Shown here: positions 1 through 64,000 of the stretch, one piece after another
How positions within the stretch are numbered: the first letter of the stretch is position 1
Layout: every line of letters starts with the position of its first letter
NCBI GenBank assembly: GCA_965287045.1
Contig: OZ336870.1
Span: forward strand, 113,212,001 to 113,276,000
Length of the DNA stretch: 64,000 bases
Direction of reading: 5' to 3'
DNA from: Carcharhinus amblyrhynchos
Lineage: Eukaryota
The notes under the pieces: model-generated
Seen by the model: only the letters and a program-made list of their open reading frames with translations
Told to the model about the DNA's origin: nothing
The model's database searches: none
Program-made: the position numbers and the translations under genes

Positions 1-929
1 TTAATGCTGTTGTATTAAGTCTTTAAAGTCAAAAATAAGCTATAATTAATTAGTTGATTAGAATTACAAAATACGCGACGAGAGATGTGTATTTAATTCT
101 CATCATGACATACTCAGAGTCAAAATCGAGAGTATAAGGAATAAAATGGCTTACATGCTTGATGGGCTCCAATATCAATTACTCAGCAGCCAAGATTTTA
201 ATTAAATATAGGCTGTTGAGATTAGTGAGCTGTATTCCTGATAGAAAAATGAGTTATTTCCATGACCTGCAAACAGCAGGACATCTAGATGTTAAGATAC
301 TCATTCAGATATAATCATTACCATCAGCGATTGAAGTTGAAAATATGTAACTGTAATGTTTGTCAAAAAGGTTAAGGCAAGTAATTAGTAACTAGCTGCT
401 GTCCTGGTTCGTAACCCTCCACTTGATCCATGGAGCAATTTGCAGTAGATTTATTGTATCCTTTCTCCAGATGCAGGAATATCAATGAATAACTTCTGCA
501 AAATCTTAACTCAACACGAGTTGGGATTTTTTGATTTAGGGACAACTAATGTTATTCTAAAATTAGTAGATCTTCCTTGCTGCTATCAGGTATGCAAAAA
601 AGATTTGCTTTTTGAAAATGAAGACTATTTGTCACAATAGAGAGGTTGTAGAACACAACATGCTCAAAGCACTTATCACTCAGAACAAGCAGCGTTGAAT
701 GGTAATGGGCAACAGTGAAACAGGATGAAGGTAGTTGGAGCGAATATCTTCCTAAGGGTAGTTCAGGCTTGTATTATTATTTTCAGGGTATTGGTCAGTA
801 TACTTCAGCACAGTTCAACTCTGTCTGGAACAACATTTTTCTTTTTCTAAACACGCTGTAGAATGAAGAAAGATGACAATAATCCCTGGAAGCCAAAGAC
901 ATATGCTGAAAATCTCCATCCTCTTTTAG

Positions 930-1040
930 GGTTGGGATTTTCCGGTGCTGCTGGAACTGAATGGTGTTTTGGCTGGAACTTTAATTTGTCCGTTCTCATT
1001 TGCAGCAGAGTGAACATGGATGAGATTGGAGAATCCATCT
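930..1040. mobile_element. Short non-autonomous TIR element (Harbinger-like MITE), degraded
   Basis: Left end GGTTGGGATTTTCCGG and right end TGGAGAATCCATCT resemble the terminal motif shared by many short elements in the window; the interior resembles the copies at 34151 and 44662. Confidence 0.5.
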
Positions 1041-1524
1041 TGTAATCAAGCTATGCAGCAGTGAACACATGAGAAGATTGCTGTAATGGAGGAGCAAGGT
1101 CTTCCTCACATATAACGTATCATGAATCAAAATCCAGTGTAAATGTGGACAAAGATGAAAAATACTGACAGTATAAATTGCTTTCTTTGCAGCACAAAGT
1201 CACCAAACATCCCGAGGTAAACCAAAATATTCTTTGAAAACTTGAGAAATGTCTAAAAAATGTTTTTTTGGCACCCAAGTCTACTTAATGATTCTAAGGC
1301 AACATTGCCTCTTTAAAATGTGAAAAAGACTTGATAAAGATATACTATTGTATCTGAAAGAAGAGAACTTTTGTGTTTAACATCAATGCAGAGCTCCTCA
1401 AGTAGAAAATGGGACAATTCAAAAAGAACTATTTCCATTAAAGAAATTACATTAACTTGGGAGAAATGACCGTATTGAAAATGATGCTTCATTGTTTCCG
1501 TGCTTAGCACTTAACATCTAACCA

Positions 1525-1842
1525 GGGTGGCATAGTAGAATGATGGTAGCACTGCTGCTTCACAGCTCCAGGAACCTGGGTTCAATTCCCAGCTTGGGTC
1601 ACTGTCTGTGTGGAGTTTGCACATTCTCCTCATGTTTGCATAGGTTTCCTCCAGGTGCTCTGGTTTCTTCCCACAGTCTAAAGATGTGCGGGTTAGGTTG
1701 ATTGGCCATGCTAAAATTGCCCCTTAGTGTTCTGAGATGCATAGGTTAGAGGGATCAATGGGTACGGCCCGAGTGGGATTGTGGTGAGTGCAGACTTGAT
1801 GAGCCAGATGGCTTCTTTCTGCACAGTAGGATTTCTATGATC
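1525..1842 (+). mobile_element. HE1-type V-SINE, full length, CR1-like tail
   Basis: tRNA-like head (GGTAGCACTGCTGCTTCACAGCTCCAGG...GGTTCAATTCC), V-domain (GTGGAGTTTGCACATTCTCC...GGTTTCCTCCAGGTGCTC), tail ending TTTCTATGA. Confidence 0.9.
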
Positions 1843-2073
1843 TGAGTTTTAAAAATCTCCTTTTGCATAAAAATCATTCTTGTAGCAACTTACATAATAT
1901 GAAAGCGTATTCCAGCTTGACTAAGCTATTAAAACAATTCCATTGTCAAGTAAATGCGCTGGAAATTTTATTATTGTACATAACATAGTAAAGTAATAAC
2001 AGAATTGGTGGTTTAATGATCTTTGACCTGGAAGCAGTACATTCAGGAAAATTACTGATTTCTTTAAAATATT

Positions 2074-2875
2074 TGTGGAATCTGTACTTGGTTTTAAGAA
2101 TGTTTGAAAGGTGTTTTTAAGGGTTTACATCAGTTGTAAAGGTATCAACTGTAGTGTTGTTGGGTATAATGAATACTGGCCCATGTGACCTGAACTGGTG
2201 ACCCTTGACCTGGAATTTAACAAATGAAAGCTGTTATTCTTATAAGGAGCTGCTTTTGATTTAACCCTCAATTTGTTAACTTAATTTATTTGGTTATCCA
2301 AAAAAAAGTACAAGGGAGAGTTGGAGGAAGAAGTCGACCACCTTACAGATGCAAGAGCTTTCGGAGGCACTGCCCAAGCTGGCTAAGAAGATCTAAAAAC
2401 AGTTCCAAGACTCTAAAAGTTGGGTGTTTTATCAGAAGTGCCCAAACCGTGAAGGAACTCTGGATAGCTGCAGCATCAGAACCTTTGTGGCCTGAGGGAA
2501 AGAGGGACTGTACATGTATGCCTTACTGTTGATAATCAGGCTCATGAAAGCTGCCGTCCATTGGAATCCTGAGCTACACCATGTGAATAAAGAACAGGAA
2601 TAACAGAGCAGTAGCTACACACTGCCACATGTCTGTGGGGAGCGATGCAGGTGCTTGTGGTTGTATAAGGTATATATTTGTTGCATCCACTATTTAAAGT
2701 GAACTTTACCCTTTTATTTGCAGCTTATTTGTCTGTTAATTCATTAGTTACATTGATTCTGATACACGTTCAAATAAAATTTACAAAAAATGAAACCTGA
2801 TTGGTAATTTCATTTGGTGATCATTCATTAAACTTGGTTACTTTGTTTTAGGGTTTCCCCATTGGCATCAGAGCA
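2074..2875. mobile_element. Possible old solo LTR
   Basis: About 800-bp block from TGTGGAATC to about GGCATCAGAGCA, with an internal AATAAA near the end and general resemblance to the LTR at 11787. No TSD visible. Confidence 0.25.
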
Positions 2876-3363
2876 ATGGCAATGTCCAAGTTTAGTTCAG
2901 ACCATGGAGTGAAATGATAATGGAGTGAGGTGGGAATATTTTCAAAATGAGCATTTCATAAGAATGGAAATTAAGAGCAGAGGGAAAAATTGTTCAAAAC
3001 AGTTTAGTTGAAAGTATAAGTTGATAAAGAAGATGCTAATTCATAATTATTGTTTTCCTTAAAATTAGAATGACAGTCCTTGAAGAGATAATGGTTCCAT
3101 TTGTTGACTCAGACAAGCAATCATCAGTGATTTCAAGGAACTCACTTGAGCTCATAATGTTACAAGCTGAGGCAGCATTGGAGGTAAATTATGGCAGTGG
3201 AACAAGAGCAGCGCAAAACAAATTACAGTGCCAGAAGCTTTTCTGGAAAATTAACATATAACATTGACCAAATTACATTCCCAAACAATGCAACATATGA
3301 TTTAGGAATTGCTTGCTTCTAATGGACATGTCTAGATTTGAATCTCTGGGGAGAATTTGAACG

Positions 3364-3532
3364 CAAGGATGTGCAGGTTAGGTTGCTTGGCCAAGCTAAA
3401 TTGCCCCTTCGTGTTTTGGGATGCGTAGGTTAGAGAGTTTGCAGGGATAGAGCTTGGGTGGGATTGTTGTTGGTGCAGACTCAACAGTCTGAATGACCTC
3501 CATGTGCACTGTAAGCTTTCTGATTTCTATGA
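3364..3532 (+). mobile_element. HE1-type SINE 3' half
   Basis: GATGTGCAGGTTAGGTTG...GCTAAATTGCCCCTT...TTTCTATGA matches the 3' half of the copy at 1525. Confidence 0.85.
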
Positions 3533-4743
3533 AATGGATGGGTTTTGTTTGGTTGGGAAAATAAACAACTAAAGACCTGTAACAGGAGCACAACTTACTA
3601 CTTCAGTTCTGAAGAGACAGGACAAGCAGTGGGTGACAGAGTTTCCAGACCTGTTTCTCATTCCCTACTTCCAGACTAATATCAAAATCATTGGTTTTAT
3701 TTCCCTTAAAAGATCTTGGATTATTGCCTTTATGATAGGAGCTAATGGTTCTTCATGCTGTAGATGTCAACCATCAGCCCTGAAAATCCATGGAATTTCA
3801 TTGGTCTGCATTGGTACTTGATGTGACTCAGTTACATTGGATTCACATGCCCTTGATATTAACAGGTAGCCTGAAAGTGAGGTCAGAACAAGTAAGACCA
3901 GGAACTTGACATTGGCATTCTTCAAGGCATGGCTTCATATAAGTTACTCTTCATTTAATTTCCAGACAAAACTCAGCAACTGGCCCTTTAAATAATACGA
4001 TTGCTGGTCTTTTCTAGCAGTTGAATGCTTGATCTTTGATGTGTGAACGTGAATGGACTTGCATGGTGCAAATTTGGAAAATGAGCATCACCTCAGGCGG
4101 TTTGGCTCTCTGATGTTAGGATAGGACAAGTTCAGTTGCTTCTGACTCAAGTTTCTTTTCAAGCTCAAGTGTAGTCTGGGCCTTGCTAGAAGTGGCTAGC
4201 ATGCATCTCTAGATGGGCTGTTCAGCTTCTGTAATGATGCACGTTCACAGACAGACTTCAGTAGAAACACAAAAGGTATTGATAAATAAAAACTGTACAG
4301 AGGCCTGCAGCCCATCCAGCTACCCTGGTCCCTGTGTGTCTTTTACATGTCTTCTGCCTAAGAGAGGACTCCACATGGGGCGATTACCCACTCTCGTCCC
4401 AATTGATCCCCCAAGCTGGGTGACCCCCTTCCGCTTCCATGGCACCATTTTTAGCAGTTGTATGGATTAAGTTTTAACTTTGCGCAATTTGCACGTAAGC
4501 AGCTTTAAACGCAATCTGACATTTCAATGACCAAGGGGACTGGAAGATGGTATTAAAGAAAGCATCATGTATTGTGGCATTCTGCAGAAAACTGTCCCAA
4601 AGGGTTCAGCAGCCTGTAGAATTCTTTCCTAACCGGTTTATTTGTTTATATTAAATATGTGCAACATGGGTTGTAAATCCCTTTAAAGGAGCTTTGACCA
4701 GATTGCCAATATGCTTTTTGTGGCAAGTTCAGCTTTATGGTGT

Positions 4744-5040
4744 CATAGAATCCCTACAGTGCAGAAGGAGACCATTCACTCATGAGTCTCTACTGACGAC
4801 AATCCCACTCAGGTCCTATCCCTGTAACCCCACATATTTACCTTGCTAAGTCCCCTGACACTAAGGGGCAATTTAGCATAGCCAATCAACCTAACCCAAC
4901 ATCATCGGACTGTGGGAGGAAACCGGAGCACCCAAAAGAAACCCGTGCAGACACAGGGAGAATGTGCAAATTCCACACAGACAGTGATCTGGAATTGAAT
5001 CTGGGTCCCTGGCGCTGTAAGACAGTAGTGTTAACCACTC
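4744..5040 (-). mobile_element. HE1-type V-SINE
   Basis: Reverse complement of the HE1 pattern (CATAGAATCCCTACAGTGCAGAAGG...GGAAACCGGAGCACCC...GTTAACCAC). Confidence 0.9.
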
Positions 5041-5788
5041 TGGTTATCAAAAGTACATCTTTATAAAAATTGCACTTCAAAAAATTCTCTATATTTATTC
5101 CACAACCTGTCTTGATTGTAGTTTTGATGCTGTCCACCTTCTTTAACTCACTTTATGAACTTCAATGCACAGTGTTTTAAGAAAATATCAAAGAGCACAG
5201 AGAAAGAGGGGAGAAATTTCAAAACGTGGAGCCAGCATTGACTATAGCAATAATAGAAATTTCATGAATTTTGCTTTACTAATCACATTTGCAAACTTAT
5301 TTTTACTTGAGTGGGCATGTCCTTAAGGAAGATATAGCCAATTATAAAAATATTGCTAATATGCATCAATAGATCGACTATCACAAAATTTCAGCCTCTT
5401 AATGCAATGCCAAGAATCATTTGTGTTTGAGATTTATATTAACTATTTTGGATCTACCACATTTCAGAATTGATTCATTCATATTGATGGTTATTTCTTA
5501 AAATTAAAATATTTTAGACCCACAAACACCAATATCTTAATTATGTAATTAATAGAATCAAGTGGTCTAAAACTAAGCAATAATAATGTATAAATAGCAT
5601 ATTCTCTCCTGGTTTGTTTATATCTTTTAAGTTTTGCCTTAGTCTTTCTGCAAGTTCCTTATTCCCTGTTAAGGAGTATCATCAAAGTGAATTCTGCATT
5701 TGAATAGACAAAAGATAATTTTTCTTTTAGTTAATGCAGGAATGCCAGAACATTGTATTTGGGGTGGCCTAGAAAATATGGATAAACA

Positions 5789-8346
5789 ATAAGAACATAC
5801 GACCTAGGAGCAGGAGTCGACCATGTGGCTCCTCAAGCCTGCTCTGCCATTCAATAAGATCATGGCTGATCTTTTCGTGGACTCAGCTCCACTTACCTGC
5901 TCGCTCACCATACCCTTAATTCCTTTACTGTTCAAAAATTTATCTATCCCTACCTTAAAAACATTCAATGAGGTAGCTTCAACTGCTTTACTGGGCTGGG
6001 AATTTCACAGATTCACAACCATTTGTGTGAAGAAATTCTTCCTCAACTCAGGGGATTAAGGGTTATGGGGACAACTCAGGGGATTAATGGTTATGGGGAG
6101 AAAGCGGGAAAGTGGAACTGAGCAGCGACAGATCAGCCATGATCTTATTGAATGACGGGGCAGGCTCGAAGGGCTGATGGCCTACTCCTGCTCCTATTTC
6201 TTATGTTCTTAAATCTGCTTCCCCTTATTTTGAGGCCATGCCCCCTTGTTCTAGTTTCACCTGCCAGTGGAAACAACTTCCCTGCTTCTATCTTATCTAT
6301 TCCCTTCATAATCTTATGTTTCTATAAGATCTCTCCTCATTCTTCTGAATTCCAGTGAGTATAGCCTCAGCCTACTCAGTCTCTCCTCAAAAGCCAACCC
6401 TCTCAACTCCGGAATCGACTTAGTAAATCTCCTGTACACCCCCTCCAGTGCCAGCATGTCCTTTCACAAGTAAGGAGACCAAAACTGTGCACAGTACTCC
6501 AGGTGTAGCTTCACCAGCATCTTATACAACTGCAACATAACCTCGCTGTTTTTAAACTCCATCTCTCTATCAATGAAGGACAAAATTCCATTTTCCTTCT
6601 TTAATTACCTGCTGCACCTGCAAACCAGCTTGTTGTGCTTCATGCACAAGGACACCCAGGTCCCTCTGCACAGCAGCATGCTGCAATTTTTTGCCATTTA
6701 AATAATTGTCCATTTTGTTATTACTAAATAATAGTATATTGTTATTCCTACCAAAATGGATGATCTCACATTTATCAACGTTGTACTCCATCTGCCAGAC
6801 CCTCACCCACTCACTTAGACTACCTATACCCCTTTGCAGACTTTCAGCATCCTCTGCATGTTCTGTTCTGCCATTCATTTTAGTGTCATCTGTGAATTTT
6901 GACACACTACACTTGGTCCTCAACTCCAAATCATCTACATAAATCATAAATAGTTGCGATCCCAACACTGATTTCTGAGGCAACCACGAGTCACTGATTG
7001 CCAGCCAGAAAAATACCCATTTGCCCCAACTCATTGCTTTCTGTTAATTAACTAATCCTCTATCCATGCTCATACATTACCTGTAACACTGTGCACCTTC
7101 ATCTTATGTAGCAGTCTTTGGTGAGGCACCTTGTCAAATGCCTTCTGAAAATCCAGAATCACCACATCCACGGGTTTCCCTTTGTCCACTGCGCATATAA
7201 TGCTCTCAAAGAATTCCATCAAATTAGTCAAACATGACCTTCTCTTCCTGAACCCATGCTGCATCTTACTAATGGGACGGTTTATATCCCGATGTCTTGC
7301 TATTTCTTCCTTGATGATAGATTCAAGCATTTTCCCCACTATAGAAGTGAAGCTAACTGGCCTATAGTTACCCGCCTTTGTCTACCTCCTTTTTTAAACA
7401 GTGGCACCACGTTTGCTGTTTTCCAATCTGCGGGAACCACCCCAGAGTCCAGCAAATTTTGGTAAACTACCACTAGTGCATTTGCTATTTCTCTCACATC
7501 TCTTTTAGTACCCTGGGATGCATTCCATCAGAATCAAAAGACTTGTCTACCTTTAGCTCCATTAACTTGTCCAACACTACCTCTTTCGTGATAATGATAG
7601 TTTCTAGGTCCTCTGCCATAGCCTTCCTGTCATCAATTTTTGGCATGTTATTTGTGTCTTCCACTGTGAAGACTGACACAAAATACCTGTTCAGTGCCTC
7701 AGCCATTTTCTCATTTCCAGTTATTACATCCCCCTTCTCATCCTCTAAAGGACAAATGTTTATTTTAGCCACTCTTTTTTGATTTATATATTTGGAGAAA
7801 CTTTTGCTATCTGTTTTTATATTCTGAGCTAGTTTACTCTCACAATCCATTTTTTTTCCTTTATAGCTTTATTCGTGGCTTTCTCATGATCTTTAAAGAT
7901 TTTCTAATCCTCTAGGTTCTCACTAATCTTTCCCATTTTGTATGCATTTTCTTTCAAGTTGATACCCTCCTTTATTTCCTTAGACATCCATGATTGATTA
8001 TCTCTTTTTCTACAGTCCTTTCTTATCACTGGTATATAAGTTTGCTAAGCACTGTGAAAGATCACTTTGAAAGTCCTCCACTGTTCGTCAATTGTCCCAC
8101 CATAAAGTTTTTGCTTCCAGACTACCCTAGCCAACACCTCCCTCATCCCTTTGTAGTCTCCTTTGTTTAAGCACAATGCACTGGTATTGGATTTTACCTT
8201 CTCACGCTCCATCTGTATTTAAAATTCAACCATATAGTGATCATTTCTTCTGAGAGGATCCCTAACTACAAGATCATTAATTATTCCTGTCTCATTACAC
8301 AGGACCAGATCTAGGATAGCTTGTGCCCTTCTAGGTTCCATTACAT
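5789..8346 (-). mobile_element. Older CR1 LINE, about 2.5 kb, 5'-truncated, frameshifted ORF2
   Basis: Successive minus-strand ORF fragments give LDFQKAFDKVPH, SVLGSQLF...KFTDDTK and WQMEYNVDKCE; the 3' UTR and tail lie at 5789. Interrupted at 6051-6211. Confidence 0.95.
6051..6211 (+). mobile_element. Young CR1 (subfamily A) 3' end inserted in the older CR1
   Basis: GGGGATTAAGGGTTATGGGGAG...TTTCTTATGTTCTT closely matches 32672-32815; the host CR1 resumes at AAATCTGCTTCCCC. Confidence 0.9.
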
Positions 8347-8360
8347 AATGATGTTAATGA

Positions 8361-9008
8361 GGGCAGACTGTAATTCCTGGGGTGGGAATCAATGAGCATG
8401 GGTTAGGTGGCAACCCACCTGACCTTGGCAACGTTCAGCCTGGGAGATTTTAATTTTCGGTATCATTAGCATGTTTTTGGATGGTGACCCATCCAAAATT
8501 GACAAGAAGCAACAGCTTGCTGGGAGGTGGGAATTCAATGCTGGACAACTGTTGCCACCTGGAACCAGAGGAACAATTTCCGGATCTCAGGTGACTCCTG
8601 GGAGGGGTGAAGGGCGGGGATTGGCGTTGGGAAAGAGTTACTATCAGGAATTGAAAGGGACCCCAGGGTAGGGGAAATTTAAAACTTTCCTCATGGGGCA
8701 TTATGCTCCTCCTGGCCTCACAAGCAAAGTGAAACCTAAGTACAGTAAACTTATCCCTTTGGGTCTCTTCTGGCTCCACCATGCTGAAACATCACAACAG
8801 CTTCCCCAAACAGGCCATCAGCCAGAATGGTAGGTCAGGCTTGACAGTGCCATCAGAGTCCAATCCGCAGATTTAAGGAAGGCCCCTTAAATTCCTGGGG
8901 GTGTCTTTCTTGCCTGTTCAGAAAAGTTGGTTAAAATTGTAACCTGTGGGAAGAGAGCAAGTCTCTTGGTGAATTGTAATTGCCCCTCCTGCTTTCTTTA
9001 AATTGCCC
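8361..9008. mobile_element. Degraded non-autonomous TIR element
   Basis: GC-richer block starting GGGCAGA and ending TAAATTGCCC, similar to the termini of other TIR elements here. Confidence 0.35.
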
Positions 9009-9405
9009 TTTTTGACAAAGCACTTCTTTTTACACATGGCATACACAAAATGCTGCTATGAGCGAACGTAGCACAATTGCATCATATTACACTGCAACAT
9101 CTCTATCGTTGTGGGGATTTATTGATAAGGGATTACTAGCTATGGTGAGTGGATATTTTAGAAACATCGTTGTTTTAAAAGCTGAATAACATTCATACAT
9201 TACAGAGCAAATGGAAGTGTTGTGCAAGACGGGGAGAGTCCAATGTTTTCCTTGGCAGTCTTAAAAGTTTGACCAGTCCAAATGCAAAGGAACAGAACTT
9301 CTTGATTCCTGCCAGTATGACTCAGTTTCCTTGTGGACTAATAAGAGAATGCATGATTTTTCCTGTAGGATTGGATCTATCAGTTAGTTGTGAATGGATA
9401 ATACT

Positions 9406-9752
9406 ATAGAATTCCCACAGTGCAGAAGGAGGCCATTCAGTCTTTTGAGTCTACATTGACTGTCCAAAAAGCCATCTTACCCAAGCCCACCCTTTTGCCC
9501 TATCCCCGTAACCCCACACATTTACCAAGGTTAATCCTCCTAATCTACACATCTTGAGACACTAAGGACTAACTCAGCATGACCAATCCACCCAACCTGC
9601 ACATCTTTGGACTGTGGGTGGAAACCAGAGGAAACACACTCAGACATGGGGAAAATGTGCAAACTCCACACAGTCACTTGAGGCCAGGACTGAACCAGAG
9701 ACCCAGGCACTGTGAAGCAGCAGTGCTAACCACTGCGTCACCGTGCTGCCCC
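9406..9752 (-). mobile_element. HE1-type V-SINE
   Basis: Reverse complement of the head (GTGCTAACCACTGCGTCACCGTGCTGCCCC), V-domain and CR1-like tail. Confidence 0.9.
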
Positions 9753-10213
9753 AATACTTGAAGCTAAATCCAGATAAATGAAGAAGAACAGCAATAGATT
9801 ACTGAAGAACCCTGTTCACAAAGAAGCATAAATGTAACAATGTTTTCCTAAATTTCAGCTTGAATCAGTTAGCACAATGGCTTTCTCTCAAGAAGACATG
9901 GAGTGTTCCCATGGTGAAATGCAGTCACATTTTCCATAGATGATGTAAGCAACAGAATGGGAGATAATTGTGTTTGTCCCTGGTGAAGTTGACACATTTG
10001 TTTCATATTTATTACTTCATCAGAGCTATGTTTCATTTCTAACTTTCCCAATTACTATTATTGAATAACAAACAACATATTCATTTGGGAGTAAATGGAA
10101 TCTTCTGGTCTGGTGCTGACACTTCCTCGCAATTTGGATCCCTCAGCAGTTTAAATGTGAAGTCTCAAGTATTTGTGTTTGCTACCAATGTTCCCCCTAC
10201 TCCTGTCACTAAG

Positions 10214-10713
10214 TAGAACATAGAACATAGAACATAGAACATTACAGCGCAGAACAGGCCCTTCGGCCCACGATGTTGCGCCGACCAGTTACAAAACAAT
10301 GACCCACTAACCTAAACCAATCCCTTTTCATCCATAAACCTATCCACGGATCTCTTAAACGCCCCCAAACTAGGCGCATTTACAACTGCAGCAGGCAGGG
10401 CATTCCAATCCCTCACCACCCTCTGGGTAAAGAATCTACCCCTGACATCCGTCCTATAACTACCACCCCTTACTTTAAAGCCATGCCCCCTCGTACTAGA
10501 TTTCTCCATCAGAGGAAAAAGGCTATTACTATCCACGCTATCTAAACCCCTAATCATCTTATATGTTTCAATAAGATCCCCTCTTAGCCGCCTTCTTTCC
10601 AGCGAAAACAACCCCAAATCCCTCAGCCTCTCCTCATAGGACCTCCCCTCCATACCAGGCAACATCCTGGTAAACCTCCTCTGCACCCTCTCCAAAGCCT
10701 CCACATCCTTCCT
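10214..10713 (-). mobile_element. Young CR1 (subfamily B) 3' 0.5 kb
   Basis: (AGAACAT)n tail repeats; the ORF at 10312-10737 is nearly identical to the C-terminus of the 629-aa ORF at 61314. Confidence 0.95.
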
Positions 10714-11131
10714 CTCATACCTTGCTAAAGTGGCCATTCGTCACAAAGCAGTAAAGATCCGGGGTGGGGCAGGGGGGGTGCAATTCTCCCAGCCCGCTGT
10801 GCTGCTCCAGTACCGCAGGTGCCAGGAGACATCAGCAGTGGCCGTGCTGCAGGATTCATGCTGGGCATCACGGCCTCCATGCATCTCCCAAGGTAAGTTT
10901 CTTGGCATCATCAGCTCTGTGCCAATTTCTGACTATCTACCCTGGCTATGCCTCTCATAATTTTGTAGACCTCTATCAGGTGTCTCTTCAGCCTCCATCT
11001 TTCCAGTGAAAAACAATCCTGGTTTATTCAACTTCTCCTCATAGCCATAATCCTCGAGACCAGCAACATCCTGGTGAACCTTCTTTGCATTTTCTCCAAA
11101 GCTTTCACATCCTTCTGGTAGCGTGGTGAGC

Positions 11132-11342
11132 AGAACATAGAACATAGAACATTACAGCGCAGAACAGGCCCTTCGGCCCACGATGTTGCGCCGACCAATT
11201 AAAAAGCCATGACCCTCTAACCTAAACCAATCCCTTTCCATCCATAAACCTATCCACGGATCTCTTAAACGCCCCAAACTAGGCGCATTTACAACTGCAG
11301 CAGGCAGGGCATTCCAATCCCTCACCTCCCTCTGGGTAAAGA
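11132..11342 (-). mobile_element. Young CR1 (subfamily B) 3' end
   Basis: Near-copy of 10221-10432; flanked by TGAGCAGAAC (11127-11136) and TGATCAGAAC (11344-11353). Confidence 0.93.
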
Positions 11343-11786
11343 CTGATCAGAACTGCACACAATACTCCAAATGTGGCCTATCCAAGGTATTATATAGCTG
11401 CAACATGATTTCCCAACTCTTGAACTCAACGCCCTGGCTGATGAAGGCAACCACGCTGTATGCTTTCTTAATCACCTTGGCTACCTGTGTTGCCACTTTT
11501 GGGGAACTGTGGACCTGCACACACAGATCCCTCTGTATTTTAATGTTCCTAAGGATTCTGTCATTTACAGTATAATTCATACCTACATTTGTTCCTCCAA
11601 AATGCATCACCTCACATTTGTCTGGATTAAACTCCATCTGTCATTTCTGTGCCTAAGTCTCCAATCTACCTATATCCTATTGTATCCTCTGACAATCATC
11701 GGCACTATCAGCAACTCCACCAATCTTTGTGTCATCCGCAAACTTACTAATCAGGCCACCCACATTTTCCTCCAGGTCATCTATAT

Positions 11787-12585
11787 TGTTATAATTCAGG
11801 TCAGAAACTCCAAAGTGTTCTATGATGTCTGCCTGGATATAAATTTTGCACTTTGAATTTGGCTAGGGTGCACATGAGATACTTCACTTCAGATATGATT
11901 CAACTGATCCACAAAGGAACTTTTATCAAACAAAATTTATACAAGAATATAGTTAACATGTATATAAATAAAAGTAATAACTTTTATCAATTACAAACGG
12001 GTAAAAAAATGAGATTGTATAAACCTTAACAGCTAAACACTGTTCCAATGAAACAAATCCTATAAACAAAACCCTTTCCACAGGTTTAACACAGCAAAAT
12101 GATGCTGAAATTAAGCCCTTTGGTTGAATGCTACAGTTTCCTTGAGGCACAGACAGACCAGCTTGGAGTTGGAACAGCTTCCCAAAACACCAGGGAAACT
12201 CTAGTCAACAGCAGATTTTCTATTCCAGGAAGGCCAGGAACTTTACTTCCAGCTAACAGCAGAATTTCCAAAACCAGAGAGAGGGAGAGAAACACTGCTT
12301 TTGATCTGATGTCCACCTACTTCCAACCTAAAAGTGAAAATGAATCCTTAGGTTTTTTTTCCTGAGGAGAACCACTTGACTTTGACTTATCAATCAACCT
12401 TCTCCATCACAATGCAGCCATAAAAGATCCCAGAGTAAAAACAAACAAAACCCCATTTAAGTCGTTGAAGTAGTAAAACAAAAGGATTCCTCTAGACAGC
12501 CCAGCAACAATGAATAAAGTTGAAACTGAGAGAACTGCAGGGAACATGATTTTTTTTTAATTCTTAAAGATACATTAGTGTCACA
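11787..12585. mobile_element. Solo LTR (799 bp) with 4-bp TSD
   Basis: Starts TGTTATAA and ends GTGTCACA (TG...CA); ATAT on both sides (11783-11786, 12586-12589); splits an otherwise continuous CR1 RT region. Confidence 0.8.
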
Positions 12586-12698
12586 ATATATACAGCAAAC
12601 AACAGAGGTCCCAGCACTGATCCTCGCAGAACACCACTAGCTACAGATCTCTATTCTGAAAAACACACTTCTGACACTCCTCTCTGTCTTCTATAACC

Positions 12699-12754
12699 AA
12701 GATGTGGAGATGCCGATGTTGGATTGGGATAGACAGAGTAAGGAGTCTCACAAC
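12699..12754 (-). mobile_element. Penelope-like element terminal fragment
   Basis: CAGAGTAAGGAGTCTCACAAC matches CACAGTAAAAAGTCTGACAAC at the edge of the hammerhead-bearing insertion (about 42915). Family call from recollection of shark Penelope-like repeats. Confidence 0.5.
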
Positions 12755-12830
12755 CTGCCCAACCTGAGATCATCTAATTCAGTGTCCCAAATTCTATGAT
12801 GTCCATCACAACAACATCTGTCTTGTATAT

Positions 12831-13098
12831 TGGCACAGCGGTTAGCGCTGCTGCAATTCCGGCTTTGGATGACTGTCTATGTAGAGTTTGCCCATTCTCC
12901 TTGTGACTGCGTGAGTTTCCTCCACATGTTCTGGTTTCCTCCCACTGTCCAAAAGACGTGCTAGTTAGGCGCATTGGCCATGCTAAATTCTCTCTCAGTG
13001 TACCCGAACAGGGGCTGGACTGTGGCGACCAGGGATTTTCACTGTAATTTCATTTGTAGTGTTAATGTAAGTCTACTTTTAACACTAATAAATAAATA
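12831..13098 (+). mobile_element. V-SINE variant with non-CR1 tail (internal deletion in head)
   Basis: V-domain present; tail CAGTGTACCCGAACAGG...GTGTTAATGTAAG...CACTAATAAATAAA. Confidence 0.85.
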
Positions 13099-13319
13099 AG
13101 ATTTCACCCACTCACTCTCGCGTTCACAAACTCATTCGCCCAACCTCTGACTGGCTTATCCAGCTGTTGTGCATCAGTTTCTAAGTCCTGCTGTGGGCTC
13201 TGAGCTCAGGGTCAGAGATCTGGACCATGTACGTGAGGTGCAATTGAATACTTATCTAGGTTATGTTACACTGGTTAATACCTAGTTTAACTCAACATTA
13301 ACTAAACTGAAAATCGTAA

Positions 13320-13600
13320 GTCACACCCCTGCAATCACCCTCCTGACACAACCCGATTATCTGTGCCACCACCACCACCCTGACCCAGTTATCCACCCAA
13401 CTCGACAACTCCCAACCTGTCCACTTAATACGACAAACTCCCTCACCCAAACCCCCAACTGACCAAATCTGACTATCTGATCCGATCACCTCTTCCCGGA
13501 CTGTCAATCCGACCTGACTATCACCACCCATTCATCTATACACAACCCCATGCTGACTTCTCATCACCCACTCATTTGCCCACCCATTCAATCACTCACC
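13320..13600. repeat. C/A-rich low-complexity tract
   Basis: Degenerate CACCC/ACTCACC units with very few G on the plus strand. Confidence 0.6.
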
Positions 13601-13616
13601 AACACATTTACTTGTA

Positions 13617-13910
13617 TAGTGGCACAGTGGTTAGCATTGCTGCTTCACAGCGCCAGGGACCCAGGTTCAATTTCGGCTTTGGATGACTGTCTGTGTAGAG
13701 TTTGCCCATTCTCCTTGTGTCTGCGTGAGTTTCCTCCAGGTGCTCTGGTTTTCTCCCACAATCCAAAAGACATCCTGGTTAGGTGCGTTGGCCATGCTAA
13801 ATTCTCCCTCAGTGTACCTTAACGGGTGTTGGAATGCAGCAACCAGGGATTTTCACAGTGATTTCATTGCAGTATTAATGTAAGCCTACTTTTAACACTG
13901 ATAAATAAGT
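13617..13910 (+). mobile_element. V-SINE variant with non-CR1 tail
   Basis: Head GGCACAGTGGTTAGC...GGTTCAATTTC, V-domain, and the same tail as 12831, 23488 and 58074. Confidence 0.88.
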
Positions 13911-14569
13911 AAGCGTTCACCCACTCACCCTCTTGCTCATACACTCACTCACCCCCCCTCTCACTGGCTCATCCATTCACTAGCCCACAATCATTCATTA
14001 AATTACTCCAGACCGATAAAAATGTACCTGAAAACAGTAGCCACTGTTGTGAAAAGGGAGCATATTCTCTCCTTCCTTTGACTCTCCTGCATTCACTGGA
14101 CTACATTGGAGAGGCAGCCCTGTCCATGTCTATTTCAGTGGGGATGAGAAGTCCCAGCTGAAAATGAGCAGTCCCACTGTGGGGGTAGGGAACAAACCAA
14201 GTACCTTTCCGGTCTCTATTGCTCAACCACTCACAGGATGAATGCACTGGGTGATGTGGGCCACAGTTAAACTAGTTAATCATAGCAAATTCCAATCTGA
14301 CTTGAAAACTCGGGAATATGATTATAAAATCAAACAAGTGGAAATATTTTATTTATGCATTCAGTCTTCCAAGGGCTGCTGTTGCTTTCCTGCTGCATAC
14401 ATATTCAGTTATACTGAGAAGAGTAGGTTTGCAGTAAGAGTGGAATCCTTGGTGAGGCTCAGAAAGATAGAGCACAGGGAATATCATATAAAATAAATGA
14501 GCTCTGCCAGAGCCTGGACAGTGCACCACACTCTTGCATAGAAAATTGCTGTCCATTTGGGACTGTGGT

Positions 14570-14934
14570 ATAAGAACATAAGAACATAAGAAATAGGAGC
14601 AGGAGTAGGCCATCTGGCCCTTCGAGCCTGCCCCGCCATTCAATAAGATCATGGCTGATCTGTCGTGGCTCAGTTCCACTTTCCCGCCCTCTCCCCATAA
14701 CCCTTAATCCCCTCTCTTATCAAAAACCCATCAACCCGCTTCTTAAAAATATTTAGCGAGGCAGCCTCCACCACTTCAACGGGCAGAGAATTCCAGAGAT
14801 TCACCACCCTTTGAGTGAAGAAGTTCCTCCTCAACTCCGTTCTGAACCGCCCCCCCTTTATCTTGAGGCTGTGCCCCCTAGTCCTACTGTCTTTTTTGAG
14901 CGGGAAGAGTCTTTCCACCTCTATCCTATCCATC
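14570..14934 (-). mobile_element. Young CR1 (subfamily A) 3' end
   Basis: (AAGAACAT)n tail; ORF MDRIEVERLFPLKKDSRTRGHSLKI...GKWN essentially identical to the copies at 31926 and 48052. Confidence 0.95.
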
Positions 14935-15694
14935 GGCTGAAGTGAAGGAAGGTGACAAGACAACTTACTCAGCATCTGATCACTGTGGAGTTAAACTGGC
15001 CTTTGTTTTTAATTTGCTTAGCTTAAGTGACCTTGTTGATGTGATATAATTACTCAAAGCTGTGTCTGTAGACTATTAGCCTCGCTGGCTAAAGAACATT
15101 TGAACATAGGAAAGCAGAACTGGCCAAGAGTTTGAGATATATTTTTCCGACTGGTGCTATGCCAATGCAGATGCTTAATTTGCTCATACAAAATTCTTTA
15201 TTGTGTTTTATTTTTATTACTGCAGGTGTTGATCTAGTGCAAAGACCAATACAGGAACAACACCAGTTATTCTCAGCTTTATTGTGTATGGTTTCACAAC
15301 CACAAATCATCAGCTGGAGATTCACCCAATTCTATGTAATGGCATTCCTTATAATAATTAGATCAAAATCTGGCTCATCATTTTCTTTCAGTAACATTTG
15401 TCAATCATTATTTTTCTCTGTTTGCCAGCTACATTTTTTTGTGTCATGTGAATTCGAAACTGTGGTAATACAAAACCAGAGATTAAACCAAGCAAACTTT
15501 TCAGACTGTTATTTGTTTTGGAGAAAATAGTGCATCAAGTACAATGCAAAAGGTGGTATCAGAATAGTGTTACGATATAGGTAGAATTCTGGATCAGAAT
15601 TTTAGCAAAAATTTGCAGAACAGCATTCTCCGTTAGCCTAGGGCTGGATTCTCCAAGTGTCCCTGGGTAGGCGAGGCAATAAATTCTGGCACTA

Positions 15695-15950
15695 GAGTCA
15701 TACAGTGCAGAAAAGGCTCTTTGGCTCATCGAGTGTGCAGCAGCAACATCTACCACTAAAAGTGGGTTAATCGGATTTTCTTACACTTGTCCCATATCCA
15801 CGATATTATGGTATTTCAAATGCTCATCCAAATACTTTTTAAAGGTTGTAACGTTTCTGACCTTGACTATCTTCCCAGACAGTGCATTCCAGATTCTAAC
15901 AACCCTCTAAATGAAAAGGTTTTCCTCAAATCCCTTCTGAATTTCCTTCC
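15695..15950 (-). mobile_element. Old CR1 3' fragment
   Basis: CATACAGTGCAGAAAAGGC...CAGTGCATTCCAGATTCTAACAACCCTC, the reverse complement of the CR1 'RVV.IWNAL' region and 3' UTR. Confidence 0.7.
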
Positions 15951-18099
15951 CATTACTATGTTAAGGCATTGTCAATAAATAGAGGTGTATGATTTTCACT
16001 TCCTTGAAATTTGTGCCAATTTGACAGTAACACATAGCAATGGATAACGTATAAGTCACAGAGTGCAAGTTACAATCCTGCCTATTTTCTATAAATTACA
16101 ATAAGTACAAACTCCTCCTTTATTCTCATCCTCATTGGGAAATGTTATACAATCTCATACACATTCTCACTATAACACAGAAGCAGGACTGTTTCAGTGG
16201 GAAGTGTCAGTTAGCAAAACTGACTGCCACGTGTGAGACACACTCCAGTTCCAGCTGTTGAGCAACTTTATTCTCGCCTTCCTGAGCTCACACTTAATCA
16301 TTAATAGGTATGCAAACTAGAGGAAATTTATGGGACAATGCTCCTCTGTTCACAAAACTGTACATAATGAAGAGTGGCAGAATGGCAGGAAAAGGCTGCA
16401 ATGGAACAAAAGCCTGAGCTTCAAACCTTTAAAACCCTCAAAAGCCAGTAATGCAAATGATTGGGAAAGATTGGGATGGAGGCAGGGGGCAGGGGCAGTA
16501 AAGCCAATTTAACTTATGACGATCTTGCCACAGAGATGCATCAAAAAGTGTACATTTTCTGCAAGTTCGGTTCCCGGGGCTATCTATCCAAATTTGCACA
16601 ACCATATTTTTCTGATAAATGTGACAGGTTTACTAGGCTTATGGCCCATAACATAAAGTCAAAAAAATTAAACCCCTGGTGCGAGTGAGGATTAGAAATA
16701 CCAAGAGTTATAACTACGTAAAGAGAGGCCACATTTTTCAAACTATACAAGATGTTTCTGATGAGTAACACATGATATGTTGATTATAGCTCTCAGATTT
16801 TTTGGAACTATGTATTATAAAGCTGAAGAACAAATTTGAAAAAAAAATCAGCAAGTGTGAGTTTTTTTAAAGCCTTCAAATCAGGCTGTTTAATATTAGT
16901 AGTAAATATGTTAATATAGTCAAACGGAATTCAATTGCTTGCTCTTTCAATGAATGTAACAATATGGCAAGTCCCAGAAATAGCCAGAGACATTTAATTT
17001 ATGACTGGCCTTTACCACACAAACTTAATGTATGAGTCTCCATTACACGTTTCTGAATTCAGAACTTTGAAGACTGCTTATGTGAGTTGCAGTGGAAAGA
17101 GTTTAGCAGACTCTCTGCAAGATCTGACGTGCAAGATGTTGTACAATACTCATTTTCTTTTATGGTTCATTGATTTGTAAAGAAATTGCCATTTCAACAA
17201 TGTTGCTGTCAAATTAACCTAATTGGCTTTAGTGTAGTTCTTTCTAGAAATCTGTCACATCCCATTTTCAGGATTTCCCTAGATTTGAAACTGTTTGCTA
17301 ATTATTTTCACATAATAAATTTAACTTAAGCATACTCAGTTCAGTACCTTCAGTTCATTAGCTAGCTCTTTGTTCTTATGAAAACACAGGCACTATAACA
17401 TAGTCAGACATGATTTGAGGTTTTGAAATCATGTTAATTTAATTTGCTTATTCTGTAGAAACTCCAATCATTTTGTACCACTCAATCCCATTTGCATCAG
17501 TGAATCACTCCCTTTACAGCTAAGATTACAATTCTACTCCGATGAAAAGAAATAATTCTGTTTTATAATTTGTTAAATATTTCATCAATAATCCAGAAAT
17601 AATATATCACTATAATGAAAGTGTAACATCTAAAATAATGGAGAGGCAAGAGTTTGAGTGAATATATTATATCTTGACATTCTCATAATCCTCATCTAGG
17701 CACAAGTGTGTTAACTGATATAATTATTGGGAGATAATTTAAGTGTTTAAGTTAGGATGCCTAAAAAATGTTCCCCATGAGTTTAGAAGTGGAACCAAAA
17801 TCTGTGCAGATTGGGTATAAATTGCTATTCTTTGCTCCCATATTTTATCCACAAAGTTCTGGCTCAATGCACAACTATTTTTATTCCTTCCTCCTTAAGT
17901 GATTGAAACCAGTTATCATATCAAGTACTAGCTTCTACCTACAATTCTCCAAGTGGTATGCTCTTTCTCTTAATAAAGAAATTTAGGAACTAGCAAGCCA
18001 AAGTCTAATGTTTCTCCATTCTTCACATTCATACCTCTGTTACCTCTGGACTTGATTATTCTAATGCATTTTTATCCATTGTAAATTTAACATTATCTA

Positions 18100-18492
18100 G
18101 AAGTCTGCTCTCTATATCCTAATTCCATTTATCCATCTCCCCTTTGCTAACTGACCTACATTGACTCCCGATTTAAAAAAAACACCTAGATTTTAAAATT
18201 CTCATCCTTGTCTTCAAATCCCTTTATACGTCACCCCTCCCTATCTCTGTAACCACCTCCAGCTCTAAATCTCTCTGAGGTTGCTCTGCTCCTCCCATTC
18301 TGGCTGCTTGAGCATCCCCAATTTTAATTTTGCCACCATTGGTAGCCATGTCTTTAGCTATCTAGGTCTGTAGCTCTGGAATTTCTTTCTTAAGCTTTTC
18401 CACTTCTCTATGTAGCTTTCCTCCTTTGGTATACTACTTACCATATACCTTTTTGCCCAAACTTTTGGCTGTCTGACTAGTATCTCCTTATG
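18100..18492 (+). mobile_element. L2 LINE 3' region (continues at 20813-20897)
   Basis: GACCTACATTGACTCCC...TTTAAAATTCTCATCCTTG...CTCTGGAATT, corresponding to L2 'LHWLP...FKIL...LWNSLP'. The terminal ...GATATAAATACAAG lies after the nested insertions. Confidence 0.75.
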
Positions 18493-18521
18493 GGCTGGAT
18501 TCTCTGACCTCGTCCACAGCT

Positions 18522-20709
18522 ATAAGACCATAAGACATAGGAGCAGAATTAGGCCACTCAGCCCATCACTTCTGTTCCGCCGTTCAATCATGGCTAATAT
18601 TTTTCTCATCCCCATTCTCCTGCTTTTTCCCCATAACCCCTGATCCCCTTATTAATCAAGAATCTATCTATTTTTATCTTAAAGACACTCAATGACCTGG
18701 CCTCTACAACCTTCTGTGGCAAAGAATGCCACAGATTCACCACTCTCTCGCTGAAGAAATTCCTCCTCATTTCTAAAGGATTTTCTCTTTAGCCCTCTGG
18801 TTCTAGTTTTTCCAACTAGTGGAAACATCCTCTCCATGTCCACTCTATCCTGGCCTCGCAGTATCTGCTAAATTTCAATAAAATCACCCCTCATCCTTCT
18901 AAACTCCAATGAGTACAGACCAGAGTCCTTAACTGTTCCTCATACAACAAGCTCTTCATTCCAGGGATCATTCCTGTGAACCTCCTCTGAACCCTTTTCA
19001 AGGCCAGCACATCCTTCCTTCGATATGGGGCCCCAAACTGCTCACAATACTCCCAATGGGGTCTGACCAGAAACTTACGCAGCCTCAGAAGTACGTCCTT
19101 ACTCTTGTACTCTCGCCCTCTCAACATGAATGCTAACATTGCATTTGCCTTTCTAACTGCCGACTGAACCTGCACATTAACCTTCAGAGAATCTTGAACA
19201 ATGACTCCCAAGTCCCTTTGTGTTTCTGATTTCTTAAGCATTTTCCCACTTAGAATATAACCTATGCCTCCATTCCTCCTTCCAAAGTGCATAACCTCAC
19301 ACTTTTCCACATTGTATTCCATCTGCCATTTCTTTGCCCACTCTCCTAACCCGTCCAAGTCCTTCTGCAGCCCCCCGCTTCATCAATATTACCTGTCCCT
19401 CTGCATATCTTTGTATCATCTGCAAACTTATTTGATTTTGATTTGCTTTGATTTATTATTGTCACATGTATTAACATACAGTGAAAATTGCTCTTGCACG
19501 CTATACAGACAAAACATACTGTTCATAAAGAAGAAAATGAGAGAGCAGAATATAGTGTTACAGTCATAGCTAGGGTGTAGAGAACGATCAACTTAATGCA
19601 AGGTAAGACCATTCAAAAGTCTTACAGCAACAGGGAAGAAGCTGTTCTTAAGTTGGTTATTACGTGACCTCAAAATTTTGTATCTTTTTCCCAAAGGAAG
19701 AAGGTGGAAGAGAGAATGTCCGGGGTTGCTGCGGTCTTTAATTATGCTGGCTGCTTTGCTGAGGCAGCAGGAAGTGTAGACAGAGCCAATGGATGGGAGG
19801 CTGGTTTGCATGATGGATTAGGCTACATTTACGACCTTTTGTAGTTCCTTGTGGTCTTCGGCAGAGCAGGAGCCATACCAAGCTGTGATACAACCAGAAA
19901 GAATGCTTTCTATGGTGCATCTGTAAAAATTGGTGAAAGTCGTAGCTGACATACCAAATTCCCTCAGTCTTCTGAGAAAGTAGAGGCATTGGTGGGCTTT
20001 CTTAACTATAGTGTTGGCACTGGGGGACCAGGACAGGTTGTTGGTGATCTGGATGCCAAAAAAACTTGAAGCTCTTGGCTCTTTCTACTTCATCCCCATT
20101 GATGTAGACAGAGGCATGTTCTCCTTTATGCTTCCGAAAGTCGATGACAATCTCCTTCATTTTGTTGACATTGAGGGAGAGATTATTGTCGTCACACTGA
20201 TTCACCAAATTCTCTATCTCATTCATGTACTCTGTCTTGTCATTGTTTGAGATCTGACCCACTACGGTGGTGTCGTTAGCAAACCTGAAAATCGAATTGG
20301 AGGGGAATTTGGCCATACAGTCATAGATGTATAAGGAGTATAGGAGGGGGCTGAGAACACAGCCTTGTGGGGCACCAGTATGTCTTCAACAGTGCAATAC
20401 CAACAGTGCCTTCAGTTCCTTCCTCCAAATTGTTAATATATATTGTGAAAAGTTGTGGTGCCAGCACCGACCCCAAGGCACACCACTAGTCACCAGCTGC
20501 CATCTGAAAAAGATCCCTTTATCTCCACTCTCTGCCTTCTGTCAGTCATCCAATCCTCTAACCATGCCAGGATTGTACCTTTAACACCATGGGCACATAA
20601 TTTATTTCAGTCTCCTATGTGGCACCTTGTCAATGGCTTTCTGGAAATCTAAATGAATCACGTCACTGGCTCTCCTTTATCTAACTTCCTTGTTACCTCC
20701 TCAAAGAAT
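18522..20709 (-). mobile_element. Older CR1 split by Rex1 insertion
   Basis: TAAGACCATAAGACATAGG tail; ORF 18891-19358 (WQMEYNVEKCEVMHFG); RT sequence resumes at 20401. Confidence 0.92.
19431..20379 (-). mobile_element. Rex1/Babar-clade LINE, 5'-truncated
   Basis: Minus-strand fragments GAPQGCVLSPLLYSLY, FANDTTVVGQISNND, NNLSLNVNKMKEIVIDFRK and NSFFPVAVRLLN are typical of Rex1/Babar RT; (ATCAA)n-like tail. Confidence 0.88.
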
Positions 20710-21793
20710 TGAGCTTCTCCAGTTCCCCTGCAGTGAAGATTTGGCTGAGCACCAACTTCTCCATTCTCGCTGGCAGTGGTGGCAGGCCATGATCAGCCAG
20801 AGAATTCCAGCCTGTGTGTCTCAGTGTCATATCTTGTTTCATTATGCTCCTATGGAGTTCCTTGTAAGGTGGGATGATATAAATACAAGGCTATTTTGAA
20901 TTTGAGTCAACTTGTGCTGTTTCTCCTCATCCCGAGTGCTGATTGCAGGTTATATTGATAGAAACTTATACTGAATGAATGATACAATGAACTAAGAGAT
21001 AGTAACATCCCAAACAACATGAATAAAAAGTATCGCTTTCATTCCTGATATGTGAGATGTGCTGTACAGAAAATCAGGCGCTTTATCAGAACCAGTTGGT
21101 AAGAAAAATGATTGACGAGTAAGTTGGAGTGCAGTGTTCCAACAGAACAGTCCCTTCCTATACTCCTTATACACCTATTCAGTTATCTATAGGAGAAGAT
21201 ATCTGATATTATTCTAACTGCACATTGCTCCTCTCATGCACTTTTTTTTCTCTAAACCAGCTGTGTCACTCGGTCCCACATTTCCTCCCACAGGAAGGTT
21301 GGGGGATCAGGCAGGCTGCACCACTTGCTCCTCTTTCCTGCTAATACTTTTGCTCCCTTATTTCCTGTGCCTCTGGCATTGACTTCTTGCAGGCGGAGAC
21401 CCCTGAGTGCTGGTCACTTGCTGGCAGTTCTGCATGTGTAAATTTGGGCAGTGCACACTGGCAAAATGTCTAACATGGGTACATCAAAGCAAAACCTGAT
21501 CTTGCCCCTTTGCTGCACAGTCACCTCTGTATACTTAAAGGATGGGTTGTGAGATGGGAGTCAGAAGTAAGAAGCTTTGGTGACAGCACCATTCCTAACC
21601 TATGGTGCTAAGGCCAATAATAATATCTCTGCCACTCAGCTACTCACCCACCAGAACCGAATTAATCATAATGAGGGAAGAGCTTTATATAAAGAATCAC
21701 ACTGATGCCAGTGATATTGTCTGTTTCTGACCCTAAACCCCAGATGAATGATTCTGCCAGTGCACTCTTCTATTTTGGCTTTGATGAATGATT

Positions 21794-23367
21794 GAACATA
21801 AGAACATAAGAAATAGGAGCAGGAGTAGGCCATCTAGCCCTTTGAGCCTGCCCCGCCATTCAATAAGATCATGGCTGATCTGAAGTGGATCAGTTCCACT
21901 TTCCCGCTGTCTCCCCATAACCCTTAATTCCCTTGTCTGTCAAAAACCTATCTACCCATGACTTAAATATATTTAGCGAGGCAGCCTCCACCACTTCAAC
22001 GGGCAGAGAATTCCAGAGATTCACCACCCTTTGAGTGAAGAAGTTCCTCCTCAACTCTGATCTAAAACTGCCCCCCCTCATCTTGAGGCTGTGCTCTCTA
22101 GTCCTGCTATCACTTGTAAGCAGGAAGAATCTCTCTACCTCTACCCTATCCATCCTTTTCATTAACTTATACATCTCTATAAGATCCCCCCTCATCCTTC
22201 TAAACTCCAATGAGTACAGACCCAGTCTATTTAGTCTCTTTTCATAGTCCAACCTCCTCATCTCCGGTATCAGCCAAGTGAACCTCCTCTGTACTCCCTC
22301 CAAGGCCAAAATATCCTTGCGCAAGTGCGGCAACCAAAACTGCACACAGTACTCCAGCTGCGGCCTCACCAGTACCCTGTATAGTTGCAGCAAGATCTCC
22401 CTACTTTTATATTCTATCCCCCTCGCTATAAAGGCCAGCATTCCATTCCCCTTGATCACCTGCTGCACTTGCAGACTGGGTTTTTGCGACTCATGCACAA
22501 GGACCCCCAGGTCCCTCTGCACCGTAGCATGCTGAAGCTTTTCGCCCTTTAAATAGTAATCCTTCCTACTATTATTCCTGCCAAAGTGGATAACCTCACA
22601 CTTGCTAACATTATACTCCATCTGCCAGGTCCTCGCCCACTCACTCAGCCTATCCAGATCCCTCTGAAGACTTTCCACACCCTCCACGCAATTTGCTTTA
22701 CCAATCATCTTCGTGTCATCAGCAAATTTCGTCACCCTACACTCAGCCCCCTCCTCCAGATCATCTATATAAATGGTAAATAGCTGAGGCCCCAGCACCG
22801 ATCCCTGCGGCACTCCACCAGTCACCAACCGCCAATCAGAATAGCACACATTGATACCAACTCTCTGCTTCCTATTAGACAATCAATCCTCTATCCACGC
22901 TAACACCTTACCCCCAACTCCGTGCACCCTTACCTTCTGTAGCAATCTTTTATGAGGCACCTTATCAAACGCCTTTTGAAAATCTAGAAACATCACATCC
23001 ATCGGTTCCCCTCTGTCTACCGAACTAGTCACATCCTCATAGAAATCCAATAAATTTGTCAAACACGACTTCCCCTTAACGAATCCATGCTGCGTCTGCT
23101 CTATCAAACCGTTCCTTTCTCGGTGCCTCGCTATTTCTTCTTTGATGACGGATTCAAGCATTTTTCCAACTACAGACGTTAAACTAACCGGCCTATAATT
23201 CCCTGCCTTTTGTCTGCTACCTTTTTAAACAGCAGCATAACATTAGCCATTTTCCAATCTTCCGGCACTTCCCTGGAGTCCAGCGAATTTTGGTAAATAA
23301 TCACTAAGGTATCCATTATCACCTCTGCCATTTCCTTCAGAACCCTGGGATGCATTCCATCCGGTCC
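21794..23367 (-). mobile_element. Relatively young CR1 (subfamily A-related), 1.57 kb, with an in-frame stop
   Basis: ORFs 22883-23161 and 21890-22882 abut in frame, separated by a TGA where a Trp is expected; motifs LDFQKAFDKV, GVPQGSVLGP and KFADD. Confidence 0.97.
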
Positions 23368-23374
23368 TTCATCT

Positions 23375-24109
23375 CAGTGGGCCACAAGATCGTATCAGGC
23401 TTTTTCACTAACTATGCCCCAAAAATACAATTCAATATGTTTAATACATGCCAAATATTTCATAACAAGTTATAGTTAATGAGATACAGGGCAGCATGGT
23501 GGCACAGTGATTAGCACTGCTGCCTCACACGGCCAGAGGCAGTAGTTCGATTTCCTGCTTGGATCACTGTCTGTGCAAAGTCTGCACATTCTGTCCACAT
23601 CTTTGTGGCTTTCCTCCAGTGCTTCAGTTTCCTCCTATAGTCCAAAAGATGTGCTGATTAGGTTCATTAGCTATGCTAAATTCTCCCTCAGTGTACCCGA
23701 ACAGGTACCAGAGTGTGGCGACTAGGGGAGTTTCACAGTAACTTCATTGCAGTGTTAATGTAAGCCTATTTGTGACACTGATAAATAAACTTTAAGCTTT
23801 AGAAAATGCTTAATCATTCATATACTGATAGAACTGTCATCAACTTCAAGTGGTAAAAGCAAAATAAATATTTCTGCTTCATTGGATACAGAGGGTGTGC
23901 ATGGCTCTCACAATCAATGTTGTGCAATCAGCACACACCTCACCTCACTGGCCCTTGTTTTATGTGGGTACTACTTCAATCATACCGGAGGGAAAAAAAA
24001 ACTATGTGGAAGGAAACCAGAGGAATGTGGCAATTCTACAAGTGAGCAAGAGTCAACAAAATGTCTCATGGGCCACATGCAGATTCTTGATGGGCCACAT
24101 GTGGCTCTG
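23375..24109. mobile_element. Possible hAT-type non-autonomous element remnant (contains a SINE)
   Basis: Subterminal-style GGGCCACA motifs at about 23379, 24070 and 24092 (GGGCCACATGTGGC); true termini not seen. Confidence 0.3.
23488..23792 (+). mobile_element. V-SINE variant with non-CR1 tail, full length
   Basis: GGGCAGCATGGTGGCACAGTGATTAGC head; tail ...TGTGACACTGATAAATAAACTT. Confidence 0.9.
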
Positions 24110-24237
24110 GGGAGGAGATTTTCCTGTTCCACCTGCCACTGGAATCGCTGTGGGTGGAGGGGCAGATCATGCAAAAGTCCGTTGACCTTGGGTGGGATTT
24201 TCCAGTTTTGAGGTGAGCGCGGCTGGAAAATACTGCC
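24110..24237. mobile_element. Harbinger-like MITE
   Basis: Imperfect TIRs (..GATTTTCC / GGAAAATACTGCC); CTG on both flanks (24107-24109, 24238-24240). Confidence 0.65.
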
Positions 24238-25489
24238 CTGAGAGTGTGGTGGGGACTGGTTCAATCATGGTTTTGAAAAGAGAATTTAATAATTATTTGA
24301 AGAAAAACAACTTGTAAGGCTGTGGGTAAAAGTTAAGCAGGAAATAGTTAGATTTCTAGACTCTAAAGGTGTATGGGGAGAGAGAGCAAGAGTTTGGTGT
24401 TGAGAATATGGATCAGCCATGGTCATATTGAATGGCAGAGCAGACATGAAGGGTCATGTGACTATGTTTACTATATTTCTAAATTGAGAGATTGAGACTG
24501 GGTGAGTTGCTCTTGAAGAGAACCAGTAAGGAGATGACAATCTGAATTGTCTCCTTCTGATTCTGTGATTTTGTGTACCATCTAATAGCTGGTTACACAA
24601 TGATATTTGGCCTTAATCAAGATTGCCCACTGACCTTTGTGACATTTGAGCAGTGTGAGGTAATCTCAAAAAGAGAAACAGTACATTTTCAAAGCATGAT
24701 GATAAATTGTGAAATTTGAAGATAATTGCAAACTGAAATTCATAAACAGACGTGTATGGAATAAATATCTTCATGATTGTTCCTTAAAATACTAGAAAAG
24801 ATGTTTGGTTGGAGATCCGGAGAACAGGGAAGCAGTGATCAACGTTACAAGTGCCTCTATTCAAGATTAGAAAATCATATAAGATAGAAAGCCTACCAAG
24901 TAGAGTGCAAAGAACCATGGTGAAAAATGATATAAAGAATGGTAAAAATGAACTCATACTAATAATTGCCTGTAATATTAATCACAATTATAAACAACAT
25001 ATAGAGGGTACAAAAATCCACTGCAAGGTTTTTAACAGGGGATCTTCCCAGCATTAGTGAAATGTAGGATAGGTGATCTGGTCTTGCTACCATGCTACCA
25101 ACACTGGTGTACATGTGGGTCTTCCAAAGTTCTCTTGATTTGGGAACCCATCCTTTAACTTTATGAAAATAGCTGGGGGAGGGTCATCACTAACTAGAAA
25201 TTTAGCTGGACCAGCCATATGGATACTGTGATTAGAAGGGTAGGTCAGAAGCTGGCAATTCTGCAGTGAGTGACTCACTTTCCGACTCCCCAAAGACTCC
25301 TATCACCCACAAGGCACAAGTTACAAGTGTGGTGGGTTATTCTCTACTTGTCTGCATGAGGGCAGCTCCAACCACACTCAAAAAGCTCAACAACATCCAG
25401 AAAAATGTAGTTCGATTGATTGGTAAATGATGCATCACCTTAAGCATCCCAGTAAAGATATAAAAATACCTAAAGGTTAAGGCCTAAAG

Positions 25490-25930
25490 GAGAGTTGTAC
25501 TTAGACCACACCTGAGTACTGTGCTCAATCTGGGCAGCATTCCTTATTAAGGATATATTGGTCTTGGTAGGAGTGCATGGCAGGTTACCAAAACGATACC
25601 AGGACTGCAAGAGTTAAATTATGAGGAACAGTTATATGAAATTGCTGGGTTTTCCCTATAACACAGAAGGTTAATAGGTGGATTGATCACAGCTTTCAAG
25701 TTGTTAAGGGACACAAGGTTGATCAGAAGAATCTATTTCTCCTGGTTAGGAGTCCAGGACAAAGTGGCACAGTTAAACAAATTAGAGCTAGACATTTCAG
25801 GAGTGAACTTAGGAAATACTTTCTCATTCAAAGGATGATGGAAGTTGGGAATTCTCTTTCACAAATGACAATTGATGTCAATTGATCAATTTTTCTGAGC
25901 CAAAGGCCTATGGGTCAACAGCAAACATAT
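25490..25930 (+). mobile_element. Very old CR1 ORF2 C-terminal fragment
   Basis: TTAGACCACACCTGAGTACTGTGCTCAATCTGGG corresponds to RPHLEYC.Q.W; degraded 'WNSL' region downstream. Confidence 0.7.
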
Positions 25931-26028
25931 GGGCCAGAATTTTACACCTGCCTACCAGTGAGTTTTAGGTATGGGGGTGGGGAGGGTGCAGGCGGTGAGT
26001 GGATAGTGTGAAATTGAGGGACAGGATA

Positions 26029-26352
26029 GGGGTAGCACAGTGGCACAGTGGTTAGCACTGCTGCCACACTGTGCCAGGGACCCGTGTTCAAATCCAGCCT
26101 CGGGTCAGTGCCTATGAGAGGCTTGCGCGTTCTCCCCCATGTCTGCATGGGTTTCCTCCGGGTGCTCCGGTTTCCTCCCACAGTCCAAAGATGTGCGGGT
26201 TAGGTTGATTGGCCATGATAAATGAATCCGATTATCAGGGGGATTAGCAGGGTAAATATGTGGGGTTATGGGAATGGGGCCTGGGTGGGATTGTGGTCAG
26301 TGTAAATTTGATTGTCCAAATGGCCTCATTCTGCACTGTAAAGATTCTATGA
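26029..26352 (+). mobile_element. HE1-type V-SINE inserted in a TIR element that starts at about 25932
   Basis: Well-preserved head, GGGTTTCCTCCGGGTGCTCCGGTTTCCTCCCACAGTCCAAAG core and ATTCTATGATT tail. Confidence 0.92.
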
Positions 26353-26869
26353 TTCCCTCTTGCCACCTGCCCATACAGCCATTTTACGCTGGGATGGGCA
26401 AGGGACTTGAATGAAATGCTCGCCTTTGCCCCAGTTAAGGCCCCTGAGGGCTGTTTTCTACCTAATCTCAATTTTTAGGCTGGTGGAATGATTGACCTTG
26501 CGTAAAGGAAACTCAAAAATCAAAGATCTCAGGCATGAAACAGGGAAGGGGCACGTCTCCATCAGAAGTCCCTCCTGAAGGAAGGAAGCGAGATCCTACC
26601 ATAGAAAAACTTCAGGCCATGGAGTTAGATCACAGATGAGCTATTGAATGGTGGAAAGGCATGAGGGGCTAAATGACCTACTCTCATTTTTATGTTCCTG
26701 TGTGTCCCAGGTAGCTTACCTGGATAATCGCCAGTCAATCATTCAAATCCCTCCACGACACCACACCTCCCTTTCACTGGAACCTCCTCTAGCACTACAA
26801 ACTATTCCTCCCTATCCCCCACCACTCCCCCTATTCCTGAACTATCCAGTCTTATTAGTTTGACCTCTT

Positions 26870-27135
26870 GTGCATTCCCTTCTCCACTATTCACAACTGT
26901 GCCTTCAGCTGTCTGTGCCCTGGAACTAGGAATTCTATCCGTAAGCCCTCCATCAGCTCCAGCTCCAAATTATTCTTGAACAATATTAGCAAAGCCCATT
27001 CCTTTGACAAAGAACTTAGTCCATTTGTTTAGTATATCCATTTTTAGCTCATCATCTCGTTTTCTCTCCTTATACCCCTATGAAATGCCGTGGAACATTT
27101 TTCTTGGTTAAAAACATAATATGCAAGTTTTGTTT
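26870..27135 (+). mobile_element. L2 LINE 3' end, old
   Basis: GTGCCTTCAGCTGTC...CTTTGACAAAG...AATATGCAAGTTTTGTT, similar to the L2 end at 18350-18490 and 20813-20897. Confidence 0.65.
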
Positions 27136-27931
27136 ATTAATGACATTAATGTTGAATGTGTGCTGTATTTCGCAGTCAAATCAAAATCTGAGTATCTTTC
27201 CCCATGTTAGAGTTGAAGTTAGTAGATTTAATGAAGGAATAGAGTTAAATGTATCACCACATTACCGACAGAGGCTGAATAACTGGAGGGCCTCAGTCAT
27301 AAATCAGAATGTGCTCAGTTTTCCTCAAGTCATTTTGCAGAAAAAGTGCACACGCTGTTGCTAGTTTAACAAACTTTCAACATTTATATCACTTGAGTGG
27401 CTCATTTGCTGCCTAAGAAGCATTAAAGAACCATTAGTATGGGTGCATTGAGAATTATCTCCTATTTTTCACCAACACCGGCAATCAGGAATCAATGCAT
27501 CAAAGCTGTACATTCCTATAATTTTGTTAATGAATCAGTAATCACTATTAAAAATTGTCAATTTCCTGTTTTTCTAATGAAAGGTTAAAATCAAACCCAG
27601 GTTTGATTATTGTCTCTTCTCACAGTTATGGTCAACCAGTTACAAGCTTATATGACATTTTCTTGGTTGTCACTTATCGTGAGAAAACGTAATGGTTTTT
27701 GTTTGCATTGTATCTTAAAATGCACATTGAAACTGAACAGATGACAAGGATGCACCAGTGCTCAATCTGAAGTGCACCCCTCCAGTATACAGTATAGTCT
27801 GATACTGATCAATAAATCCAACATCTCCTTAACTGTCTCAGCCATGGTTTTCTGACCAGTACTTCCTGTTACTCTATGCTTGGAGCATCCAACTGAGACA
27901 TCAGTTCGATAATTTGTCTCATTTTTGTCTC

Positions 27932-28537
27932 ATCACATGTAGCCCAGAGCAGGCAAGGTTGGCAGATTTCCTTTCCAAAGGGCCATTAGTGAACAAGGTG
28001 TGTGTTTACGATAATCAATGGGTGTTTCATGGTCACCATTACTGAGATGGAGTTCTCAGGTTTTATTGGATTTAAGTTCCACCAGATGCTGTGGTGAGGT
28101 TTGAACTGATTTTTTTAAAATTCATTTTTAGGGATGTATTCGTTGTTGGCTGGGCCAGCGTTTATTTGCCCCTCCCCAACTGCCTTCCATTTCAGGGGGC
28201 ATTTCAGAATCAACCACATTGTGGTGGATCTGGGGTTACATGTAGGTCAGACCGGGTAAGATGACAGATTTCCTTTCTTTAAAGGTCATTAGTGAACCAG
28301 ACGGGTTTTTAATAACAATCAACAATGACTTCATGATCATCATTAGACTTTTAATTCCAGACTTTTTTCTTATGCCATGGTGGGATATGAACCTAGTTCC
28401 CCAAGCCCTGGATCACTGAGTTACTCACCCAGTGAAAAAAACACTATGCCACCACTTGCCCCGACCGTAGAATGTCCTCAGAGCTTTTGCTTGGGTGTTA
28501 GGTTAGTCGTCCAGTGACAATTCTACTGCATCACCAT
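27932..28537 (-). mobile_element. tRNA-derived SINE (family C) nested in an older copy of the same family
   Basis: Inner copy about 28110-28460; the core GGCAGATTTCCTT...CATTAGTGAAC occurs twice (about 27961 and 28264); the outer head remnant is at 28470-28537. Confidence 0.75.
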
Positions 28538-29162
28538 GATGATGGTAAGAAAATCCATTTCATCTTTTACAATAGAACCGTTATAAATGCCCTTTACCCT
28601 GTACCATTCACACTTTCTAAAGTTTGAGATTTGACCAGGAGTTGTCAGTATTAAGACAGTTTGATCCAACTATATGTATTGTCAGAAAAGGTCTTGTTCC
28701 GGCATCATCAACTAGGCTTTATTGCACACAATCAAAAGCTAATTCTAATGATAAGTGACGATTTTTTAAAAATAATTATAACAATTTGAAGTTATATTTC
28801 CCATATTTTATAGTAATTACCAAAATACAATGCAAGACAGCTTATATTATCATATGGAGGATGTCATCAGCAAGCCTGCAGCGCTAAACTAACCCTAATG
28901 AAACAGCATGGAGACATGATGCTATGACCTGCATTAACTGTAGGCCCTGTATGGCTGGATGAAAGAGGCTGATTTGTTGTTTATTATTCACTTAACAGAG
29001 ACTTTAGGATAGAACAGCTATTGACTGTGTTATAAGTCAAAGACCCATGGCTTGTATAGAATCTATCACCTGCCATCCATGCTGAAACAAGCATTATCCC
29101 ACCTCATTCACCTGACAGCTTGTGCTGCAACAGACGCCTTATCAAACGTGACTGATTACTGT

Positions 29163-29318
29163 NNNNNNNNNNNNNNNNNNNNNNNNNNNNNNNNNNNNNN
29201 NNNNNNNNNNNNNNNNNNNNNNNNNNNNNNNNNNNNNNNNNNNNNNNNNNNNNNNNNNNNNNNNNNNNNNNNNNNNNNNNNNNNNNNNNNNNNNNNNNNN
29301 NNNNNNNNNNNNNNNNNN
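29163..29318. other. Assembly gap (156 N)
   Basis: Run of N characters. Confidence 1.
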
Positions 29319-29685
29319 GAGAGGTACAACATGTCAGAAAGCTTTGGGGAAGGAAGGAAGCCAGATGACATGTGACAAAGTGTCTGCAAAATGGAGCATG
29401 AAGCACTAAAACCAACAGTGAAGGTGATGTGAGTATAGGCCACAGTGGAGGAGGGAGCATTATTGTCCTTGCCGTTTCAATCACTCGAACAGACGCAAGA
29501 CTAAAACCATCCTGTCATTTTGTATTGTTAAAATGACCAGTCAATGTTGTGCCCATTATAGTCCATATACATCACCCAAATTAATTTAGAGTAGTGAAGT
29601 TCCATAATCCTCTTTGGTCATCTGAAATAGCCATATTCATTTTAAATATGCTTATTCAGCAAATTTAGTGATTTGACACATGTTG

Positions 29686-29808
29686 GGCGGAATTTTATGG
29701 CGTCATTTGACCCAAGAATGAAAAATTCCACCCGAGGTCATCGGACATTTCCATTGTCTGCCCCTCACCCGCCCCGATTCCACAGAGGACGGGACACTAA
29801 AATTCCAG
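29686..29808. mobile_element. Harbinger-like MITE
   Basis: GGCGGAATTTTA...TAAAATTCCAG inverted termini; reverse orientation of the 24110 type. Confidence 0.65.
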
Positions 29809-29976
29809 ATGTTATTTCTGTTGTACTTGGAAATAGGGTGAAGGTAGCAGAATGTCTTTGAGACAATATTCATGGCAGCATCAGCAATATCTCTTCCTGT
29901 TTGTGGCCGGTGCCACTGACCCTTGTACATCGGATTTAGTTCAACGGCCCATCCTGCCAGTTTAATACTGAAGTGC

Positions 29977-30117
29977 TGAAAGACACGCTGATTAGGTGCA
30001 TGCTAAATTCACCCTCAGTGTACTCGAACAGGCACAGAAGTGTGGCAACTTGGAGATTTTCATAGTAACTTCATTGTAATGTTAATGTAAGCCTACTTGT
30101 GACACCAATAAATAACT
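29977..30117 (+). mobile_element. V-SINE variant 3' fragment
   Basis: CTCAGTGTACTCGAACAGG...GTAAGCCTACTTGTGACACCAATAAATAAC tail. Confidence 0.8.
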
Positions 30118-30324
30118 TCTTAAAAAATTTAAATACTGTGCAATTCTCCCAAACATCATTCTTTCTGCTCAGCAGGGACAACACTTTGGCTTATTTTTAG
30201 TCATCATCTGGGTTATTTAATGATACCAAAATGTAGTTTTTTGCTCTCTTCTGTTATAGCAATTATAAAGTATGATTCCCTTCTAAACAATTTTACCATG
30301 TGTATTCAGAGTCAAATTATAATA

Positions 30325-30835
30325 TTCAACAACACCAGCATCTTCCATTATATCACACATCTGATGTAGTCAAAACATCCAAATGTGTTTCACAGGACTG
30401 TCATCAAGTAATTTTATTTGAACCATGTGATAAGATATTAGGGTAGGTGTAGCCAAAAGCTCAGTCTAAGTGTTCAGGTGTAACTTAAGGGGCAGGATGG
30501 AGGGGAGAGAGATAGAGCAGTGAAGTGGTTTGGGGTAGGATTTTCAGAGTTTTGGGCTGAGGTTACTGAAGGCACGGCCAGCAGTGACGGATTGATACAA
30601 TTTGAGGATAGGCAAGAGGCTAGCATTGAATGAGCACTGAAATTTTAGAGATGAGGGCATGAAGTGATTTGAACACATGGATAAAAACTGAAAACTGAAG
30701 CATTGTCAAACCAGGAGTCAATGTTTGTCAGTGAACACAGAGATGGAATGTGATTGGGACTTCATGCATGTCAAGATATGAGCAACAGAGCTTTGGATGA
30801 ATTCAGCTTTAGGGAGGGTGGATGGTGGGAGACTG
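30325..30835 (-). mobile_element. L2 LINE 3' region, old
   Basis: Reverse complement of the L2 end seen at 18100-18490 (CCAAAAGCTCAGTC, GCTGAGGTTACTGAAGGCACGGCC, GGAGTCAATGTTTGTCAG). Confidence 0.7.
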
Positions 30836-31925
30836 ACCTACTTAAGTCTTTTGTAAAACTATTGCTTTGGTGAAGGATCACTGGTACTACCAGTATAGTT
30901 CAGTAAAGGAGTATAATAAAGTAAGAAAAAACTGGTCCAGTAGACAATAGGGAAAAGAGAAATAGAGGAAGAGAAGGATAGGTCAAGGCTGGGGTTCTTT
31001 ATAAAAATTCTAAGTCCCCAATTCACGTGAAAATAGACGTAACTCCCATCTTTTTTTAAGCGGGATTTTCAGATTGAATTCCGACACTTTGTGCATCGCA
31101 GAATGTCCTAGCAGGATTCCCTCTGAAAATCGAGGGTGTGGCCTATTCCCACCCAATTTGTCAATGTAATCCCATTTCCTTGTTATTTTTCCATTACCCT
31201 CCCAACATTATGTTCTCTTATATACTGATTCAATCACCTTTTGAAACTTGTTGCTTAAAATCTTAATCCTCATTATGCCTTTGGTTCTTTTGCCAATTCC
31301 ATTAAATTAATGATAATTGAACATTTTGCCATTGCAAAAAGTAGTTGACCAAAACCCTTCATGATTTTGAACATCTCAATTATATCCTGCTTAACATTTC
31401 TCTGCTTTAAGGAGGAAAGCTAGCTTTTTCACAGAACCAAATTCTTGTATTCCATTCTCTTTAGCACCCTCTCTGTGGCCTTGACATCTTCCCAAATTGT
31501 AGCCACAAGAGCCCAGTTTGGACCTGTCCAGTGTTACATTCTGAACTTTTTGGCCAAAATTTTCCTGTCCCTGATTGGACAGGAACAGAGGGGCAATAGC
31601 AAAAAGAATGGATGCCAGGCAATAGTACCAGAAAGCCCGCTTCCATTACCACCCTCCACCACTTTCCCCAATGTAAAGGAGGGAGGAGGCACCTCACAGG
31701 CCTATTCATTGGAAGGAACTAATTTACACCATTTTGGGCTCACAAGCCCGTTTCTGGAAACTTTTTAAACAATTTTCAGCCTGGCTGCTGTTCAGTAGCT
31801 GCCTGGTTTCAGACCTGCTGAATGGAGGCAAGAACAATGAGATGGAGACGGGAAGAGCTTTAAAAAGATTGGTGAAATGGTTATGCCTCACAGAATTTAA
31901 CAGGATTAAATTCTAATTCTCCCCG

Positions 31926-32815
31926 AAGAGTCTGCAGAAGGATCTAGATAGGCTGGGCGAATGGGCCGGGAAATGGCAAATGGAATTTAATGTTGGCAAG
32001 TGTGAGGTGGTCCACTTTGGTAGGAAGAATGGTAGGAAGGACTATTACTTACGGGGCGAAAAACTGCAGCAGGCGACGGTGCAGAGGGACCTCGGGGTCC
32101 TTGTGCATGAGTCGCAAAAACCCAGCTTGCAGGTGCAGCAGGTGGTCAGGAAGGCAAATGGGATGCTGGCCTTCATAGCGAGGGGGATTGAATATAAAAG
32201 TAGGGAGGTCTTGCTGCGGCTGTATAGAGCATTGGTGAGGCCGCAGCTGGAGTACTGTGTGCAGTTTTGGGCGCCACACCTGCGCAAAGATATTTTGGCC
32301 TTGGAGGGAGTGCAGAGGAGGTTTACTAGGCTGATGCCGGAGTTGAGGGGGTTGAGCTATGAGGAGAGGCTGAATAAACTAGGCTTGTACTCGTTAGAGT
32401 TTAGAAGAATGAGGGGAGATCTCATTGAGACGTATAAGATGATGAATGGGATGGATAGGATAGAGGTGGAGAGACTCTTCCCGCTCAAAAAAGACAGTAG
32501 AACTAGGGGGCACAGCCTCAAGATAAAAGGGGGGCGGTTCAGAACGGAGTTGAGGAGGAACTTCTTCACTCAAAGGGTGGTGAATCTCTGGAATTCTCTG
32601 CCCGTTGAAGTGGTGGAGGCTACCTCGCTAAATATTTTTAAGACGCGGGTTGATGGGTTTTTGATAAGAGAGGGGATTAAGGGTTATGGGGAGAGGGCGG
32701 GAAAGTGGAACTGAGCCACGACAGATCAGCCATGATCTTATTGAATGGCGGGGCAGGCTCGAAGGGCTAGATGGCCTACTCCTGCTCCTATTTCTTATGT
32801 TCTTATGTTCTTATG
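31926..32815 (+). mobile_element. Young CR1 (subfamily A), 0.89 kb, open ORF2 C-terminus
   Basis: ORF 31980-32714 is uninterrupted and CpG-rich; (TTCTTATG)x3 tail. Confidence 0.97.
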
Positions 32816-33294
32816 AATTGCATTTAACTTTTGTTAACTGTGCAGTTTTAAATTTATGTTTCAAACATATCCAGCAATAACCTACATTTTTTAACTAGAA
32901 TGTTTAAAGTGACTAAATTTGATGTAATTGTTTCTATCATGATGTTCGCTCTGTTAAAATGATGGAAATGTAAAGATTTTCAAATAGTTCTTCTTTCATC
33001 TTTCTGGAAACAAATTTGCTGAGTACAGCCATTATGCAATTTGAAATACAGCACATCTCCATGGATGGCATGAATAAATTTTGTATCTTTTAAAGTTGCC
33101 CAACCTGGGATTATGTGTATCTCAATCTTGTTCGTAAACCTAAGAGCAGCTTTCAAATTGTAACTTCTGCTGGCGTTCAGACATGGGTTCCTCCTGGGCC
33201 ATAGGCAGGATGTCTGATAATGAGGAAGCACATTGTCGATGCTTACTCCACCGGCTCTCCAGATAATGAAAGGTAATCTTCAGGCAGGAAACAA

Positions 33295-34614
33295 TTTTTA
33301 TTCATTAATGGGGTTTGACGATTGTCCATAGTCCAGCATTTATTGCCCATACCTAATTGCCTCTGGGAATTGGTGGTGAGCTGCCTAACCACTGCAGTCC
33401 ACATGGTGTAGATACACCAATAGTGCTGTAAAGGAAGTTCCAGGGTTTTGATCCAGGAACATCGATATATCTCCAAGTCAAGATGGTGAGTGACTTGGAG
33501 GACAACATCCAGGTGACAGTTTTTCACCCTTTTCCTTCTAGATGTAGTGGTCATGGGTTTGAAAGGTGCAGCCTGAGCCTTATTGAGTTGCTGCAGTTCA
33601 ACCTGTAGATAGTACACACTGCTGCCACTGTTCGTTGGTGGTGAAGGGAGTGAATGTTTGTGGAAGGGGTGCCAATCAAGTGGGCTGCTTTGTCTTGGAA
33701 TATGTTAAGCTTCTCGAATATTCTTGAAGTTCCACACATACAGCCAAGTGGAGAGTATTTCATCACATTCTTGACCTATGCCTTGTAAATTGTTGACAGG
33801 ATTTGGAGAGTCAGGAGTTGAGTTACTCACCACAGAATTTCTAGCCTCTGACCTGCTCTCGTAGCCACAGTATGTGGCCTGTCAATGTAATCTCTAGGAT
33901 GTTAATCATGGGGGATTCAGTGATGGTAATGCCTTTGAATGTCACGGGGCAATGGTTAGATTCTCACTTGTTGGAGATGAATATTGCCTGGCGTTTGTGT
34001 GGCATGAACTTTACTTGTCATTTGTGAGCCCAAGCCTGGCCATTGTCCAGGTCTTGCAGCGTTTGGACATGGACTGCTTCAGTATCTAAGAAGTTATGAA
34101 TGGTGCTGAACATCGTGCAATCATCAGTGAATGTCCTCCCTTCTGACCAGGGCTGGGATTCCCCAGTGTCGTTCATGCCCACCCTGCTGCAAGTGAAAAC
34201 AAAGAATTTGGCGTCCCAGCCAAAACTTCATTCATTTTCATTGGCACTGGAAAATCCCAGCCGTGAATAAAAACTCTTGATCGAAGGAAAGTTATTGATG
34301 AATCAGCTGAAGATGGTTGGGCTTAGAACATTGCCCTGAACAACGCCTGTCTTGGAACCGACCGCTAATAACCTCCACCATATTTCTTTGTGCCAGATAT
34401 GATTCCAACCAGCGGACAGGTTTCCCCTGATTCTAACTGATTACAATTTTACTGGGGATCCCTGGTGCCACACTCAGTCATGTGCTGCCTTGATGTCAAG
34501 AGCTGTCACTCTCACCTCCCCTCTGGAATTCAGTTCCTTTTACATGCTTGAACTAAGGCTGTAATGAGGTCAGGAGCGAAGTGACCATAGTGGAAGCCAA
34601 AATGAGCATCAGTA
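33295..34614 (-). mobile_element. Divergent CR1-group LINE (family C), degraded, split by a MITE
   Basis: Minus strand encodes ALDIKAAHD*VWHQG, FTDDCTMF and MKYSPL...QDKAAHLIGTP; the tail GGGCAATAAATGCTGG...TGAATAAAAA is shared with SINE family C. Confidence 0.8.
34151..34262. mobile_element. Harbinger-like MITE
   Basis: TIRs GGCTGGGATT / AATCCCAGCC (10-bp perfect); interrupts the LINE. Confidence 0.75.
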
Positions 34615-35205
34615 AATACAAACATACAAAATAGTAGCAGAAGTTGACCATCCAGCCCCTTGAGCCTGATCTGTCATTGAATAAGATCATAGCTGACTTG
34701 TTTGTGCTTCAAGTTCCTCTTTCCAGACTAGACCAATAACCTTTGATTTCTTTGTCTAACAAGAATCTATCTACCTCTGCCTTAAAAACATTCAATGACA
34801 CTGTTTTCACCACCTTCTGAGGCAGAGAGTTCCAAAATGCACAACCCTCTGAGAGAAAATAATTCTCCTCATTTTTGTCTGATGAGGAGGACAACAATAT
34901 TACAACATTGCCCCCAGTCCTAGACTCAGCCACGAAAGAGGACACCCTTTCCACGCCTACTTTGTCAATACTTTTCAGGATCTTGCATACTTCAATCAAA
35001 GCATTCCTTACTCTTTTAAGCTCCAGTGGAAACAAGCCCAACCCTTCCAACCTTTCCTCATAAGGCAACCTGCTTATTCCAGGTATCAATCTAGTAAACT
35101 TCTCCTGGTTTGCCTCCAAAGCATTTGCACCCTTCCTTAAATAAGGACACCAAAATTGCACACAGTGTTTAAGATGCAATTTCCCCAGTTCCCTGTATAT
35201 CTGAA
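34615..35205 (-). mobile_element. Old CR1 3' region
   Basis: ORF 34709-35239 (HLKHCVQFWCPYLRK...FWNSLPQKVV) and 3' UTR. Confidence 0.85.
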
Positions 35206-38200
35206 GCAGGGAGGAAAAACAGTGGGATGGGTCCTTCAATTATCACAGCCTGTCCAGGAACAAGGCACTTTTTCCATTCACTGATCAGGGTTAAGCCTGT
35301 CAGGTGGCACATTGGCCTCTCCCACCACCCATTAAATCAGAGCAATGATGTGATGAAGCGCTTAATTGGGCATTAAATACCCTCTTAAGAGCCTCAGTTT
35401 TGTCACAGGTCAGCAGCCTGCCTGACAGCTCTCTTGCAGATATGTGACAGGGAGGGGCTGAGTGGGCAGGCTGGAGTCACCCATAAATATCAGCCCATTG
35501 CATCTGCACATATTAAAAGAAATGAGAGAAGAGAGGTACAATTGCATATACAAAAAATTATTAGAAAAGAAATAGTGACGGAGGATGTAAAGAGATTGCT
35601 TTATCTACAAAGGAAGAATGAACAAGTCCAGGGAACCAAAGGCCAATTAGTTTAACATCAGTGGTGGGAAAGATCTTCATTCGAAGATTATCTAGAAACT
35701 GAAAATTAATAAATTATCAGCACTGATTTCAAAAAGAAAGATCATACTTGACCAAAAATATTTTTTGAAGAAGAAATTGAAAGGGAAGATAAAGGCTATG
35801 AGGTGGTTATAATACGTTTGGATTTTCAAAATACTTCTGCATAGTCATATCTATCAGCAACTTCTATCAATCACCCATAAGTTTCATAGAATCTTCACAT
35901 GCTTTTCATTGCTGCTAACTCACAGTGTGCACACTAGGTTGGCTATTCAACCATGGTAATAACATCAGGCAAACACTGCTACTCTTATCTCTTTTTTGAA
36001 GATCAAGGCATAGCATATCCACAGACAACAGGAGCTAACTGGATGGCGGAGGTATTTACATATCCTGACATTCAAAGAGGAGATAGTACTGGGCCATTAT
36101 TAGCAATTCAGTCCCTGAGGCCTTGGCTAGGAGAAGTTCTGAAATCACAGAAGATGGCAGCATCCTCATATCTAACCCTTCTTCACACATCCCAATCCCC
36201 AGCATCATATACTCATATCTAATTTACAAGTTGCAAATGGTGTAAGCATGCCCTTCTTACTTACCTGGTCCCTACATCCCAACTGAATCGTGCGAGAGAT
36301 CAGGTAGAAAAATTACCCCTGAACACCTTGGGTTGAAATGACTCTCTGCTGAGGATCTACTCCTCCTCCTCTTCTCTCTTCAAGGGTTTTTCCTGCTCTG
36401 TTTGACCTCTGTTGATTTCCCAAGTCACACTATATTCAAAATAGAATGTCCACTGGACACCCTTATCTGGGAGCAACTGGTTTGTGAAGAAGTATGAAGT
36501 CAGCAAGAAGTCATTTAGCAGCTGCCATACAACCACTCCCCGTAGATATTTGCACTTGAAACAACAAAAGAAGACATCAAATGCTTGTAGAATTAAAGCA
36601 ACAGCCAGAAGAAACCAACCAGGAAATAACTTGTAGGTAGTCCAGCATGCCTTTAAATAGTGCTGGTAGTGGGATTAAGGGATTGATATGGGTTGTACTT
36701 CCATCCTGCTGTAGGGCATAAGTTCAGTCATGTGTGATTAACGAATAGTGTTAGTTGGAGTAATGAACTCTACATTGGCTGTGTTGTTGTCAAATCAGCG
36801 TTGCGTGTGTGCTCATTGACATCAATGTCTGCCCACTCTGCAAACTCCTGACAAGTGTTCACTGTGTATGTGCTAACACCTTTCCCAAAATGGCACCAGG
36901 TGTAACTCACCCTAGAGGTGCATGGATGTGCCTCACATGGCATTTTTCGACCTCAAATGGTACCTGTAGCCCCCTGTCACATGGCGCTTATGGGGAAGAC
37001 CAGAACTAGAAGCCATACATATTAGACAGTCATTAATAAATCTAAAAGGCAACTCCAGAGAAATTTCTTTATGCCATATTTTTCACAACCAGATCAGTCA
37101 TGATCTTACTGACTGACAGATCAGGTTCTAAGGGCCAAATGCCTACTCCTGCTCCTAAATCCTATAATCCTATGAGTGGTTAGAAGATGGTACTTGTTAC
37201 TGTCAGGAGTGGTTGAGATAACTATTAACATACATTGATGGAGTTAGTTGAAGAGGGTTGGAGGAGACTCAAGTGGAACACTGTTGGGCTGAATGTTTCA
37301 TTTACATGTTGTATATAATCTATAAGTGGAATAAGAACAAGATGTGGGATGAGGAGTATTTATTTTAGTATGCAGGGATTTGCTATAATCTGGAACTAAT
37401 TGTATGAAACTGTTGTGGAAACAAACTCAGTAATAACTTTCAAAGCGGAATTGAATATATACTTTAAATGTGAAAAGAACTGCAGGTCTGTGGGGTAAGA
37501 GTAGTGAAGTGAGACTAATTGGAAAGTTCACTCAAAGAGCTGGCACAGGCAAATGGGCACAATGGCGTCCTCCTGGGTTGTAAAATTCTAAAATGTTGTG
37601 ATTCTAACTTAGCATCTCACTGCCCAGGATGGAATGACCTGTGTTGAAACCTGCACAGATATGTACAGAATGGTGTTCCTTGCTGCAAAATGCAAGGCAT
37701 TTTGTTGCTATTGAGGCTTGTAGTAACTTCCTGGAACTCAACTGGAAGAAAAGAAGCAGATTATTATCAGTCCTGGGGCAAGTGCAGCCAGAAAATCCTG
37801 CCATAAGTGTCAATTTAACATGGCCGATGCATCTAACCCAAGGCCAGAATCAAACCCGGATCCCTGGCGCTGTGAGGCAGCAGTGCTAACCACTGTATTA
37901 CCATGTCACCCCAACCCTTCAAGTGCAATACTACTGAGCATCAACTATCATAAAGTGTGTGAGGGAGGAAGGGAATGATTTAGTACAAAAAAACGAGAAA
38001 AATGGCGCTAACTTTATGCTTGAGGGACCCACTGAACTTCTCCGTCACCTTCAAAGCTCAATGATCTCCTGAGTAACTTCTTTAAGATCTGTCAGTACGC
38101 ATGATTTCCAAGTACTATCCTGCTGGCTGGGGTTGTTCACACCTGGTGGTTGTAGCTGTCTTCTGCAATATATTATTCCAATTCTCTGAAGAACATGTAG

Positions 38201-38337
38201 TGACAGCCTAGTACCATGTTGCTGCCCATTTCAGCCATGTTTACACAAGCATGTAATTTGTAACAGAACTGAGATCAAATAAATCTTTCAAGGTGAATTC
38301 CTGTAAGACTATGAGAGAATGAAGAATTATAAAAAGG

Positions 38338-38710
38338 AAATATTGTATTTATATAGCAACTTCTGGATTTTTGGAAGCACTTCACAGCTGGTAAAGCAAT
38401 TTTGACATGTAGTCACCTTTGTGATTTGGGGCAAGTGGCAGCCAATATATGCACAGCAAACTTCCATAAAGAAAACTGTGCTAATGATAAAAAAACTGTT
38501 TTTATAACATTGATCGAGAGATAAATATCAATCAGGACACCAGGAGAAGACCTCACTGCACATACCCTCCCGCCACTCCTCCCCCCAACTGCCCCACTTT
38601 GTAGTCATATTATGCAATCTCTTATATCCCAGCAGCAGATGGAGACAGAATTTATATGAAAGACGATACATCAGAAGTGATATTATTTCCAACTCAGCAT
38701 TGGCTGACAC
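38338..38710 (-). mobile_element. SacSINE1-like DeuSINE, degraded
   Basis: TTGTATTTATATAGC tail, GGCAGCCAATATATGCACAGCAA and GATAAATATCAATCAGGACACCAGGAGAA correspond to the reverse complement of the Deu-domain SINE body (from memory). Confidence 0.65.
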
Positions 38711-38749
38711 CCTTAATACTTATTGGTATGAGCTAACTGCTTCCTAAGT

Positions 38750-38912
38750 AGTACAATGGTAGCACCTTGCCTCTGAGTCAGAAGGTCGTGTTTTCAGGTC
38801 CCACTCCAGAGGCTTGAATGCATAATCTTGGCTGGCACTACTGAGGGAGTTCTCCATTGTTGGATGTTCCATATTTCAGATGAGAGAATAAACTGAGGCC
38901 TCGTCTGTCATC
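38750..38912 (+). mobile_element. SacSINE1-like DeuSINE 5' half
   Basis: GGTAGCACCTTGCCTCTGAGTCAGAAGGTCGTG...CCCACTCCAGAG...GATGAGAGAATAAACTGAGGCC head and start of the Deu domain. Confidence 0.7.
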
Positions 38913-39128
38913 TGTTATGATCAATGTATAACTTCCAATTGAATTTATGTATATTTCTGTGTTAGGAAAGATAAAAATGGTTTCAGTTTCATTTTAGGTT
39001 TTGCTTATGAACTTCAATGCCTGGAAGTCTGGATCGACTTGAGAATAAATTGTTTCAGGTCTTTTGAGTTTGTTTGTATATACATATATTTTTAATGTGT
39101 CTTTACAACCCTTGAATTTAAAGAAGTA

Positions 39129-39483
39129 GGGAGGCAATGGCATAGTGGTGTTATCACTAGACTATTACTCCAGAAACTCAACTGATCTTCTGGGGACCTG
39201 GGTTCAAATCTCATCATGGCAGATGGTGGAATTTGAATTCAATTAAAAAATTCTGGACTAAAGAATCTTCTGATCACCATGAAACCATTGTCAATTGTTG
39301 GAAAAACCCATCTGGTTCACTAATGTCCTTCAAGGAAAGAAATCTGCTGTCTTTCCTAAGCTGGCCTACATGTGATTCCAGACCCACAGCAATGTAGTTG
39401 ACTTTCAACTACCCTCGGGCAACTAGGGATGGGCAATAAATGTTGGCCAGCCAGAGACACCCACGTCCAACAAATGAATAAAA
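39129..39483 (+). mobile_element. tRNA-derived SINE (family C), full length
   Basis: A-box-like TGGCATAGTGG, B-box GGTTCAAATC, tail GGGCAACTAGGGATGGGCAATAAATG...TGAATAAAA. Confidence 0.85.
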
Positions 39484-39927
39484 GAAAAGGTGTTGGAAGT
39501 TCACTGATTCTGAAAAAGATCATTAGAAAACATTGCTTAGCAATAGTAGTCCAGTGAATCAGACATAGAAAAGATGAGAGTTGAGAGGTGGGGTTTGTGT
39601 CTGCGCGAGAGACAGGGATTTTAAGATATTTGAGAAGAAAGATTATAGACAAAGAGGTGCATGTTAAATGGATTGGCTAGGGGACTAACAGGGTAAATGC
39701 ATGGGGCTATGGTGATGAGGATTGTGGTCAGTGCAGACTGAATGGGCCAAATGGCCTCCTTCTGCTTTGTGACCCTGGTGCTCAATCAGGATTCTAAAAC
39801 TTCTACAACAATAGTCAACCAAAAAATCAGCTAAAGGACTCAGTAAAGCATTCAGCTTAGCAGAGGTGCTATCTGAAGACTGAGCTTAAGGAAATCATTT
39901 GTTTGCTCTGCAGTTGAAAAAAAAAGT

Positions 39928-40101
39928 GGGTGGGATTCTCTGGCCCCACTGGCAGCACATCCCAGCCTGTGGATTTCCCGATGGCATGGAGTGGCTTCAA
40001 TGGGAAATCCCATTGACAGCAGGGAATCTTACCAGCAGTCAGCGGCATGCCGCCTCCCGCCACCAAGAAACACGTGGCTGGGAAGCCGGAGAATCCCACC
40101 C
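39928..40101. mobile_element. Harbinger-like MITE
   Basis: 17-bp TIRs with 1 mismatch (GGGTGGGATTCTCTGGC / GCCGGAGAATCCCACCC); central palindrome TCAATGGGAAATCCCATTGA. Confidence 0.85.
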
Positions 40102-40410
40102 CCTGTGGGTTCAGAGTACATTTTCTTCAGTGTCTTGGAAGAGATACGAGTTGGATGGAAAGCATGAAGTGAATGTTGAGCAATTCACTGGAAGAGCACC
40201 ATTAGCAATGATGCCAGTCCCAAGCGGAGAGCGAATCAAGCCAGCAGTAACTCCTAATTGGTTTATGTATCCATGGGGATATTGTTGGGGTAAAGGGATA
40301 ACGGGAATCTGAATCATTGTCTTGTGTTTGTATTGACACCTTTCCAACCTTTTATGTAATTCATTTTTCTTGCTTTAATTAATGTGTTATTCTTTGTATT
40401 AAAGTCAATG

Positions 40411-41388
40411 GGGGCAATTTTACTTTTTTTGTCTAAGTTTGGGCGGACTTGAAACTAGGAGAGATTCAGATCTGTCTTTTGGGCTTGTTTGTAGATCCCC
40501 CCCATACGCACTCTGCCTGCAACAATATCAGCGAGACTGTTGCTTACTGTAGAAGCCTGTGGGCTGGATCAACGTGCCCAAAACCCTGCAGAGGGAGGTA
40601 GTGCACGTGGACAGGCCTCTGAGGCTGTACACATATACATTAGCCCGTGGCCCGAGATATAGCCCCCGCCAACCCCCTCCTCCCCTCCGCCGCCCAGACT
40701 GATCGCAGACCCCCTCTACCATCCCCCACCAATCGATGGACCTGGCACCCTGCCCCCCAACTGCAGAGTGGCAGCGGGCCCCCTCTCCCTCCCTAACCCC
40801 CCCCCCACCAACCACTGCAGGGTGGCAGTGGGCCTCCTCTCCCTCCCTACCCCGCCGACCAATAGCTGCAGAGTGGCAGTGGCCTCCTGTCCCTGTCTCC
40901 CCCCACCAGCGATCCTTGCAGAGTGACAGTGAACTCCCTCCCCCATTAACCCAGCCTTCTGGCACTACCTGGTGGGCAATGCCCAGGTGCAAGGGTGGCA
41001 GTGCCCTTGGACCTGACTCTCTTGCCCTCGGCATCCTCAGGGGGCCCCCATGGTCTCGGGTTCCACTGACAAGTTCAAGTCATTTGCTCCCCGTTCAAGG
41101 GGAGAATGTTTATTCCTCGCCAGCCTGAATCTCTCCAGGCCAGGTCATAAAGGAGGGGTGAACTCAGACGATTGAGCGCCAGGCTCACTAAGCAGATGTA
41201 AAACAGCAACAAAATAAATTTGAATGCATTAACCTGCCTCTTGCCCATTTCCAGTGAGAGGCTGGAAATCTGGTGCTCATAGAATGGTGCCAGTCATGAA
41301 AACAGCACCAATTGCACTAAGTGCTTTAGGCCTCACTTCACCATTGTGTCTCGCCCCAAAACAGGTGCAGCACAACGGTAAAATTGCC
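40411..41388. mobile_element. About 1-kb GC-rich non-autonomous TIR element
   Basis: Perfect 11-bp TIR GGCAATTTTAC / GTAAAATTGCC; internal C-rich minisatellite; interior related to 42744-43781. Confidence 0.75.
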
Positions 41389-42916
41389 TAAGTCATGAAA
41401 AGGAATGTAAAAAACTAAGGTGTTTCTGAATATCTTTCACTGATTAATGTGGCTGTGTGGTAATTATTCAAAATCCTGTGAAATAGAAATAAGGGGGATG
41501 CATACTTCATACATGGACTTCATATAAAGTATTCATATAAGATAGTTCTTATCTGGCCGGGTCTTTAAATGTTTTTCCTTATGTGGATCTGACTTTGGGT
41601 TTTCCACGATACACTGACATGCAATGCCATTTTCTAACAAATACTTTGAGCTTCTCTCAGCTGGCATGGCAGTAACTTATGCCCTCCTCACCTTGCTGTA
41701 CAATATTTTCAAAGATTGTTCAATGAATTTGGGGGAACCATCACTACCTTGCTCTGCCATAAGCAAACAGGTTAGACTAGATTTGTGTAAAATTGAGAAG
41801 ACAAGGTTGTAGAAGTCCTAACCCCATTTTTGCCAGTCCAATATTAGCCATTGAGGGAAGGAAGTGAGATTTGATTCACGCAAGAGGGAAATCTGAACTA
41901 GCAGGACCATGTAAATTGAGTGCTGAATTCATTTTGGCCATTGGAAGAATGTGTAATGTGGGAGGCAATTATGGATTTCACGTAAACTCTTTTGAAAGGC
42001 AGATAATGTCTGTTTAATTGTCATGATCTGAAGTTTTCTAAATCCCCAACTTTCGAAACTATTTAAAAAAGGCTGCATCTCTAAGTGTTAAAATATCTGC
42101 TAAATTGTGTTAATTAACAGACTAGCTAATGTTGCATCCAATTGAACAGTTTCAATAAAGTTCTTTGTTGACATTTCTCTAAGGGATATTCATTATGGAC
42201 GCCTGGCTGACTTTCAAAAGCTTTAATTATCTCAGTATTGGGTTCTGAGTTCACAGTTTGATTTATGGATTAAAGAGGTTGTTAAAGTACTCGGGGATGA
42301 ACAGATTTTTTTTAACAAAGATGAATCATTTGAGGAGATTTTAAAGTTTTCATGCTTTCACGAATGAACATTTTTTCACTATTTTTTCACATTTTATGTA
42401 ATGAGAACCGTATTAGCTTTTTAGAAAATGTATTTATTTCATCATCATATGACTCCTGAGGTCTACCCATGGTGAATACTGGGTGAGGAACTATCAAGTT
42501 GGTGTGGAAGATGTGAGGCCATGGTGGATGGGGGGGGTAATGAGTTACCATTGAGTTTGCATGGAATTTTGGAAGAGCCTACCTTTTAACCAGCTTTTTA
42601 ACCAGCCTGCCTTCACATCCGCCTATCTACGTGACTGCCTACGCACTACCTCCAAGCTGGTGGATCTGATTTCATCCTCACTACCAACTTCCCCCGCACT
42701 CCTTCCACCACCAGCTCAAGTAACACTCACAACTTGACATACTGGGGGCGATTCTCCCAAAAATATTCTCAGTGCAGAATTTGCATAAAAATTGGAGGAA
42801 CTCCCACTTTTTTTTAGTGTGATTTTCCAAATGAATCTCCCACATTCTGTGAATCACCGAGCCTCAACAACATTCAAAATCTGGGAGCAGGGCCATTCCT
42901 GCTGAACAGGTCGGCA

Positions 42917-43055
42917 CAGTAAAAAGTCTGACAACACCAGGTTTTAGTCCAACCGATTTGTTTGATAATAGACTCACAAGCTTTCGAGGTTTCCCTCTTC
43001 GTCAGGTGAATGGAGAGTTCTGGCCTCAGACAGAGCATATAAAATACCCACATCA
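42917..43055 (-). mobile_element. 139-bp Penelope-like insertion with 14-bp imperfect TSD
   Basis: Flanked by TGAACAGGTCGGCA (42903-42916) and TGAAGAGGTCAGCA (43056-43069); contains a minimal hammerhead motif. Confidence 0.75.
42974..43009 (-). ncRNA. Minimal type I hammerhead ribozyme motif
   Basis: Minus strand reads UCAC CUGACGA A GAGG GAAA CCUC GAAA GC UU GUGA: conserved CUGANGA and GAAA cores, stem I UCAC/GUGA, stem II GAGG/CCUC with a GAAA loop, and palindromic AGCU in place of stem III. Confidence 0.8.
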
Positions 43056-44661
43056 TGAAGAGGTCAGCAGCATAGTGCTGAGTGGATATTTCAGCACCGA
43101 GATTGGCGCATGTACAGTAGCCCCACATTGCTGCCCCCCCCCCCACTCCCCAATTGCTGGCATCTCCTGGCAACCCTGACCTCCCCCACCCAGATGGCCA
43201 ACCCCCAATCACCCCCTCCCCCCCCTACCCTTGATCCCAAGTGCAGAGTGGCAGCAAGTCCCCACACACCCAACAATTGCCCCGTATAGGCCCCACCCCT
43301 TAGCACTGCCTGATGCCTGAAGTGCCATGGTGTCCCTTGGGATATTGCCACTTTGCCCCTTGAGCAGTGCCAGTGGGTCAGGCTGGCATTGCCATATTGA
43401 CAATGCCCAAGGGGCACACCGCATTACCCCTGACTTCCTGGGGGGGGGGCCTCTATGGCCTCCCTTCTATTCAGCAGGATTGGGCCACTAGTTCCCCACT
43501 AACGGGGAGCTGTTGTAAACTCCGCTGGAACGAACCACCTCAAGTGGGGACGGGGTTGGGGGGGTGCAGTTGGGGGTTGGGGGAGACGCAATCGGGTCCA
43601 GAGACTTCAGTCCCAGGCCCGCTAATGGGACTTAAATGTGAATTTTAATATTTAAATCAGCACACGGAGCTGACAACTCCAGAAATCCTGCCCCCAGAGA
43701 TGCGCAGAGGCCATGCCACCCAGTGGGGACCCCATTAAACAGCCTCCGCTGATGTCTCCTGACCCAGGGAGAGTCGCACCCATTGTTTTTTACCAAGGTG
43801 AGTCCAGCTACTTGGGAAATTTCATGACCCGACCTATCCATCTTGATAATAAAAATCCAGAACTCCTCAACCAGAAGTAGTTTTCTAAAAGACTTTCATA
43901 ATAATAATTTTCTGAGGCAGACCTGCTTAGAATTAAGGGCTGGAATTCTCTGAACTTGCCTACAGCTGGGATTTTCCAGTCCCGCTGATTGTTAAACTAT
44001 ATTTTTCCCCATGGCCATTTAAGTACTGCAGCAGCATAGGACATCCTATTTCATGAGCAGCAAACTTCCAATGAGGAGCAGCAGTGAAAATGATTGGCAA
44101 TTAGCCATGGTCCACAAGGGGTAGGCATTTCTTTGTGTGTGTGGAAGAGAATGAGAGAGACAAATGGTTACATAGATTGAGGGTCACCAGTCCACACAAA
44201 ACATGGAGCAAGGCAAAGAAGCAGGCACCCATGAATTAACACAGCCTGCATCGTGAATAAACCCACACCATGGCCTTCATTCTGCACCACATTCTAGCCA
44301 ATTAACTAACTGATGATGGGAGTGTGTTCGTATTATTATTTTCCTCAAATTTGGAAACTTTGGAAGTAGCAACTGGATCAGTACCTAACTGATGTAGTAG
44401 ATGCCTCCATGGCTACAAAGGTCGCCGATTGAGTTTAAATTTTGCAGATCACTGTGAAAGTGCATTGAAGGTCCTTTCTAGCAGAAGTATTAAAACAATC
44501 CCATTTTCATAGCAAGCTATTTATTGAGAAAAATGTTCTGTGATAAGTAGTTAATCATGAAAATACCATACCAGACCATTCTTCTCCTTAGCCAGCAGTA
44601 GTTTTGTAAAAGACTTTTACATGACAAATACTTTTTTGAGGCAGTCCCGCTAAGAAATAAG

Positions 44662-44797
44662 AGTTGGAATTCTCTGACCTTGCCGACAGCTGGGATTTTC
44701 CAGTCCCGCTACAGTGAATGGAGATCCGGTTGAGCGCTAAGTTCTCCATTCTCTCTAGCAGTGGCAGCATAGCTTGCAAGACTGGAGAATTCCAGCC
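44662..44797. mobile_element. Harbinger-like MITE
   Basis: TIRs AGTTGGAATTCTCTG / TGGAGAATTCCAGCC; AAG on both flanks (44659-44661, 44798-44800). A truncated sister copy lies at about 43938-43988. Confidence 0.8.
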
Positions 44798-45636
44798 AAG
44801 AGGTTCATTTTAATGCAGGAAATATTGATGATGTCAAGAAAGTGGCGATTCCATTATGTTCATTTTTGTATTTTTGATGAATCTTTCAGTTACAAGCAAC
44901 ACACAGGTATTTCAAATAATATCACCAGCTGGGATTTACTGGCAGCACAGGTGGGTCACCATTGGGACAGCAGGTTCTCTGGCAGCATAGCTGGTGAGCA
45001 ATGTAAATGGCCATTGACTTCACCAGTTAACGGCAATCTAACTCTGTCACCAGAAAACCTGCTGTGGGAAGACCGGCCGCCATTTCTGACTGACTTTGTT
45101 TTGAGGATTGACAATGATGACTTAAAATAGCAAAGTTACAGTGAATTCCATGGCCTGAACTCATCCGAAGAAATGACTTTTCATCTGGCAGATCCATTGC
45201 ATTCGTAACATAGGGCACGATCTTTTGGGAAGATTGTGGACATAATGTTTCAAAAATATTATCTTCAGATTTAAGATTAGTAACTGATCATCATGGAATT
45301 CATCTTATTGCTAAGCTGACAGTTTTAAAACAATGGTAATAACACAACTGGGAATGGGGAAGGGAATGACCCATCACTTAATCTTTTTTCTTTGCTGTGA
45401 CGAACAAGTTCAAGATGTTAAAATACCTGAACAGAAAGTAGCTGTCAGTAAAGATATGACTGCATGACGATCAAAAATTTAATTACTGCAGCCACTTGGC
45501 AGACAATTTACAAAAAATGGCCAGGAGGTGTGGGAACAATGAGATCTACAAAGGGCATTGTTAGGAGTTCTGAAGTGTTTGCTGAAAACTCCAGCTCAAG
45601 AGTAGACCAAAATACCTTGTACATCTGGTATGAACA

Positions 45637-46079
45637 CTGCTTGACAAAGGATATAACATTTCCACCAATGTCATTATTCAGGCCGAGACTTGTTCAACAG
45701 ACTGGCATCAAGGAAAAATGTTGGAATTGGCTTTGAGTGAAGGCACAAAGAGTTGCCAGTATTCTTTGTAAAATTCTCATAGGGACAGATGGACTTTAGG
45801 CGTGGGCAGCTTCTAACTGTGAAATGGAAGGCGTAGATAAAACTCCGTATGCTTTCAATCATTCACTGTCCAGAAATAATGGAGGCAGCTGCCAAAAAGT
45901 GTACGAGTGCTCAGGCAATTATACTGCAACCATGGGCAAAGTTGATCATGATGATCTGCCAGTTGCTTTATTGGAAACAAAATACATGAAATGGCACAGA
46001 AAAGTACTCTTCCCCTTTCATTTCAGAGGAATAACAAAAAAACGCACATCTAAACATTCCAAGTACTTGTGTTAAAGGG
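45637..46079 (+). pseudogene. Fossil piggyBac-family transposase fragment with probable right end
   Basis: Three frames stitch to LLDKGYNI / YSGRDLFNRL...RHKELP...GQMDFRRGQLLTVKWKA*IKLRMLSIIH / NYTATMGKVDHDD...KYMKWHRKVLF, collinear with piggyBac motifs; ends AAAGGG then TTAG. Confidence 0.8.
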
Positions 46080-47254
46080 TTAGCAATGGAAAGTTAGCCC
46101 CATTTTCTGTTACACTTTATAAAATACAATAAGGTAAATAATAATGTGTCCACAGTAATTGTATTCAGCTAAACCCTATCTTGTACCCTTTATGTACATT
46201 GTATCTGGGCAGGGTGAGTTAAGTCAGTATTTCAATTGTTTCAATTTACTTTAACTACAAGTGATATATATTTGTCTACAGTAACAGACTGAATCCCATT
46301 GAGGTTCAGTGATTTGATTGTATTTTAAATGACACTTTAATTTGCAACTTCTGATCAGTACTGAGCTGGGAAGTTGCAAAGGAGGCGCTATGCCAATCTA
46401 CCACCACTCCTCACTATGAAAAGTCACACCACAGAGGGATAGGCCAAGAGAAGGAAGAAGAAATATCGGGAAGTTGGCTCTGGTGAAAAGTAGCCTGAGC
46501 CTGACAAACAGTTGCTGTTGTAGTGAATTTGAGAAAATGCAGTTTGTGGTGTGATTGCTTCATCTTGTAAAGATGCCATCGATCACCTGCTTTCTGCTTC
46601 ATCACTCTGAAGGCAGATTGATATTATTGAGGTCCCCACTTGGCAACCAGAAAGAGATGGAAATGAATAAAGTTTGCAGCTGCTGTGTATGTTACTGACT
46701 CTACCAACACTGTGACTTGCCCAGAGTTTAGTTGGAGGCCCTTCTGGAACATGCTGTACATTTTCTGTCATCACTGTACTAGAGACTATTAGGCTGTGAA
46801 TGCATTCCTTCCCTGTCAGGTCTAGATAATTCTACCATGGTGAATGTATTCTGTCAACATAGTAACTTATGGTAGGAACAGACCCATCTGCCTCAGTTTA
46901 ACCTCCTTTATTAGCACTCAGACCTCAACTGCATTTTTCTCCTTTTTCACCAAATAGTAGATGTACAGTGTTTCCCAAAAAAGGCAGACTTTGTGCAGAG
47001 ATATTTGAATTGAGTTGTGTGCTGCAACTCCGAATTACAAAATCCCTGAACCCTCACAGTGCAGCACAAATACAACAAATGTGTTTGAAAATAGTCTCAA
47101 AAAATAATTTTGCACTTAAAATTGAGGTTGCTGACTATTCCTGGACTGATTTTTAATACTGCAGCCCAGGCTAGCAATTCAGCGACTTTTCCTTTCAAAT
47201 TAATATGTGTCCAACATGAAGATATTAAAATGACACCATAACGAAGTTACAACT

Positions 47255-47826
47255 GGACTGCTGTGTGCAGTTCTGGTCACCACATTATAGGAAGGATGTG
47301 AATGCACTGGAAGGGGTGCAGAGGAGATTCACAAGGATGTTGCCTGGGAGGAACATTGAAGTTATCAAGAAAGGTTGGATAGGCTTGTGTTGTTTTCTCT
47401 GGAATAGAGAAGATTGAGGAGTGACCTGATTGGGGTGTTCAGAATTATGAGGGGCATTGAAAGGGCAGATAGGGAGCAGCGGTTCCCTTAGTTGAAGGGT
47501 CAGGTATGAGAGGACACAAATTAAAAGTGAGGGGGTGGGAAGTTTAGGGGGGATTTTAAGAAAAACTTTTTCACCCAGAGGGTGGTGACGACCTAGAGTG
47601 CACTGCCTGGGGGGAATGGAGGATGGGAGAGTTGGGGCGGAGGCGGGATGCCTCACATGTTTTACGAAGTACCTGGATGAGTACTTGGCACTCCATAACA
47701 TTCAAGGCTATGGGTCAAGTGCTGGCAAGTGGTATTAGGTATGCAAGTCAGGACCTTTCATGCATTGGTGCAGACTCGATGGGCTGAAGGGCCTCTTCTA
47801 CACTGTAGTATTCTGTGATTCTGTGA
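47255..47826 (+). mobile_element. Old CR1 3' region
   Basis: TGTGTGCAGTTCTGGTCACCACATTATAGGAAGGATGTG (CVQFWSPHYRKDV); (TTCTGTGA)x2 tail. Confidence 0.9.
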
Positions 47827-47989
47827 TACTTCTGGATCATTCACAATTCAATTTCCTATAACAGCCAGAATGGAGATATTGTGCTAAAAGTTTCCCCTTC
47901 TTTTACTTTTTGATAATGTTATAAGATCTTCTAATTGTTTCTGCATAATTAGTTTTAATGAAATACGAGAAAGTGTTAAAGTGGATCTT

Positions 47990-49190
47990 ACAAGAACATA
48001 GGAAATAGGAGCAGGTGTAGGTTTTCGGCTCCTTGCGCCTGCCCTAGCATTCATAAGAACATAAGAAATAGGAGCAGGAGTAGGCCATCTAGCCCTTCGA
48101 GCCTGCCCCGCCATTCAATAAGATCATGGCTGATCTGTTGTGGCTCAGTTCCACTTTCCCGCCCTCTCCCCATAACCCTTAATCCCCTCTCTTATCAAAA
48201 ACCCATCAACCCGCTTCTTAAAAATATTTAGCGAGGCAGCCTCCACCACTTCAACGGGCAGAGAATTCCAGAGATTCACCACCCTTTGAGTGAAGAAGTT
48301 CCTCCTCAACTCCGTTCTAAACCGCCTCCCCTTTATCTTGAGGCTGTGCCCCCTAGTCCTACTGTCTTTTTTGAGCGGGAAGAGTCTCTCCACCTCTATC
48401 CTATCCATCCCATTCATCATCTTATACGTCTCAATGAGATCTCCCCTCATTCTTCTAAACTCTAACGAGTACAAGCCTAGTTTATTCAGCCTCTCTTCAT
48501 AGCTCAACCCCCTCAACTCCGGTATCAGCCTAGTAAACCTCCTCTGCACTCCCTCCAAGGCCAAAATATCCTTGCGCAGGTGCGGCGCCCAAAACTGCAC
48601 ACAGTACTCCAGCTGCGGCCTCACCAATGCCCTATACAGCTGCAGCAAGACCTCCCTACTTTTATATTCAATCCCCCTCGCTATGAAGGCCAGCATCCCA
48701 TTCGCCTTCCTGACCACCTGCTGCACCTGCAAGCTGGGTTTTTGCGACTCATGCACAAGGACACCGAGGTCCCTCTGCACCGTCGCCTGCTGCAGTTTTT
48801 CGCCACGTAATTCAACTAGATCACGACTGATCTACCTCAATTCAATTTTCCTATATTACCCCATGTCCCTTGATACCTTTAATACTTATAAATCGTTGAC
48901 CTCTGTCCTGAACACACTCAATGACAGACCTTTGACAGCCTTCTGGGATTGAGAATTCCAAAGATTGAGTGAAGAAAGTCCTCTTCATTTCAGTCATAAA
49001 CCGCCTACATCTTATTCTGAGACTGTCTCCCTTGGTTTGCCTGTAAGAATTTTGAATGTTTCAATTAGTTTGCCTCTCATTCTTCTAAACTCCACAAAAT
49101 AAAGGCCTGGTCTCCTCAATCTCTCCCCATAGGACAATCCCATTATCCCAAGGATTAGTCTGATGAACATTTGTTGCACTCCCTCTTCCT
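47990..49190 (-). mobile_element. Old CR1 3' region split by a young CR1
   Basis: Tail AAGAACATAGGAAATAGGAGCAGG at 47992; the 3' UTR resumes at 48811. Confidence 0.85.
48052..48810 (-). mobile_element. Young CR1 (subfamily A), 0.76 kb
   Basis: ORF 48145-48780 differs from the ORF at 31980 by about 5 residues; ATTCA at both junctions (48049-48053, 48810-48814). Confidence 0.97.
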
Positions 49191-49854
49191 TCGGTAAGAA
49201 TATATATTAAGCAAGGAACTAGATATAACATATATACATACTCGTCAGAAAATGAGCCATTAATAACTCAGCATAATAAGCTCTCAAAATAATAAATTGA
49301 AACAATTGAATAATTGGACCAGAATGTTCAGCAGGATACGGTTTCGCATTATTCTCTATTCATTAGACTTAAACCTTTTTAACTTCAGTGAGATTTTGCG
49401 CAGCGAGTAGCTGTATTAGAAACCCAAATATTGTGGTGGCTTCCATTATACAAACAGAGCCAGCCAATTTGTGTCTGCTTAATCTCTCAAACCGAAGAAT
49501 TGTTAATGAATAATGCAATGTCTCTATCAAAAATTATGGGTTGGAATGCCAAATCGCGTACAGAAAGTGAAATAAAAAGAAAATAATAATGAAATTAAGA
49601 GGGAGGAGAAAAAGATAGATTAAGAACTAAGAAAAATAAAAACTGATTTTTAAAAAAGAATGTTGACAATTGTAATCTGAACGAATGAGACTCTACACTT
49701 GTAAAAATAATTTTCACTGAACTTACTTGGCAATAATCAAGAGCAATCACACCATTAAAAATTAGGATAAAATGGGTCAATTCTAACATTCTGTGATAAA
49801 TGTAGTTTGTATTTAACATACAAGTTGCTATGGTTCATAGCAACATCAACCATC

Positions 49855-50722
49855 TACATCAATGAGGTTCTCTTCATCATAGACCAGAAGTGAGGATGTT
49901 CGCTGAGGATTGTACAATGCTCAGCACCATTCACAACTCCTCAGATAGTGAGGCAGTCTGTGTCCATCTGCAGTAAGACCTGGACAATATTCAGATTAGG
50001 GCAGATAAATGGGAAGTAATATTCACACCATACAAATGCCTGGCAGTGACCATCAAGGTGGGATTCTAACCATCTTTCTTTGGTACTCAATGGTATTAAC
50101 ATTAAAGAATCTCCCTCTATCAACATCTGGTGGTTTACCATTGACCAGGAACTGAACTGGGCCATCCGTGTAAATACTGTGGCTACAATAGCAAGAGGCT
50201 AGGAATCCTGCAATGTGTAATTCTTCCCTAACTTCCCAAACAAGTGCGTAATCAAAAGGCAGTAAACTGTGATGGAATACTCCCCGCTTGCCTGGATCAA
50301 TGCAGTTCCAGCAACACTAAGAGCAAAACACTGATTGGCACTCCATCCTCCAATGTAACCATGCACTCCCTCCACCAATTATACATTGTGGGAGCAACTT
50401 GTGCCGTCTACCATATCTGCAATTCACGAAGACTCCTTTGATAGCACATTCCAAACCAGTGATCTCTGCCACAGAGAAGGAGAAGCACAGCATGGGAATA
50501 ATACCACCTGTAAAGTCCCCTCCTATCCACACACCATTTTGACTCAGAACTATGTCACTTTTCTTTCTCTGTCAAAGTCCTGGAACTCCCTTCCTAACAG
50601 CATTGTGGATGTACTACACCGCATGGACTGCAGTGGTTTAAGAACTTGTCTCAACTAAGCTTGGCCAATAAATGCTGACCGAGGCAATGATGCCCACGTC
50701 TCATAAACAAATGGATAAAAAA
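49855..50722 (+). mobile_element. Divergent CR1-group LINE (family C), degraded
   Basis: MFAEDCTM (FADD-like), GTGATGGAATACTCCCCGCTTGCCTGGAT and SWNSLPNSIV; tail as at 33295. Confidence 0.8.
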
Positions 50723-51171
50723 GTCTATTCAACACGCTTGGATGGGAAGCCTAATTATGAAATGTTTATATGAAGTTGACGGAGGAGCAATCTATCTTTA
50801 TAGCATTTTTTGGGTTTTTTACTTGACCGTACCATCTTCCCTGTCTAATGTTGCTGTGAGATATATGTTTTAATAATGGTAAACACCATTAATCTCACCA
50901 TTATTTTGACTATAATTCTAGTTCAATTCCTTTCCATTCTTAAAGCATTCAATATAGTTTCAAGTGATGTGCCATTAATAAAACCTTTTCCTGTTTGGAC
51001 AGCATGTAAACCAGAAAAACAGACCACACATTTATGCCATCAAAACAGCAGATATAAGAGATGAAGTGGCATGGTTCCAGCTTTGTTTACATTATTGTGT
51101 ATTGTGTGGCCAGAGTTTTACTGCCCCACCCACCATAGGAACCAGAGTGGGCAAGGGGTGGATGATGAAAA

Positions 51172-51556
51172 GATTTGATTTGATTTTTGATTTGATTTAT
51201 TATTATCATACGTTTTAACATACAGTGAAAAGTATTGTTTCTTGTGCGCTATACAGACAAAGCATACCGTTCATAGAGATGGAAACGAGACAGTGCAGAA
51301 TGTAGTGTTACAGTCATAGCTAGGCTGTAGAGAAAGATCAACTTAATGCAAGGTAAGTCCATTCAAAAGCCTGTCAGCAGCAGGGACATGACCTCAGACT
51401 TTTGCATCTTTTTCCCGACGGAAGGTGGTGGAAGAGAGAATGTCTGGGTGCGTGGGATCATTAATTATGCTGACTCATTTGCCGAGACAGCGAGAAGTGT
51501 AGACAGAGTCAATGGATGGGAGACTGGTTTGCATGATCAATAGGGCTATATTCACG
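51172..51556 (-). mobile_element. Rex1/Babar LINE 3' end inserted in a MITE (51108-51607)
   Basis: Close match to 19431-19833; MITE halves GGCCAGAGTTTTA and TAATATCCCACC flank it. Confidence 0.88.
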
Positions 51557-52477
51557 GTTCAGGCGGGATTTATGGTTTTGGGATGAGTAAAGCTGTAATA
51601 TCCCACCAATATTTTACCAAACATTTTTTAATTACTCCTGTTTAAAAATTTCAGTTTCATCTGGTCAAATACATGAATGGGATCCACATTGTTCTACATG
51701 AAGAAATGTATATTCTAGTAAACAGATTAATGAAATAAAATTTTCACAATGATTTATTGTCAAATGTGACAATTACTCCCACAGCATTATTTAGGTACTT
51801 ATAGAAAAAGTGTTGTAGGAGATTTAAGATGAAGATGGATGGAAATCAATCTCAGGCAAGGCTAATGCTACACCCATTTATAATCACAGCCAAGAGCCTT
51901 AATTTATGTTCTTCTCTTCACTATATTTCATTCTACAAGCTATGAGAATTCAGATTTTGTTAAAATTATGAGTTGAAGGACCAATATCCCAGTAATAGTC
52001 GAACTGAATCTAATTCCATTCACAATCAGAATGCTGTATACTAGTTTCCCTCTACTACTATAAAGCTTTCCAATAATTTGCTACTGGGGGATAATCATGC
52101 TCAGTTTTTATCTTTCCTTGCCCTCTTCCCTCACAATCACTGCATTCTCAAAGGCTGCCTAGGACAATGGTTAAATATTCCAGTCAAATTTGGGCAATCT
52201 CAATTTAAATTTCCACGAACATTAATGAAAATCTTCAATGCCTGGTTAAATTTTACTAAGACAAGCAGTGACCTTGTGAGTTTTGTCAAGTTTTAAAAGC
52301 ATTGAAATACTCATCTTCTCCAGGTCAAATGTTTTCATGTTTTGTTTATTGATATATTATTAATCTTGGAGACAATTCCACAATCAAAATAGTTTGGATT
52401 TTCTTAGTTCCTTGTTTCTCTACCTTCAAGCTTGTAGCAGTAATGTGTCAATTGCCTTATTTTTTGGCTGATGATCA

Positions 52478-52655
52478 GTGGCGATGGCCAAGTGGTGTCA
52501 GCCCAGACTATTAATCCAGGAAATTCACAGCAGACTGACTCTCAACTGCCTTCTGAAAAAGCCCAGCAAACTATTCACTTCCAAGGGCAACTAGGGATAG
52601 ACAATAGATGCTGGGCAGCCAGCGACACACCTATGTCTCAACAATGAATAAAAAA
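52478..52655 (+). mobile_element. SINE family C, internally deleted
   Basis: Head and tail match 39129-39483. Confidence 0.7.
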
Positions 52656-52705
52656 CAATTCCTGTTACCAAGAAATGGCTGAGTGACCTTCATACTTCAT
52701 TTCAA

Positions 52706-52995
52706 GCAGCACAGTGGTGCAGTGATTAGTATCTGCTGTCTCCTAGCGCCAGGGATCCAAGTTCAATTCCGGCCTCACTCCAGCATTGGTTTCCTCTGGC
52801 TGCTCCAGTTTCCTCCCACCATCCAAAGATATGCATGTTAGGATGATTGGCCATGCTAAATTGCCCCTTAGTGTCAGGGGGATTAGGATTGTACATATGT
52901 GAGGTTATGAGGAGGGGACCTGGGTGGGATTGTTGTCGATGCAGACATGATCGGCCAAATGGTCTCGTTCTGCACTGCAGAATCTATAATTCTAA
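52706..52995 (+). mobile_element. HE1-type V-SINE
   Basis: Head, partial V-domain and CR1-like tail. Confidence 0.88.
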
Positions 52996-53280
52996 GTTGC
53001 TAGGGTTTGAGTGAATAAATTTATTAATTGTATTGTCATCCCAGCCTGAGTTTTTCTTCTCTTATATTCTGTCCTGATTTTTCCTTATGTGTCTTAGATG
53101 TTAAGCAAATTTTCCGTACTACTTCTTTCCTTAAATCAGGAGCTTGTTTAATCCAAGGTGGCCAGCATCTTCCAAGATGCTCCAAGCCTCCTATAATATT
53201 ACTCTAATGTGCATCTGAAGGTGCTTACCTTGTCAAAACAAACAATTAATCAAATAAGAAATCTTGGAGGTTTTTTTATA

Positions 53281-53405
53281 TAAAAGCAAATTACTGCAGA
53301 AGCAGGAATCTGAGACAAAAACAGAGAGTGCTGAAAAATCTCAGCAGGTCTGACAGCATCTGTGAAATGAGAGCAGAGCCAATGTTATGAGTCTGGATGA
53401 CCCTC
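53281..53405 (-). mobile_element. Penelope-like terminal repeat fragment
   Basis: Homologous to 54856-54986 (TACTGCAGA...AATCTGAGA...CAGCAGGT...CAGCATCT); truncated within the hammerhead position. Confidence 0.65.
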
Positions 53406-54320
53406 ACCCATCTTCAATCTGCTACAACAACATTGGGCATTTCTCAACCATTTCCACATTGGCTAAGATCTTTGTGCAGCAAATCAGCACAAGAACGCCT
53501 TGCAGGGAACCTGGATGTGGTGCCCCCCAATGAATGACTCACATCATTGAAAATTGTACCTGACAATGTTCAGTGGCGGACTCAGAGAGCCCCATTTAGT
53601 CACAGTGGGAGCTAGTATCTGGCTTTGTGATCACTGAAAACACTAATAGTAATACTCTTGCCAATGTGGGAAATTATAGAATTTAAGAATACCACTATTT
53701 AGTACAACTTCAAAGCATAAGTGAATGGCAGAGTTAGCTGGACTTTTTATCCTCATTGTCTTTGGTCAGAGTGCCCATTTGTGTATTCTTGATAGTGGAA
53801 TAGATCTTTCCTTTAACAAGTTATTGCAATGTCATTAAGGATTCTCTAATAAATGTTGGGAGTGTTTGAGTGTGTTGGAAATTTTGCGTTGGAAGCTGAA
53901 ACCAATAGTTGATTCTCAACTTGCCATCCCAAAGTACATGCCCCCAATTTCTGTGAGGGGGAGGGGGTATTCATTCCATGTGCCAAGACTGTCAGTGTGG
54001 CCTTGTTGCCCCATACCCCTTACTGACCTGCCAGCCTGGCCCCAGTGAACCCCCTTCCTCATTTACTTTTGCATCTCTTGTTCCTTCCAAAACTGCAAAT
54101 CTTGTCTCTCTAAAAGTGAGGGTTGCACATCACAGAGATTAATTTAATCTTCAGAGTGTCAATAGGTCCAAAACCACTCAGGTTACTGTAATATTGTCCT
54201 TTCAGTTCTAAAATGAACATGATAGCTCTGATTTTAGCTTGGGCTGGAAATCGAAAATATGGGAACCTAAGATGACACTGATCTACATAGGCCACTAGAA
54301 TGAGATTTTATGTATTTAAG

Positions 54321-54805
54321 GGGTGGTGCTGGTGTTGTAGCATTGTCACTGGACTAGTAATGCAAATACCCAAGACAATGTTTTGGAGACCTGGGTTTGA
54401 ATCACACTATGGCAGATTATGAAACTTGATTTCAATAAAACAATCAAGTAAAAGCCTAATAATGACCACAAAACTGTTATCTATTGTCTGGTTGGCTGTC
54501 CTTACTCAGTCTGACCTACATGTGGCTCCAGACCCACAGCAATGTTATCTGTTTTCTGTCCTAGAGTCATAGAGGTTTGTAGCACGGAAACAGGCGCTTT
54601 GGCCCAACTTGTCCATGCCACCCAGCTTTTATCATTAAGCTAACCCCAGTTGCCCACATTTGGCCCATAAGACTCGATATCCATCCTATCCATGTAACTG
54701 TCCTCTGGAATGGCCAAGCAAACCTTTCATTTCAAGACCAACTAGGAATGGGCAATAAACGCTGGCCCAGATGGTAACACTCACATCCCATGAATGAATA
54801 CAAAA
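54321..54805 (+). mobile_element. SINE family C split by a CR1 3' tail (about 54562-54700, minus strand)
   Basis: Head, B-box and tail as at 39129; CTGTCCT occurs at both junctions of the CR1 piece. Confidence 0.75.
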
Positions 54806-54855
54806 CATAGCGCTGTACCGTTTCCTGCCCAAAGTTGACTGGGATGGTGTTAACA

Positions 54856-54986
54856 GAAAACCAAAATACTGCAGATGCTGGAAATCTGAGATGACAACAG
54901 AAAATGCTGGAAAAAAATCAGCAGGTTAGGCAGCATCTATAGAAAGAAGCAACTAAAATTTCAGGTTGATGACTCTTCATCAGAAT
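54856..54986 (-). mobile_element. Penelope-like terminal repeat fragment with decayed hammerhead
   Basis: Minus strand ATT CTGATGA AGAGTCATCAACCT GAAA TTTT AGTT at 54951-54986. Confidence 0.7.
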
Positions 54987-55953
54987 CCCAGAGAATAATG
55001 GTGGATTGGAGTAAGGTGGAATTCCTGAATTTTGGTGCCAGCCTTTCTCCCTCCACAATTGATTATATGTCAATATTATATATTATAGTATCAATTCTAA
55101 TAATAAATTAATAAAGGTGTGGAAGGGAAATGATTGTGGCATCTGCCTATTTTTTCCAACATCACAATTGTAACTGCAATTTAAATAGTTACTGCATTCG
55201 CTGCAAAATGTTTTGAGATGTCCTAAAGTAGTGACTGGTGCTACACAAATGCCCATGCTGTCCTTATGTACCATCATGCCTGATGGCTTGAGGTGCAAGC
55301 TGAACTGTGAATGAAAACATATTTTATTTGAATTTCAACACGCCCATTTTACCCAATGCAGTCGATTGTTCTATAATCACTGAACTTACTTTATCTCCTG
55401 AGAAAAGTTCTGCAAAATTGCTCCCTGACCTCCTTGGATAATTGAGCAAAACTCTAGCATATCTATCCTACTTTACAGCCTTCTTCATTCAATGACTTGC
55501 CTTCCACAGATGACATTTCCATGGTCCCAGCAGTGCAGAAAGCATTGTATTCCATGGAGTATTTGATCATCACTGTCTACATTTATCAATATAGCCTTCA
55601 ATCCTTTTCCTAACTAGATATCTTTCCAGCTTATTTTTTGAAGCAATTAATTGAGATGACATTAACAGCTTTTGCTGCGAGTCTGCTCCCCTTATCCATT
55701 ACTCACCGTGACAAAGATTTCTTGATTTCTAGTCTCATTTGAGGCTTGTTAATTTTATACTTGCATCTTCAAGTTCAGTGTTCACAGTCCTGTTCACATG
55801 AAATATCCATGCTTCTCAGCATTTTAAAGAGCTCCACTCTCCCTTTAAATTAACTTCTCTTCAGGAAATGCACGTTCACTTCTCCAAGTTGTTTAGGTTA
55901 GACTAATTCCAGTCTTTCTGTTCAGAACCATATTCAGCGATTTACTGTCTTGC

Positions 55954-56323
55954 TTTTTAAACATACATTCAGAAAATATGAACGTAGCTGGCTAGCTGGA
56001 CCCAGCATTTGTTACCCATCCCTAATCGCCTTGAATGAAGTGGCTTGCAGAGGAGCAGTTGAGAGTCAGCCACATCGCTGTGGGTCTGGAGTCACATGTA
56101 GGCCAGATCAGGTAAGGATGACAGATTTTCTTCCCCAAAAGGATGTTAGTGACCAGGTGGGTTTTTATGACGATCAACAATGCTTTCATTTTGACTTTTA
56201 ATTCCAGATTTTTATTGTGTTCAACTTTTACCATCTGCCTTGATGGGATTCAAACTCAGGTCCCCAAAGCTTTACCTGGGTCTCTGGATTACTAGACCAG
56301 TGAAAATACTACCACATCACTGC
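55954..56323 (-). mobile_element. SINE family C, full length
   Basis: Reverse complement of 39129-39483. Confidence 0.85.
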
Positions 56324-56924
56324 TAAATGAGTGATGATTAGAAAAGGGGGTCTGACATAACCTCTGCAGTGATGTACCACAGATATAGGTTTAGTGTGAT
56401 ACAAAATGGCAGCATTTAGTTATACCATTGGCACTGCTGTGTTCTCAGATTATAGAAAAAGAGATTATACACGCATTGTTTATAATTTTTCTAACTGGCG
56501 TCCAAATTACAGTAAGCAAACTGAACATTAGTAAAATTCCTTTTGGTCATTTTGTGTTGTCTCAAGAATAATGTCTGGGATAGCCACATATTTTGCCGTT
56601 TCGTCAACCAGAAATGCTGACTCCAACCAAACCTTTCATTCTCAGTGCTGTGAAGATCCTAAAAAATGGTATTGATGGCATAAAATAGATTTTTAAGTGT
56701 CCAGGCTGTCAGTAGAGTTTTGTACAGTGCGGTCATACATCAAAAATTCAGGCGCAGGAGTTGGCTGAAGTTATTTTAACTGTACACTTGTATTTATGAT
56801 ATATAAATTTCATTGTGCAAAGCTCTGTGTTGAGGGTGGGTTAATTCATACATTCTACACCGTAAGATGATACAATTTGAATCATAACTTAATTCAGAAA
56901 TGTGGTCATTGGTCTAGAAAGTAT

Positions 56925-57149
56925 ACTCAATAACAGTTTCTTCCCTGCTGCCATCAGATCTTTGAATGGTCCTATCACATATTAAGCTGATCGCTCTCCT
57001 CCCTCCACTGGTAACTGCAGCACTATATTCTGCATCTTCCCCTTTTCTTCTTCCCTATGTACTCTATGAATGGTGTGTTTTGCCTGTATACCTGTAAGCA
57101 GCAATAGCTTTCACTGTATCTCCATACATGTGACAATAAATCAATTCAA
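56925..57149 (+). mobile_element. Rex1/Babar LINE 3' end
   Basis: NSFFPAAIRSLN-coding segment and TACATGTGACAATAAATCAA terminus. Confidence 0.8.
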
Positions 57150-58073
57150 TTTGCAAACATTTTCCTTGCAATACGTTATTTTTGTAGATGCATTGCACTG
57201 AAAAATTAGTCAAAAAGTAGTCTACAGGGAATATAGCCAGCTTAGTGGGTCCCAGGCCTCATCTAATGCCTTTTAAGGTACCTCACAATGAATTTTGCTC
57301 GTTTCTGATGTTTGGATAACGTTACTTTTTTGTTGGCAGTAGATCAAAGCCATCTGAACCGTAAATTGGGAGCACTGGCTTAGTAGAAGCCTTACTTAGC
57401 TGCCAATATAGAACTGTCTAAAGTGTATGCATTATTCCTAATCTATCTGGACTCATTCTGTCTGATTAGCTCATTAATAGCTCTGTATCAACTCCAGGCA
57501 AGAAAGTTACTGAGCCAATTTCTCTTTTCCGAACTTCATTGATGGAATGTTGGTTTGCCTAGTTTGAGTTGAAGTCACAAATAATATTTATTCCAACATT
57601 TTTATGTAATAGCAATGGAATTGTTGCATCCATTGGATTTTAATTACATTCTAAACAATCCTTTGATATCCAAATGGTACAATAAGCAAAGCAAATAAGA
57701 TGTTGAGTCATATTGGCAAGGTTCTTTTCACTGTTCAGAGTTCGTGCTGAAGCTGTGCCGTTTCCTGATCAGGTTGCCTTTCAGTGTGCCATGCATTTCT
57801 GATCATCACAGGTAAGGGAATCTTCCAAGCTCAGAGACAGCATAGCAGAGAGCAGTGAAGGACATATTGATAAGCCTGGGTTATTCAATGTTGAGAAGAG
57901 GCGAGCATCTTATAGAGCAGTAAAAAAACATTTCATAGGATTGAGAAACTACAGACAAAGTAATACTTTTAGATGTGCTGGGATAATTGGGAAAGAACAG
58001 ATGGATTTAGGATTGGGATGCGAAAACTTAAAAATAGATGTCAAGAAGCATCTGTTTGCACAGGGGCTGATCA

Positions 58074-58362
58074 ACAGTGGCACAGTGGTTAGCACTGCTG
58101 TCTTACAGCGCCAGGGACCTGGGTTCAATTCTTGGCTTCGCTCACTGTCCATTCTCCTCATGTCTATGTGAGTTTTCATCAGGTGCTCCGGTTTCCTCCC
58201 ACAGTCCAATGCATGTGCTAGTTAGGTTTATTGGCCATTCTAAATTGTCCCTGAACGTACCCGAACAGCTGCTAGAGTATGGTGACTAGGGGATTTTCAC
58301 AGTTATTTCATGACAGTGTTAATGAAAGCCAACTTGTGACACTAATAACTAATTAATAAACT
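58074..58362 (+). mobile_element. V-SINE variant with non-CR1 tail, inside a very old CR1 (about 57830-58520)
   Basis: Head, V-domain and tail ...CTTGTGACACTAATAA; degraded CR1 C-terminal sequence on both sides. Confidence 0.85.
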
Positions 58363-60269
58363 TTAACAACCGAAATGGATTGCCAAAAGTGGTGGTTGAG
58401 GTGAACTACTGAACTAATTTCAGGAAGGACTACATGCTGTAAACAGGTGATTGTTGGCATTATGGTAAGACGGGACTAAGTAGGCTGAGTACTTTTCATT
58501 TAAACCTAACTTGTGATCTAGTGTCCGTCAACCGTGACACTCCTCTAATGGCTGCTGCAAAAATCTTCTCAGATTGCATGATTTTCAATTTAATCCATTC
58601 CCGTGGTGCTTATTATCCAAGTTTGTACAGGTTGAAGGGAATTTGTTTGATGTTGGCACAAAGTTATCTGTATAGCTTTTGTCCACTCCTATTTTTAGTA
58701 AACTTTACTTTGAAGTTCTAAGAATTCTTGCTGACGATAAAAGTGAAGGCTCGTCCTGCCTCTTATATAGTAATTTCACTCAAAGGTGTTCATTCACATT
58801 GGCAAGAAAATTATGAGCACCATGTGCCCAACTTTCTGGTATCTATTCTTGACGAATGATACTGTGTATGAATGTGATTTTCTAAAATTACCCTTTATTA
58901 TAAAAGCAGCTTGATCTCCCAACTAAAAATCACTATTCTTAACAGATATTTCTTCCTTAATAACCACATTATCTCTGCTGCCAGCAGAAATTCTGTAACC
59001 TTTTTTTTAAAGGTTAATTGGATCATTTTGGTCAGTTGCTCTCATTAACTGGCTTGGTTCACATTGTCATTATCATTGAATAGTGGCCAAATTATTGTTT
59101 TATTCAATACAGAGAAATCTACACACATTTAGGTAAATGTATTTGGTGAATTTAAAGCTGAGTTATAGTGAAAAAACATGCGTTCCCTACTTATTTTCTC
59201 GGAGCTGCTGATCTTAACAGAGTCAAGCTATATATACCTTGAGGAAAACAAAATAGGGGAGAAAAGGAATTGACACCATTGCACAGGCAAAAACAAAGCA
59301 CAATGGGATTTTGAGAAACATGTAACATTTTGTTGATTTGTTCAATCATTTTTAATTTCATAATAGCATCCTTTTTGGGAATTTAAACTCCAATCATTTT
59401 AATACAGTGTAAGGATATTGCCAATTTTAATCTTTCCCCTTGGCATGTTATTATGCTTATGAATCAATGTTTTAAATCCTTTTATAAAAAATCATAGGAA
59501 GGAACATCCTCAAAAATGGTGGCTACTAGAATAATATTGCAGCTAACTGCATGTTTCACTGATTTACAGTCAGTGCTGCTGTATCAGGTATCATATTAAA
59601 TTATGTGGAGAATGAATAACATTGAGTAGGAAATTTACTGAATGTAACGTACTTTAAATTCAGAACACTGCTATGCTGACCTTTCTTAGTACAGTGCAGA
59701 TACACAAGGGAAGACAATTAGCCTTCTTAAAATACTACATACAGCATTGAAACAACTCTAATATAATCGGCCACACAATTTTACATTTGTAGCTTTGAAT
59801 TTTATCCACATCGCTTCTCTCTAGCTGCTATCAATTGGTCACATGTTGCAACACTGTTTTCAAGAGAATTCTGCTCACAGGAGACTTCTGGCTATTTAAT
59901 GCAGGCAGGCAGTAACTCAAGGGAAACAGATACCTGGTTAAGAGGTGATATTGGGGTTGCAAATAGACTGTGAATGTCTGGGGGAGTGGGGTGGGGGGTG
60001 GGATGGAGGAGGAAGGTAGAAGGAGGTGGTGGAGAGTGGCAGGGAAGTGGCAGATGTTGATGTTGGGGAAATTTCTGGAGAATACACTGTGACTTGATGC
60101 AACAGCAGGAGATAACATATCCTGCTGCGTGACTGGGCTATAGTTGCACTAGGGAGGGAGCTGGGTTTCTAAGAGACTAAGATGGCTGCAAACCTTCTCA
60201 TTCTCAGTACAGGTGTATGAAATTGTTAATGTTCGAGATACAGACCAAAGTTTTCTAGCTCTTCCTGTC

Positions 60270-60413
60270 AGAGGGATCTTCCAGTCCTGCTGCTGGCAAT
60301 CCCCCACAGTGCATTCCCCAACGGGAACACAGACAACAGCGGAACCGGAATCTCATCACCAGCCAATGGCAGACCACCTCCACTGTTGGAAAATATGCTG
60401 GAAAATCCCACCC
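60270..60413. mobile_element. Harbinger-like MITE, degraded
   Basis: GGGATCTTCCAG...CTGGAAAATCCCACCC inverted termini; related to 39928. Confidence 0.6.
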
Positions 60414-61313
60414 ACACACTTTACTCTTTGAAATTGACTTTTCTTTTAAAAAGTGGATGATGTGCTGTAAAGATGGCCACCAAAGGTCAGGTGTCATTTC
60501 TGTATAGACAAAGAATTAATTCGGGGGCCTGATTCTCAGACCTCTTCAAACAGCCTGGAGGAATCATGCTGTCTGGTGATTACTAGACATCCTGTCTTAG
60601 CCCTCAGTGATGGACAGTACAGAGCCTTGGACGTCATCAGTCGTTGCTTAGACATCTTGCCCCAAGATCTCCACTGTGGCTGCCATCCTTGCAGTATTGG
60701 CCTGAATTGCACACATTGTCGGCACCCTCTCCTGTGACAGAAGCCTGGTGGATTTCTCCAGATGGCCTTGCAGTTGAAGGAAGGTTCCAGAAACCCCTTC
60801 CTGATATGCATGGTTTTACTTTTGCAGCTGTAAAAGTGATCCCCAGAGGATCAACATCTGCCTTTGGAACAACCGGCTCCTCTGACTGCCCGCTTACTTG
60901 GAAGTTCCTACCTCAATCCAATGTGTAGCAGCAACTGTGTGGTCAGAAAGTGCCCAGAAGCCTAACTGCGAACATTTACCACTGAGGGGAACGTCTCAGT
61001 ACTGGTGGATGGTTGCAGGTGAAGGCAGTGCTAAGAATTCAGTGTCATCCCCTGAGCTGTGGTCCAGCGTTCTCTGAGGGGTTGGACGAGGGTCTATGAT
61101 GCCAGATGGTCCAGCCTCATTGCATGGTGACCTGGGAGGAGAAAGGTCATGGGTTAGCTTTTGGGATCCTCAGTGGTATAGAGAATGTTAAACTTGCTTG
61201 AGATATGGATAAATGTGCTTAGACTATCATAACCTTGCAATTGGTTAGTGATTGCTCTTGGTCTTCCCCTGCAATTCCCAGGGTCCTTTTTTCAAAGGGG
61301 GTAAGGACCCTCA

Positions 61314-63203
61314 GTGTGGGGTATGCCCCATCCGTCTTCCATCGCTCCCTCCTGTTATGAACAGTCTTATCCTTCAGAGAAAGCTTTAGAAAGCTTTAGA
61401 TTGGCTAGGAGGGAGTTGAAGAGGGAGTTAAGAAGGGCTAAAAGAGGACATGAGATGACCTTGGCTGATAGGATTAAGGAGAATCCTAAGGCGTTCTATA
61501 GGTATGTCAAGAACAGAAGGTTGGTTAGGGCAAGATTAGGGCCAGTTATAGACAGTAGAGGGAAGTTGTGTGTGGAACCGGAAGAGATTGGAGAGGCATT
61601 GAACCAATATTTCTCTTCGGTGTTCATGCAGGGGGACATGAATGTAGCTGTGGAGGACACTGGGGTGCAGGGGTGTAAAATAGAAAGTATTGCAGTTGAA
61701 ACCGGGGATGTGCTGGATATTCTAGAGGGCTTGAAAATAGATAAGTCCCCTGGTCCGGATGGGATTTACCCTAGGATTCTCTGGGAGGCTAGAGAGGTGA
61801 TTGCAGAGCCTCTGGCTCTGATCTTCAGGTCATCGTTGGTCTCTGGTATAGTACCGGAAGATTGGAGGACAGCGAATGTTGTCCCATTGTTTAAGAAGGG
61901 GAACAGAGACTTCCCCGGGAATTATAGGCCGGTGAGTCTTACTTCTGTTGTGGGCAAGGTTTTAGAAAGAATTATTAGGGATAGGATTTATAGCTATTTG
62001 GAGAGTAATGAATTGATTAGAGACAGTCAGCATGGTTTTGTAGCAGGTAGGTCGTGCCTTACTAACCTTATTGAGTTCTTTGAGAAAGTGACCAAAGAGG
62101 TGGATAGGGGTAAGGCAGTTGACGTGGTATATATGGATTTTAGTAAGGCGTTTGATAAGGTTCACCATGGTGGGCTTCTGCAGAAAATGCAGATGTATGG
62201 GATTGGGGGTAATCTAGGTACTTGGATCAGGAATTGGCTGGCAGATAGGAGACAGAGGGTGGTGGTTGATGGTGAATATTCGTCATGGAGTTCGGTTACG
62301 AGCGGTGTGCCTCAGGGATCTGTTTTGGGGCCACTGCTGTTTGTAATTTTTATTAATGATCTGGATGAGGGTATAGTTGGGTGGATTAGTAAGTTTGCTG
62401 ATGACACCAAACTCGGTGGTGTGGTAGATTGTGAGGAAGGGTGTCATAGTTTGCAGGGTGACTTAGACAGGTTGCAGAGCTGGGCCGTGAGGTGGCGGAT
62501 GGAGTTTAATGCAGAGAAGTGTGAGGTAATTCATTTCGGTAGGAGTAACAGATGTGTTCAGTATAGGGCTAATGGGAGGACTTTGAATAGTGTGGAGGAG
62601 CAGAGGGATCTAGGTGTATGTGTACATAGATCCCTGAAGGTTGGGAATCAAGTAGATAAGGTAGTTAAGAAGGCATACGGTGTCTTGGCGTTTATTGGTA
62701 GGGGGATTGAATTTAGGAGTCGCAGCGTCATGTTGCAACTGTACACAACTCTGGTGCGGCCGCACTTGGAGTACTGTGTGCAGTTCTGGTCCCCACATTA
62801 CAGGAAGGACGTGGAGGCTTTGGAGAGGGTGCAGAGGAGGTTTACCAGGATGTTGCCTGGTATGGAGGGGAGGTCCTATGAGGAGAGACTGAGGGATTTG
62901 GGGTTGTTTTCGCTGGAAAGAAGGAGGCTAAGAGGGGATCTTATTGAAACATATAAGATGATTAGAGGTTTAGATAGGGTGGATAGTGATAGCCTTTTTC
63001 CTCGGATGGAGAATGCTAGCACGAGGGGGCATGGCTTTAAATTAAGGGGTGGTAGTTATAGGACGGATGTCAGGGGTAGGTTCTTTACCCAGAGGGTGGT
63101 GAGGGATTGGAATGCCCTGCCTGCTGCGGTTGTAAATGCGCCTAGTTTGGGGGCGTTTAAGAGATCTATGGATAGGTTTATGGACGAAAAGGGATTGGTT
63201 TAG
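61314..63203 (+). CDS. CR1 ORF2 fragment: complete reverse transcriptase domain, endonuclease domain missing; first ~20 codons come from flanking DNA
   Basis: Motifs KSPGPDG, NYRPVSLTS, SQHGF, YMDFSKAFDKV, GVPQGSVLGPLLF, KFADD and RPHLEYCVQFW. The listed start is a GTG in flank, so expression is not implied. Confidence 0.9.
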   Translation: MWGMPHPSSIAPSCYEQSYPSEKALESFRLARRELKRELRRAKRGHEMTLADRIKENPKAFYRYVKNRRLVRARLGPVIDSRGKLCVEPEEIGEALNQYFSSVFMQGDMNVAVEDTGVQGCKIESIAVETGDVLDILEGLKIDKSPGPDGIYPRILWEAREVIAEPLALIFRSSLVSGIVPEDWRTANVVPLFKKGNRDFPGNYRPVSLTSVVGKVLERIIRDRIYSYLESNELIRDSQHGFVAGRSCLTNLIEFFEKVTKEVDRGKAVDVVYMDFSKAFDKVHHGGLLQKMQMYGIGGNLGTWIRNWLADRRQRVVVDGEYSSWSSVTSGVPQGSVLGPLLFVIFINDLDEGIVGWISKFADDTKLGGVVDCEEGCHSLQGDLDRLQSWAVRWRMEFNAEKCEVIHFGRSNRCVQYRANGRTLNSVEEQRDLGVCVHRSLKVGNQVDKVVKKAYGVLAFIGRGIEFRSRSVMLQLYTTLVRPHLEYCVQFWSPHYRKDVEALERVQRRFTRMLPGMEGRSYEERLRDLGLFSLERRRLRGDLIETYKMIRGLDRVDSDSLFPRMENASTRGHGFKLRGGSYRTDVRGRFFTQRVVRDWNALPAAVVNAPSLGAFKRSMDRFMDEKGLV

Positions 63204-63298
63204 ATTAGTGGGTTAGTGTTTTTTTTAAAAACTGGTCGGCGCAACATCGTGGGCCGAAGGGCCTGTTCTGCGCTGTAATGTTCTATGTTCTATGTTCT
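61381..63298 (+). mobile_element. Young CR1 LINE (subfamily B), 1.9 kb, 5'-truncated
   Basis: Uninterrupted ORF2 RT, short 3' UTR, (TTCTATG)n tail; AGAGA on both sides (61376-61380, 63299-63303) is a possible TSD. Confidence 0.97.
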
Positions 63299-64000
63299 AG
63301 AGACAGAAAAAGGAGATTTTGAGCAGGTGACCAGGTGGGTTTGGGGGCTTAAAATCAGTGCAATACGAGAGATATTGATGGGTGTCAAGGGAGAGTGGGA
63401 AACTGATGGGGATCCTTTGTGGAGAGGGAAATGGGGATTCTGAGGGAGATGCTGGTAAGCTGGCTGGTTGAGGGCTGTAAGTGCTGATTGTTAATTGGTT
63501 ATGTTATGGTCGGGAATGGTATCGGGAAAGACAAGTGGATAATCACTCTGGAGCTCTAAGGAGGTTGTTAATTTTCTTCCTGTCCTCCAATTCAGACTGC
63601 TGACAGCCAATGAACTTTTACATGGTCTGCCAACTGCCCCCATCCCACCCTTTAGAGTTCCCATAGCAGACAGGATGGGAGAACTCTGGTTGTGATTATG
63701 CTTCTTTTTGTTCTGTTAATAATCTAAATGCATACTTATTCTCTAGGATTCAATTTCTCTTATCCTTGTATGTCTGCGTGTTTGAAAAATTGAGTGTGTT
63801 CATTGTGCTTAGATTCCAAGGTGTTTGTGAACAAACATTTAACTTGTCTTCTGATTTAAACTTACCAGAAAGCCTGTTTCATGCCTGTTATTAGAAGTCA
63901 CAACAGCTAAAGGATCTAAACACTCCCTGAAAATATACATCTAATTACAGGCTACCAAGAAGTGAGGGAAAAGTGGGAAAATCTCTTTAACTTATGCTTA

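Follow-up and report, generated by a model that had tools for sequence, protein, structure and literature searches.

The window, a stretch of 64,000 nt of Carcharhinus amblyrhynchos DNA, carries a hammerhead ribozyme motif inside a short insertion that interrupts an older repeat. What kind of element left this insertion, how was it integrated, and does the ribozyme do anything where it now lies? The features involved are listed here from left to right.

42744..43782, no strand: older, high-copy TIR-like host element, with arms at 42744-42758 and 43767-43782, interrupted by the insertion
42899..42901, plus: left half-site CTG of the palindromic target (TG at 42900-42901), from sequence and family motif
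42904..42915, plus: left TSD copy, 12 bp as read from the motif; 14 bp (42903-42916) if ambiguous bases are added
42916..43043, minus: ribozyme-bearing arm, 128 nt, 98-99% identical to the best other copies
42974-43009, minus: minimal type I hammerhead motif, predicted cut 42978/42977, putative from sequence, fold and family
43044..43056, plus: inverted arm, the last 13 nt of the element tail, whose final letters are the A and T of the ORF's ATG
43057..43068, plus: right TSD copy, differing from the left copy at 2 positions, of which one is a CpG transition
43071..43073, plus: right half-site CAT of the palindromic target (CA at 43071-43072), from sequence and family motif

The initial annotation had proposed a single 139-bp segment bounded by a 14-bp duplication (42903-42916 and 43056-43069, 12/14 identical) within an unrelated TIR element. 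The insertion is indeed flanked by a TSD, but it is not a single segment: it consists of two arms in opposite orientation that together span 141 bp. The longer arm, 42916-43043 on the minus strand, corresponds to pLTR positions -165 to -37, counting the G of the ATG as 0. The duplication is likewise present, but its length is most likely 12 bp rather than 14 because the outermost letters agree with the ends of the element too. The surrounding host element was recognized correctly and has 15-bp inverted ends. Searches with it gave 2,683 and 1,887 candidate matches genome-wide, and other copies are 71-88% identical. Among 38 host copies examined, 17 aligned on both sides. Thirteen of these are insert-free and hold the duplicated 14-mer once, and the remaining four aligned at unrelated offsets. 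The duplication is therefore a true TSD, and host copies already containing the segment, a possibility that the initial annotation had raised, were not seen (13/17 lack the insert). The left half-site CTG may stem from CpG decay in the host element; at the equivalent of 42899-42901 other host copies read CCG, CCA or CTG/CTA. A second, related host-type repeat with internal units of about 50 nt lies at 40660-41050.

To identify the inserted sequence, we considered its other copies. A genome search with the insert segment gave 1,369 candidate matches, with 98-99% identity for the best, and longer copies extend upstream of it into a reading frame for a reverse transcriptase (RT) and a GIY-YIG endonuclease (EN). 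Where copies lie in tandem, the repeat closes with a tail that itself finishes in the ATG of the ORF, giving pLTR-tail-ATG-ORF junctions. Some copies stand head to tail in units of about 3,025 bp, and the frames of these are broken. One copy, L078, contains an 881-codon open frame whose first ~19 codons read through its own inverted arm, and the repeat at its 3' end shares 92% identity with the window arm. About 862 codons of the PLE ORF run without a stop on the minus strand of this locus (711-3293), with only the first ~30 absent. L078 is itself a two-armed insertion within a tandem repeat. Its closest named proteins come from sharks (78-90%), then turtles. Family copies, as distinct from the stump in the window, combine in a single ORF a PLE-type RT plus a GIY-YIG that is C-terminal and has CCHH cysteines. 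Pfam recognized RVT_1 alone in the L078 protein, the GIY-YIG model giving no match there; the GIY-YIG of the family was read from motifs and from PF01541 on homologues. The segment thus belongs to the pLTR of an ORF-bearing PLE and its inner ends are ragged, which bears out the first of two origins suggested earlier, a severely 5'-truncated Penelope copy. The window locus is almost certainly the stump of an abundant Penelope-like element, and among the contigs of four runs compared the family also occurs in other organisms. A CX2-5CxxC linker lies between RT and EN in the family ORF. In the available part of PMC8557442, this linker defines Neptune and is shared with Nematis. We call the family Neptune-type by this linker, as a provisional clade name.

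Some further copies and neighbors deserve mention. At L250/L251 (G000:C8:124401000-124420999), full-length PLE units with a period of about 3,025 bp are arrayed head to tail to either side of a central stretch, on both strands; their frames are broken, the longest being 365-467 aa. At L238:1385-1600, four or five tandem units of ~60 nt each consist of the PLE tail and the first ORF codons, and these short units resemble slippage between start sites. The window also contains a 632-codon open frame for a LINE-type RT at 61305-63203 on the plus strand, which is CR1-like by its motifs, and shorter pieces at 6570, 10312, 18891, 21890, 31917, 34709 and 48145.

The hammerhead at 42974-43009 is as the initial annotation described it. 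The minus strand carries the letters it gave (UCAC-CUGACGA-A-GAGG-GAAA-CCUC-GAAA-GC-UU-GUGA), all core nucleotides are intact (the conserved core CUGANGA ... GAAA .. UH is present), and the proposed 4-bp stem I and 4-bp GAAA-capped stem II both appear in the MFE fold. The remnant of helix III is the palindrome AGCU, and the predicted cut between 42978 and 42977 agrees with the core numbering. Both a G10.1-C11.1 pair and an extra nucleotide after position 9 are present. The MFE of the motif is -9.7 kcal/mol (z -2.05), equalled by 9 of 200 shuffles; folding the whole 139-nt insert revealed no excess of structure (z -0.02). An Rfam search of 40000-46000 returned no hammerhead family even at E 10, only two chance matches, and the bare core pattern occurs 9 times in the window against 5.4 expected, which is not above chance. 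The exact 36-nt motif, by comparison, has 1,224 copies genome-wide and its reversed control none. We judge the motif real because of these family copies, the core pattern and Rfam giving no support.

Across the family, the core pattern is matched by 140 of 197 segments in a set enriched for exact copies, and 139 of those 140 motifs have GC at 15.2/16.2. Stem II differs between subfamilies in both sequence and length while its pairing is kept. Among 14 variants, which were hand-picked and are mutually related, three of the four stem II pairs are altered on both sides, pairing is kept in 93.8% of helix cells, and the 9 cells altered on both sides all lie in stem II; given this choice of variants, the shuffle test on them does not yield a probability. 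This covariation points to selection on the ribozyme in the replicating element. Family arms run through the predicted cut position, -98, and of 55 arms chosen independently of the motif not one ends within 3 nt of it; therefore, the RNA that is copied appears to be uncut. Inner arm ends cluster instead between -133 and -129, the hammerhead's 5' edge, with 12 of 94 within 5 nt, against one to five in each of the next seven bins beyond. That edge is quasi-palindromic. Four partner arms end at -120.

The two-armed layout turned out to follow a strict rule. The first 100 motif sites listed in genome order fall into 84 insertions. In all 50 two-armed insertions with both outer ends classifiable, exactly one end is tailed and the other tail-less, with end types at L122, L183 and L111/L112 corrected by hand; the rest of the 84 are single-armed, eroded or clipped by the locus edge. 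The tail measures 31-47 nt, mostly 36-42. In an older subfamily that was selected on its tail, the partner arm is tail-less in 11 of 11 classifiable cases. The window copy obeys the same rule, with an extremely short arm. Single-armed copies with a TSD account for 11 of the 85 targets described below, so two visible arms are not required. Among the first 100 sites listed, motif pairs on opposite strands number 15 and same-strand pairs 1. The latter is part of a three-armed insertion at L195:584-1152, where two same-strand hammerheads lie 370 bp apart. An inverted arm with a tail at one end is in itself a known layout, described in the available portions of PMC3846280 and PMC8557442.

Targets were rebuilt for insertions with a callable TSD, and those with eroded ends or no TSD were dropped. 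The discovery set, where CA(G/T) outside the TSDs was first spotted, contains 49 targets from 90 loci (89 plus the window); the validation set contains 36 targets from 159 other loci that played no part in spotting the motif. TG-N16-CA centered on the TSD is found in 31/49 discovery and 22/36 validation targets, and TG-N16/17-CA in 40/49 and 33/36, relative to 5.4% at random window positions. Most often the target reads CTG..CAG. It is present at the true center in 73 of 85 targets but in only 2-13 of 85 when the center is shifted within the same flanks, and in 66 of 78 after similar contexts are merged. Half-sites on the tailed and tail-less sides are alike in make-up (of 65, CAG 45 and 45, CAT 10-11, CAA 6 and CAC 3-4). 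A motif-free alignment of the 24 targets whose maximal TSD is exactly 12 bp has C at +3 in 40 and A at +4 in 38 of 48 half-sites. The target is absent from 12 of the 85 young targets. In the older subfamily, 23 of 30 loci gave no callable TSD and the full target occurs in none of the seven that did; use of the motif may be confined to the young family. Certain host repeats took independent insertions at similar sites (L105 and L115; L122/L163/L167/L195; L013/L168/L197/L242), as is expected if those repeats carry the target motif. The window insertion site fits TG-N16-CA.

How would such insertions be made? Direct observation covers family membership, the two-arm layout, the duplication, the empty sites in host paralogues, the target motif and the one-tail rule; from there we infer nicks, priming, joining and gap filling. 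The GIY-YIG endonuclease would cut 2 nt 5' of CA(G/T) on each strand, leaving 3' overhangs of 12-13 nt. Each overhang would pair loosely, over ~1-6 nt, with uncut element RNA, one priming at the start codon to give the tailed end and the other ~38 nt upstream to give the tail-less end. At the window locus both cDNAs would have halted early, at 13 and 128 nt, and then been joined, and gap filling would have produced the TSD. With nicks so placed, arm starts fall at -2 (between -6 and +4) and at -40 (between -45 and -33). Target bases past the putative nicks match the RNA at 37-75% over the first six positions and mostly at 21-36% thereafter. Anchored on the motif, the mean contiguous match between overhang and RNA is 1.1 and 1.3 nt, compared with 0.33 by chance. 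The naive junction overlap, 2.2 nt on average, overstates priming homology. Loci picked by a guessed tail-plus-ORF junction pattern are mostly plain tailed ends, and in them the tail-side overhang match is biased to zero. The excess of overhang matches makes it likely that loose pairing lets each overhang prime on the RNA. The symmetric target and the one-tail rule both point to a pair of nicks 12-13 bp apart, each priming a cDNA, likely made by a dimer. We consider it quite probable that the window locus is a 141-bp PLE stump in TG-N16-CA and that it arose in one event, when the protein of the element, probably acting as a dimer, made two nicks 12 bp apart, one per strand, each of which primed copying.

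A dimer is the simplest reading, and judged from sequence it looks the same as one enzyme nicking twice. We lean slightly toward a concerted dimer. With the same element and target, it is also possible, though in our view doubtful, that events were sequential: one enzyme nicks and primes an arm, a later nick follows with the same preference, and the inverted arm arises by self-priming or template switching. The available text of PMC3846280 explains inverted junctions by self-priming, proposed for rotifer PLEs, and that of PMC8557442 places second-strand cleavage after TPRT. Within our data, the two start points are uncorrelated (Spearman -0.07, p 0.58), so there is no sign of a rigidly coupled pair, and 12 of 94 arm ends lie within 5 nt of the ribozyme's quasi-palindromic 5' edge, a pile-up. 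However, both outer ends adjoin a nick and match the target overhang, as expected if each is target-primed, and the nick distance is near-fixed at 12-13 bp between symmetric half-sites. For the family as a whole, we hold it an even chance that it encodes a dimeric, loosely sequence-specific endonuclease-RT that reads CTG-N16/17-CAG, makes cuts in both strands separated by 12-13 bp and starts two cDNAs simultaneously, each from its own site on the RNA.

The initial annotation also suggested an independent, non-autonomous retrozyme-like family, a fixed short unit spread via ribozyme-cut RNA. The top BLAST copies do seem to share both ends, and one same-strand pair exists, 370 bp apart. Yet those shared ends are the limits of the query, and the copies continue into the pLTR and ORF; inner ends are ragged, from -130 to beyond -664, with 0/55 unselected arms stopping within 3 nt of the cut; in the window the copy is a monomer; and the first 100 sites listed hold 1 same-strand pair against 15 on opposite strands. 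We find this origin very improbable. A retrozyme at the window locus itself was rejected, the locus being without tandem units that each carry a complete hammerhead and without a fixed ribozyme-cut monomer length. Nor do we give much credence to selection keeping the window ribozyme in working order, for instance as a dimer that cleaves a host transcript in trans. In favor of this, the core is complete, and two monomers can pair in principle. The MFE dimer, however, swaps stems I and II and lacks the AGCU helix, the AGCU duplex alone is worth -2.5 kcal/mol, and the locus holds one hammerhead motif with no second sense copy. Published metazoan monomers, as far as the available text goes, were inactive (PMC4209133) or needed the PLE protein (PMC11167929). 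Intactness is expected at the age of this copy, to which 1,223 others are identical. The initial annotation had allowed that an intact motif beside a TSD with two substitutions could be chance, and at the family divergence of 4.1% the probability is 0.22 for 36 intact nt and 0.26 for at least two differences in a 12-bp TSD. The window arm departs from the commonest family letter at 1 of 128 positions. An intact ribozyme here is unremarkable, being what the age of the copy leads one to expect. Most likely the window hammerhead is a passive, lone copy that came along as part of the pLTR.

The locus is an ordinary PLE stump, and the target rule of its family is a modest, testable novelty. Our search of openly accessible papers, with passages of PMC3846280, PMC8557442 and PMC12602865 among them, found no description of a palindromic PLE target or a fixed stagger, and a search on shark, Penelope and hammerhead together found nothing. 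The origin of PLE inverted repeats, the one-sided tail and the second strand are called undefined in the accessible part of PMC8557442, and later integration steps are left unvalidated in that of PMC11167929. If the family does encode such a dimeric enzyme, a single mechanism would account for tail, inverted pLTR and TSD of PLEs, and the family would represent a retrotransposon that integrates by obligate twin priming. The symmetric target, near-fixed 12-13-bp stagger and strict one-tail rule lead to exact predictions of nick positions, substrate and the RNA site for each strand. L078, a copy with a nearly complete, undisrupted ORF, makes an in vitro test practical.

In LINE-1 twin priming, a second target nick primes a second cDNA, and the result is an inverted 5' part. 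The inverted piece of LINE-1 is an upstream, non-overlapping part of the same RNA, whereas the arms of the shark PLE start within 40 nt of each other and overlap. Comparisons with published systems refer to the available portions of each source. Metazoan PLE pLTRs carry minimal hammerheads (Cervera and De la Pena 2014, PMC4209133), and the hammerhead described here adds nothing beyond that description. Shared features are type I, a short helix I, the extra nucleotide between 9 and 10.1, G10.1-C11.1, palindromic 15.2-16.2, location in the pLTR, and mostly single truncated copies with some opposite-strand pairs. The shark motif differs in a stem II of only 4 bp and in its cleavage triplet, CUU, and sharks are not named in the part of that paper available. 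Non-LTR retrozymes (bioRxiv 10.64898/2026.07.22.740005) similarly have a type I hammerhead of PLE origin in a short copy without protein, but they repeat a fixed unit in tandem, every unit with its own ribozyme, whereas the window copy is a single truncated arm.

Insertions of EN+ PLEs (PMC3846280, PMC8557442) resemble those of the shark family in their inverted, 5'-truncated arm, 30-40-bp tail at one end, short TSD and partial tandems. The shark one-tail rule is strict by comparison (50/50), and the shark TSD is near-fixed at 12-13 bp and framed by a palindrome, whereas PMC8557442 describes a variable nick distance and a microsatellite bias for Neptune-type linkers. A parallel in mechanism is offered by the green anole's Poseidon element, PAc (Frangieh et al. 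2024, PMC11167929). The PAc protein acts on both strands, cutting and extending each; it takes unprocessed RNA as template and is predicted to form a dimer. PAc prefers AT-rich DNA (ATT), in contrast to TG-N16/17-CA, and its ORF starts inside the ribozyme rather than at the tail end. In vitro, neither primer-template homology nor a strand difference in start site was seen for PAc, whereas the shark family has an excess of overhang matches. PAc and the shark family nevertheless share two start sites that bound the tail, cutting and extension of both strands, uncut RNA and a predicted dimer, the shark side of this likeness being as proposed above.
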